Shown here: positions 1 through 24,000 of the stretch, piece after piece
Layout: every line of letters begins with the position of its first letter
Position numbering within the stretch: the first letter of the stretch is position 1
Source: Thalassolituus oleivorans MIL-1
GTDB lineage: Bacteria > Pseudomonadota > Gammaproteobacteria > Pseudomonadales > Oceanobacteraceae
Reading direction: 5' to 3'
NCBI RefSeq assembly: GCF_000355675.1
Contig: NC_020888.1
Location: 1,730,883-1,754,882, forward strand
Length of the DNA stretch: 24,000 bases
Position numbers and translations under genes: made by a program
Notes under the pieces: model-generated
Seen by the model: the letters and a program-made list of their open reading frames with translations, nothing else
The model's database searches: none
Told to the model about the DNA's origin: nothing

Positions 1-2599
1 TCGAACCAATTTAGCGTCTGTTATTTTACAAATGCTGGATTTGCGTTTAGGCGATATTCGCGATTTCCCCTTTGTTGATGCACCTGATGAGCGCTTTGTA
101 AAAGACGGTTTTACTTTGTTGGCGGAGCTGGAAGCGGTTGATGCGAAAAAGCGTATCACGCCTCTCGGTCAACGAATGGCTCGCTTGCCATTAGACCCCC
201 GTATTGCACGTTTATTAATGGAAGCCGATAAGCAGCAGTGCGTGCGCGAACTAACAATTATTGCTTCGGCTATGACGGTACAAGATCCGCGCGAGCGTCC
301 ACCAGAGAAGCAACAAGCAGCAGCTGAAAAACATAAACTCTGGGCGGATGACGACTCAGATTTTGTTGCCATGATTAATTTATGGAATGCCTACGAAGTT
401 GAACGTCAAGCATTGACTCAAAATCAATTGCGTAAATGGTGTACTAAGCATTTTCTATCATTTATGCGCATGCGTGAGTGGCGTGATATTCACCGCCAGT
501 TACATATTGTATGCAAGGAATTAGGTCTTAAAGAGCGAGACGAAAGCGCTAATTACGAAGCCGTACATAAAGCGCTATTGTCTGGCATGTTAAGTCAGAT
601 CGGTTTCAAGGCTGAGGGGCAAGAATATTTAGGCGCACGAAATCGTCGTTTCTTTTTATTCCCAGGTTCCAGTATTTATAAGAAGGCTCCTAAATGGGTA
701 ATGGCAGCAGAGATGGTTGAGACCTCTCGGCTCTATGCTCGAACGTTAGCCAAAATCGAACCTGAGTGGATCGAAGAGATAGGCAAGCCGTTATTAAAAT
801 ATCAATATTTTGAGCCGCACTGGAGTACGCAACGTGGGCAAGTTTTGGCGTTTGAGCAAAGTACGTTATATGGCTTAATAGTTAATCCGAAAAAGCGGGT
901 TAATTACGCGACTACCCATCCTGAAGAAGCGCGTGAAATTTTAATTACAGAAGGTTTAGTTGCTCAGCGATTAAAGAGTCGAGTGGGATTCTATCAAGAT
1001 AATATCCGGCTATTGCGTGATGTGACTGAATATGAAGAAAAAGCTCGCCGGCGAGATTTAGTATTAGATGATGCCTATTTAGCAGATTTTTATCGTGCTC
1101 ATTTACCGACTCATTTGTTTAGCGCTCGCGATATTGAGCGTTGGTATAACAAGGCCTCAAAAGTAGAGCAGAGTTCGGTTCAATTTACTCGAGATATGCT
1201 GTTAAGTCCGCAGGCATCGGGTATTGGTGTTGATGCCTATCCAGCTGAGTTGGAGTGGCAAGGGTTGGCATTTCCATTGTCTTATTCATTTGCACCGGGC
1301 GCCAGTGATGATGGTGTTACGCTAACAGTGCCTTTGGCGATGTTACGGCAAGTGCCTGAATCTCGTATTGAATGGCTCGTCCCCGGACTTGTCGCCAATA
1401 AAGTGATAGCCATCATTAAAGGCCTGCCGAAGAACATTCGTAAGCAATTTGTCCCTGTGCCAGACACTGCGACTGAGTTTCTCCGGCAAGCAAATCCTGA
1501 TGCTGGCGGATTGTTTGTGCAATTACTTGAGTTTATTAATCGAACTTTAAGACCAAAAATTGAACTGGATGTTCTGCAAAACGGTCAGTTAGAAGCACAC
1601 CTTCAAATGAACATTCGCATTGTGCAAGATGGAAAACAAGTAGAGCAGGGGCGCGATCTACGTGCCTTGATTGAGCGATTTGGTGACGCAGGCCAGGTTC
1701 AAATGCTCACCTTGAGTGATGACCGATATCAGCGTTCAGATATTCAGAAATGGGATTTCGGTTCATTACCGACGGCGACAGAAACTAAAATCAATGGTTT
1801 ACCTGTTCGTGCTTTCCCTTGCCTAAAAGCAACTAAAAGCGGTGTCGAGCTGACGGTTGAAGCCGACTCGGATGCTGCCTTGCAATCACATCGTGAAGGT
1901 GTATTGCATTTGTTGCGGCAATCCTTGTCCCCTCAAGAACGAGATATTAAACAATTAATTCAAAAGTCAATGAAGCCTCATTGGTTGCTGGCTAAAGGAT
2001 TGGGTAGTGAATCAGAGCTGGTAAATGATTTATTGTCGGCGGTATTTGCTCATATATTGTTACCTCAATCCGAACCGTTGCCGAGAAATGAAGACGAATT
2101 TAATCAACGTTTAGATCGCCGTGGTGAGTTGTGGGCCCACGCAGAAACCTTGATGGGATTGTTTGTGGAGTGGCTAAAAATTCGTCATCAAATACTGAAG
2201 CATATGCGCGGGGCTGTTTCACTAGACAAGGCAATGGCCTTCAGTGATGCAAAAGCACATTTAGAGCGGTTACTGGAGCGGGGCTTCATGCTAAAGGCTG
2301 ATTGGCCTCGATTGAAATCATATAGTCGTTACTTGAAAGGGATAGAGTATCGCTTGGATAAATTGCAGGGTAATTTACCCAGAGATCGCCAATCTATGAT
2401 TGAGTTTGAGTCAATTTATACGCCTTGGCGAGATTTGACTGAAAAGAATGATGCTGCGTTGCGTAGTACATTAGTCGAATTTGGCTGGTTGCTCGAGGAG
2501 TTGCGGATATCGTTATTCGCACAGCCGTTAGGTACTCAGGAGCCAGTTTCTCTTAAGCGCCTGCAAAAACGCTGGGCTGATATAGTGCAGGGTGGATAA
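1..2599 (+). CDS. hrpA: ATP-dependent RNA helicase HrpA, C-terminal ~855 aa (5' end lies upstream of the window)
   Basis: The ORF is open to the left edge; the frame continues from nt 2 as RTNLASVILQMLDLRLGDIRDFPFVDAPD. It matches the HA2/OB-fold region and long C-terminal domain of DEAH-box HrpA. The stop is at 2597-2599. Confidence 0.9.
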   Translation, partial: RTNLASVILQMLDLRLGDIRDFPFVDAPDERFVKDGFTLLAELEAVDAKKRITPLGQRMARLPLDPRIARLLMEADKQQCVRELTIIASAMTVQDPRERPPEKQQAAAEKHKLWADDDSDFVAMINLWNAYEVERQALTQNQLRKWCTKHFLSFMRMREWRDIHRQLHIVCKELGLKERDESANYEAVHKALLSGMLSQIGFKAEGQEYLGARNRRFFLFPGSSIYKKAPKWVMAAEMVETSRLYARTLAKIEPEWIEEIGKPLLKYQYFEPHWSTQRGQVLAFEQSTLYGLIVNPKKRVNYATTHPEEAREILITEGLVAQRLKSRVGFYQDNIRLLRDVTEYEEKARRRDLVLDDAYLADFYRAHLPTHLFSARDIERWYNKASKVEQSSVQFTRDMLLSPQASGIGVDAYPAELEWQGLAFPLSYSFAPGASDDGVTLTVPLAMLRQVPESRIEWLVPGLVANKVIAIIKGLPKNIRKQFVPVPDTATEFLRQANPDAGGLFVQLLEFINRTLRPKIELDVLQNGQLEAHLQMNIRIVQDGKQVEQGRDLRALIERFGDAGQVQMLTLSDDRYQRSDIQKWDFGSLPTATETKINGLPVRAFPCLKATKSGVELTVEADSDAALQSHREGVLHLLRQSLSPQERDIKQLIQKSMKPHWLLAKGLGSESELVNDLLSAVFAHILLPQSEPLPRNEDEFNQRLDRRGELWAHAETLMGLFVEWLKIRHQILKHMRGAVSLDKAMAFSDAKAHLERLLERGFMLKADWPRLKSYSRYLKGIEYRLDKLQGNLPRDRQSMIEFESIYTPWRDLTEKNDAALRSTLVEFGWLLEELRISLFAQPLGTQEPVSLKRLQKRWADIVQGG

Positions 2600-2706
2600 G
2601 TCAAATATTTTATAGCGCACGCATCCAATATGTGATTAAAATCGTATCATTGGTTATCGTATGTTAACGATGCAATACTTGACTGCTAACTCACAAGGAA
2701 TAATTT

Positions 2707-3072
2707 ATGAACAAGTCTATCAAATCAGTAAGTGCAATTTTGGGTACCGCTTTTATCGCTGCTATCGCTCAAGCACCTGCGGCCAGTGCTGCTGAGAACC
2801 CATTTGCTTCTGCTGAATTGCAGTCTGGCTACAAACTTGCGGCTCATCATGAAGAAGGTAAGTGTGGCGCCAAGTCTGAAGCTGAAGGCAAGTGTGGTGC
2901 TAAGTCTGAAGGCGAAGGCAAGTGCGGCGAAGGCAAATGTGGCGCGGAAAAGAAAGCTGCACACGAAGGCAAGTGCGGCGCCAAGTCTGAAGGCGAAGGC
3001 AAATGTGGCGCAGAAAAGAAAGCTGCCCATGAAGGTAAGTGTGGCGAAGGTAAGTGCGGCGCTAAGCAGTAA
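2707..3072 (+). CDS. hvfA: Secreted EGKCG-repeat RiPP precursor / metallophore protein (HvfA-like)
   Basis: AAGGAA Shine-Dalgarno about 7 nt upstream of the ATG. Sec signal peptide MNKSIKSVSAILGTAFIAAIAQAPAASA|AE. The mature part contains eight exact EGKCG motifs that hold all 8 Cys of the protein. The stop lies 2 nt before a DUF692 gene. Assignment rests on motif recognition plus gene context. Confidence 0.8.
   Translation: MNKSIKSVSAILGTAFIAAIAQAPAASAAENPFASAELQSGYKLAAHHEEGKCGAKSEAEGKCGAKSEGEGKCGEGKCGAEKKAAHEGKCGAKSEGEGKCGAEKKAAHEGKCGEGKCGAKQ
2854..3057 (+). repeat. In-frame tandem coding repeats: 8 x 15-nt EGKCG units with spacers AKSEA, AKSEG (x2), AEKKAAH (x2), or no spacer (x2)
   Basis: Read directly from the sequence. 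The units are gaa-ggY-aaR-tgY-ggY with differing synonymous codons. A larger block (AKSEGEGKCG..AEKKAAHEGKCG) is duplicated with a one-unit indel. Confidence 0.95.
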
Positions 3073-3074
3073 TT

Positions 3075-3947
3075 ATGGATAAGTCTGCGTTTAATCGTCA
3101 TGTTCAAGGTGCTGGGCTTGGGTTGAGAAGGGGGTTAATGGCTCCCTTGTCCGAGCATGAGCATTTGCCGGTTGATTTTATGGAGATTGCTCCAGAAAAT
3201 TGGATTGGGTTGGGTGGACGATTAGCGCATTCGTTAAGAAGTTATACCGAACGGTATGACTTCTTATGCCATGGTTTGTCGCTTTCTATTGGTAGTCCAG
3301 CGCCGTTAGACCTTAATTTTGTTCGTCAGGTAAAACGCTTTTTAGATGAGCATGGTGTTTTGGCTTACAGCGAGCATCTGAGTTACTGCGGTGATGAGGG
3401 GCATCTATACGATTTGCTTCCGATTCCATTTACTGATGACGCCGTAAACTATGTGGCTGATCGTATTAGTCAGGTGCAAGATATTCTTGGCCAGAGATTA
3501 ATTATCGAAAATGTGTCTGCTTATGCTGAGCCCGGTAAGGCGATGGAGGAAGCTGAGTTTGTGGCTGCTGTGCTTAATAAAGCGGACTGTGATTTGCTGT
3601 TGGATGTGAATAATGTTTACGTGAATAGTATTAATCATGGTTCTGATGCATTGGCATTTATCAAGGCGATGCCAACCGAGCGTATTCGATATTTACACGT
3701 TGCGGGGCATTTTGATGAAGCGCCGGATTTACTCATCGATACTCATGGCGATGCGGTAAAGGATATTGTCTGGGATCTATTAAAGCAGACGTATGAAATA
3801 CATGGCGTGTTACCGACCTTGCTTGAACGCGATTTTAACTTTCCTGCCGTTGAAGACTTATTTGCGGAGTTAGAGCAAATTCGCTCTCTGCAACACGATG
3901 TTGAGAATCAAGGGAAGTCTAGAACGAATGTCCTCCATACCGTTTAA
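3075..3947 (+). CDS. hvfB: Multinuclear non-heme iron oxidative enzyme (MNIO, DUF692 family; MbnB/HvfB/BufB-like)
   Basis: Typical DUF692 TIM-barrel motifs are present: GLGLRR, EIAPENW, HGLSLSIGS, SEHLSY, IENVSAY, LLDVNNVYVNS, HVAGH. The gene sits immediately downstream of the Cys-repeat precursor. Confidence 0.88.
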   Translation: MDKSAFNRHVQGAGLGLRRGLMAPLSEHEHLPVDFMEIAPENWIGLGGRLAHSLRSYTERYDFLCHGLSLSIGSPAPLDLNFVRQVKRFLDEHGVLAYSEHLSYCGDEGHLYDLLPIPFTDDAVNYVADRISQVQDILGQRLIIENVSAYAEPGKAMEEAEFVAAVLNKADCDLLLDVNNVYVNSINHGSDALAFIKAMPTERIRYLHVAGHFDEAPDLLIDTHGDAVKDIVWDLLKQTYEIHGVLPTLLERDFNFPAVEDLFAELEQIRSLQHDVENQGKSRTNVLHTV

Positions 3948-4707
3948 AAGTATTCAGTATCAATTTACGCGGTATATTCGTAGCCGTGGTGAGCAGCCAG
4001 TTGAAACGGAAATAGTTGGCGATATTGAACCGCGTCGGCTGAAAATTTATCGCGATTTATTCTTTAACAATGTCTGTGGATTTCTCGACTCTACCTTTCC
4101 TGTATGCGCAGAAATTCTTGGCGAGCAACGCTGGCGTGAGCTGAGTGAAGAATTTTTCTTAAAGCATGAATGCCACACCCCGTATTTTTTAAAGATCAGT
4201 GAAGAATTCCTACTCTTCTTGGCGCAAGAATATTCGCCGAAAGCTGATGATATACCCTACTTAAAGGAATTGGCTCACTATGAGTGGCTGGAATTGGCCG
4301 TTGATGTGGCTGAGGTAGAGCAGCCTAGGGATTTTGATCCCAATGCCGATTTAAGCAGCCATGTTCCCGTATTAGCTGCGGCGACCGAGGGGGCGTTTTA
4401 TCAATACCCTGTGCACAATGCCTCTGCCGCTAATTCCGCGTTACTGCCACAAGCCACTGCACTGATTGTTTATCGAGACCGACATGATACTGTCCGGTTT
4501 TTACATACGAATCCGTTTACTCTAGGCTTGTTAGTTATACTTCAAGACGAAGAACTAACCGGTCAAGATGCGGTTATTGCCCTGTTGAATCAGGCTGGTA
4601 TGGGATTGTCCGATACGGCTTTGCAGGGCGGTTTACAAATATTAGAACAGTGGCAGGAACAGGGTTTACTATTAGGTGCCAGAATAGATTCAAATAGTGA
4701 CGCTTAA
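3928..4707 (+). CDS. hvfC: DUF2063-family MNIO partner protein (MbnC/HvfC/BufC-like)
   Basis: The N-terminal pattern FQYQFTRYIR...YRDLFFNNV...FP is characteristic of DUF2063 DNA-binding-like partner proteins. It overlaps the end of the DUF692 gene, suggesting translational coupling. The start is ambiguous: ATG at 3898 (50-nt overlap) or ATG at 3928 (20-nt overlap). I chose 3928. Confidence 0.75.
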   Translation: MSSIPFKSIQYQFTRYIRSRGEQPVETEIVGDIEPRRLKIYRDLFFNNVCGFLDSTFPVCAEILGEQRWRELSEEFFLKHECHTPYFLKISEEFLLFLAQEYSPKADDIPYLKELAHYEWLELAVDVAEVEQPRDFDPNADLSSHVPVLAAATEGAFYQYPVHNASAANSALLPQATALIVYRDRHDTVRFLHTNPFTLGLLVILQDEELTGQDAVIALLNQAGMGLSDTALQGGLQILEQWQEQGLLLGARIDSNSDA

Positions 4708-4760
4708 TTCGTTTACAATGGAACGCAAATTTTGATTGTCGATCGTGTGGTGAAAAATCA

Positions 4761-5495
4761 ATGAAAGCAAAAAGTGCTTTGTCGGCCCTACCATCGTTAT
4801 TTGCCTTGGCAATTTGCTCGGTGACGGCACAGGTAGTTGCTCTTGAGGAGAATAACGATCCTTGGGAGGGCTTTAATCGCAAGGTCTTTGCTTTTAATGA
4901 TGGTTTGGATCGTTACGTTCTGCGCCCAGTAGCCGTTAGTTATAACTATATTACTCCAGAATTTGTCGATAATTCGGTAACCAGTATGTACTCTAATGCT
5001 GGTGAAGTCTTAGTTGTTGCAAATGATGTTGCCCAGTTCAAATTGACCCAAGCGTTATCCGATACCGCTCGGTTTATTATCAACTCTACGGTCGGTTTTT
5101 TTGGGGTTTTTGATGTGGCAAGTTCTATCGGATTAGAGCGCCATGACGAAGATTTTGGTCAAACCCTTGGTTATTGGGGGGTTGGTTCGGGTCCATATAT
5201 CGTATTGCCGTTCCTTGGTCCTCGTACGGTTCGAGATGTGGCCGGCAACGCAGTCGATTACTCTTCAAATTTGAGCTATGCCTATTTTGGCAATAATTAT
5301 GCTCAGGATGCTGCATTACTGGGGTTGAAAATTGTCGATCTGCGCTCCGATTTAATCGCCTCAGAAGGGCTGATTAGTGGCGATAAGTACATCTTTTTCC
5401 GCAGCGCTTACCTTCAGCGTCGTGAGTATTTAATCAACGATGGGGTGAGTGAGGATGCATTTGATGATGAATTTGATGTCTTTGGTGATGAATAA
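4761..5495 (+). CDS. mlaA: MlaA/VacJ family outer-membrane lipoprotein (phospholipid asymmetry maintenance)
   Basis: Signal peptide with a Cys (LFALAIC|S), followed by the conserved DPWEGFNRKVFAFND...RPVA..Y motif of VacJ/MlaA, and an acidic C-terminal tail. Confidence 0.85.
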   Translation: MKAKSALSALPSLFALAICSVTAQVVALEENNDPWEGFNRKVFAFNDGLDRYVLRPVAVSYNYITPEFVDNSVTSMYSNAGEVLVVANDVAQFKLTQALSDTARFIINSTVGFFGVFDVASSIGLERHDEDFGQTLGYWGVGSGPYIVLPFLGPRTVRDVAGNAVDYSSNLSYAYFGNNYAQDAALLGLKIVDLRSDLIASEGLISGDKYIFFRSAYLQRREYLINDGVSEDAFDDEFDVFGDE

Positions 5496-5517
5496 TCGTT
5501 AGCCGGAGCATTAAGAC

Positions 5518-5558
5518 AAAAAAAGCCCGCCTAGTAATACTAGGCGGGCTTTTATTTT
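5518..5558. terminator. Bidirectional rho-independent terminator between convergent mlaA and the DAHP synthase gene
   Basis: Perfect 13-bp stem agcccgcctagta / tactaggcgggct (5524-5536 / 5538-5550). It is flanked by an A-run upstream and a T-run downstream, so it can serve both strands. Confidence 0.85.
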
Positions 5559-5567
5559 TCTTGGAGT

Positions 5568-6884
5568 TTATGGCTTGCCGCGAGTTGGCAATACATCTTT
5601 CAATTTAGCGCGCATAGTGCGAATAGCTTCTTCAGTTTCTTCCCAGCTAATACAGCCATCGGTTACTGATAGGCCGTATTCCAAATCACACAGATTGGCG
5701 GGGATATTCTGGCGACCGTGCTTGATGTTTGATTCAACCATTAAGCCAATAATAGATTTGTTGCCATCGAGTATTTGATTACTGACGTTGTCCATTACCA
5801 GTGGCTGCAATGCCGGATTCTTGTTTGAGTTTTCATGGCTGCAATCAACCATGATGTTTTTCATAAGATCCGATTTATCCAGCGCTTGCTCTGCTTGGGC
5901 AACATTCACTGAGTCATAGTTTGGTTTGCCGCCACCGCCGCGCAACACAACGTGACCGTATGGGTTGCCTTTAGTAGAGACAATCGACACGCTGCCAGCC
6001 TGATCAATACCCAGAAAACGATGAGGGTTAGCGACTGACATTAAGGCGTTGGTTGCCACTGTTAAGCTACCGTCAGTGCCGTTTTTGAATCCGACAGCCG
6101 ATGATAATCCAGAAGCCATTTCGCGATGAGTTTGCGATTCGGTAGTACGTGCGCCAATTGCTGACCAAGTAATTAAGTCTTGTAAGTACTGTGGCGAAAT
6201 AGGATCCAGCGCTTCAGTCGATAGAGGCAAGCCGAGTTCAGCTAAATCGATCAATAGCTTGCGCGAAATATGCAGGCCATCATGAATTTTGAACGTATCA
6301 TTCATGTATGGGTCGTTGATTAAACCTTTCCAGCCTACTGTCGTGCGTGGCTTTTCGAAGTAAACACGCATGATCAAGTATAAAGTGTCGCTTACTTCTT
6401 CTGCTAATTCACGCAGACGCATGGCGTAATCTTTTGCCGCTTCAACATCGTGAATTGAACAAGGCCCGATCACAACGAATATGCGGTGGTCTTTGCGATC
6501 AAGGATGTCACGGACGACTTGGCGGCCTTTGCATACACTCGCGATGGCAGCATCCGTAATAGGCATTTCTTTTTTTAGCTGATTTGGAGTAATCAGCGGG
6601 ACGATCGATTCAATATTGAGATCTTCTACGCGATTGTCGGTCATATCGGTTCCTGGCGCTTTTGGGCTGGTGAGGTCTGTATTTTGCTTCGCTGCGGTTG
6701 CTTGGTCCGCATTCGCACGTAATGTTCCGTTGGTTAATGCTTCAATCTGTTTCTGACGGCCAAGTGGAGGCTCATCCCCCCATTGGGATACGGCAGCGCT
6801 GGTTAGCTTCCAGCCGTCATCGGTACACGCTTTTGCGATGGCGCTTTTGGTTTTGAAGTATTGAACGACATCGTTTGTTTTCAT
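5568..6884 (-). CDS. Class I-alpha 3-deoxy-D-arabino-heptulosonate-7-phosphate (DAHP) synthase with an in-frame 80-aa N-terminal Cro/YdaS-like extension
   Basis: Residues 81-438 (MTDNRVEDLNIESIVPLITPNQL...) align end to end with AroF/G/H-type enzymes. Motifs seen: VVIGPCSIHD, KPRTTVGWKGLINDP, IGARTTESQTHRE. The longest ORF adds 80 codons without a stop. The internal ATG at 6642-6644 has its own AGGAA Shine-Dalgarno. The isozyme cannot be assigned. Confidence 0.9.
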   Translation of the reverse strand: MKTNDVVQYFKTKSAIAKACTDDGWKLTSAAVSQWGDEPPLGRQKQIEALTNGTLRANADQATAAKQNTDLTSPKAPGTDMTDNRVEDLNIESIVPLITPNQLKKEMPITDAAIASVCKGRQVVRDILDRKDHRIFVVIGPCSIHDVEAAKDYAMRLRELAEEVSDTLYLIMRVYFEKPRTTVGWKGLINDPYMNDTFKIHDGLHISRKLLIDLAELGLPLSTEALDPISPQYLQDLITWSAIGARTTESQTHREMASGLSSAVGFKNGTDGSLTVATNALMSVANPHRFLGIDQAGSVSIVSTKGNPYGHVVLRGGGGKPNYDSVNVAQAEQALDKSDLMKNIMVDCSHENSNKNPALQPLVMDNVSNQILDGNKSIIGLMVESNIKHGRQNIPANLCDLEYGLSVTDGCISWEETEEAIRTMRAKLKDVLPTRGKP

Positions 6885-7030
6885 ACTAAGCTCAGTGATG
6901 ATAAGTAGGCTTACGATTAAAAGACTACTACCAACTTAAACTTAAGTAAATAGGTTTAGCTAGCTTAATATTTAAGCTGGCATCGAGGCTGAATAATGGT
7001 GGAAGTTAAGTTAACAGGGTGTTTCAGGGC

Positions 7031-7059
7031 GGTGAATTGCATCTGTGATGCAATTCACC
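7031..7059. promoter_or_regulatory. Perfect 13-bp inverted repeat GGTGAATTGCATC-TGT-GATGCAATTCACC (operator or atypical terminator)
   Basis: Read directly. It lies 16 nt downstream of the small HTH ORF stop and about 150 nt upstream of the long DAHP synthase ORF start. No U-tract follows on either strand, so a protein-binding dyad is as likely as a terminator. Confidence 0.4.
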
Positions 7060-7074
7060 GAGAGCAGTGGGGGG

Positions 7075-7251
7075 TTAGCGAAGCTTGGCTTGAAGCGCTT
7101 TAAACTTGTTTACTTTCTCTTCTTCAAACAGCAGTTTTCCTTTGTCAGGAATGCTATCGAGAAGGCCTTCTTTGGCATAGCGCTTCACTGTTACTGGCTT
7201 TAAGCCAAGAATGTCACAAACTTGCTCTGTGGTTAGTAGATTTTGCGTCAC
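7075..7251 (-). CDS. Small (58 aa) MerR-superfamily / excisionase-type HTH protein (HTH_17-like)
   Basis: This ORF is not in the supplied track because it is under 60 aa. It has a GTG start preceded by GAGGAG with a 7-nt spacer. Translation: VTQNLLTTEQVCDILGLKPVTVKRYAKEGLLDSIPDKGKLLFEEEKVNKFKALQAKLR. The T.EQV...LG....TV.R....G pattern is typical of Xis/AlpA-like HTH proteins. Confidence 0.6.
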   Translation of the reverse strand: MTQNLLTTEQVCDILGLKPVTVKRYAKEGLLDSIPDKGKLLFEEEKVNKFKALQAKLR

Positions 7252-7385
7252 GTGTTATCTCCTCTTTTATAAGAGTGTAGTAACGCTTTTGCGGGCATTG
7301 CTCAAAGAGCCGGCATTTGTTGCTGACTAACCTGCCATGGCCAAATCCATTTCCTTTGAGAGCTACACGTTTGATATTTACCTAG

Positions 7386-8159
7386 TTAGAAGAAGGCGTA
7401 TTTAGCGCCAAGTATCATGAGTAAACTCGCGAGTAATGGCTTTAATAATTTTTCTGGCATTTTGCGACTCAGGATGGCGCCGATATGGATCGCTGGAATG
7501 GAACCAATGAGGAGTGATCCTAATAGGAAAAAGTCGACGTTCCCCATGTGCATATGAATCAGTCCGCCAGTGAGGGTTAAAGGTACGGCGTGCGCAATAT
7601 CCGTTCCGACAATGTGGGTCGATCGTAATGCTGGGTAAAGCATCATTAAAACTGCCGTGCCAATGGCGCCAGCGCCAACAGAGGATAGGGTGACAAAAAT
7701 ACCGAGGAGAACGCCCATGGTGATTGTTGCTGCTGGTCGATAACGCGCTAAGTTGCGATTATTATAGCGCTGAGCGTAGCGCTGAATGCGAACTCGCAGC
7801 AAGATAACAACGGCAGTCAGTATCAGCATTACACCTAATGTGTTTTTGAGAAGGTGGCCATAGTCATCTGCGTCGGTGAAAAGATACGTAAGTGCAATGC
7901 CAGTTACGATTGCAGAAGGAATGCTACCAAGGGCTAACAGACGAACTAGGCCCCAGCGCACATGCTGCTGTTGGTGATGACTCCACGCTCCTGTTGCTTT
8001 GGTGAGAGAGGCGTAAAGTAGGTCTGTGCCAACGGCAACGTGCGGTGGAAAACCAAACATAAGTAGCAGTGGTGTCATTAATGCCCCACCGCCAATTCCG
8101 GTAATGCCGACGATCAGACCAACGGCTGCACCGGCGGCTATATATAACAAAATATCCAT
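7386..8159 (-). CDS. TauE/SafE (DUF81) family sulfite/organosulfonate exporter-type membrane protein
   Basis: Polytopic hydrophobic 257-aa protein with the family's G-rich N-terminal helix (GITGIGGGALMTPLL) and an internal repeat (GAGAIGT). It is divergent from cysB. Confidence 0.8.
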   Translation of the reverse strand: MDILLYIAAGAAVGLIVGITGIGGGALMTPLLLMFGFPPHVAVGTDLLYASLTKATGAWSHHQQQHVRWGLVRLLALGSIPSAIVTGIALTYLFTDADDYGHLLKNTLGVMLILTAVVILLRVRIQRYAQRYNNRNLARYRPAATITMGVLLGIFVTLSSVGAGAIGTAVLMMLYPALRSTHIVGTDIAHAVPLTLTGGLIHMHMGNVDFFLLGSLLIGSIPAIHIGAILSRKMPEKLLKPLLASLLMILGAKYAFF

Positions 8160-8315
8160 GAAAAATGGTCTACAGTAATACTTGTGGCTCTAAGGAAGCG
8201 GATGCGCAAGGATGAGTAGGCTAAACTAGCAGGACGTTACTTACGGTTTAGTCGTCATTTTGGCAAATTTGTGGCGTATATATTCATGCTTCTATAGTAA
8301 TTGCTGCCAATGTAG

Positions 8316-9365
<1,050 letters not shown>

Positions 9366-9380
9366 TTGAATTGCTTAACT

Positions 9381-9408
9381 AAAAAAGGACGCCTAGGCGT
9401 CCTTTTTT
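9381..9408. terminator. Bidirectional rho-independent terminator between convergent cysB and cysH
   Basis: aaaaaaGGACGCCtaGGCGTCCtttttt: a 7-bp GC-rich stem with an A-run and a T-run on its flanks. Confidence 0.85.
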
Positions 9409-9417
9409 GTTGGCTGT

Positions 9418-10143
9418 TTAGCCTTTACTGATGATGTTGCCTGCGTGCAGTCCGCATTCTTTGTGGCTGGCACCTTCCCACCACCAACGGCCTTCGCGTT
9501 CATGCTGATTCGGCAGTGTCGCGCGTGTACAAGGCTGACAGCCAATGCTGACGAAGCCTTGCTGGTGCAAGCTATTAAATGGCACGTCGAATATCTTGAT
9601 GTATTCCCACACCTGCGCTGAAGTCCAAAGTGCAAGAGGGTTGTACTTGGTTAGCTCGCCGTTTGCTCCTTGAAAGGCGCTGTCTATTTCTATCAAGTTC
9701 ACATCATTGCGAGTCCCTGGGCTCTGGTCACGGCGCTGGCCTGTGATCCATGCATCCAATGTCGCTAGCTTGGCTTTTAGAGGGGCGATTTTACGTACGC
9801 CGCAACATTCTTGATGGCCATCTTCGTAAAAACTAAAGAGGCCTTTTTCGCGCACAAATGTCTGCAGTGCTTGTTGTTCTGGCGTACGGATGTCAATTTT
9901 GATTCCGTAATGACTGCGCACTTTCTCTATAAATTCATAGGTTTCAGGGTGTAGACGCCCTGTATCTAAAGTGAAAATATCGACGTTTGCGTTCAATTTC
10001 ACTGCCATATCGACCAATATGACATCTTCAGCACCGCTGAAGGAAACTCCAATAGCACTATGTTGTTCGAGTGCGTGGCGAATTAGATCTTTGGGGCGTT
10101 TATCAGTGAAGGCTTCGTTTAGTGCCTTTAAGTCGTTATTCAT
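9418..10143 (-). CDS. cysH: Assimilatory adenylyl-sulfate (APS) / PAPS reductase, thioredoxin-dependent, Fe-S cluster type
   Basis: PAPS-reductase fold ([13 protein letters not shown]). It carries the CC...CxxC cysteines ([14 protein letters not shown]) and a C-terminal KECGLH motif, which mark the Fe-S-containing APS-reductase subgroup as in Pseudomonas CysH. Confidence 0.9.
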
Positions 10144-10344
10144 GTTCTAAACCGATGTGTTAATCGAAATTGCGACTAGGTTACCATGCCACTGTTAGTA
10201 CAAATAATAATAAAAACGCATATTCTTAGTTTCATTAATGGAAAAATCTTCCGCTTTAGCGTACTGAATGCCGCATTCGTATTGTGTTTGTATGGGCTTC
10301 TGGCTAGAGTACGGCGCTAAATCAATCTGACTGATGGGGTAGTC

Positions 10345-10962
10345 ATGGAAATCGCATGTTTAGATCTTGAGGGTGTTCTGGTTCCGGAAATCTGGATCGA
10401 GTTTGCAGAAAAGACCGGTATTGATGCGCTCAAGGCGACGACGCGAGATATTCCGGATTACGACGTATTAATGAAGCAGCGTTTGGGCTTGCTTGATCAG
10501 CATGGCTTTAAGTTACAGGACATTCAGGATGTTATCGCAACTTTAAAACCTTTGGATGGGGCTGTTGAGTTTGTAGACTGGTTGCGTGAGCGTTTTCAAG
10601 TGATCATCTTGTCGGATACGTTTTATGAATTTTCTCAGCCGTTGATGCGCCAGTTGGGTTTTCCAACCTTGTTCTGTCACCGTTTGATTACCGATGAAAC
10701 TGGGCGAGTGACGGATTACAAACTTCGCCAGGCTGATCCAAAGCGTCAATCTATTCGTGCATTGCAAACTATTTATTACCGTACGATTGCGGCCGGCGAT
10801 TCCTACAATGATACGACGATGCTAGCCGAAGCTGACGCAGGGATTTTGTTTCACGCCCCGCAAAATGTGATCGACGAGTTTCCACAATTCCCAGCGGTTC
10901 ATACCTACGAAGATTTGAAGAAAGAATTCATCAAGGCCAGTAATCGCGATTTGACGTTGTAA
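10345..10962 (+). CDS. thrH: Bifunctional phosphoserine phosphatase / homoserine phosphotransferase ThrH (HAD superfamily)
   Basis: MEIACLDLEGVLVPEIWIEFAEKTGIDALKATTRDIPDYDVLMKQRL... closely matches Pseudomonas aeruginosa ThrH as I remember it. The HAD motifs DLEG and GDSYNDT are present. Length 205 aa. Confidence 0.9.
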   Translation: MEIACLDLEGVLVPEIWIEFAEKTGIDALKATTRDIPDYDVLMKQRLGLLDQHGFKLQDIQDVIATLKPLDGAVEFVDWLRERFQVIILSDTFYEFSQPLMRQLGFPTLFCHRLITDETGRVTDYKLRQADPKRQSIRALQTIYYRTIAAGDSYNDTTMLAEADAGILFHAPQNVIDEFPQFPAVHTYEDLKKEFIKASNRDLTL

Positions 10963-10986
10963 TTTTAGCAAATACTACGCAAAGGA

Positions 10987-11010
10987 ATGGGGCTTTATGC
11001 CCCATTTTTT
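10987..11010 (+). terminator. Rho-independent terminator of thrH
   Basis: ATGGGGC-tttat-GCCCCAT stem-loop followed by TTTTT, about 25 nt after the thrH stop. Confidence 0.8.
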
Positions 11011-11023
11011 GTATCTGCATTAT

Positions 11024-12310
11024 TTAAATAGGTGTCGCTAGAATCTTTCCTATTTTATTTAATATTTCTTGATACTCGTCGTCCATGGTTGAATCGACAA
11101 CGATTCCTCCGCCTCCCCAGCAGACAGCGCCATCTTTGGTCGCCGTAATCGTCCGAATAAGAATATTGAAGTCGGTTAAACCGCTATCATCAAAGTATCC
11201 CATTGATCCGCAATAGGCCCCACGGTTTTGTAGCTCAAGCTCCTCGATGATCTGCATTGCTCGAACTTTGGGCGCGCCTGTAATAGAGCCCCCCGGAAAT
11301 GCATTTCTTACAACATCGATGGGGGTAAGGCTCGCTTTCTGTTTTGCAGTAATGGTACTGACCATATGGTGCACATTGGCATGTGACTCCAGCGCAAATA
11401 GTTTTTCAACCTTCACGCTGTGCGGCTCCGCAGATCTACTTAAATCGTTTCTTAACAAATCTACAATCATCAAGTTCTCTGCTTGATTTTTTTCGCTGGC
11501 GAGAAGCTGATTGCGATTTGCTTCGTCACATTTAGGGTCTGGATGGCGAGGGCTAGTACCTTTTATTGGGCTGGTAGTAATGATGCCATTTTCTACCTTA
11601 ACGAATCGTTCTGGAGATACTGTTGCAATCCAGTAGCGATCGTTTTTGAAAAAACCGGAAAAAGGAGCGTCGAATGCCTCTAATAAGGGGAGGGGATTGG
11701 TATCTGTTAGATCGTCGCCGCAAAAGAAAGGCATAGCCAAGTTAACTTGATAGCAATCGCCAGCAAGCAGGTAGTCTTGAACTCGCTCGAATGCTGTTTG
11801 GTATTGACGCTTAGTCCAGCCCGGAGTCCATTTTCTTGCGTTTATTGCAGTTTTTTGTGGCTCGATCTCTCGAAGTTGGCTTAGTTCTTTTTTACGCTCT
11901 TCAGTCAGTGGGTAGTGACTTAGCAGGAAGCATTCATCACTTTCAAAATCTAGGTATATAGATGCATCGTAGTAATTGAATAGCCCCTCGGGTTCACTGG
12001 CGTGTGATTGAGGGTAATGAATGATACCTGCCCAGCCAGAGATAAAGTGCTCTGGCTGCTCAAAGCGCGTACTAGTTTGCGTGTCTGGATAGACAGTAAG
12101 GCTGGAATAGTCAGTATCTTTAACAACCTTAAGGGACTTTAAGGGCTTGTGGCCCAAAATGGCGAATCTAGGGGGGTGGGAAGATTGGCCAACCGTCAGG
12201 GAAGTGTAATTTACACCACTAAGGCCATTGAGTAGTAAAATCGGATGCTCAAGAAAGCTTAAACAATTCAACAACTTAGCTGGTGTAAAGGGGAGTTTGT
12301 CGTGTGTCAT
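11024..12310 (-). CDS. pabB: Aminodeoxychorismate synthase component I (PabB; chorismate-binding enzyme family)
   Basis: Chorismate-binding C-terminal domain with SPERF, PIKGT (the Lys is typical of PabB; TrpE has Ala), GGSITGAPK and GAYCGSMGY motifs. The thrH-pabB adjacency matches Pseudomonas. Confidence 0.8.
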   Translation of the reverse strand: MTHDKLPFTPAKLLNCLSFLEHPILLLNGLSGVNYTSLTVGQSSHPPRFAILGHKPLKSLKVVKDTDYSSLTVYPDTQTSTRFEQPEHFISGWAGIIHYPQSHASEPEGLFNYYDASIYLDFESDECFLLSHYPLTEERKKELSQLREIEPQKTAINARKWTPGWTKRQYQTAFERVQDYLLAGDCYQVNLAMPFFCGDDLTDTNPLPLLEAFDAPFSGFFKNDRYWIATVSPERFVKVENGIITTSPIKGTSPRHPDPKCDEANRNQLLASEKNQAENLMIVDLLRNDLSRSAEPHSVKVEKLFALESHANVHHMVSTITAKQKASLTPIDVVRNAFPGGSITGAPKVRAMQIIEELELQNRGAYCGSMGYFDDSGLTDFNILIRTITATKDGAVCWGGGGIVVDSTMDDEYQEILNKIGKILATPI

Positions 12311-12634
12311 TTTATGCCAGAATCAAGGGTTGTGAATTGAGCTTAACTATTTGATTTTTAAGGATTTTATTTCACTGCTGGAGCGGTGATTCTAGCATTG
12401 TTTGAGCTCTTAGGGCTATGTTCCGTAATTTTTTGTAAAAAAGTGGTGGACAACACCAAAGCCACATAATAGATTGGTATCCAGCTTCTGAGGTAACTCG
12501 AAGCTAAGAATATTGAAACCCATTGATAAAGTCATTCGGTTTCCAGTGACTCACTGAAGAAGATCTGGCAGACTGATGATAGGTCGCCCACACAGCGGCC
12601 GACATAATAGAAAAACAATCAGGAGTGTGCACAA

Positions 12635-13438
12635 ATGAAATTTCTTAAAAAAGCTTCACTAGCAGTATCAATCGCTGCAGTATCTTTCGCTGCTAACGCT
12701 GAGTTGGTTGCTATGGATGAAGCGACTATGTCTGCTGCGACTGGTCAAGCTGGTATCGATTTGAACATTACATTGGAAGGCGCTAACGCTATTTCTATTG
12801 GTGAAATCCTTTACACTGATACTGATGTGGCTGATGGCGGTAGCTTGTCTCTAAGCACTGTTACTGTTGGTACTGACTCTGGTACTCTGACTATTGAAAA
12901 CGTGATCGATATTACTTCAGACGGTATCATGAATATTGCTACTAGCGCTGTTTCTGGTCTTAAGATTGGTGTTGGTTCGGTTGATTTGGTTAATGCTGCT
13001 GGCGCTAACTCTGGTAATCTGATCTCAGGCTTGAGCTTGTCAATGGATTTGGGTGTGTCAAACACTACTATCGGTAAAGGTACTTATGATGCAGCTGGTG
13101 TTTTCACTGCTGACACTAAGACCGTGATCGATTCTCAGTCTTCTTTCAAGATTACTGCCGGTTCTTTGTCTGCACTTGACGGTCAAGTTGGCGTGAGCGG
13201 TATCACTTTTGATAACGACGGCCAGAACGTGGAAGTTGATACCACTATGTGGGCTGACGCAAGCGGCTTCAACATCAAAGTTAACAGCATTGCTGGTGAC
13301 TTGACCCTAGGTGCAGTTACTCTAGGCGGCACAACTGACGCTACTACCGGCGTATTTACTGCAGGCCCATCAATTGGTTCTGTTGGTATCAGCAACATCC
13401 AAATGGCTGGTGCAACTATCACTGTATCTGGTCACTAA
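12635..13438 (+). CDS. Abundant secreted beta-strand-rich acidic protein of unknown family (candidate structural subunit or cargo of the downstream operon)
   Basis: AGGAG Shine-Dalgarno with a 9-nt spacer. Sec signal MKFLKKASLAVSIAAVSFAANA|EL. The mature part is G/T/S/A/V/I/D/N-rich with no Arg, no Cys and one Pro, and shows about 12 alternating amphipathic strand patterns. Codons are strongly biased toward T-ending forms (ggt, gct, act, tct, gtt), unlike neighbouring genes. Two terminators follow the gene. Confidence 0.8.
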   Translation: MKFLKKASLAVSIAAVSFAANAELVAMDEATMSAATGQAGIDLNITLEGANAISIGEILYTDTDVADGGSLSLSTVTVGTDSGTLTIENVIDITSDGIMNIATSAVSGLKIGVGSVDLVNAAGANSGNLISGLSLSMDLGVSNTTIGKGTYDAAGVFTADTKTVIDSQSSFKITAGSLSALDGQVGVSGITFDNDGQNVEVDTTMWADASGFNIKVNSIAGDLTLGAVTLGGTTDATTGVFTAGPSIGSVGISNIQMAGATITVSGH

Positions 13439-13456
13439 GATCATTTGCTGGTGAAA

Positions 13457-13485
13457 TAAAAAAACCCGCTTAGGCGGGTTTTTTT
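13457..13485 (+). terminator. Rho-independent terminator T1 after the secreted-protein gene
   Basis: aaaaaaaCCCGCttagGCGGGttttttt: a GC stem extended by A/T pairs, followed by a T-run. Confidence 0.85.
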
Positions 13486-13501
13486 ATGCCTAAAATAAGA
13501 C

Positions 13502-13528
13502 AAAAAAGTGCGCCGATGGCGCATTTTT
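13502..13528 (+). terminator. Second tandem rho-independent terminator T2
   Basis: aaaaaaGTGCGCCgatGGCGCATtttt: a 6-bp perfect stem plus a G-U closing pair and a T-run, 17 nt after T1. Confidence 0.75.
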
Positions 13529-13617
13529 GGTTGGTAGATAGTGTGATTTTATGTAACATGTAAGATGACTAAACAAAATTATAATAACAATACGGAGGGG
13601 CCTTTGGCCTACGTGTA

Positions 13618-14550
13618 GTGTTTGTCATTCTTCTAGGATCACTAATTGGGTTTGCTATGGTGCACGAGCTGGCCATCGTGAACGATCGTCAGCCCGGCGA
13701 TACCATCGTTCGTGTTGCGGTAAACGAAGATTATCAGCAAGATCAGGTAGTCAACGTGGAGCCACTCTCCGTTAAGCGTTTTAAAAACGTGGTACGTCAA
13801 GTCTATGATTATTCTTGTGGCTCTGCTGCATTAACAACCTTGTTGGATTACTACTTGGGTAGAAACTTCCAAGAGCGCCAAGTGATGGAAGGTTTGCTGC
13901 GCTTCGGCGAAACCGAGCGCATCGTTCAGCGTCGCGGTTTCTCACTGCTCGATATGAAGCGTTTGGTAACTGCGCTAGGACATCCATCTGGCGGGTTTAA
14001 GGCTGAAGAGGAGGATCTAATAGCTTTAGATCATCCTGCGATTGCGCCGATCCACTATGCAGGTTTCAAGCATTTCATTGTGATTCGTTCTGTATATGAA
14101 GGGCGCGTTTATGTGGCTGATCCAGCGTTGGGGAATATAAGTTTTACGTTGCCGAGATTTCTCGAAATTTGGGACAATAACGTTCTTTTTATAGTGTTTC
14201 CGAACGGCCACAAACCCGCAACCGGTCTAGAGTTGCACGAAGAAGATATGCGTTTTGTTTCTGATTATATTATTGCGGAAAATACTTTCCGTGAATTTCC
14301 TGAATTCCAAATTCGTAGCGAGCATACGATTAGCAATCAGATTTACGCGATGAAAGACAATGCTCAGACGAGCTTTGGACCTAAGTTAGATGCTGACGGT
14401 AAGGCAGTAAGAAATGAGGACGGAAATATCGTCTACGAGGTTCTCGTAGAAACGAAGGCTGATGGTGCCGATCCGGATGACTTCAATACATATGTTGCCA
14501 CTGATCGCTCAGATGTAATTGAGAAGCACCTTCGCTTCCGCAGAAAATAA
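13618..14550 (+). CDS. Peptidase C39-like cysteine protease (standalone, non-ABC) with N-terminal hydrophobic anchor or signal and a ~110-aa C-terminal extension
   Basis: C39 catalytic signature: YDYSCGSAALTTLLDYY (Cys), GFKHFIVIRSVYEGRVYVADPALG (His and Asp), followed by FLEIWDNNVLFIV. The GTG start at 13618 is the first start after an in-frame stop. It gives the hydrophobic N-terminus FVILLGSLIGFAMV. The GGAGGGG upstream is about 19 nt away, so the start is uncertain; the alternative is ATG at 13657. Confidence 0.75.
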   Translation: MFVILLGSLIGFAMVHELAIVNDRQPGDTIVRVAVNEDYQQDQVVNVEPLSVKRFKNVVRQVYDYSCGSAALTTLLDYYLGRNFQERQVMEGLLRFGETERIVQRRGFSLLDMKRLVTALGHPSGGFKAEEEDLIALDHPAIAPIHYAGFKHFIVIRSVYEGRVYVADPALGNISFTLPRFLEIWDNNVLFIVFPNGHKPATGLELHEEDMRFVSDYIIAENTFREFPEFQIRSEHTISNQIYAMKDNAQTSFGPKLDADGKAVRNEDGNIVYEVLVETKADGADPDDFNTYVATDRSDVIEKHLRFRRK

Positions 14551-14576
14551 TAACGATAAAGAATTAAGGAATTTCC

Positions 14577-15644
14577 ATGTTGATTCGTACCAAACTAATT
14601 TCGATCCCCTTATTGTTGGCATTTGCCAGTGCAGTTGTTGCTGATGAAGCAGCCGATATGGATAAGGCACGTGAAGCCCTCACCAAGCAGGATAACGACG
14701 CTGATACTGAAAAGGCACTTGAGCAGGTTTTCGAGGCAGCAGAAAAGAATTATTCGATGTTGAAACGTGGCGGCGTTTCCGTTAACTACAACTTTGATTA
14801 TAGCTACTACGGCGATCAGCGGATTGATTTAACAATCACTCCTAACGTGAATAGTGATGGCCAAGTAACTGGCGACTCTACGATTAGCAGTGCAAATGTG
14901 AGTCCTGTGGCCAGCCATACCATGACGAACTCGTTTTCATTGGATTATGGATTGATGGATAACGTGACAATTGGTGGTCGTTTACCGCTGATTGCGAAGT
15001 TTGAGACAGAAGATGAGCTTACTGCCTACGGCGTAGGTGATCTTTCAGGTACGGTTCGTTGGCAGCCATTTGAATATGTTCCAGGCAAAATTAGTCAGAC
15101 CTACTTTGCAACGTTACGCTTGCCTACAGGCGATAGCCCCTATGAAATAGATGAAACGAAAAGCTTGCCGACTGGTTCCGGTACTTGGGGTTTGAGTGGC
15201 GGGGTGAGTGCTTCTAAGGTTCTTGATCCAGTGGTTCTATTCGGCTCGTTAAGTTATGGCTACACGCTGCCATTAACCGATCTAAATCAACGCCGAGGTA
15301 GTTCGATTCTTCGTGAAGTGCATTCTGGCAGTAGCTTATCCTTTTCTATGGGCTTTGCTTATTCGTTGTCGTACGACGTATCTTTGAGCGCTTCATTCCA
15401 AGGGTCGTTTAACGATCAATCGCGTTTTGAATTATATGATACTGCTACGGGTTCAACTGTTAGCTCAGTATCAGGCAGTCAAATGAGCGGTATTATGAAC
15501 TTTGCTCTTGGTGTGCGGGTGTCTCCAAAAACAATTGCTAACGTAAACGTTGGTTTTGGTATGACAGAGTTGTCCCCGGATATTTTGCTTGGTTTGTCTC
15601 TACCGATTGATGTCGAGGGTATTAAACCTTCTGCTGGTAACTAA
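14577..15644 (+). CDS. Outer-membrane beta-barrel protein with an N-terminal acidic helical segment (possibly the MetA-pathway 'transporter' barrel family)
   Basis: AAGGAA Shine-Dalgarno. Signal peptide MLIRTKLISIPLLLAFASAVVA|DE. About 40 aa of charged helical sequence follow (DMDKAREALTKQDNDADTEKALEQVFEAAEKNY). The rest shows alternating beta-strand patterns with G/S/Y-rich turns and a GVGDLSGTVRW motif. Family assignment is tentative. Confidence 0.6.
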   Translation: MLIRTKLISIPLLLAFASAVVADEAADMDKAREALTKQDNDADTEKALEQVFEAAEKNYSMLKRGGVSVNYNFDYSYYGDQRIDLTITPNVNSDGQVTGDSTISSANVSPVASHTMTNSFSLDYGLMDNVTIGGRLPLIAKFETEDELTAYGVGDLSGTVRWQPFEYVPGKISQTYFATLRLPTGDSPYEIDETKSLPTGSGTWGLSGGVSASKVLDPVVLFGSLSYGYTLPLTDLNQRRGSSILREVHSGSSLSFSMGFAYSLSYDVSLSASFQGSFNDQSRFELYDTATGSTVSSVSGSQMSGIMNFALGVRVSPKTIANVNVGFGMTELSPDILLGLSLPIDVEGIKPSAGN

Positions 15645-15650
15645 CCAGTC

Positions 15651-17336
15651 ATGGCTAATAAAACTATAAAAATGACAAGGTTATGGCGACACAATATGCG
15701 AATTTTACTGTTGGTGGCATTGTTAGTACCGAGTCTTGCAAAAGCAGAACTCGTACAGAACCTGTTTATTGATACCAAGGCAATGTCGTTGGGTAACGCA
15801 GTGACTGCTGATCCAACTGGTATCATGGATATTCACTTCAACCCCGCCGGTTTGACGAAGCTGGAAGGGCGTCAGGTTCAGGTTCAGTTACAGGGTGTTA
15901 TGTTGCGTTCTGAGGCTTCTTTTGCGCTGCCTAAAGGATATGACGATACCGAATCTGGGCTTTTGCCTATACATGAAGACCCAGTTTTGAATGAAGGCAA
16001 TAGCCATGCTGATGTGGCTATTTATATCCCCGGATATGGTTTGGTTGGCGTTCCTTTACCTGTGTTGGCGTTGCCTTCGGCCGGTATATCTATTAATCCA
16101 CCGGGCTCTAAATTCACATTTGCGAACGCTGTTTATGCGCCAATGGCTGCCGGCTTTTCAAAGGGTGATGATGATCCAGGGCGCTATCAGGCTAAAACGA
16201 TTGCACTTCAGCGCTTAACTTATTTGTCTCCATCATTTGGTTACAAGGTGACTGATGAGTTTTCTGTGGGCGCAGGTCTGCTGTTTTCGCATCAGGCGGT
16301 TGCACTTGAGCAAGATATTCGCGCACCTAACATTCTGGTCGGCGTGCTTGAGGAGCTTCAAGATGCGTTTGGGTGTTTTGATGCTGAGACGGGTGAGCCT
16401 ACCGGTAACGATCCGCTGGCGCCTTTATTGACGCTATGTGGCGGTAATGTTGGTCCATTTGATGATGTCGGTACTTTGAAGATTAACACTACTGAGAGTC
16501 TGTCACCCTCATTTAACCTTGGTTTGTTGTGGGAGCCGAATGGCTGGTTTAAGTTTGGCGTAGGCTATCAAAGTGAAGCAACGAGCCAATTGAAAGGCGA
16601 TTATGACTTGGAATATACCGATGAATTTGCGGATTTCTTCCGTAATTTTAGGTCGTCTATTATTGGTGCTATTGGTGGGGCGATATTCTCATTGCCTACG
16701 GGTAATAAGCGAGAGCGAGGTTTTGTTACTACCGAACTGACATATCCTCAGCATTTTCAGGCCGGTGTGGCATTCCAGTATTTTGATGTTTTCCATCTGA
16801 ATTTGGATTTAGGTTGGACCGACTACGATAAGTGGGATGAGCTGTATTTTGAGTTTGACCGCGATGTGAGCTTTTTATCGACAGCGAGAACCTTGTCTCC
16901 TGATTTGGTGACATCCTCTACTCTGACGATGCCGCTAAACTTTAAGAGTGTGTGGAATTATAAAGTGGGTGCATCTTGGGATCTTAACTCACGTATTCAG
17001 CTACGTGCAGGTTTGGAGCCTCGTAAGAGTTCTATTCCAGACGACTCTCGTAGTCTGCAGGCTCCTATTGGCTTTGCACGGTTGTACGGCGTTGGTTTAG
17101 GTTACCAGTGGGACTTGGATACTGTTGTAGACTTGTCTTTGAGCTTTATGAAGTCAGTTCAGCATATCCGTGCTGATCCACAAAATGCTGAGAATTTTGA
17201 TGACTATCCTAATTCAAGTAATTCACTTAACCGGAACTGTTTAACATGTGTTGTGACCAACCCGTATCCAGGTCTGGATATCGACACCAAGCTAACCATT
17301 GGCGCCGCTGGTATCAGTTTCCGCACCAAGTTCTAA
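15651..17336 (+). CDS. FadL/OMPP1/TodX-family outer-membrane transport protein, unusually long (561 aa)
   Basis: Signal peptide (MRILLLVALLVPSLAKA|E) followed by the family's N-terminal hatch motif AMSLGNAVTADPTGIMDIHFNPAGL. A C-terminal aromatic residue (..ISFRTKF) marks a beta-barrel OMP. The start could be 15651, 15672 or 15696; none has a good Shine-Dalgarno. Confidence 0.75.
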   Translation: MANKTIKMTRLWRHNMRILLLVALLVPSLAKAELVQNLFIDTKAMSLGNAVTADPTGIMDIHFNPAGLTKLEGRQVQVQLQGVMLRSEASFALPKGYDDTESGLLPIHEDPVLNEGNSHADVAIYIPGYGLVGVPLPVLALPSAGISINPPGSKFTFANAVYAPMAAGFSKGDDDPGRYQAKTIALQRLTYLSPSFGYKVTDEFSVGAGLLFSHQAVALEQDIRAPNILVGVLEELQDAFGCFDAETGEPTGNDPLAPLLTLCGGNVGPFDDVGTLKINTTESLSPSFNLGLLWEPNGWFKFGVGYQSEATSQLKGDYDLEYTDEFADFFRNFRSSIIGAIGGAIFSLPTGNKRERGFVTTELTYPQHFQAGVAFQYFDVFHLNLDLGWTDYDKWDELYFEFDRDVSFLSTARTLSPDLVTSSTLTMPLNFKSVWNYKVGASWDLNSRIQLRAGLEPRKSSIPDDSRSLQAPIGFARLYGVGLGYQWDLDTVVDLSLSFMKSVQHIRADPQNAENFDDYPNSSNSLNRNCLTCVVTNPYPGLDIDTKLTIGAAGISFRTKF

Positions 17337-18169
17337 TAGTATTAGCTATTATTTGCTCATCTTCGGCATATGCCGAAGATGAGTATTACACTTGGATTGA
17401 TGCAGAAGGTCGCATCCATAATAGTGTTGTTCCTAAAGATACCTCAGCTGACAAATCTAGCGCGAAGAAAGATATGCCTGCGCCGGTTGTAGGTGGAGAT
17501 ATTCCAAAGTTGCCCGGCGACGATACTCAGTATTTATCGGAAGACGAGCTCAAAATTCAGCAAAAACAAGATTTAGAAGATAAGCCACCTTTTTATATTT
17601 GGATTGATGAGGCTGGTATTGTTCATACGGAGATGCGTCCCGAAGGTCTGGAAGACGAAGAGGAGGCGGCCCAGAGCGTTACCGAGAGTCATGATCATAT
17701 ATTTGCCCCACCATTTCGTTTAGATGAAAAGGTACAGGATGGCGCCTGCTGCAATATGTATGAGCAAGCATTTATTGATGCCCTGACACCCTTTAAATCT
17801 CGCATGTATCCTGATCCTGATTTGCTTATGCCGTTTGCATTGAAGCAAGGAGATCGTCCTGCTTGGTATGTGCGAATAGGTAAGGCGGGAAAGAAAACTT
17901 CCGGTCAGCGTTTTGTGGTTTTGCGTGTTCGAGGTGAGCCGGTAGAGGCGTCAATTATTGCTTTAAATAGTGATTTGAAGCCCCTTTATTTTGACAATAA
18001 ATTGGGTCTGCATGAGTATCCAGAGAATTGGCACAGTGTTGCTTATCAGGAGACTCGTATTTTGCTTGAGGATGCTGATGTGGCGGCCATGATTATTTAC
18101 CTCGAGGGCGCCACAACAAAAACCATGTCTTTAGAAGTTAAGTGGGCCGATGGAACATCACCCGATTAA
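17246..18169 (+). CDS. Periplasmic protein with two DUF4124-like motifs and an uncharacterised C-terminal domain
   Basis: Predicted signal ..HWRRWYQFPHQVLIVLAIICSSSAYA|ED. Twin motifs YYTWIDAEGRIHNSVVP and FYIWIDEAGIVHTEMRP match the Y.W.D..G..H pattern of DUF4124. The only canonical start in frame is ATG 17246, giving a 91-nt overlap with the upstream gene. Confidence 0.6.
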   Translation: MCCDQPVSRSGYRHQANHWRRWYQFPHQVLIVLAIICSSSAYAEDEYYTWIDAEGRIHNSVVPKDTSADKSSAKKDMPAPVVGGDIPKLPGDDTQYLSEDELKIQQKQDLEDKPPFYIWIDEAGIVHTEMRPEGLEDEEEAAQSVTESHDHIFAPPFRLDEKVQDGACCNMYEQAFIDALTPFKSRMYPDPDLLMPFALKQGDRPAWYVRIGKAGKKTSGQRFVVLRVRGEPVEASIIALNSDLKPLYFDNKLGLHEYPENWHSVAYQETRILLEDADVAAMIIYLEGATTKTMSLEVKWADGTSPD

Positions 18170-19019
18170 TATCCGCACGGCGGTAGCGGATACTCATGCC
18201 GCGTTATTGCAGTACCCGCACGAATCGAAAAAACATCGGCGTCTAGTTCTATTGCATGGTGCTGGCGTTGCCGGTGAGCTTACCTGGACCTTTATCGCCA
18301 ATTACTTGAGTGAGTGGGACGAGGTCTTAATTCCTGATTTGCCCGGTATGGGTGCTAGTAAATTTATAGGGCATAAGCCTTGGCCCGTAGTCGCCGATTA
18401 CGTGGAAGCAATTCGAGAGTTGTTAGTTGCTCTGGATTGGGATTGTTTTGATATTGCCGGGTATAGTTTTGGCGGCTTGGTGACGGCTGACTTGCTGGGT
18501 GATTTTACTATTGGGCATTGTTTTTTAATCGAGCCGGCGATGCTCTTTTCGGGTGATGCTGTTGAGCTACGGCAGCGTGGCGAGGAGTATATTCGCGTCG
18601 CGGAGCATATTGCTGAAGCGCCGGATGACAGTGTTCCTTTTTTTGAATTTCTAGATTTGGTATCACCTCACCGTTTAAAGCGCGGTCGCGCGGACGAAAT
18701 TACAGTGCAGCGCTTGATGGGCGAGTCGCAGGGTTTTGCTCAGGCGTTGCATGCTGTTAGTGATGCTTTGTTGCGTGGTGCTGGTATTTTTACCCGTTGG
18801 ATGCCTAAGGTTTCTGGCGCAAGCTTTGTTGGTGAGTTGAGCTATGCCTCCATGCATGGTCGTCATCGTTTGTTAGCCGAAAATGCGAATGACTGGACGT
18901 ACTACGCAGTCCCCAATGCTGATCACAGCTTGGTGTTTATGAAGCCGCGCTGGATTGCACGGCATATGAATGAGAGAGCTAGCTCTGAAGGCGGCGTTGC
19001 AGACCAGCCAGCGCCATAA
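18150..19019 (+). CDS. Alpha/beta-fold hydrolase (last gene of the operon)
   Basis: Oxyanion-hole region [11 protein letters not shown], nucleophile elbow GYSFGG and C-terminal His (NADHSLVF). It overlaps the upstream gene by 20 nt, suggesting translational coupling. Confidence 0.75.
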
Positions 19020-19800
19020 TTCGCGTCGAAATTTCCTCAATGGATTTATCTGTAGTGCTAATTGATTGAATCTGTTCACGTTGATATAGCAGCTCCACCT
19101 CGTCCACTTCGTGATAACATTGCTTCAATGACGCATAGCGGCTGTTAGCTCGTCTTTCATTACGAATTGCAGATAGTCTATCGGGATCAATGGTTAAGCC
19201 AAATAACTTATGCTTGTGCATTTGTAAAAACGCCGGCAAAGATAAGTCTGCCATATCATCCTCTGTCAGAGGGTAATTGGCGGCTTTTATACCAAACTGC
19301 ATCGCCAAATAGAGGCAGGTTGGTGTTTTTCCTGATCGTGAGACCCCGATTAAAATGATGTCAGCTTCTTCATAATGCCGAGTCTTAGCACCATCATCGT
19401 TATCGAGCGCGAAGTTGACTGCGTCGATTCGACTGAGATAATTGGCCGAATCCGTCGGTGAGTGTGATTTGCCAACGGTATAGCACGAGTCGACGTTGAG
19501 TTCGCGCTCTAACGGAGCTAAAAACGCTGCAAATATGTCAACTTTGAATGCATCGGCAGTATCGATAATTGCGCGGATGTTTTTATCGACGATAGTGTCA
19601 AACACAATCGCAGATGACTCAGAGTCTATGGCAGCTTGATTTATTTTAGCCACGGCGGCCTCGGCCTTTTCAACTGAGTCGATGTAAGGCAGAGTGACGC
19701 GTTCAAATTGTATTTTATCAAACTGTGAAAGCAGGCTGTTGCCCAGAGTTTCAGCAGTGATGCCGGTACCGTCGGAAATAAAGTAGGCGTATCGCTTCAT
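18979..19800 (-). CDS. ppsR: Phosphoenolpyruvate synthase regulatory protein (PEP synthase kinase/pyrophosphorylase, DUF299)
   Basis: [27 protein letters not shown]... and the P-loop-like GVSRSGKTP match PpsR/YdiA. The gene is divergent from ppsA, the canonical arrangement. Confidence 0.9.
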
Positions 19801-19888
19801 ATGGAAATTTATCTGGTGTGCACTTAGTATTACGCAGTCGCCACTATAGGCGATTAGACCCCACGTTAAAAGGCAGAGGAGAAACGCG

Positions 19889-22258
19889 TTGACCGATTAC
19901 GTACTTAGGTTCGATCAGGTTTCCATTGAAGATGTTGAACGAGTGGGTGGCAAGAATGCATCTCTCGGGGAAATGATCAGTAATCTCACCAACGCTGGAG
20001 TATCGGTTCCAAACGGATTCGCCACAACTGCGGACGCCTATCGAGAGTTTTTAAGCTACGAAGGTCTGGATGGTCGAATTGCGCAGGCGCTTGCGGGTTT
20101 GGATGTTAACGATATTCCAGCGTTGACGACGACAGGCGAGCAAATACGCCAATGGATTCACGAAGCGCCATTACCTCCAGCATTAGAGGCCGCGGTGCGC
20201 AAAGCGCTGATTGAGCTGCAAGAAGGTAATGAAACGGTGGCCTTAGCGGTTCGCTCTTCCGCCACAGCAGAGGATTTACCCGACGCCTCATTTGCTGGTC
20301 AGCAAGAAACACACTTGAATATTGTTGGTGTTGAGAACGTTCTCCACGCAATTCGAGATGTATTTGCTTCTCTATTCAATGATCGCGCGATTGCTTATCG
20401 CGAGCATCAGGGGTTCGATCATCATAAAGTCGCATTATCCGCAGGCATTCAACGCATGGTACGCAGTGAGACAGCATCCAGCGGTGTGATGTTTACCCTT
20501 GATACAGAATCCGGCTTCGACCAAGTTGTATTCGTCACTTCATCCTATGGCTTAGGTGAAACCGTCGTACAAGGGGCTGTTAACCCCGATGAATTCTATG
20601 TTCATAAAGCCAACCTTGATGCTGGTCGGCCAGCGATATTGCGACGCAATTTAGGTGGCAAAGCGATTAAAATGGTGTACAGCGCGGATGCGTCAGTCGG
20701 CAACTCAGTTGAGACTCAGCGTGTCGATCGAGAATTGCGCCAAGTTTTTTCGGTAACAGATGCCGAGGCTGAAACGCTCGCTAAGCAAGCGATGATTATC
20801 GAGCGTCATTATGGCCGTCCAATGGATATCGAATGGGCGAAAGACGGTGACGATGGTCAACTTTATATCGTCCAAGCTCGTCCAGAGACGGTTAAAAGTC
20901 GCGCCAGTAAAACCGTTATGGAGCGTTACTTGTTGAAAGAAACAGGTAACGTTTTGGCAGAAGGTCGCAGCATTGGTCATCGTATTGGTAAGGGGCGTGT
21001 TCGTGTAGTCCGTAACATTGACGACATGGATATGGTGCAGGACGGCGAAGTTCTGGTTGCTGATATGACGGACCCTGATTGGGAGCCTGTAATGAAGCGC
21101 TCAGCGGCTATTGTTACTAACCGTGGTGGACGTACTTGTCATGCAGCGATTATCGCGCGCGAACTTGGCATCCCGGCAGTGGTTGGTTGCGAAGATGCGA
21201 CTGAAAAGCTCAAAGATGGCGATGAAGTAACAGTATCTTGCGCAGAGGGTGATACGGGGTTTGTCTACGAAGGCGCATTGGATTTTGACGTGCGTACGAA
21301 TAGCGTTGAATCCATGCCAGATCTTGATCTGAAAATTATGATGAACGTTGGCAATCCTGACCGTGCCTTCGACTTCCAATCCTTGCCAAATGCTGGCGTT
21401 GGTTTGGCGCGTTTGGAGTTCATTATTAACCGCATGATCGGCGTGCATCCTAAAGCGCTGCTGAACTTCGACCAGTTGCCCGATGAATTGCGTCCAACCG
21501 TTGAACGACGCATATCGGGCTATGCTGGCCCAGTTGAGTTTTACGTTGAGAAGCTGGTCGAGGGTATTTCGACTCTTGCAGCTGCATTCTGGCCAAAGCG
21601 AGTGATTGTTCGCTTGTCAGACTTCAAGTCGAACGAATACGCTAACCTCATTGGCGGTCGGTTATACGAGCCAGAGGAAGAAAACCCAATGCTGGGCTTC
21701 CGTGGTGCGTCTCGTTACATATCTAAAAACTTCCGCGATTGTTTCGAGCTTGAGTGCCGAGCTATGCGTAAAGTCCGCGACGAAATGGGTTTTACCAATG
21801 TCGAGATTATGGTGCCGTTTGTTCGCACTGTTGGCGAGGCTGAGCAGGTAGTCGAGCTGCTGGCTGAAAACGGTTTACGCCGCGGCGAGAATGGTTTGCG
21901 GTTGATCATGATGTGCGAGCTACCAGCTAATGCGATTTTGGCTGACAAGTTCCTAGAGCACTTCGATGGATTTTCAGTTGGATCGAACGATTTAACCCAG
22001 CTGACATTGGGGCTAGATCGCGACTCCGGTATTATTGCGCACTTATTTGACGAGCGTAACGAGGCGATTTTGGCCTTGTTGGAAAATGCCATTAACGCTT
22101 GTAAAAAAGCGGGCAAGTACATAGGTATTTGCGGTCAGGGCCCATCGGATCATCCTGATTTTGCTAAGTGGTTAATGGATCACGGAATCGACAGTATCTC
22201 ATTGAACCCAGATTCAGTTTTGGATACGTGGTTTTTTCTTGCAGGTAAGCAGGGCTAA
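19889..22258 (+). CDS. ppsA: Phosphoenolpyruvate synthase (pyruvate, water dikinase)
   Basis: 789 aa. Motifs seen: [11 protein letters not shown], the phosphohistidine domain [24 protein letters not shown], and the PEP-utilising C-terminal domain (GSNDLTQ). TTG start at 19889 preceded by AGAGGAG. Confidence 0.95.
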
Positions 22259-23197
22259 ATGAAAAGCAGCAGCGAACTATTTCCGGTCTCTTTGCTAAAA
22301 GCAGATTGTGTCGGAGCTATCACGGAAGATACGTATTTGATCAAGCACAATCTTGATCCTGACCATAGTGTGCAAATCGCTATTTCTCGTCTCGGGCGTC
22401 AAGATGTCAGTCATTCCGGACTGCCGTTGATCTTAGTGCACGGTAGTTTCACCAATCGTGGCTTTTGGTTGTCACGAAGTGGTCAGGGCTTGGCTAGGTT
22501 TTTGTTGGATGAGGGCTTTGATGTATGGCTCTTGGAACATCGTGGACACGGCTTGTCGCCGCGTAACCAAGATTACGTGAATAACTCTGTTGAGCGTTAT
22601 GCCTTGTACGATTTGCCTGCTGCACAAGCCTTTGTTGCCGAACAAACTGGCAGAACGCCAGCTTGGATCGGACATTCACTGGGCGGTGGCATGATAGCCA
22701 CTGCACTGGCGGCGCGAGCGTTACCGCAAAAGCCTTCTGGTATTGTGCTCATTGGTTCTCAGATGGTAATGCGCCCTTGGTACTTGTGGTTTCCTGGCGT
22801 TGGTTTTGTGCTGCGTCGAATCGTCTCATTTCGTCAAGAATTGGATGGGCGTCAGTTGCGGATCGGTCCAGAAAATGAACCGGCCGGCGTTATTAACGAA
22901 TACTTGGCGCGCCAAGATTGGTTTGGTCGCTGGAAGGCGCAAGCAAAAGATTTGTTGCCGCTTTGGCGTTTGTCGTCAACACCCTTGCTCGGGCTATCTG
23001 GTGTTGCCGATACCACGGATCCTGCCAAATATTGCCAGCGTTTTTATCGCCAATACGGTGGTCCTAAAGAGGATGTTTTACTCAGTAAGGCTAACGGTTT
23101 TTCAGAAGACTATGGCCATATCGATATGGTGGTTAGTCGTCCAGCCGAAAAAGACGTATGGCCACTGATTTCGCGTTGGCTCAGTGCGTATGCCTGA
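22259..23197 (+). CDS. Alpha/beta-fold hydrolase (esterase/lipase-like)
   Basis: LILVHGSFTNRGFW, nucleophile elbow GHSLGG and C-terminal His (YGHIDMV). The ATG directly abuts the ppsA stop (TAAATG). As I recall, Pseudomonas has an esterase gene downstream of ppsA. Confidence 0.75.
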   Translation: MKSSSELFPVSLLKADCVGAITEDTYLIKHNLDPDHSVQIAISRLGRQDVSHSGLPLILVHGSFTNRGFWLSRSGQGLARFLLDEGFDVWLLEHRGHGLSPRNQDYVNNSVERYALYDLPAAQAFVAEQTGRTPAWIGHSLGGGMIATALAARALPQKPSGIVLIGSQMVMRPWYLWFPGVGFVLRRIVSFRQELDGRQLRIGPENEPAGVINEYLARQDWFGRWKAQAKDLLPLWRLSSTPLLGLSGVADTTDPAKYCQRFYRQYGGPKEDVLLSKANGFSEDYGHIDMVVSRPAEKDVWPLISRWLSAYA

Positions 23198-23834
23198 AGT
23201 GCAGGCTAAAACGGCGTTAATCGTTGGTGCTACGGGCTTGGTAGGTTCCCATCTACTGAGTCATTTAATTGAGTCGGATCGGTATCAACGCATTATCGTA
23301 TTAGCCCGTCGAGTAGAAAGTATCAAAGTTCACGAAAAGGTAATTGCTAAAACATTTGCGGCGCTTGATCGGCCAGCGATTGAGCATGTAGATGATTTTT
23401 ACTGCGCGCTAGGCACGACTCAAAAGGTATCGGGCAAGGCAGGGCTGCAGGTGGTCGATCATCATCTTGTTGTTCGCTGTGCGGAATGGGCAAGGGCAGC
23501 AGGTGCTAATGCTGCTGCTGTCGTGAGTGCGCTTGGCGCATCTGTCCGGTCATCATTTTTCTACAGTCGTGTAAAGGGCGAGATGGAAAAAGATGTAGAG
23601 GCCATTGGTTTTGATTCACTGATGTTTTGGCAGCCGTCCGTTATTTATGGAGCGCGTGAATCGAGCCGTCCAGTTGAGTGGTTGGCAGCCCGACTACTAA
23701 CTGTGAAGTGTTGGGGTACTTATCAATCGTTGCCGGGCGAAGCGGTTGCTCGGGCAATGGCAATGCAGACACCGCTAGCGCCTAACGGAATTTTTCGTTA
23801 TAACGTTGGCGATATTAATTCTCTTTTAAATTAA
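23184..23834 (+). CDS. NAD(P)H-binding Rossmann-fold protein (atypical SDR / HTATIP2-like oxidoreductase)
   Basis: N-terminal [15 protein letters not shown] (GxxGxxG). Length 216 aa. It overlaps the upstream stop by 14 nt; an alternative ATG lies at 23190. Confidence 0.6.
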
Positions 23835-23844
23835 GGACTTACAT

Positions 23845-24000
23845 ATGAATCATTACCTAACTCCTGATCTATGTGATGAATACCCAGACCTAGTTCAAGT
23901 GGTTGAACCTATGTTCAATAATTATGGTTTACACGAATCCTTTGGTGGTGAAATTGTTACCGCTAAGTGCTTTGAAGATAACTCTAAAGTGAAAGAGTTG
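23845..24000 (+). CDS. rraA: Ribonuclease E activity regulator RraA (RraA/MenG family), N-terminal 52 aa; continues beyond the window
   Basis: AAGGA Shine-Dalgarno. [47 protein letters not shown] aligns with E. coli RraA (..TSELCDIY...[28 protein letters not shown]). The ORF is open to the right edge. Confidence 0.9.

Follow-up and report, generated by a model that had tools for sequence, protein, structure and literature searches.

A putative three-gene captophorin cassette in the marine hydrocarbon degrader Thalassolituus oleivorans MIL-1

Genes and features of the cassette

Three plus-strand ORFs were called at 2707-3072 (121 aa), 3075-3947 (290 aa), and 3898-4707 (269 aa) of the 24-kb stretch of T. 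oleivorans MIL-1 DNA that was analysed, hereafter the window. The stop codon of hvfA (TAA, 3070-3072) lies 2 nt before the start codon of hvfB (ATG, 3075), and the overlap of hvfC with hvfB is 50 nt if hvfC starts at its first ATG (3898) and 20 nt if it starts at the ATG of 3928. Judged from the sequence, the three genes are translationally coupled. A preliminary description of this DNA had reported three tightly coupled genes with a 2-nt gap and then an overlap, and the ORF coordinates confirmed this. The features are as follows, FonA being the precursor of the fonABC system that is compared below.

2695..2699, plus strand: ribosome-binding site AAGGA of hvfA, 7 nt 5' of the ATG, read from the sequence
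2707..3072, plus strand: hvfA, 121-aa EGKCG-type (Lys-Cys) captophorin precursor (ORF, NF050137 match, best BLASTP segment 50% identical to FonA)
2707..2790, plus strand: predicted signal peptide of HvfA, Sec/SPase I type, residues 1-28, possibly 1-29, with predicted cleavage between ASA and AE (inspection and alignment)
2794..2844, plus strand: post-signal segment ENPFASAELQSGYKLAA, residues 30-46, conserved in precursors, candidate HvfC docking site
2854..3060, plus strand: EGKCG array of eight motifs (four single, two double) with all eight Cys, predicted 5-thiooxazole sites
3075..3947, plus strand: hvfB, MNIO (formerly DUF692) of 290 aa, PF05114 and NF003818, identical to TOL_1612 of T. 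oleivorans MIL-1
3928..4707, plus strand: hvfC, PME1 partner of 259 aa with a DUF2063 N-domain and an NGO1945-type C-domain (269 aa from the alternative ATG at 3898)
4761..5495, plus strand: mlaA (PF04333, E 2e-72), 53 nt 3' of hvfC, context and not a functional part
5521..5553, no strand assigned: terminator-like hairpin after mlaA, the first downstream of the cassette, bidirectional, with a 15-bp stem

HvfA scored 63.6 bits against the HvfA-family domain model NF050137 (cut-off 19.5). An exact-sequence look-up of HvfA in a protein collection returned no match, which is a gap of the look-up and not evidence against the gene, because identical hvfA DNA is present in a MAG (L081) where the gene is called. 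Inspected by eye, the N-terminus, MNKSIKSVSAILGTAFIAAIAQAPAASA followed by AENPF, consists of a basic n-region (K3/K6), a hydrophobic core, and an AxA site, and the alignment showed the same signal-peptide build in 59 homologous precursors. Tat-type signals were seen in some relatives. The calculated average mass of mature HvfA is 9297.2 Da if it is cut after A28 and 9226.1 Da if it is cut after A29.

The EGKCG motifs start at residues 50, 60, 70, 75, 87, 97, 109, and 114, and each holds one Cys (C53, 63, 73, 78, 90, 100, 112, and 117). There is no Cys elsewhere in the protein, as the preliminary description had said of a 121-aa signal-peptide protein. Glu occupies position 1 and Gly position 5 in 8/8 motifs, and FonB is known to prefer these two residues at these positions (PMC12668002). 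The degenerate DNA pattern GARGGNAARTGYGG occurred eight times in the window, each time within hvfA, and was absent from each of 100 shuffles; the same motif pattern search found no other Cys-repeat gene in the window. The array DNA is built of tandem repeats with periods of 15, 30, and 36, and a 21-nt indel and a K-to-S change set it apart from the array of the closest other species (L001). ORFs running across the array at 2732-3082 (plus strand), 2725-3030 (minus strand), and 2847-3107 (minus strand) were rejected as by-products of the repeats. AlphaFold2 run on HvfA without an alignment gave a mean pLDDT of 45 and no secondary structure, which has no bearing on the beta-helix proposed for members with regular 17-residue repeats (PMC12452194).

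Between the signal peptide and the array, the pattern [FL]-x2-8-[LM]-x2-G[YF] was shared by 57 of the 60 precursors adjoining HvfB homologues. It is present in FonA and not in H. influenzae HvfA. The candidate docking peptide of T. oleivorans HvfA is AENPFASAELQSGYKLAA, which includes F33, L38, G41, and Y42.

The profile searches placed the second gene in the DUF692/MNIO family and the third in the DUF2063 type, as had been proposed for both. HvfB matched PF05114 at E 5.9e-102 and reached 429 bits with the HvfB-family equivalog model NF003818 (cut-off 360). It is 59% identical to FonB (265 residues aligned), 43% to H. influenzae HvfB, and 48% to PDB 3BWW. All nine residues that serve as metal ligands in MbnB and HvfB (PMC9060507; bioRxiv 10.64898/2026.07.17.739211) are intact (H66, H101, E145, D177, N180, H208, D222, H224, and E251). 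In FonB, an Arg-Arg pair near the N-terminus and a Phe read the substrate, and D249 is the catalytic base (PMC12668002). R18/R19 of HvfB align with R15/R16 of FonB, and D253/F254 with D249/F250; by this alignment, HvfB would read the EGKCG motif through its Arg-Arg pair and its Phe.

The start of hvfC at 3928 is preceded by AAGGGAAG at 3910-3917, and NCBI records use this start (259 aa, CCU72037.1). The protein matched PF09836 (DUF2063/HvfC_N, E 3.5e-26) and PF22106 (NGO1945 C-terminal domain, E 1.2e-19), scored 251 bits with the model NF050145 (cut-off 142), showed 38% identity to FonC, and matched PDB 3DEE at E 5.4e-11. The identities of the genes, their family membership, and the conservation of all catalytic and substrate-reading residues were observed directly. 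Automated annotation already names the hvfABC protein set. A literature search for TOL_1611, TOL_1612, and TOL_1613 retrieved no paper mentioning these locus tags, in keeping with the preliminary view of an unstudied homologue in a recently described family. That family is far from rare: known MNIO-partner loci number over 24,000 and occur in roughly half of the Pseudomonadota reference genomes (PMC12668002). The cassette is an ordinary, correctly identified member of a family that is widespread and has already been catalogued, and not a new kind of system.

Neighbourhood and expression signals

The order hrpA-hvfABC-(doxX)-mlaA was kept in 17 related loci, and the position of the cassette is conserved in chromosomes of Saccharospirillaceae, Cellvibrionaceae, and Halieaceae. 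The base composition of hvfABC equals that of its flanks. The conserved position and the host-like composition therefore indicate an inherited, maintained operon.

The search for expression signals gave few candidates. No terminator was found after hrpA or between hvfC and mlaA, and the sigma-70 scan recognised no plus-strand promoter 5' of hvfA. By eye, TTGGTT-N18-AATACT upstream of hvfA is a weak promoter candidate; it is overlapped by a direct repeat (ATCGTAT, twice) and a dyad (ATCGT-N6-ACGAT) that have no link to a regulator. No CueR-, CusR-, or Fur-like box was seen upstream of hvfA in the same inspection by eye. The Rfam scan of 2400-5700 (E <= 1) returned no family 5' of hvfA, and its weak matches all fell on the hairpin at 5521-5553, far under the gathering scores. 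When the RNA of the hrpA-hvfA spacer was folded, z relative to shuffles was -0.33, and there is therefore no evidence of a structured leader. An 11-nt inverted repeat (2599-2609 and 2674-2684) brackets the spacer and is not claimed as a feature; in the closest other species, one arm change leaves no more than a G-U pair and a second one abolishes a pair.

The preliminary description had noted that no DoxX, sigma/anti-sigma, or copper-sensor gene is adjacent. This held for the whole 24-kb window, in which Pfam scanning of the ORFs found none of these genes, and the best tblastn hit for doxX had an E value of 0.26. No copper- or stress-responsive regulator was found near the cassette. DoxX was present in 39 of 80 related loci and absent from the other 41, and the characterised fonABC also does without it; on these grounds DoxX is not a defining feature. 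The doxX gene was probably lost at the T. oleivorans locus, because close relatives carry it at the same hrpA-hvf-mlaA position, one of them as a remnant.

Predicted product and competing readings

For the modification, export, copper binding, and physiological role of the HvfA product, we infer the following from the characterised homologues. HvfA would be synthesised with a Sec signal peptide, and a heterodimer of HvfB and its DUF2063/RRE-type partner HvfC would work on it in the cytoplasm, prior to export. With O2, the heterodimer would carry out a four-electron oxidation of each of the eight EGKCG Cys, giving a 5-thiooxazole that uses the carbonyl of the preceding Lys, with an expected change of -4 Da per site and absorbance at about 302-305 nm. 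The modified protein would then be exported and its signal peptide cleaved between ASA and AE. The Gly/Lys/Glu-rich product of about 9.2 kDa may bind several Cu(I) through thiooxazole N and S in the periplasm or outside the cell, and its most likely role would be the sequestering of surplus copper. Taken together, we give a probability of about 85% to the reading that the locus is a minimal three-gene captophorin cassette of the EGKCG (Lys-Cys) type, the counterpart of fonABC and of an hvfABC that lacks hvfX/doxX, whose product would sequester copper via 5-thiooxazoles.

The ring chemistry was assigned in 2024 as oxazolone/thioamide (PMC11252979). It was reassigned in 2025-2026 to 5-thiooxazole ("captophorins") for oxazolin, fontiphorin, and gonophorin by two groups, the original authors included (PMC12668002; bioRxiv 10.64898/2026.06.05.730506), and the oxazolone/thioamide chemistry given in the preliminary description has been overtaken by this work. 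A methanobactin-like conversion of every Cys to an oxazolone/thioamide pair is very unlikely here. H. influenzae oxazolin was at first assigned this structure (PMC11252979), and the pair is an isomer of 5-thiooxazole with the same mass change. However, besides the reassignment, the T. oleivorans HvfB fails the MbnB model, and a DUF2063/PME1 partner is present, whereas MbnB and MovB clusters encode none nearby (PMC12668002). It is hardly credible that HvfA stays unmodified in T. oleivorans and binds metal in the periplasm as a plain Cys-rich protein, while HvfBC either has no activity or acts on something else. H. influenzae HvfA does bind 2-3 Cu(I) even when unmodified (PMC11252979), but the catalytic residues of HvfB are all intact, the three genes appear to be translationally coupled, the window contains no other Cys-repeat gene, and precursors of this kind very seldom lack an MNIO (PMC12452194).

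The role of the characterised members is debated between detoxification, acquisition, and oxidative stress (PMC11252979; PMC12668002). The same cassette and chemistry could yield a chalkophore-like product that acquires or stores copper in copper-poor seawater, a hypothesis already raised for oxazolin (PMC11252979). Compatible with it are the fixed core-genome site between housekeeping genes in many marine gammaproteobacteria and the absence of a copper-stress regulator, DoxX, or efflux gene adjoining the cassette. We nevertheless consider acquisition unlikely, since related pathways are reportedly induced by excess metal and not by starvation (PMC12668002), no TonB-dependent receptor or importer adjoins the cassette, and copper loading aggregates EGKCG products, which fits sequestration. 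The chance is smaller still that the modified peptide is mainly a redox or oxidative-stress buffer with sacrificial mercaptan groups, copper binding being secondary: every characterised member binds Cu(I) through its heterocycles, and the cassette lacks DoxX, of all components the one most frequently linked to oxidative or sulfur stress.

A further proposal, which we advance tentatively and think more doubtful than probable, concerns the post-signal segment. Its 17 residues (ENPF-x3-L-x2-GY-x-LA) may be an uncleaved HvfC docking sequence that is kept in the mature product; the doxX-less, regulator-less cassette between hrpA and mlaA in marine Oceanospirillales might then buffer or acquire copper constitutively and not in response to stress. 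If true, the docking segment would explain how RiPP precursors bearing signal peptides are recognised before export.

The preferred reading, a minimal captophorin cassette for copper sequestration, would be of modest importance in that a model obligate marine hydrocarbon degrader carries the complete set. With its clean three-gene layout, an MNIO 59% identical to FonB, which is biochemically tractable, and eight canonical motifs, the locus is an easy test case for how thiooxazoles are installed at multiple sites and how copper is handled in a marine organism that is not a pathogen. The comparisons bear on substrate recognition by the partner protein and on DoxX function in the captophorin family. 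They comprise the recurrent loss of doxX at a single syntenic site, the conserved post-signal segment, and the Tat-type signals of some relatives.

Comparison with known systems

Methanobactin MbnABC shares with the T. oleivorans set the MNIO core fold and iron ligands and, by prediction, the four-electron oxidation that turns Cys into a Cu-binding heterocycle, which in methanobactin is oxazolone/thioamide. HvfB scored 54.7 bits with the MbnB model TIGR04159, far under the cut-off of 325. MbnC is not a DUF2063 protein, unlike the T. oleivorans partner, and MbnA is short and has a leader peptide and no Sec signal, whereas HvfA has a signal peptide. Closer are the bufferins BufABC (Buf1/DUF2282 and Buf2, from Caulobacter vibrioides and others), which act against copper stress; in them, the same MNIO and DUF2063 pair works on signal-peptide precursors and forms 5-thiooxazoles, as predicted for HvfA (PMC11626156, PMC12452194). 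The BufB model NF050167 was the second best for HvfB (261 bits, under the cut-off of 310). Unlike a bufferin, HvfA contains no DUF2282 (no Pfam match) and no folded bufferin domain, and the sigma/anti-sigma and DoxX genes often found in bufferin clusters are missing from the cassette.

The preliminary description had likened the locus to H. influenzae HvfABC, which stands at the level of the family models; the nearest characterised system is, however, fonABC (HvfB identity 59% to FonB vs. 43% to H. influenzae HvfB). The hvfABC-hvfX operon of nontypeable H. influenzae likewise encodes an EGKCG-repeat signal-peptide precursor, an HvfB-family MNIO, and HvfC, and its product, oxazolin, shows -4 Da per Cys and binds Cu(I) (PMC11252979). 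The NCBIfam models built on this system were passed by the T. oleivorans set, except for the HvfA equivalog NF050188 (42.6 vs. a cut-off of 95, with only residues 53-120 aligned). H. influenzae HvfB has an insertion of about 23 residues that T. oleivorans HvfB does not have. H. influenzae HvfA carries six Cys in three regular AEGKCGEGKCG units and an N-terminal disulfide pair (C38/C43) and has no L-x2-GY segment, whereas T. oleivorans HvfA has no N-terminal Cys pair. Moreover, the H. influenzae operon includes DoxX (HvfX), and the T. oleivorans cassette does not.

The fonABC system of Fontimonas thermophila (PMC12668002) has the same minimal set of precursor, MNIO, and PME1 without DoxX. FonA resembles HvfA in its signal peptide, its F-x3-L-x2-GY segment, and its single and double EGKCG motifs with EKKA-type spacers, and FonB shares the RR and DF substrate-reading residues with T. 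oleivorans HvfB. T. oleivorans HvfA has eight Cys vs. seven in FonA; its motifs are strictly EGKCG, whereas FonA also uses EAKCG, and, unlike in FonA, three of them are preceded by His (HHEEGKCG once, AAHEGKCG twice). T. oleivorans, unlike the host of fonABC, is a marine mesophile. In E. coli, fonABC alone, without DoxX, installed seven 5-thiooxazoles, and the product bound up to 4 Cu (PMC12668002).

Gene layout and family membership of the cassette

The cassette and its neighbours have the following positions:

32-2599, hrpA, upstream of the cassette (Pfam scan)
2707-3072, plus strand, hvfA, precursor ORF of 121 aa
3075-3947, plus strand, hvfB, MNIO (formerly DUF692) ORF of 290 aa
3898-4707, plus strand, hvfC, DUF2063-type partner (PME1) ORF, 269 aa from the first ATG, 259 aa from the ATG at 3928
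4761-5495, mlaA, downstream of the cassette (Pfam scan)
5521-5553, first terminator-like hairpin, after mlaA

The ORF listing placed the three plus-strand genes exactly where the preliminary description had them, with its 2-nt gap between hvfA and hvfB (TAA at 3070-3072, hvfB start at 3075) and, from the ORF coordinates, its overlap of hvfC with hvfB. No ribosome-binding site was seen before the first hvfC ATG (3898). The ATG at 3928 is preceded by AAGGGAAG, and the 259-aa product is the version in NCBI records; therefore, hvfC most likely overlaps hvfB by 20 nt. Long ORFs over the EGKCG repeat DNA (2725-3107; 116, 101, and 86 aa, in another plus frame and on the minus strand) were rejected as spurious and could mislead gene callers.

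The assignment of gene 2 to the MNIO family and of gene 3 to the DUF2063 type was supported by Pfam, with PF05114 (MbnB_TglH_ChrH, E 5.9e-102) for the former and PF09836 (DUF2063/HvfC_N) plus PF22106 (NGO1945_C) for the latter. In the profile searches that had been suggested for DUF692, DUF2063, and the HvfA family, each protein scored above its NCBIfam cut-off: HvfA 63.6 bits against the HvfA-family domain NF050137 (cut-off 19.5), HvfB 429 bits against the HvfB-family maturase NF003818 (cut-off 360), a finer model than Pfam, and HvfC 251 bits against NF050145 (cut-off 142). For HvfB, the identities BufB (261 bits, cut-off 310), ApyH (80, 400), MbnB (55, 325), and ChrH (43, 600) were rejected. 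Among known structures, HvfB matched 3BWW, a diiron protein from Histophilus somni (48% identity, E 4.7e-72), and HvfC matched 3DEE of Neisseria gonorrhoeae. By exact-sequence look-up HvfB is TOL_1612 of T. oleivorans MIL-1, and hvfA with its upstream spacer occurs as identical DNA on a MAG contig.

The iron ligands of MbnB are H54, H90, E133, D163, H192, and E239, plus D208 and H210 (PMC9060507), and the site-3 residues probed in HvfB of H. influenzae are N175, D242, and H244 (bioRxiv 10.64898/2026.07.17.739211). The counterparts in HvfB were all conserved (H66, H101, E145, D177, N180, H208, D222, H224, and E251). In FonB, from the fontiphorin cluster fonABC of Fontimonas thermophila, R15, R16, and F250 were shown to read the EGKCG motif and D249 is the proposed catalytic base (PMC12668002); these residues align with R18, R19, F254, and D253 of HvfB.

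The precursor HvfA and its predicted product

The eight EGKCG motifs described for HvfA were found again, and they hold all eight Cys. The back-translated pattern GARGGNAARTGYGG occurred 8 times in the 24-kb window, always in hvfA, and 0 times in 100 shuffles. Since all eight motifs begin with Glu (position 1) and end with Gly (position 5), the eight Cys are predicted to be canonical substrates. Lysines, a hydrophobic core, and ASA|AE give the N-terminus the features expected of a Sec/SPase I signal; this predicted signal was assigned by eye and by alignment with 59 homologous precursors.

A conserved segment, (E/D)NPF-x3-(L/M)-x2-GY-x-(L/V)A, follows the signal (2794-2844) and was found with a relaxed pattern in 57 of the 60 precursors of the related loci (L001-L080). 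FonA has it, while H. influenzae HvfA is without it. It is a candidate docking site for the partner protein. His often stands immediately before the first EGKCG of the precursors. The repeat array is built of tandem DNA repeats with periods of 15, 30, and 36, and the 128-aa precursor of the closest other species (HvfB 97% identical) carries one EGSCG motif and an insertion of 21 nt; the array evolves fast.

Eight precursors from Thiomicrorhabdus/Thiosulfatimonas-type genomes (L015, L023, L025, L026, L051, L061, L068, and L079) carried a Tat-type signal peptide with the twin-arginine motif RRDFLKLAG, whereas family precursors in the cited literature have Sec signals. Their genes lie just upstream of hvfB, at ~5.3-5.9 kb in most of the eight loci. 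In the precursor at L027:5463-5966, an EF-hand-like stretch (DKDGDGSVSRAEF...DKNKDGKL) is inserted between EGKCG motifs, recalling the EGKCG/EF-hand fusions known from PMC12452194.

The oxazolone/thioamide pairs named in the preliminary description were the 2024 assignment (PMC11252979), which has been superseded. Two later studies assigned the modification of oxazolin (the H. influenzae HvfABC product), fontiphorin, and gonophorin to 5-thiooxazole, stated to be the ring made by every characterised MNIO-PME1 cluster, and the class name captophorins was proposed (PMC12668002; bioRxiv 10.64898/2026.06.05.730506). With this reassignment, the product would be an exported ~9.2-kDa peptide bearing eight 5-thiooxazoles.

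Control region, neighbourhood and probable inheritance

Upstream of hvfA, no sigma-70-like site on the plus strand, Rfam family, or unusually stable RNA fold was found; the cassette may be read through from hrpA and may be co-transcribed with mlaA. As had been said of the adjacent genes, the 24-kb window yielded no copper-linked regulator and no ECF sigma factor. Downstream of the cassette, at a distance of 2.4 kb, a 58-aa HTH_17/MerR-like DNA-binding protein is encoded (7075-7251, minus strand); its size rules out a CueR-type metal-binding domain, and nothing was found tying it to hvf. The motif TGTAAGA(A/G)-N14-16-CGAC is conserved upstream of hvfA in L004-L007, L009, and L010, and the promoter-like TTGAA(C/T)-N15-19-(A/C)ACTAAT in L002-L006 and L011; the window and L001 have neither. 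In the T. oleivorans lineage, hvfA appears to be under a different control region. The hrpA-hvfA spacer of the window holds, at 2641-2673, ATCGTAT twice as a direct repeat (15-nt spacing) together with the short dyad ATCGT-N6-ACGAT, with the same bases in L001 save a 1-nt deletion between the repeat copies.

Elsewhere in the window, a 438-aa DAHP synthase (PF00793; 5568-6884, minus strand) is unusually fused at its N-terminus to a P22 Cro-like DNA-binding domain (PF14549, E 4.8e-12). The row at 12635-17336 (plus strand) may be a module for hydrocarbon uptake or export; its products are a DUF6160 protein, a protein with a C39-like peptidase domain, a 355-aa protein with zero Pfam matches, and a FadL/TodX-type outer-membrane transporter.

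Among the species-representative genomes scanned, 80 loci had HvfB homologues (57-97% identity), with HvfC adjoining in nearly all. The gene order hrpA-hvfABC-mlaA is seen again in members of the Saccharospirillaceae and in MAGs of Cellvibrionaceae, Halieaceae, and other Pseudomonadales, and the base composition of the cassette is that of its flanks; therefore, the cassette looks inherited rather than mobile. The doxX gene follows hvfC in 39 of the 80 loci, and stands at this site in the close relatives L002, L004, L005, L006, and L009. Its reported absence was borne out for the window, and L001, L003, L007, L008, L010, and L053 are also without it. In L003 (Bacterioplanoides pacificum), a 19-codon DoxX remnant, 68% identical to the C-terminus of L002 DoxX, lies between hvfC and mlaA (7676-7732). 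Judging from this remnant, doxX was probably lost in the lineage of L003 and, by extension, in that of T. oleivorans; the 53-nt hvfC-mlaA spacer of the window yielded no remnant.

Comparison with characterised systems

The EGKCG/oxazolin precursor family has ~2,000-3,000 members, whose clusters bring together genes for the precursor, the MNIO, the DUF2063 protein, and DoxX "in various combinations" (PMC12452194; PMC11252979). MNIO-PME1 loci number >24,000, and about half of the reference genomes of Pseudomonadota have them (PMC12668002). Close Thalassolituus homologues are already named HvfC family RiPP maturation protein in public annotation, and the literature search found no mention of this locus. 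Judged by its sequence, the cassette was correctly identified as captophorin/HvfABC-type, a known kind of which this member is new.

The Fon and H. influenzae sequences were compared as printed in the PMC12668002 supplement. HvfB was 59% identical to FonB over 265 residues, compared to 43% for H. influenzae HvfB, whose insertion of ~23 residues is missing here. The identity of HvfC to FonC was 38%, and the best segment of HvfA was 50% identical to FonA, with which it has in common the F-x3-L-x2-GY segment after the signal and spacers of the EKKA type. In contrast, H. influenzae HvfA has a Cys pair in place of L-x2-GY, and consistent with this difference the window HvfA failed the H. influenzae HvfA equivalog model (42.6 vs 95). 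The fon cluster, described as a minimal case, consists of precursor, MNIO, and partner alone; in E. coli these are enough to form seven 5-thiooxazoles, giving a product that can bind up to four Cu (PMC12668002). The closer Fon identities, the shared precursor build, and the three-gene fon cluster thus indicate that the cassette is best described, at the sequence level, as fonABC-like.

Follow-up and report, generated by a model that had tools for sequence, protein, structure and literature searches.

What does the product of TOL_1622 build, and how is it matured on its way out of the cell? The question arises in a 24,000-nucleotide stretch of DNA analysed here (the window), in which this gene, referred to below as gene A, encodes an acidic, beta-rich exported protein and is followed by a gene for a C39-family peptidase. 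The overall best explanation, which we regard as moderately probable, is that gene A codes for the major subunit, in precursor form, of a Fil-type (DUF6160) surface filament.

The fil-like cluster

The window comes from Thalassolituus oleivorans MIL-1. The product of gene A (UniProt M5DRK8, 267 aa) is identical in sequence to TOL_1622 in a published proteomics supplement, and its gene opens a cluster of six:

12635..13438, + strand: gene A, TOL_1622, probable DUF6160/FilA-like filament subunit precursor
13618..14550, + strand: filB, TOL_1623, FapD-like C39 cysteine peptidase with an N-terminal hydrophobic anchor
14577..15644, + strand: filC, TOL_1624, outer-membrane protein with a FapF-like C-terminal barrel (NCBIfam FilC 4.5e-92, FapF 2.5e-20)
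15651..17336, + strand: filD, TOL_1625, outer-membrane protein of the OmpP1/FadL/TodX family (NCBIfam FilD 5e-147, Pfam Toluene_X 4.5e-60)
17246..18169, + strand: filE-like, TOL_1626, secreted DUF4124 protein (Pfam DUF4124 7e-5; weak FilE match, 0.0028)
18150..19019, + strand: TOL_1627, alpha/beta-hydrolase (Pfam Abhydrolase_6), overlapping the filE-like stop by 20 nt

Residues 1–89 of the gene A protein match Pfam DUF6160 (PF19657) with 73.6 bits (E 1.6e-20; gathering threshold 27 bits), and the same domain is present in 120 of 120 homologues among the matches listed. The gene A family comprises 729 representatives at E<=1e-3. Against the NCBIfam FilA model (NF050077), to which FilA of A. baumannii scores 332.9 bits, gene A reaches 53.5 bits (E 2.4e-14), below the curated cut-off of 220 bits, yet the alignment spans the full length (residues 2–267 on model positions 1–279). 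Gene A is therefore a homologue that lies outside the narrow Acinetobacter FilA model. About 30 Oceanospirillaceae genomes share the order thrH-pabB(-)-A-filB-C-D-E-abh-ppsR(-). The filE-like reading frame overlaps the end of filD and keeps its position in all loci, and the hydrolase gene closes the cluster in the 26 Oceanospirillaceae loci that reach that far.

The order of subunit, filB (C39), filC, filD and filE in the window is that of A. baumannii filA–filE and of the Acinetobacter Fil system in general (FilA–FilF; NF050077–NF050081, ‘putative pilus system’), which runs subunit, C39 peptidase, FapF-like, FadL-like and FilE-like protein, although the FilE match of the window is weak. In both, pabB adjoins on the opposite strand and the subunit carries DUF6160. 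Acinetobacter FilA also shares with gene A a signal peptide followed by a leader ending in TGQxG, a C-terminal SGH and a terminator-like hairpin behind the gene, and a hairpin GGCC...GGCC precedes the GTG start of filB in both the window and A. baumannii. There are differences too. Every Fil protein of the window scores below the NCBIfam curated cut-offs of the Acinetobacter models, BLASTP aligns gene A with Acinetobacter FilA over the first 65 residues only (42% identity), and the filE-like protein is shorter than Acinetobacter FilE and lacks its PTA repeats. The window cluster has no filF as its sixth gene; the alpha/beta hydrolase stands in that place. Unlike the Acinetobacter hosts of Fil, T. 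oleivorans is a marine obligate hydrocarbon degrader.

Fil-type systems have been named but are uncharacterised, and gene A adds a new member. Acinetobacter genomes are where Fil fibres have been named, and there is even a proposal to use FilF as a vaccine antigen; DUF6160 appears in a single paper of the literature searched, in passing. In Acinetobacter sp. Tol 5, Fil fimbriae are reported to be made mainly on triacylglycerol, and FilA was identified from these fimbriae by Edman degradation, according to PMC3498257; the N-terminal sequence of Tol 5 FilA is not quoted in the literature searched.

Expression signals and protein levels

The original prediction took gene A for a very highly expressed gene, pointing to a strong Shine-Dalgarno sequence, a codon preference that the flanking genes lack and two consecutive terminators before the accessory genes. 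The elements around the gene are as follows:

12447..12475, + strand: promoter-like site of gene A, TGGACA, 17-nt spacer, TAGATT, with an A-tract just 5' (consensus scan)
12582..12600, + strand: candidate 5'-UTR stem-loop GGTCGC-CCACACA-GCGGCC, about 20 nt 5' of the Shine-Dalgarno sequence
12621..12625, + strand: Shine-Dalgarno sequence AGGAG, 9 nt before the ATG at 12635
12626..12633, + strand: 8-nt palindrome TGTGCACA, directly after AGGAG
13457..13485, + strand: T1, predicted intrinsic terminator AAAAAAACCCGC-TTAG-GCGGGTTTTTTT, then T7 (dG -21.8 kcal/mol, z -4.24)
13502..13528, + strand: T2, predicted intrinsic terminator AAAAAAGTGCGCC-GAT-GGCGCATTTTT, then T5 (dG -16.4 kcal/mol, z -3.30)

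In 12 orthologous loci the GACA of the first promoter hexamer, TAGATT (TAAATT in one) and the A-tract are kept, while the surrounding intergenic DNA varies. The ribosome-binding region is conserved as well: with its 9-nt spacing, the strong AGGAG is embedded in a block, AAAAAyAATCAGGAGTGTGCACA..ATG, that is near-invariant in 14 diverged orthologous loci. Between the two lies the stem-loop, a candidate element and for now a lead, since an alignment read by eye shows stems of other sequence (GGGC/GCCC, CGGG/CCCG, GGTAG/CTACC) at the corresponding place in the orthologous loci; RNAalifold predicted no pairs on an automatic alignment of the region 5' of the Shine-Dalgarno sequence. A search of the whole window against Rfam gave no match at gathering scores. 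A possible sigma-54 promoter 5' of gene A was dropped on inspection by eye, its spacing being 3 nt too long.

Both hairpins, T1 and T2, are significantly more stable than shuffled sequences, and for T1 none of 200 shuffles folds as well. All 28 related loci have a T1-type hairpin with a T-run 14–66 nt past the stop codon of the subunit gene; in two of them (L021 and L031) the stem is quite different, a compensatory stem replacement. A comparable terminator-like hairpin with a T-run follows filA in A. baumannii. T2, on the other hand, has a counterpart only in L001, the closest relative of the window. Both members of the predicted tandem are thus real at their positions, but the tandem arrangement is lineage-specific and T1 alone is conserved.

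T-ending codons make up 0.68 of the Gly, Ala, Thr, Val and Ser (TCN) codons in gene A, compared with 0.14–0.46 in 20 other reading frames of the window, which agrees with the predicted taste for ggt, gct, act, tct and gtt; gene A also favours AAC, ATC, TTC and GAA (Nc 40.6). Gauged against neighbouring genes only, all 30 orthologous loci show the same shift (mean difference +0.29).

Published proteomics of the same strain provides a view of the protein itself. In the supplement of that study (PMC6304351), the spectral counts of all six products, TOL_1622–1627, peak on the solid alkane n-C28, and those of the genes flanking the cluster are flat across n-C14, n-C28 and Tween. In this order of substrates, the counts are 3.5, 14.9 and 0.8 for TOL_1622, 0.3, 6.0 and 0 for TOL_1623, 7.2, 15.7 and 3.6 for TOL_1624, and 0.3, 8.9 and 0 for TOL_1625; those of TOL_1627 are low and highest on n-C28. 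The fil cluster is co-induced on solid n-C28. TOL_1625, the fourth gene of the fibre cluster TOL_1622–1627, is the ‘FadL homolog’ that the authors found ninefold up on n-C28 and took for an alkane transporter.

According to the same supplement, the NSAF of TOL_1622 is 0.120%, 0.029% and 0.006% on n-C28, n-C14 and Tween, respectively. The mean is about 0.056%, so that the value on n-C28 is about 2.2 times the mean; the change across conditions is not significant (P = 0.20). The count of TOL_1622 is about that of FilC, so the high subunit-to-machinery ratio expected from the terminators is not seen in the n-C28, n-C14 and Tween dataset. The tryptic peptides of the mature protein are 72, 38, 14, 10, 43 and 52 residues long, and since only two of the six are short enough for mass spectrometry, TOL_1622 is under-counted in shotgun data. 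Fibres may also go missing or withstand digestion. The expectation of a very abundant protein is weakened: the expression signals are conserved, but in whole-cell shotgun proteomics, where detection is biased, the level is moderate, about twice the mean NSAF and on n-C28 only.

A double-glycine-type leader and the peptidase FilB

The precursor can be divided into three parts (a slash marks a cut throughout):

12635..12700, + strand: Sec signal peptide, residues 1–22 (MKFLKKASLAVSIAAVSFAANA), predicted SPase I site ANA/EL
12701..12748, + strand: predicted 16-residue propeptide, residues 23–38 (ELVAMDEATMSAATGQ), double-glycine-type, Gln at P1
12749..13435, + strand: predicted mature subunit, residues 39–267 (AGIDLNI...TVSGH), 22.5 kDa, pI 4.05, all-beta

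The n/h/c-region pattern together with the A-x-A rule indicates the signal peptide and its putative SPase I cut, and a logo of 201 distinct leaders displays a conserved A-x-A followed by E-[LM]. Behind it, gene A carries the segment ANA/ELVAMDEATMSAATGQAG, in which the original prediction had recognised a double-glycine-like motif. The alignment of homologues that it called for shows TGQ[AS]G to be near-invariant family-wide. Counted from a cut after Gln38, the 201 sequences have Leu, Ile, Val, Met or Phe in 98% at positions -15, -12 and -7 and in 44% at -4 (otherwise mostly Thr or Ala), Asp or Glu in 98% at -10 and 86% at -11, Gly in 98% at -2 and Gln in 99% at -1. The leader of gene A itself has the hydrophobic residues at -4, -7, -12 and -15 and the Gly at -2 that define the double-glycine type, but where that type has Gly, Ala or Ser at -1 the gene A family has Gln. 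To our knowledge, Gln at P1 is not among the C39 specificities (Gly, Ala or Ser).

The pre-sequence is better conserved than the mature part. Among 110 homologues, identity is 0.86 in the signal peptide, 0.76 in the leader and 0.35 in the mature part, whereas synonymous divergence does not differ between the pre-sequence and the rest (0.50 vs 0.50). The constraint on the pre-sequence therefore acts on the protein; recent recombination is ruled out as its source by the same equality. The pre-sequence of A. baumannii FilA, MKMFTKLALVSSLAISANAMA/MQSMDDAALSAATGQ/DGINI, and its C-terminal SGH match gene A, with the leader in the same register.

The candidate enzyme is encoded next door, as had been proposed. 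FilB matches NCBIfam FilB (4e-79) and FapD (4.4e-32) and Pfam Peptidase_C39 (PF03412; 1e-16, 61.5 bits vs a threshold of 22), and its Gln61, Cys67, His152 and Asp168 align with the peptidase domain of PCAT1, so that the catalytic set is intact. The GTG at 13618 is taken as the true start because every locus conserves the hydrophobic N-terminus. FilB is probably anchored in the inner membrane by this segment with its catalytic domain in the periplasm, an orientation that rests on the analogy with FapD, since the N-terminus of FilB lacks a positive region. For FapD, a periplasmic location and a requirement of the active-site Cys for secretion have been described (PMC5557850). Judged from the sequences, the neighbouring peptidase probably cuts off the 16-residue leader.

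Leaders of this register are known from class II bacteriocins, lanthipeptides and NHLP peptides, where PCAT/AMS C39 domains cleave them (e.g. PCAT1, 4RY2; LahT150, 6MPZ). These too have hydrophobic residues at -4, -7, -12 and -15, acidic ones at about -8 to -11 and Gly at -2, and their peptidases share the fold and catalytic residues with FilB. They differ in that the leader forms the extreme N-terminus, without a Sec signal, and is cut in the cytoplasm by a C39 domain fused to an ABC transporter, whereas the leader of gene A follows a Sec signal peptide, its cargo is a 229-residue structural protein, P1 is Gln instead of Gly, Ala or Ser, and FilB is a stand-alone enzyme with a membrane anchor. 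The fil cluster contains no ABC transporter.

A further comparison is with the Fap functional-amyloid secretion system of Pseudomonas. Like the fil locus, it combines Sec-exported substrates, a periplasmic C39 peptidase, an outer-membrane barrel of the FapF kind (FapF itself is trimeric) and one leader-bearing Sec protein per locus; in the fil cluster, a leader in the canonical register is found on FilA only. The Sec-signal protein encoded directly after the FapD-like C39 gene of Fap-like loci has a leader behind its signal: LTDDEMSSLRGG/F, ITDYELATMRGG/I, LSEEVLARQRGG/I, LSNSSLEEYRGG/F and, in FapE of Aeromonas, LADGELAHLRGR/Y, all in register with AMDEATMSAATGQ/AG of gene A. The residue at -1 is Gly in four of the six loci examined and Arg in Aeromonas FapE. 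The two systems part in the carrier of the leader (the product of the gene following the C39 gene in Fap-like loci, the major subunit in the window), in P1 (Gly vs Gln), in the subunit (amyloid-repeat vs folded acidic beta protein) and in the FadL-family and DUF4124 proteins that the fil cluster adds.

The mature subunit, rival readings and a proposed pathway

The protein encoded by gene A has no Arg, no Cys and one Pro, and a net charge of -18 to -21. The AF2 model gives the propeptide low pLDDT and a short helix (residues 29–35); at residue 41 pLDDT rises from 58 to 91, and from there on the fold is all-beta with 15 strands, where about 12 beta stretches had been anticipated. The acidic, beta-rich character predicted for the mature protein is thus confirmed (pI 4.05). 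Across the family, the N- and C-terminal beta segments and a C-terminal [SY]GH are conserved and the middle is hypervariable. The reading as an exported, self-assembling structural subunit is supported by DUF6160, by the likeness to FilA and by the helical filament that a homologue forms (PDB 9XFV, below). Foldseek returned no significant match of the model to the PDB, 9XFV included.

It is the family profile that leads to a structure. Chain A of PDB 9XFV, ‘pilus-like-alpha’, belongs to a helical filament of 25 chains that rises by 11.7 A per subunit, solved by cryo-EM from karst-cave water (PNAS 2026, PMC12956863), and matches the gene A profile at both termini (E 2.2e-7). The authors draw no link to DUF6160, Fil or a C39 peptidase. 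The two proteins share the N-terminal segment (...GSxxYTDTDxxGGSV...) and a C-terminal segment, and differ in length (173 vs 229 predicted residues), in a middle that is not alignable and in an alpha-helical region of 9XFV that the AF2 model of gene A does not have. The full-length parent is A0A257CJ09; a word-indexed search with the 42 known residues of 9XFV had found nothing. The chain starts X1-G2-V3-S4-I5, G2 being the final Gly of GQxG, so that its first residue is the equivalent of residue 39 (Ala and Ser were both tried for X1, with no decision between them). The filament thus demonstrates, for a homologue, both filament formation and an N-terminus at +1, with the proviso that the density map is the source of the 9XFV sequence, whose first residue could just mark the start of density.

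Because 9XFV begins with X-G-V-S-I, the mature subunit keeps the ‘AG’. Together with the -4/-7/-12/-15 register, the Gly at -2 and the alignment to leaders ending in RGG/, this places the cut after Gln38, and the leader is likely to be removed at TGQ/AG. The original prediction had instead put the C39 cut after QAG, leaving a mature N-terminus IDLNI... Small residues, Ala-Gly, do precede that site, and AF2 is confident from residue 41, but 9XFV retains the equivalents of Ala39-Gly40, and the shift would put the hydrophobic residues at -6/-9/-14/-17 and Ala at P2, out of register with known double-glycine and FapE-type RGG leaders; we consider it quite improbable. A different reading would leave the segment uncut by FilB altogether, as a targeting, chaperone-binding or anti-polymerisation signal, with FilB acting elsewhere, e.g. 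at the junction between coiled coil and barrel in FilC, on the model of a proposed action of FapD on FapF. The segment would then remain as a disordered tail of the subunit or undergo non-specific trimming. FapF or FapE has been suggested as the target of FapD (PMC5557850), which supports action on another component, FilC has a semi-conserved ...NYSLLK[RKQ]G[GSNDV] junction whose first Gly is invariant, and the 9XFV chain start could be a matter of order. This FilC motif, however, does not follow the -4/-7/-12/-15 register and is free to vary at its second position, whereas the leader of FilA shows the canonical register in full and can be aligned with the RGG leaders found on FapE-position proteins, and the ordered 9XFV chain begins exactly at the predicted +1. 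This reading therefore appears unlikely.

The nature of the subunit can also be read in other ways. The induction of the cluster on n-C28 and the published view of TOL_1625 as an alkane transporter (PMC6304351) would suit a porin-like or alkane-binding outer-membrane or surface beta-protein, monomeric or oligomeric, that works with TOL_1625 in alkane uptake and forms no filament; the strands are long and amphipathic, and porins and other beta-barrels are among the weak Foldseek matches. These matches are not significant (TM ~0.1), though, and the protein combines strong acidity with a hypervariable middle and a C-terminus that lacks an aromatic residue. Moreover, its family profile matches a solved helical filament and Tol 5 FilA was identified as the Fil fimbriae protein, which makes the uptake role improbable. 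The FapD-like peptidase and the FapF-like pore (residues 194–343 of FilC match the FapF crystal structures 5O65/5O67, E 6e-16) favour a functional-amyloid subunit, analogous to FapC or CsgA, that is secreted by a Fap-like route. A Fap amyloid is defined by FapB/FapC repeats along with FapD and FapF, and the window subunit lacks Fap repeats and any Gln/Asn-rich imperfect repeats, matches none of the FapB, FapC and FapE models, and has a confident globular beta fold; the cluster holds no FapA homologue. With a rise of 11.7 A per subunit in the homologous filament, instead of the 4.8 A of a cross-beta stack, an amyloid is hardly credible.

For the preferred reading, a filament subunit with a leader cut after Gln38, the following pathway can be envisaged. 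The conserved sigma-70-like promoter, a long 5' UTR, the strong ribosome-binding region and optimised codons would give high subunit output, and T1, backed by T2, would end most transcripts before filBCDE, so that less machinery than subunit is made. Sec would carry the precursor across the inner membrane, and a cut at ANA/EL by signal peptidase I would expose the 16-residue amphipathic propeptide. FilB, held at the inner membrane, may recognise this leader in the periplasm and cut at TGQ/AG. The freed acidic all-beta subunit would leave through the FapF-like FilC pore and polymerise on the cell surface, where FilD and FilE may act as a platform or anchor. As the system appears to be switched on during growth on a solid long-chain alkane, the fibre would probably serve attachment to the hydrophobic substrate.

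Tentatively, the pathway can be extended to a wider proposal. DUF6160 proteins may form a filament class with a new type of maturation, in which the double-glycine-type propeptide of a Sec-exported major subunit is cut off at an unusual Gly-Gln/Ala-Gly site by the stand-alone periplasmic C39 peptidase FilB, licensing export by way of a FapF-type pore; the substrate of FapD would be the protein with the RGG/ leader, the fibre an organelle for attachment to solid alkanes, and TOL_1625 a part of its assembly apparatus. The DUF6160 leaders and the RGG leaders of FapE-position proteins offer a concrete candidate answer to what FapD and FilB cut, a question open since 2017. The 9XFV filament, anonymous so far, can be linked to a gene family and a biogenesis cluster.

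The fil cluster and its subunit gene

The 267-residue product of gene A is identical to TOL_1622 (UniProt M5DRK8), and the three ORFs that follow match TOL_1623, TOL_1624 and TOL_1625 in the same supplementary table of a published proteome of this strain, T. oleivorans MIL-1 (PMC6304351). Gene A is followed by genes with relatives in the Fil and Fap systems.

Genes of the fil cluster, by window position
12635–13438 (+): gene A, TOL_1622; Pfam DUF6160, 73.6 bits, above the gathering score; NCBIfam FilA over the full length, E 2.4e-14, below the cut-off
13618–14550: filB, TOL_1623; FilB 4e-79, FapD 4e-32, Pfam C39
14577–15644: filC, TOL_1624; FilC 4.5e-92; C-terminal half matches FapF crystal structures, E 6e-16
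15651–17336: filD, TOL_1625; FilD 5e-147; FadL/TodX family
17246–18169: filE-like, TOL_1626; DUF4124, weak FilE match
18150–19019: abh, TOL_1627; alpha/beta hydrolase

About 30 Oceanospirillaceae genomes share the order thrH-pabB(-)-A-filB-C-D-E-abh-ppsR(-), with 62–78% identity in the machinery genes and only 28–50% in gene A. An A. baumannii chromosome (sampled as a PLSDB record labelled plasmid) reads pabB(-)-filA-filB-filC-filD-filE-filF, and its FilA, FilB, FilC, FilE and FilF exceed the NCBIfam cut-offs. The gene for aminodeoxychorismate synthase component I, pabB, adjoins the subunit gene on the opposite strand both in Oceanospirillaceae (window 11024–12310, -) and in the A. baumannii fil locus L039 (4146–5534, -), which belong to different orders. 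Gene A is a divergent new member of the Fil/DUF6160 family, which is named but uncharacterised: in the literature searched the term DUF6160 turns up in one unrelated paper, and no account of the leader, or of a connection with the C39 peptidase, was found.

In five related loci (L011, L013, L015, L018 and L032) another DUF6160 subunit gene stands between gene A and filB, in tandem with the first, and further DUF6160 copies lie in L037 (5443–6246) and L033 (6243–7175). T. oleivorans has an orphan DUF6160 paralogue at another site (P0245, leader ...NVSGQAG), away from any C39 gene, and a Hahellaceae copy is likewise an orphan. The tandem and orphan copies together suggest that one fil machinery serves several subunit types.

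The leader and the FilB peptidase

The original prediction placed a double-glycine-like motif directly behind the Sec signal peptide of gene A, and ANA/ELVAMDEATMSAATGQAGIDL is indeed found there (slashes mark predicted cleavage sites); the peptide that spans Gly37 and Gln38 is ELVAMDEATMSAATGQAGIDLNITLE. Among 110 homologues, each less than 60% identical overall, the pre-sequence rather than the mature protein is the best conserved part (mean identity to gene A 0.86 for the signal peptide, residues 1–22, 0.76 for the leader, residues 23–38, and 0.35 for the mature protein, residues 39–267). Synonymous divergence is equal in the pre-sequence and the mature part (codon identity at identical residues 0.50 vs 0.50), so the constraint acts at the amino-acid level; the same equality rules out recent recombination as the source of the conservation. 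Searched by profile, a set of 1.84 billion representative proteins contains 729 family members.

Leader logo (201 distinct pre-sequences; position -1 is the invariant Gln before the predicted cut)
-19 to -17: A-x-A (SPase I site)
-16: Glu 70%
-15, -12, -7: LIVMF 98% at each
-11, -10: Asp/Glu 86% and 98%
-4: LIVMF 44%, the rest mostly Thr/Ala
-3: Thr 95%
-2: Gly 98%
-1: Gln 99%
+1: Ala 87%, Ser 10%
+2: Gly 100%
+3: Val/Ile/Leu (LIVMF 99%)

The TGQAG segment of the original prediction is thus near-invariant across the family, as TGQ[AS]G. Hydrophobic residues at -4, -7, -12 and -15 together with Gly at -2 are the defining register of double-glycine leaders for C39 peptidases, and the logo follows it. 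A. baumannii FilA has the same layout as gene A, ...ANAMA/MQSMDDAALSAATGQ/DGINI...ITISGH, and among the fil-cluster proteins FilA alone has a canonical-register leader of the double-glycine type.

In an alignment with PCAT1, the catalytic residues correspond to Gln61, Cys67, His152 and Asp168 of FilB. The hydrophobic N-terminus of FilB ([VM]F[IV]ILLGSIIGFAM...) is kept in all ~32 loci, seven of which have no internal ATG. The MIL-1 annotation of TOL_1623 starts at an internal ATG (MVHELAIV, 297 aa) and is 13 codons short; the protein sequence of the omitted stretch (window 13618–13657, VFVILLGSLIGFA) is conserved throughout the ~32 loci. Because the seven loci without that ATG still conserve the N-terminus, the true filB start is the GTG at 13618. 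Judged by its sequence, FilB is a protein with an N-terminal membrane anchor, and its orientation is probably periplasmic by analogy with FapD and by the logic of a substrate that bears a Sec signal. Between a GGAGG-like sequence and the filB GTG lies a small GGCC-N3-5-GGCC hairpin (window 13594–13609; L039 6968–6982), conserved from Thalassolituus to Acinetobacter baumannii. It may hold FilB output down, as an element of translational control or of RNA processing.

FapD, the closest characterised relative of FilB, is periplasmic and needs its catalytic Cys for secretion (PMC5557850). In five of six Fap-like loci taken from PLSDB matches of FilB, the FapD-like gene is directly followed by one for a Sec-signal protein whose signal peptide leads straight into a double-glycine-type leader of the pattern ...E[LM]xx[LM]RGG/ (L040 6587–7234; L042 4594–5103; L044 4576–5259; L045 4561–5277; L046 4611–5177). 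The equivalent protein of the sixth, Indioceanicola, has only a looser match, ...ELDRSVGR.

Leaders behind the signal peptide in Fap-like loci and in gene A
Photobacterium: LTDDEMSSLRGG/F
Polymorphobacter: ITDYELATMRGG/I
Croceicoccus: LSEEVLARQRGG/I
Vibrio: LSNSSLEEYRGG/F
Aeromonas FapE (NF058559, E 2e-12): LADGELAHLRGR/Y
Gene A: AMDEATMSAATGQ/AG

Position by position, the leader of gene A lines up with these, with Gln in place of the second Gly. Because the leader occurs on the gene after the FapD-like C39 peptidase, proteins in the FapE position are strong candidates for the FapD substrate. The leader/C39 reading extends to the whole DUF6160 family and suggests a substrate for the Fap system too.

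Proposed maturation and assembly, and growth on alkanes

In the maturation route that we propose, Sec exports the gene A precursor and signal peptidase I would cut ANA/EL, which would leave a 16-residue amphipathic propeptide for FilB to remove by cutting TGQ/AG. The subunit would then leave via the FapF-like FilC and polymerise at the surface, giving a fibre for use on hydrophobic substrates. In Acinetobacter sp. Tol 5, Fil fimbriae are made chiefly on triacylglycerol (PMC3498257).

The family profile matches one solved structure, PDB 9XFV (E 2.2e-7, with collinear N- and C-terminal matches). This is 'pilus-like-alpha' from karst-cave water, a helical filament (rise 11.70 Å, twist 283.86 degrees) whose sequence was derived from the density map (PMC12956863; map EMD-66838, parent protein UniProt A0A257CJ09). 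Its chain starts X1-G2-V3-S4-I5, and against a homologue of equal spacing G2 falls on the final Gly of TGQAG. The first residue of the ordered subunit is therefore exactly +1 relative to the predicted cut behind Gln, though the first modelled residue may just mark the onset of density. The AlphaFold2 model of gene A (mean pLDDT 81.4, pTM 0.74) shows disorder or helix as far as residue 40 and a confident all-beta fold from 41 onward; a Foldseek search of this model against the PDB gave no match. The protein has, as described earlier, no Arg, no Cys and one Pro, with a net charge of about -20 and a pI of 4.05. In the family the N- and C-terminal beta segments are conserved and the middle is hypervariable, a layout that appears to resemble that of other surface filament subunits. 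The end segments are alike (gene A residues ~50–80 vs ~215–260, 9XFV residues 2–44 vs 126–166; xGSxxYTDTDxxGGSVxIxxIxL vs VGSIxxGxxxxxxGSVAIxNIxLxG), which points to an internal duplication on either side of the hypervariable middle.

The cut was originally placed after QAG. This is improbable, as the ordered subunit of 9XFV keeps both residues expected to be removed. The rival with the best claim, though still unlikely, is that the leader motif is an uncleaved signal and FilB acts on FilC instead. FilC has a motif ...EVFEAAEKNYSLLK[RKQ]G[GSNDV] at its periplasmic coiled-coil/barrel junction (window 14730–14780, residues ~52–68), whose first Gly is invariant, A. baumannii included; the junction K[RKQ]G[GSNDV] is semi-conserved and out of register for a double-glycine leader. 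GG motifs have been noted in the FapF linker, and by analogy FilB could have a second site here.

Two further rivals concern what gene A makes. That it is a porin-like alkane-uptake protein and not a filament subunit has slightly better odds than the QAG cut and is still improbable; the cluster peaks on an alkane, and the solved structure that the family of gene A matches is a filament. That it is an amyloid subunit is the least probable of all; FilB and FilC have Fap relatives, and 9XFV has a rise of 11.7 Å per subunit where a cross-beta stack has 4.8 Å. The favoured and probable reading is that gene A encodes a filament subunit freed by FilB. All six products (TOL_1622–1627) peak in spectral counts on solid n-C28, while TOL_1620, 1628 and 1629 are flat (PMC6304351).

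Spectral counts on n-C14, n-C28 and Tween
TOL_1622 (gene A): 3.5, 14.9, 0.8; not significant, P = 0.20
TOL_1623 (FilB): 0.3, 6.0, 0; significant
TOL_1624 (FilC): 7.2, 15.7, 3.6; significant
TOL_1625 (FilD): 0.3, 8.9, 0; significant
TOL_1626 (FilE-like): 1.1, 1.6, 0.5; not significant
TOL_1627 (hydrolase): 0.3, 1.1, 0; not significant

Gene A had been expected to be very abundant, but its NSAF on n-C28 is 0.120%, just ~2x the mean. The count is a lower bound, because the tryptic peptides of the mature protein are 72, 38, 14, 10, 43 and 52 residues long and extracellular fibres are easily lost. TOL_1625 was reported as an n-C28-induced alkane transporter, a 'FadL homolog' (PMC6304351). It is filD, the fourth fil gene, and the n-C28 peak is shared by the cluster and not by its flanks; the transporter interpretation may need revising.

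Expression signals and other features of the window

The strong Shine-Dalgarno and the codon preference of the original prediction both hold: AGGAG lies at 12621–12625, 9 nt before the gene A ATG, and the T-ending share of Gly/Ala/Thr/Val/Ser(TCN) codons is 0.68 vs 0.14–0.46 in the 20 other ORFs of the window. Gene A also prefers AAC, ATC, TTC and GAA (Nc 40.6). The bias recurs in 30/30 orthologues, with a mean difference of +0.29 over neighbours, and this recurrence argues for sustained selection on translation. The tandem terminators are both present as hairpins with T-runs, of which the T1 type recurs in 28/28 loci, whereas T2 is seen in just two, the window and its closest relative. The stem sequence of the T1 type is entirely different in L021 and L031, and tandem subunit genes have one terminator each.

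Signals around gene A
12447–12475: promoter-like site, TGGACA-17-TAGATT with upstream A-tract, conserved in 12 loci; predicted transcription start near 12482
12626–12633: 8-nt palindrome TGTGCACA between Shine-Dalgarno and ATG, in a near-invariant ribosome-binding region
13457–13485: T1, dG -21.8 kcal/mol, z -4.2
13502–13528: T2, dG -16.4 kcal/mol, z -3.3

The upstream region (12311–12634) also contains a stem-loop (12582–12600) whose sequence differs among loci, and the CAGGAG of the Shine-Dalgarno resembles a putative CsrA/RsmA GGA site.

Elsewhere, 2707–4707 is RiPP-like, with a small Sec-signal ORF of nine EGKCG repeats (2707–3072), then an MbnB/TglH/ChrH-family (DUF692) gene and a DUF2063/NGO1945_C gene, a layout that matches bufferin-type RiPP clusters. 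At 5571–6884 (-), a class I DAHP synthase is fused at its N-terminus to a P22 Cro-like DNA-binding domain (E 5e-12), an unusual combination.

Follow-up and report, generated by a model that had tools for sequence, protein, structure and literature searches.

Among the described systems, the closest to the locus studied here is the Fil system of Acinetobacter, which is known but little studied, its mechanism included. FilA has been identified as the subunit of the Fil fimbriae of Acinetobacter Tol 5, which are abundant on triacylglycerol-grown cells. In A. baumannii ATCC 19606, the fil genes encode, in order, proteins of 289, 279, 398, 556 and 430 aa, the successive gaps being 287, 29, 6 and 14 nt. 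In the Pseudomonas functional amyloid system, secretion depends on the catalytic Cys of FapD, a periplasmic protein. The third system is the “Pilus-like-alpha” cryo-EM filament from cave water (9XFV), which is helical with a rise of 11.7 Å and a twist of 283.9 degrees, and to which the authors assigned neither a family nor a biogenesis pathway (PMC12956863).

The stretch of DNA analyzed here (the window, 24,000 nt), from the marine oil degrader Thalassolituus oleivorans MIL-1, bears a cluster of six ORFs, TOL_1622–TOL_1627 (genes A to F), all on the + strand. The products of all six were detected by mass spectrometry in the published proteomics of strain MIL-1, and these are therefore real genes. 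A is separated from B by 179 nt, followed by gaps of 26 nt (B-C) and 6 nt (C-D), while D and E overlap by 91 nt and E and F by 20 nt. The D/E overlap is likely, because no canonical start other than the ATG at 17246 precedes the signal-peptide core of E. The A-B gap harbors tandem intrinsic-terminator hairpins (13456-13487 and 13504-13528, + strand), each followed by a U-tract, and the RNA fold has an MFE of -37.3 kcal/mol (z = -4.98) that was equaled by 0 of 200 shuffles. The coordinates and the RNA fold thus bear out what the sequence-only reading proposed, namely six ORFs with this spacing and tandem terminators after A.

The same reading considered the cluster a candidate undescribed system and could not place it. 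A profile-HMM search, however, matched A–E to the NCBIfam models FilA–FilE, annotated as a “putative pilus system”, with 53.5 (E 2.4e-14), 265.9, 309, 490 and 16.7 bits, all under the curated cut-offs (220, 475, 630, 970 and 100, respectively), A–D being matched over their full length; the gene order and spacing are shared with A. baumannii filABCDEF. Judging from these profiles and the shared layout, A–E are distant, hitherto unrecognized orthologues of Acinetobacter filABCDE. We put at about 0.65 the probability that these genes form an operon for the biogenesis of a Fil-type pilus, comprising filABCDE and one lineage-specific gene.

The filB-like gene B (TOL_1623, 13618-14550, + strand) encodes, from a GTG start, a standalone C39 cysteine peptidase of 310 aa whose hydrophobic N-terminus is an anchor or a signal. 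Other annotations give 297 aa for B (and 546 aa for D), but we favored the long GTG start because the hydrophobic N-terminus of B is conserved. B scored 61.5 bits with Pfam C39 and 111 bits with NCBIfam FapD, and it aligns with the C39 domains of PCAT1. All three catalytic residues previously noticed, Cys66, His152 and Asp168, are kept in 97-100% of 75 homologues. B is thus predicted to be a FapD-like periplasmic C39 peptidase. The filC-like gene C (TOL_1624, 14577-15644, + strand) encodes a FapF-type outer-membrane barrel of 355 aa with a periplasmic helical N-terminal segment. It scored 72.7 bits with NCBIfam FapF and matched FapF in the PDB with E 6e-16, and its AlphaFold model matched the FapF crystal structures in Foldseek with E 4e-19 and a target TM of 0.76-0.84 over ~300 aligned columns. 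The Fap-like logic seen at first in the gene order is therefore confirmed for B and C.

The filA-like gene A (TOL_1622, 12635-13438, + strand) encodes a predicted filament subunit precursor of 267 aa that matches Pfam DUF6160 with 73.6 bits (cut-off 27). The protein has a Sec signal peptide and a net charge of -18, and, among 19 window genes, its gene shows the strongest codon bias (ENC 40.6 vs. 46-59). Its AlphaFold model (pLDDT 84) is all-beta from residue 41. The A-family profile matches PDB 9xfv_A with E 2.9e-7 in two stretches, corresponding to both conserved ends, and the 9XFV-type subunit in turn scores 71.9 bits with DUF6160. Since a Foldseek search of the PDB with the A monomer model found nothing (best E 0.17), the link between A and 9XFV rests on sequence. 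The family assignment and the profile match to a cryo-EM filament overturn the initial claim that the operon lacks a recognizable fibre subunit. Members of the A family have been shown to form a helical, non-amyloid filament.

FapD and FapF have their closest relatives in B and C, and A is all-beta and rich in Gly/Ala/Thr/Ser/Val, as would suit a divergent Fap-type amyloid subunit forming cross-beta fibres in the biofilm matrix. We nevertheless regard a functional amyloid as quite improbable. A has no Cys, few Gln/Asn and no significant internal repeats (best self-match 34 vs. 29 ± 3 for shuffles), in line with the earlier observation that it is not FapC-like, and among the Fap NCBIfam models only FapD (with B) and FapF (with C) matched any of the six proteins. 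Moreover, the related 9XFV filament rises 11.7 Å per folded subunit vs. 4.8 Å in cross-beta, and the relatives of A, ranging from 125 to 450 residues, combine conserved ends with a variable middle, which is typical of pilins and not of repeat amyloids.

A starts with a Sec signal peptide (residues 1-22, MKFLKKASLAVSIAAVSFAANA; 12635..12700, + strand), which is conserved across homologues and is followed by a double-glycine-type leader (residues 23-38, ELVAMDEATMSAATGQ; 12701..12748, + strand), for which we propose cleavage after Q38. Every subunit carries such a leader of 15–16 residues after the Sec signal, ending in an invariant G-Q. The logo of 65 unique leaders shows Gly at -2 in all of them (100%), Gln at -1 and Asp/Glu at -10 in 98% each, and Gly at +2 in 85%. 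Within the A family, conservation is higher in the pro-segment (0.67) than over the mature part (0.33-0.49). None of the NCBIfam double-glycine-leader HMMs matched A, and the -1 residue that C39 enzymes normally prefer is Gly, Ala or Ser, unlike the Gln seen here. The chain in 9XFV spans from the residue directly after G-Q to the C-terminal His; the start of that model could also stem from disorder, not processing. Taken together, the sequence features newly suggest that the leader in A is likely the substrate of FilB, and we infer cleavage after G-Q. The A leader is thus a candidate substrate for this type of enzyme.

The gene neighborhood upholds the claim that the genes form one unit, for which a co-occurrence analysis had been proposed as a check: every genome locus of sufficient length (80 of 80, from 80 species and more than 10 genera) has B-C-D-E in collinear order, as do 14 metagenome loci for A-B-C-D. 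In Oceanospirillaceae, Pseudomonas and betaproteobacterial loci, A immediately precedes B, and the Acinetobacter layout is identical. These findings argue against mere adjacency of A, as an independent secreted or outer-membrane protein, to unrelated envelope genes B–F, as does the position of all leader-bearing ORFs, which precede B and are co-oriented with it: the leader rule matches 100 of 4313 co-oriented ORFs vs. 2 of 4827 ORFs on the opposite strand. Such independence would fit the terminators between A and B and the genera that carry filBCDE without a neighboring A (in Hahella, Marinobacter and Oleiphilaceae, no subunit gene was found within 10 kb), but with all six proteins peaking on n-C28 (see below) we consider it hardly credible. 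For the Fil-type reading, too, the missing subunit gene in these taxa counts as a point against, as do the absence of FilF and the Fil scores under the cut-offs.

The filD-like gene D (TOL_1625, 15651-17336, + strand) encodes an enlarged FadL/TodX-family barrel of 561 aa (Pfam Toluene_X, 203.7 bits), whose hatch motif NPA is 100% conserved in 77 homologues. It follows C at every locus long enough to show this. A Pseudomonas FilD scores 41.6 bits with PorV_fam, under the cut-off. The filE-like gene E (TOL_1626, 17246-18169, + strand) encodes a periplasmic protein of 307 aa with two DUF4124 motifs (matched by Pfam DUF4124) and a C-terminal MalM-like domain. Its match to FilE is weak and was rescued only by a profile-profile chain: hhalign aligned E with the Pseudomonas/Hahella FilE-like clade with 99.85% probability (E 1.2e-30, 253 columns), and the Hahella protein scored 39 bits with FilE and 44 bits with MalM. 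By this chain, E is a shortened relative of FilE. Gene F (TOL_1627, 18150-19019, + strand), probably co-transcribed with the cluster, encodes an alpha/beta hydrolase of 289 aa (Pfam Abhydrolase_6), whose Ser106, HGAG and Asp-His are invariant (100%) among 32 homologues. As it lacks a signal peptide, the hydrolase is cytoplasmic. The family calls made at first sight (C39, FadL, DUF4124 and hydrolase) all hold, whereas F, counted then as a cluster member, is not core, its gene being found only in Thalassolituus/Oleispira/Bacterioplanes loci. Nor does F correspond to FilF.

In the published MIL-1 proteomics, spectral counts were obtained on n-C14, n-C28 and Tween. The values (in this order) were 3.5/14.9/0.8 for A (the n-C28 rise being not significant, P 0.20), 0.28/5.98/0 for B (P 0.0085), 7.2/15.7/3.6 for C (P 6.5e-6), 0.26/8.9/0 for D (P 2.7e-5) and 0.26/1.07/0 for F (not significant). 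Thus, B, C and D are significantly induced on the solid n-C28 alkane, where all six proteins have their highest counts. The proteomics paper discussed only D (TOL_1625), reading it as an alkane importer. Extended to the whole cluster, this would give a machine for the capture and uptake of hydrophobic substrates, where D imports long-chain alkanes, A is a binder or emulsifier secreted in abundance, F acts as an esterase, and B, C and E serve only to export A. Consistent with this are the FadL/TodX barrel with its invariant NPA hatch, the significant rise of B, C and D on n-C28 with D undetected on Tween 80, the abundance of Acinetobacter Fil fimbriae on triacylglycerol and the many oil- or lipid-degrading hosts of the cluster (Thalassolituus, Oleispira, Oleiphilaceae, Marinobacter). 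We find it unlikely, however, given that D is accompanied by B and C at each of 94 loci, among them soil and freshwater betaproteobacterial clusters encoding close relatives of the solved-filament subunit, that no alkane-catabolic genes flank the cluster, that F is cytoplasmic and missing outside one clade, and that A belongs to a filament-forming family. The pilus and uptake readings are compatible, as an adhesion pilus with FilD also admitting substrate is possible. Under the Fil-type reading, T. oleivorans probably builds a surface filament during growth on solid wax, with a likely role in attachment to a solid or hydrophobic substrate.

We propose the following mechanism. Sec would carry FilA across the inner membrane, and cleavage after residue 22 by signal peptidase would expose the 16-residue double-glycine-type leader (E23-Q38). 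FilB, as a periplasmic membrane-tethered C39 peptidase, would bind the leader and cut after the invariant G37-Q38. Mature FilA (A39-H267) would then traverse FilC, the gated FapF-like channel, in an unfolded state and, outside the cell, polymerize into a helical filament via its conserved N- and C-terminal segments. In the most speculative step, FilD (FadL-type barrel) and FilE may provide an assembly or anchoring platform, these roles being guesses by analogy with PorV. The terminators after filA may ensure that more subunit than machinery is made.

Compared with Acinetobacter fil (by HMMs and a published table), the Thalassolituus cluster agrees in its five families and their order (DUF6160, C39, FapF-like, FadL-like, DUF4124/MalM-like), in the long gap after filA followed by gaps of 26-29 nt and 6 nt, and in the abundance on a carbon source that is insoluble in water (triacylglycerol for Acinetobacter, n-C28 for Thalassolituus). 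It differs in that FilE is 307 aa instead of 430 aa, and that the FilF lipoprotein (641 aa) is absent, a cytoplasmic alpha/beta hydrolase being the sixth. With Pseudomonas fapABCDEF it shares a Sec-dependent substrate, a periplasmic C39 peptidase and an outer-membrane barrel whose N-terminus is periplasmic and helical, but homologues of FapA, FapB, FapC and FapE are absent, a FadL-type barrel and FilE come in addition, and A does not belong to the repeat amyloids, folded subunits making up the related filament. The 9XFV filament, too, has a DUF6160 subunit, with the leader and the C-terminal end (“...G.K/T.W/I.[GA]H”) that A also shows, and genes for 9XFV-type subunits likewise lie upstream of C39, FapF-like and FadL-like genes. 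Its source, however, is betaproteobacterial with high G+C, its mature subunit has 173 aa vs. 229 aa in Thalassolituus, the similarity to A is seen only in the two end segments, and 9XFV-type clusters contain extra leader-bearing paralogues and a DUF2059 protein replacing FilE.

The C39/double-glycine systems (PCAT/ABC exporters, e.g., colicin V) have in common with FilB/FilA the C39 fold with Cys-His-Asp and leaders with hydrophobics at -15, -12, -7 and -4 and Gly at -2; the ColV leader MRTLTLNELDSVSGG and the A-family leader are closely alike. There, C39 is a cytoplasmic domain of an ABC transporter, whereas B is standalone and periplasmic, and the A leader, with its predicted cleavage, follows a Sec signal and has Gln instead of Gly/Ala/Ser at -1. 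Finally, D resembles the FadL/TodX/AlkL channels in its Toluene_X domain and NPA hatch motif, but it is ~110-140 residues longer than FadL and always lies within a pilus cluster, not beside catabolic genes. PorV of type IX secretion provides a precedent for a FadL-fold barrel serving protein secretion.

The six co-oriented reading frames of the sequence-only reading, genes A to F (TOL_1622 to TOL_1627, 12635-19019, + strand), were found at the coordinates it had claimed, as were the four junctions from B to F (a 26-nt gap, a 6-nt gap, a 91-nt overlap and a 20-nt overlap). The tandem terminators it had placed after A were also recovered as two hairpins with U-tracts (13456-13487 and 13504-13528) inside the 179-nt A-B gap, and RNA folding of the hairpins in this gap gave -37.3 kcal/mol (z = -4.98). 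The GTG start of B at 13618 is supported by the conserved hydrophobic N-terminus, and the ATG at 17246 is the sole canonical start upstream of the signal-peptide core of E. The strongest codon bias in the window belongs to A (ENC 40.6). A search of the window against Rfam returned no match, and the promoter scan stayed at chance level (12 sites vs. 12.7 expected). Downstream, the convergent gene ppsR (18979-19800, - strand) shares its last 41 nt with the end of F (18979-19019), and ppsA (19889-22258) has an apparent TTG start.

Two further loci were observed elsewhere in the window. An ORF of 121 aa (2707-3072, + strand), whose product has a Sec signal peptide and repeats the motif EGKCG, lies directly upstream of genes for a DUF692/MbnB-TglH-ChrH enzyme (3075-3947) and a DUF2063 protein (3898-4707), and together they look like a bufferin-type (BUF_EGKCG) copper-binding RiPP operon. 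On the opposite strand (5568-6884), a DAHP synthase is preceded at its N-terminus by a P22 Cro-like helix-turn-helix, so that a DNA-binding domain is joined, unusually, to an enzyme of aromatic biosynthesis.

Pfam agreed with the families that had been read from the sequence: C39 for B, Toluene_X/FadL for D, DUF4124 for E and alpha/beta hydrolase for F. The opinion that the ensemble could not be placed in any characterised system proved wrong, as A-E match the NCBIfam models FilA-FilE of a 'putative pilus system', though below the curated cut-offs. For A, the FilA model gave 53.5 bits (cut-off 220; E 2.4e-14), with residues 2-267 aligned to model positions 1-279 of 279. The FilB, FilC and FilD models matched B, C and D over their full length with 266, 309 and 490 bits, all under narrow 'exception' cut-offs, and the match of E to FilE was weak (16.7 bits, E 0.0028, below cut-off). 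The E profile of the Thalassolituus clade nevertheless aligned to that of the Pseudomonas/Hahella clade with an hhalign probability of 99.85% (E 1.2e-30, 253 columns), and members of the latter match FilE and a MalM-like C-terminal domain (39 bits to FilE for the Hahella protein). By these comparisons, E appears to be a shortened FilE (307 aa vs. 430 aa), and the cluster belongs, as a distant member, to the Fil pilus family. The comparison was drawn from the NCBIfam HMMs and the published table for Acinetobacter baumannii ATCC 19606; the homology search with the A-family profile gave only close relatives among the matches listed, and no Acinetobacter FilA. In Acinetobacter sp. Tol 5, cells grown on triacylglycerol are covered by long curved 'Fil fimbriae', and Edman degradation has shown FilA to be their subunit (original data: Hori et al. 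2011). No study of Fil pilus biogenesis was found in the searchable literature; the literature on 'thick pili', followed as a possible lead, was dropped because it concerns type IV pili.

To survey the unit, one genome per species was scanned with the C-family alignment, yielding 80 loci in Thalassolituus, Bacterioplanes, Bacterioplanoides, Oleispira, Venatoribacter, Oleiphilaceae, Hahella, Allohahella, Marinobacter, Pseudomonas, Zestomonas and others. To the question, raised by the sequence-only reading, whether all six genes travel together, the answer was mixed: wherever a locus extends far enough, B-C-D-E are collinear, but F is confined to the Thalassolituus/Oleispira/Bacterioplanes clade and A is missing beside filB in some genera. 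The linkage of F is weak evidence, since all neighbouring genes are syntenic in that clade too. Gene A lies directly upstream of B in Oceanospirillaceae and Pseudomonas, where the mature protein of the Pseudomonas homologues is only ~110 aa, and some species carry two tandem FilA paralogues. In Hahella, Marinobacter, Oleiphilaceae and Allohahella, filB directly follows ppiD (loci L040, L047, L052, L057 and related ones), and no ORF bearing the leader described below was found within 10 kb of filBCDE; in these bacteria either the subunit gene must be elsewhere or a different cargo must be exported.

Gene A itself had been described as Sec-dependent and acidic, and this was confirmed (a Sec signal peptide, net charge -18), as was the lack of FapC-like repeats and CxxC: A has no Cys, and its self-comparison did not rise above shuffled controls. 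The view that the cluster has no recognisable fibre subunit could not be maintained. By Pfam, A is a DUF6160 protein (73.6 bits, cut-off 27). Its homologues (145-474 aa as whole proteins) are conserved at both ends, in an N-terminal segment and in a C-terminus that closes with '...[GA]H', around a variable middle, and a profile of 67 of them matched exactly one PDB entry, chain 9xfv_A, 'bacteria pilus (like)', through both conserved ends (E 2.9e-7). The family is of modest size (723 clusters at 50% identity, E <= 1e-3). The signal peptide of FilA-type proteins (12635-12700 in A) is unusually well conserved across genera, with a mean column identity of 0.72, above that of the mature protein, to which sampling bias may contribute.

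The matched entry, 9XFV or 'pilus-like-alpha', is a helical filament from karst-cave water resolved by cryo-EM, with a rise of 11.70 A and a twist of 283.86 degrees; its authors matched it to a UniProt entry through sequence-from-density and gave neither a family nor a pathway (PMC12956863). With the aligned fragments as queries, we found 36 metagenome loci with close relatives of the 9XFV subunit (<=98% identity on the first fragment), and the 9XFV-type subunit is likewise a DUF6160 protein (71.9 bits). In 14 loci, co-oriented C39, FapF-like and FadL-like genes follow 2-5 kb downstream of its gene, and extra leader-bearing paralogues often lie between subunit gene and machinery. This ties the A-B-C-D set to a physically observed, non-amyloid filament. 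We thus consider A, on the basis of sequence, a putative filament subunit with a predicted structural link to 9XFV. In betaproteobacterial clusters, as many as four leader-bearing ORFs separate the gene of the major subunit from filB, and such paralogues suggest minor or tip subunits; these clusters also have a DUF2059 protein after filD in place of FilE, and an AraC-type regulator nearby.

Every putative subunit bears a segment of 15-16 residues right after the predicted signal-peptidase site (E23-Q38 in A, where the sequence around the proposed cut is ELVAMDEATMSAATGQ-AGIDL). A logo was built from 65 unique sequences collected with a pattern that fixed positions -15, -12, -7, -4, -2 and -1. 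The fixed positions hold Met/Leu (-15), Met/Leu/Ile (-12), Leu/Met (-7) and Val/Thr/Ala/Ile (-4), while -2, also fixed, is always Gly (100%) and -1, likewise fixed, is Gln in 98%. Two unconstrained positions were conserved as well, Asp/Glu occupying -10 in 98% and Thr/Ser -3 in 89% of the sequences. Beyond the leader, +1 is Ala/Asp, and 85% have Gly at +2. The rule matched 100 of 4313 co-oriented ORFs vs. 2 of 4827 on the opposite strand, and conservation was 0.67 in the leader vs. 0.33-0.49 in the mature protein. No double-glycine-leader HMM of NCBIfam matched A. The closest relative of the 9XFV subunit has a precursor in which ...SASA is followed by MTAIDDSTLSTVSGQ and then by DGVSIAGD..., and a C-terminal end ...QGSKFWMWAH; the double-glycine leader of ColV, for comparison, is MRTLTLNELDSVSGG. 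The deposited 9XFV chain has 173 residues with V at 3 and K at 167, so that it begins exactly where G-Q ends and runs up to the terminal His of the precursor. From leader conservation and this chain start, we propose that FilB may cut the leader after G-Q. Alternatively, the leader may be retained in 9XFV but disordered.

The candidate protease for such a cut, B, aligns to PCAT-type C39 domains and keeps Cys66, His152 and Asp168 in 97-100% of its homologues. It matches the NCBIfam FapD model with 111 bits, under the cut-off of 330; in Fap, FapD is periplasmic, and its catalytic Cys is required for secretion. A short basic tail, ...[FY][RK]R[KN] (14536-14550 in B), closes all FilB homologues, its Arg being 99% conserved, and the Thalassolituus proteins have an extension of ~70 residues beyond the C39 domain. 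C matched FapF in the PDB over the C-terminal half (E 6e-16). Comparison of predicted structures by Foldseek, which had been advised for all six proteins, was informative for C and not for A: the AlphaFold model of C (pLDDT 76) matched FapF crystal structures with E 4e-19 and a target TM of 0.76-0.84 over ~300 columns, FapF outranking the COG4313 channel and autotransporter barrels, and the A model found nothing meaningful in the PDB (best E 0.17, TM below 0.2). Helices 4-36 and 42-59 precede the barrel in the C model with low confidence. A Gly-Gly at the helix-barrel junction, considered as a second FilB site as proposed for FapF, was dropped (G65 invariant, G66 only 40%).

The Fap-like logic suggested from the sequence thus stands for the FapD-like B and the FapF-like C, while no FapA, FapB, FapC or FapE model matched any of the six proteins. 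An amyloid system, which the likeness to FapD and FapF might bring to mind, is disfavoured: A has no repeats, and the related filament 9XFV rises 11.7 A per subunit.

T. oleivorans is a marine bacterium and obligate degrader of hydrocarbons. A proteomic study of strain MIL-1 lists, in a supplementary table, the proteins TOL_1622-TOL_1627, with which A-F are identical (Gregson et al. 2018; PMC6304351). On n-C14 / n-C28 / Tween 80, the spectral counts averaged 3.5 / 14.9 / 0.8 for A (P 0.20), 0.28 / 5.98 / 0 for B (P 0.0085), 7.2 / 15.7 / 3.6 for C (P 6.5e-6), 0.26 / 8.9 / 0 for D (P 2.7e-5), 1.07 / 1.64 / 0.51 for E and 0.26 / 1.07 / 0 for F (the last two not significant), ppsR being flat across the three substrates (PMC6304351). 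All six are thus expressed, each with its highest count on n-C28, a solid long-chain alkane; for B, C and D the increase reaches significance. That work discussed D (TOL_1625) alone, reading it as a FadL homologue through which n-C28 enters passively (PMC6304351).

A machine for hydrophobic-substrate uptake, as this assignment implies, keeps some weight, as D is a true FadL-family barrel (Toluene_X, 203.7 bits) with an N-terminal hatch and an NPA motif invariant in 77 homologues, and the induction on n-C28 fits. Against it, D is obligate in pilus clusters, including those of soil and freshwater metagenomes, its genomic context is always filB-filC-filD, and F is cytoplasmic; no alkane or fatty-acid catabolic genes were found near the cluster. 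F as a secreted esterase was rejected, having no signal peptide and occurring in one clade only. Since the cluster is induced on n-C28 in T. oleivorans and its counterpart in Tol 5 on triacylglycerol, its likely role is adhesion to a solid or hydrophobic substrate.

Taken together, these data suggest a pathway in which FilA would be exported by Sec, lose its leader to FilB, pass through the FapF-like FilC and polymerise outside the cell into a helical pilus, the terminators after filA setting the ratio of subunit to machinery. FilD and FilE may serve as a platform, which is the weakest step. As a whole, the reading of Fil as a distinct, widespread outer-membrane pathway, in which Sec-exported pilins bear a second leader of the double-glycine type, a periplasmic C39 peptidase trims it after an invariant Gly-Gln, and the subunit crosses a FapF-like channel to form a folded, non-amyloid helical pilus upon a FadL-fold platform, is tentative, and we give it a probability of about 0.4.

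The Fil family is already named and has curated HMMs, so the cluster is not categorically new; what is new is the placing of the T. oleivorans genes in this family, the linking of the orphan 9XFV to Fil-type clusters and the leader hypothesis. If true, the pathway would define, for the first time, a substrate of periplasmic C39 peptidases of the FapD/FilB class, the candidate being the invariant G-Q leader on every putative subunit, and would provide a biogenesis pathway for an orphan cryo-EM filament. The 'alkane transporter' TOL_1625 would become a component of pilus machinery with which cells attach to solid hydrocarbons. In a key oil-spill bacterium, the response to n-C28 would then be read as attachment to solid wax instead of, or besides, uptake. 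In databases these genes are labelled 'DUF6160 family protein', 'transporter', FadL homologue and sometimes 'flagellar protein FilC'. The likeness to FapD and FapF, together with a solved filament, would also offer a concrete assembly model for the Fil pili present in A. baumannii.

Among known systems, the Acinetobacter fil operon is matched by A-E in gene order and gaps: in A. baumannii ATCC 19606, FilA (289 aa) is followed after 287 nt by a C39 peptidase (279 aa), after 29 nt by a barrel (398 aa), after 6 nt by an outer-membrane transporter (556 aa), after 14 nt by FilE (430 aa) and after 19 nt by FilF (641 aa). The sixth gene differs, being there the outer-membrane lipoprotein FilF, a vaccine candidate in A. 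baumannii, and here a 289-aa alpha/beta hydrolase without a signal peptide; F was therefore rejected as FilF, and no FilF-like ORF follows E in the 80 loci. FadL importers share the barrel, the hatch and the NPA motif with D, whereas their link to catabolic genes is absent around it. Double-glycine leaders share the hydrophobic spacing and the Gly at -2, but are cut at Gly-Gly/Ala/Ser where the present ones have Gln at -1. With Fap, the cluster has the FapF-type barrel and the C39 peptidase in common, but the subunit differs: the imperfect Gln/Asn-rich repeats of FapB/FapC, FapA and FapE have no counterpart here, and FilD and FilE are additional in Fil. Its peptidase and channel make Fil a sister system of Fap.
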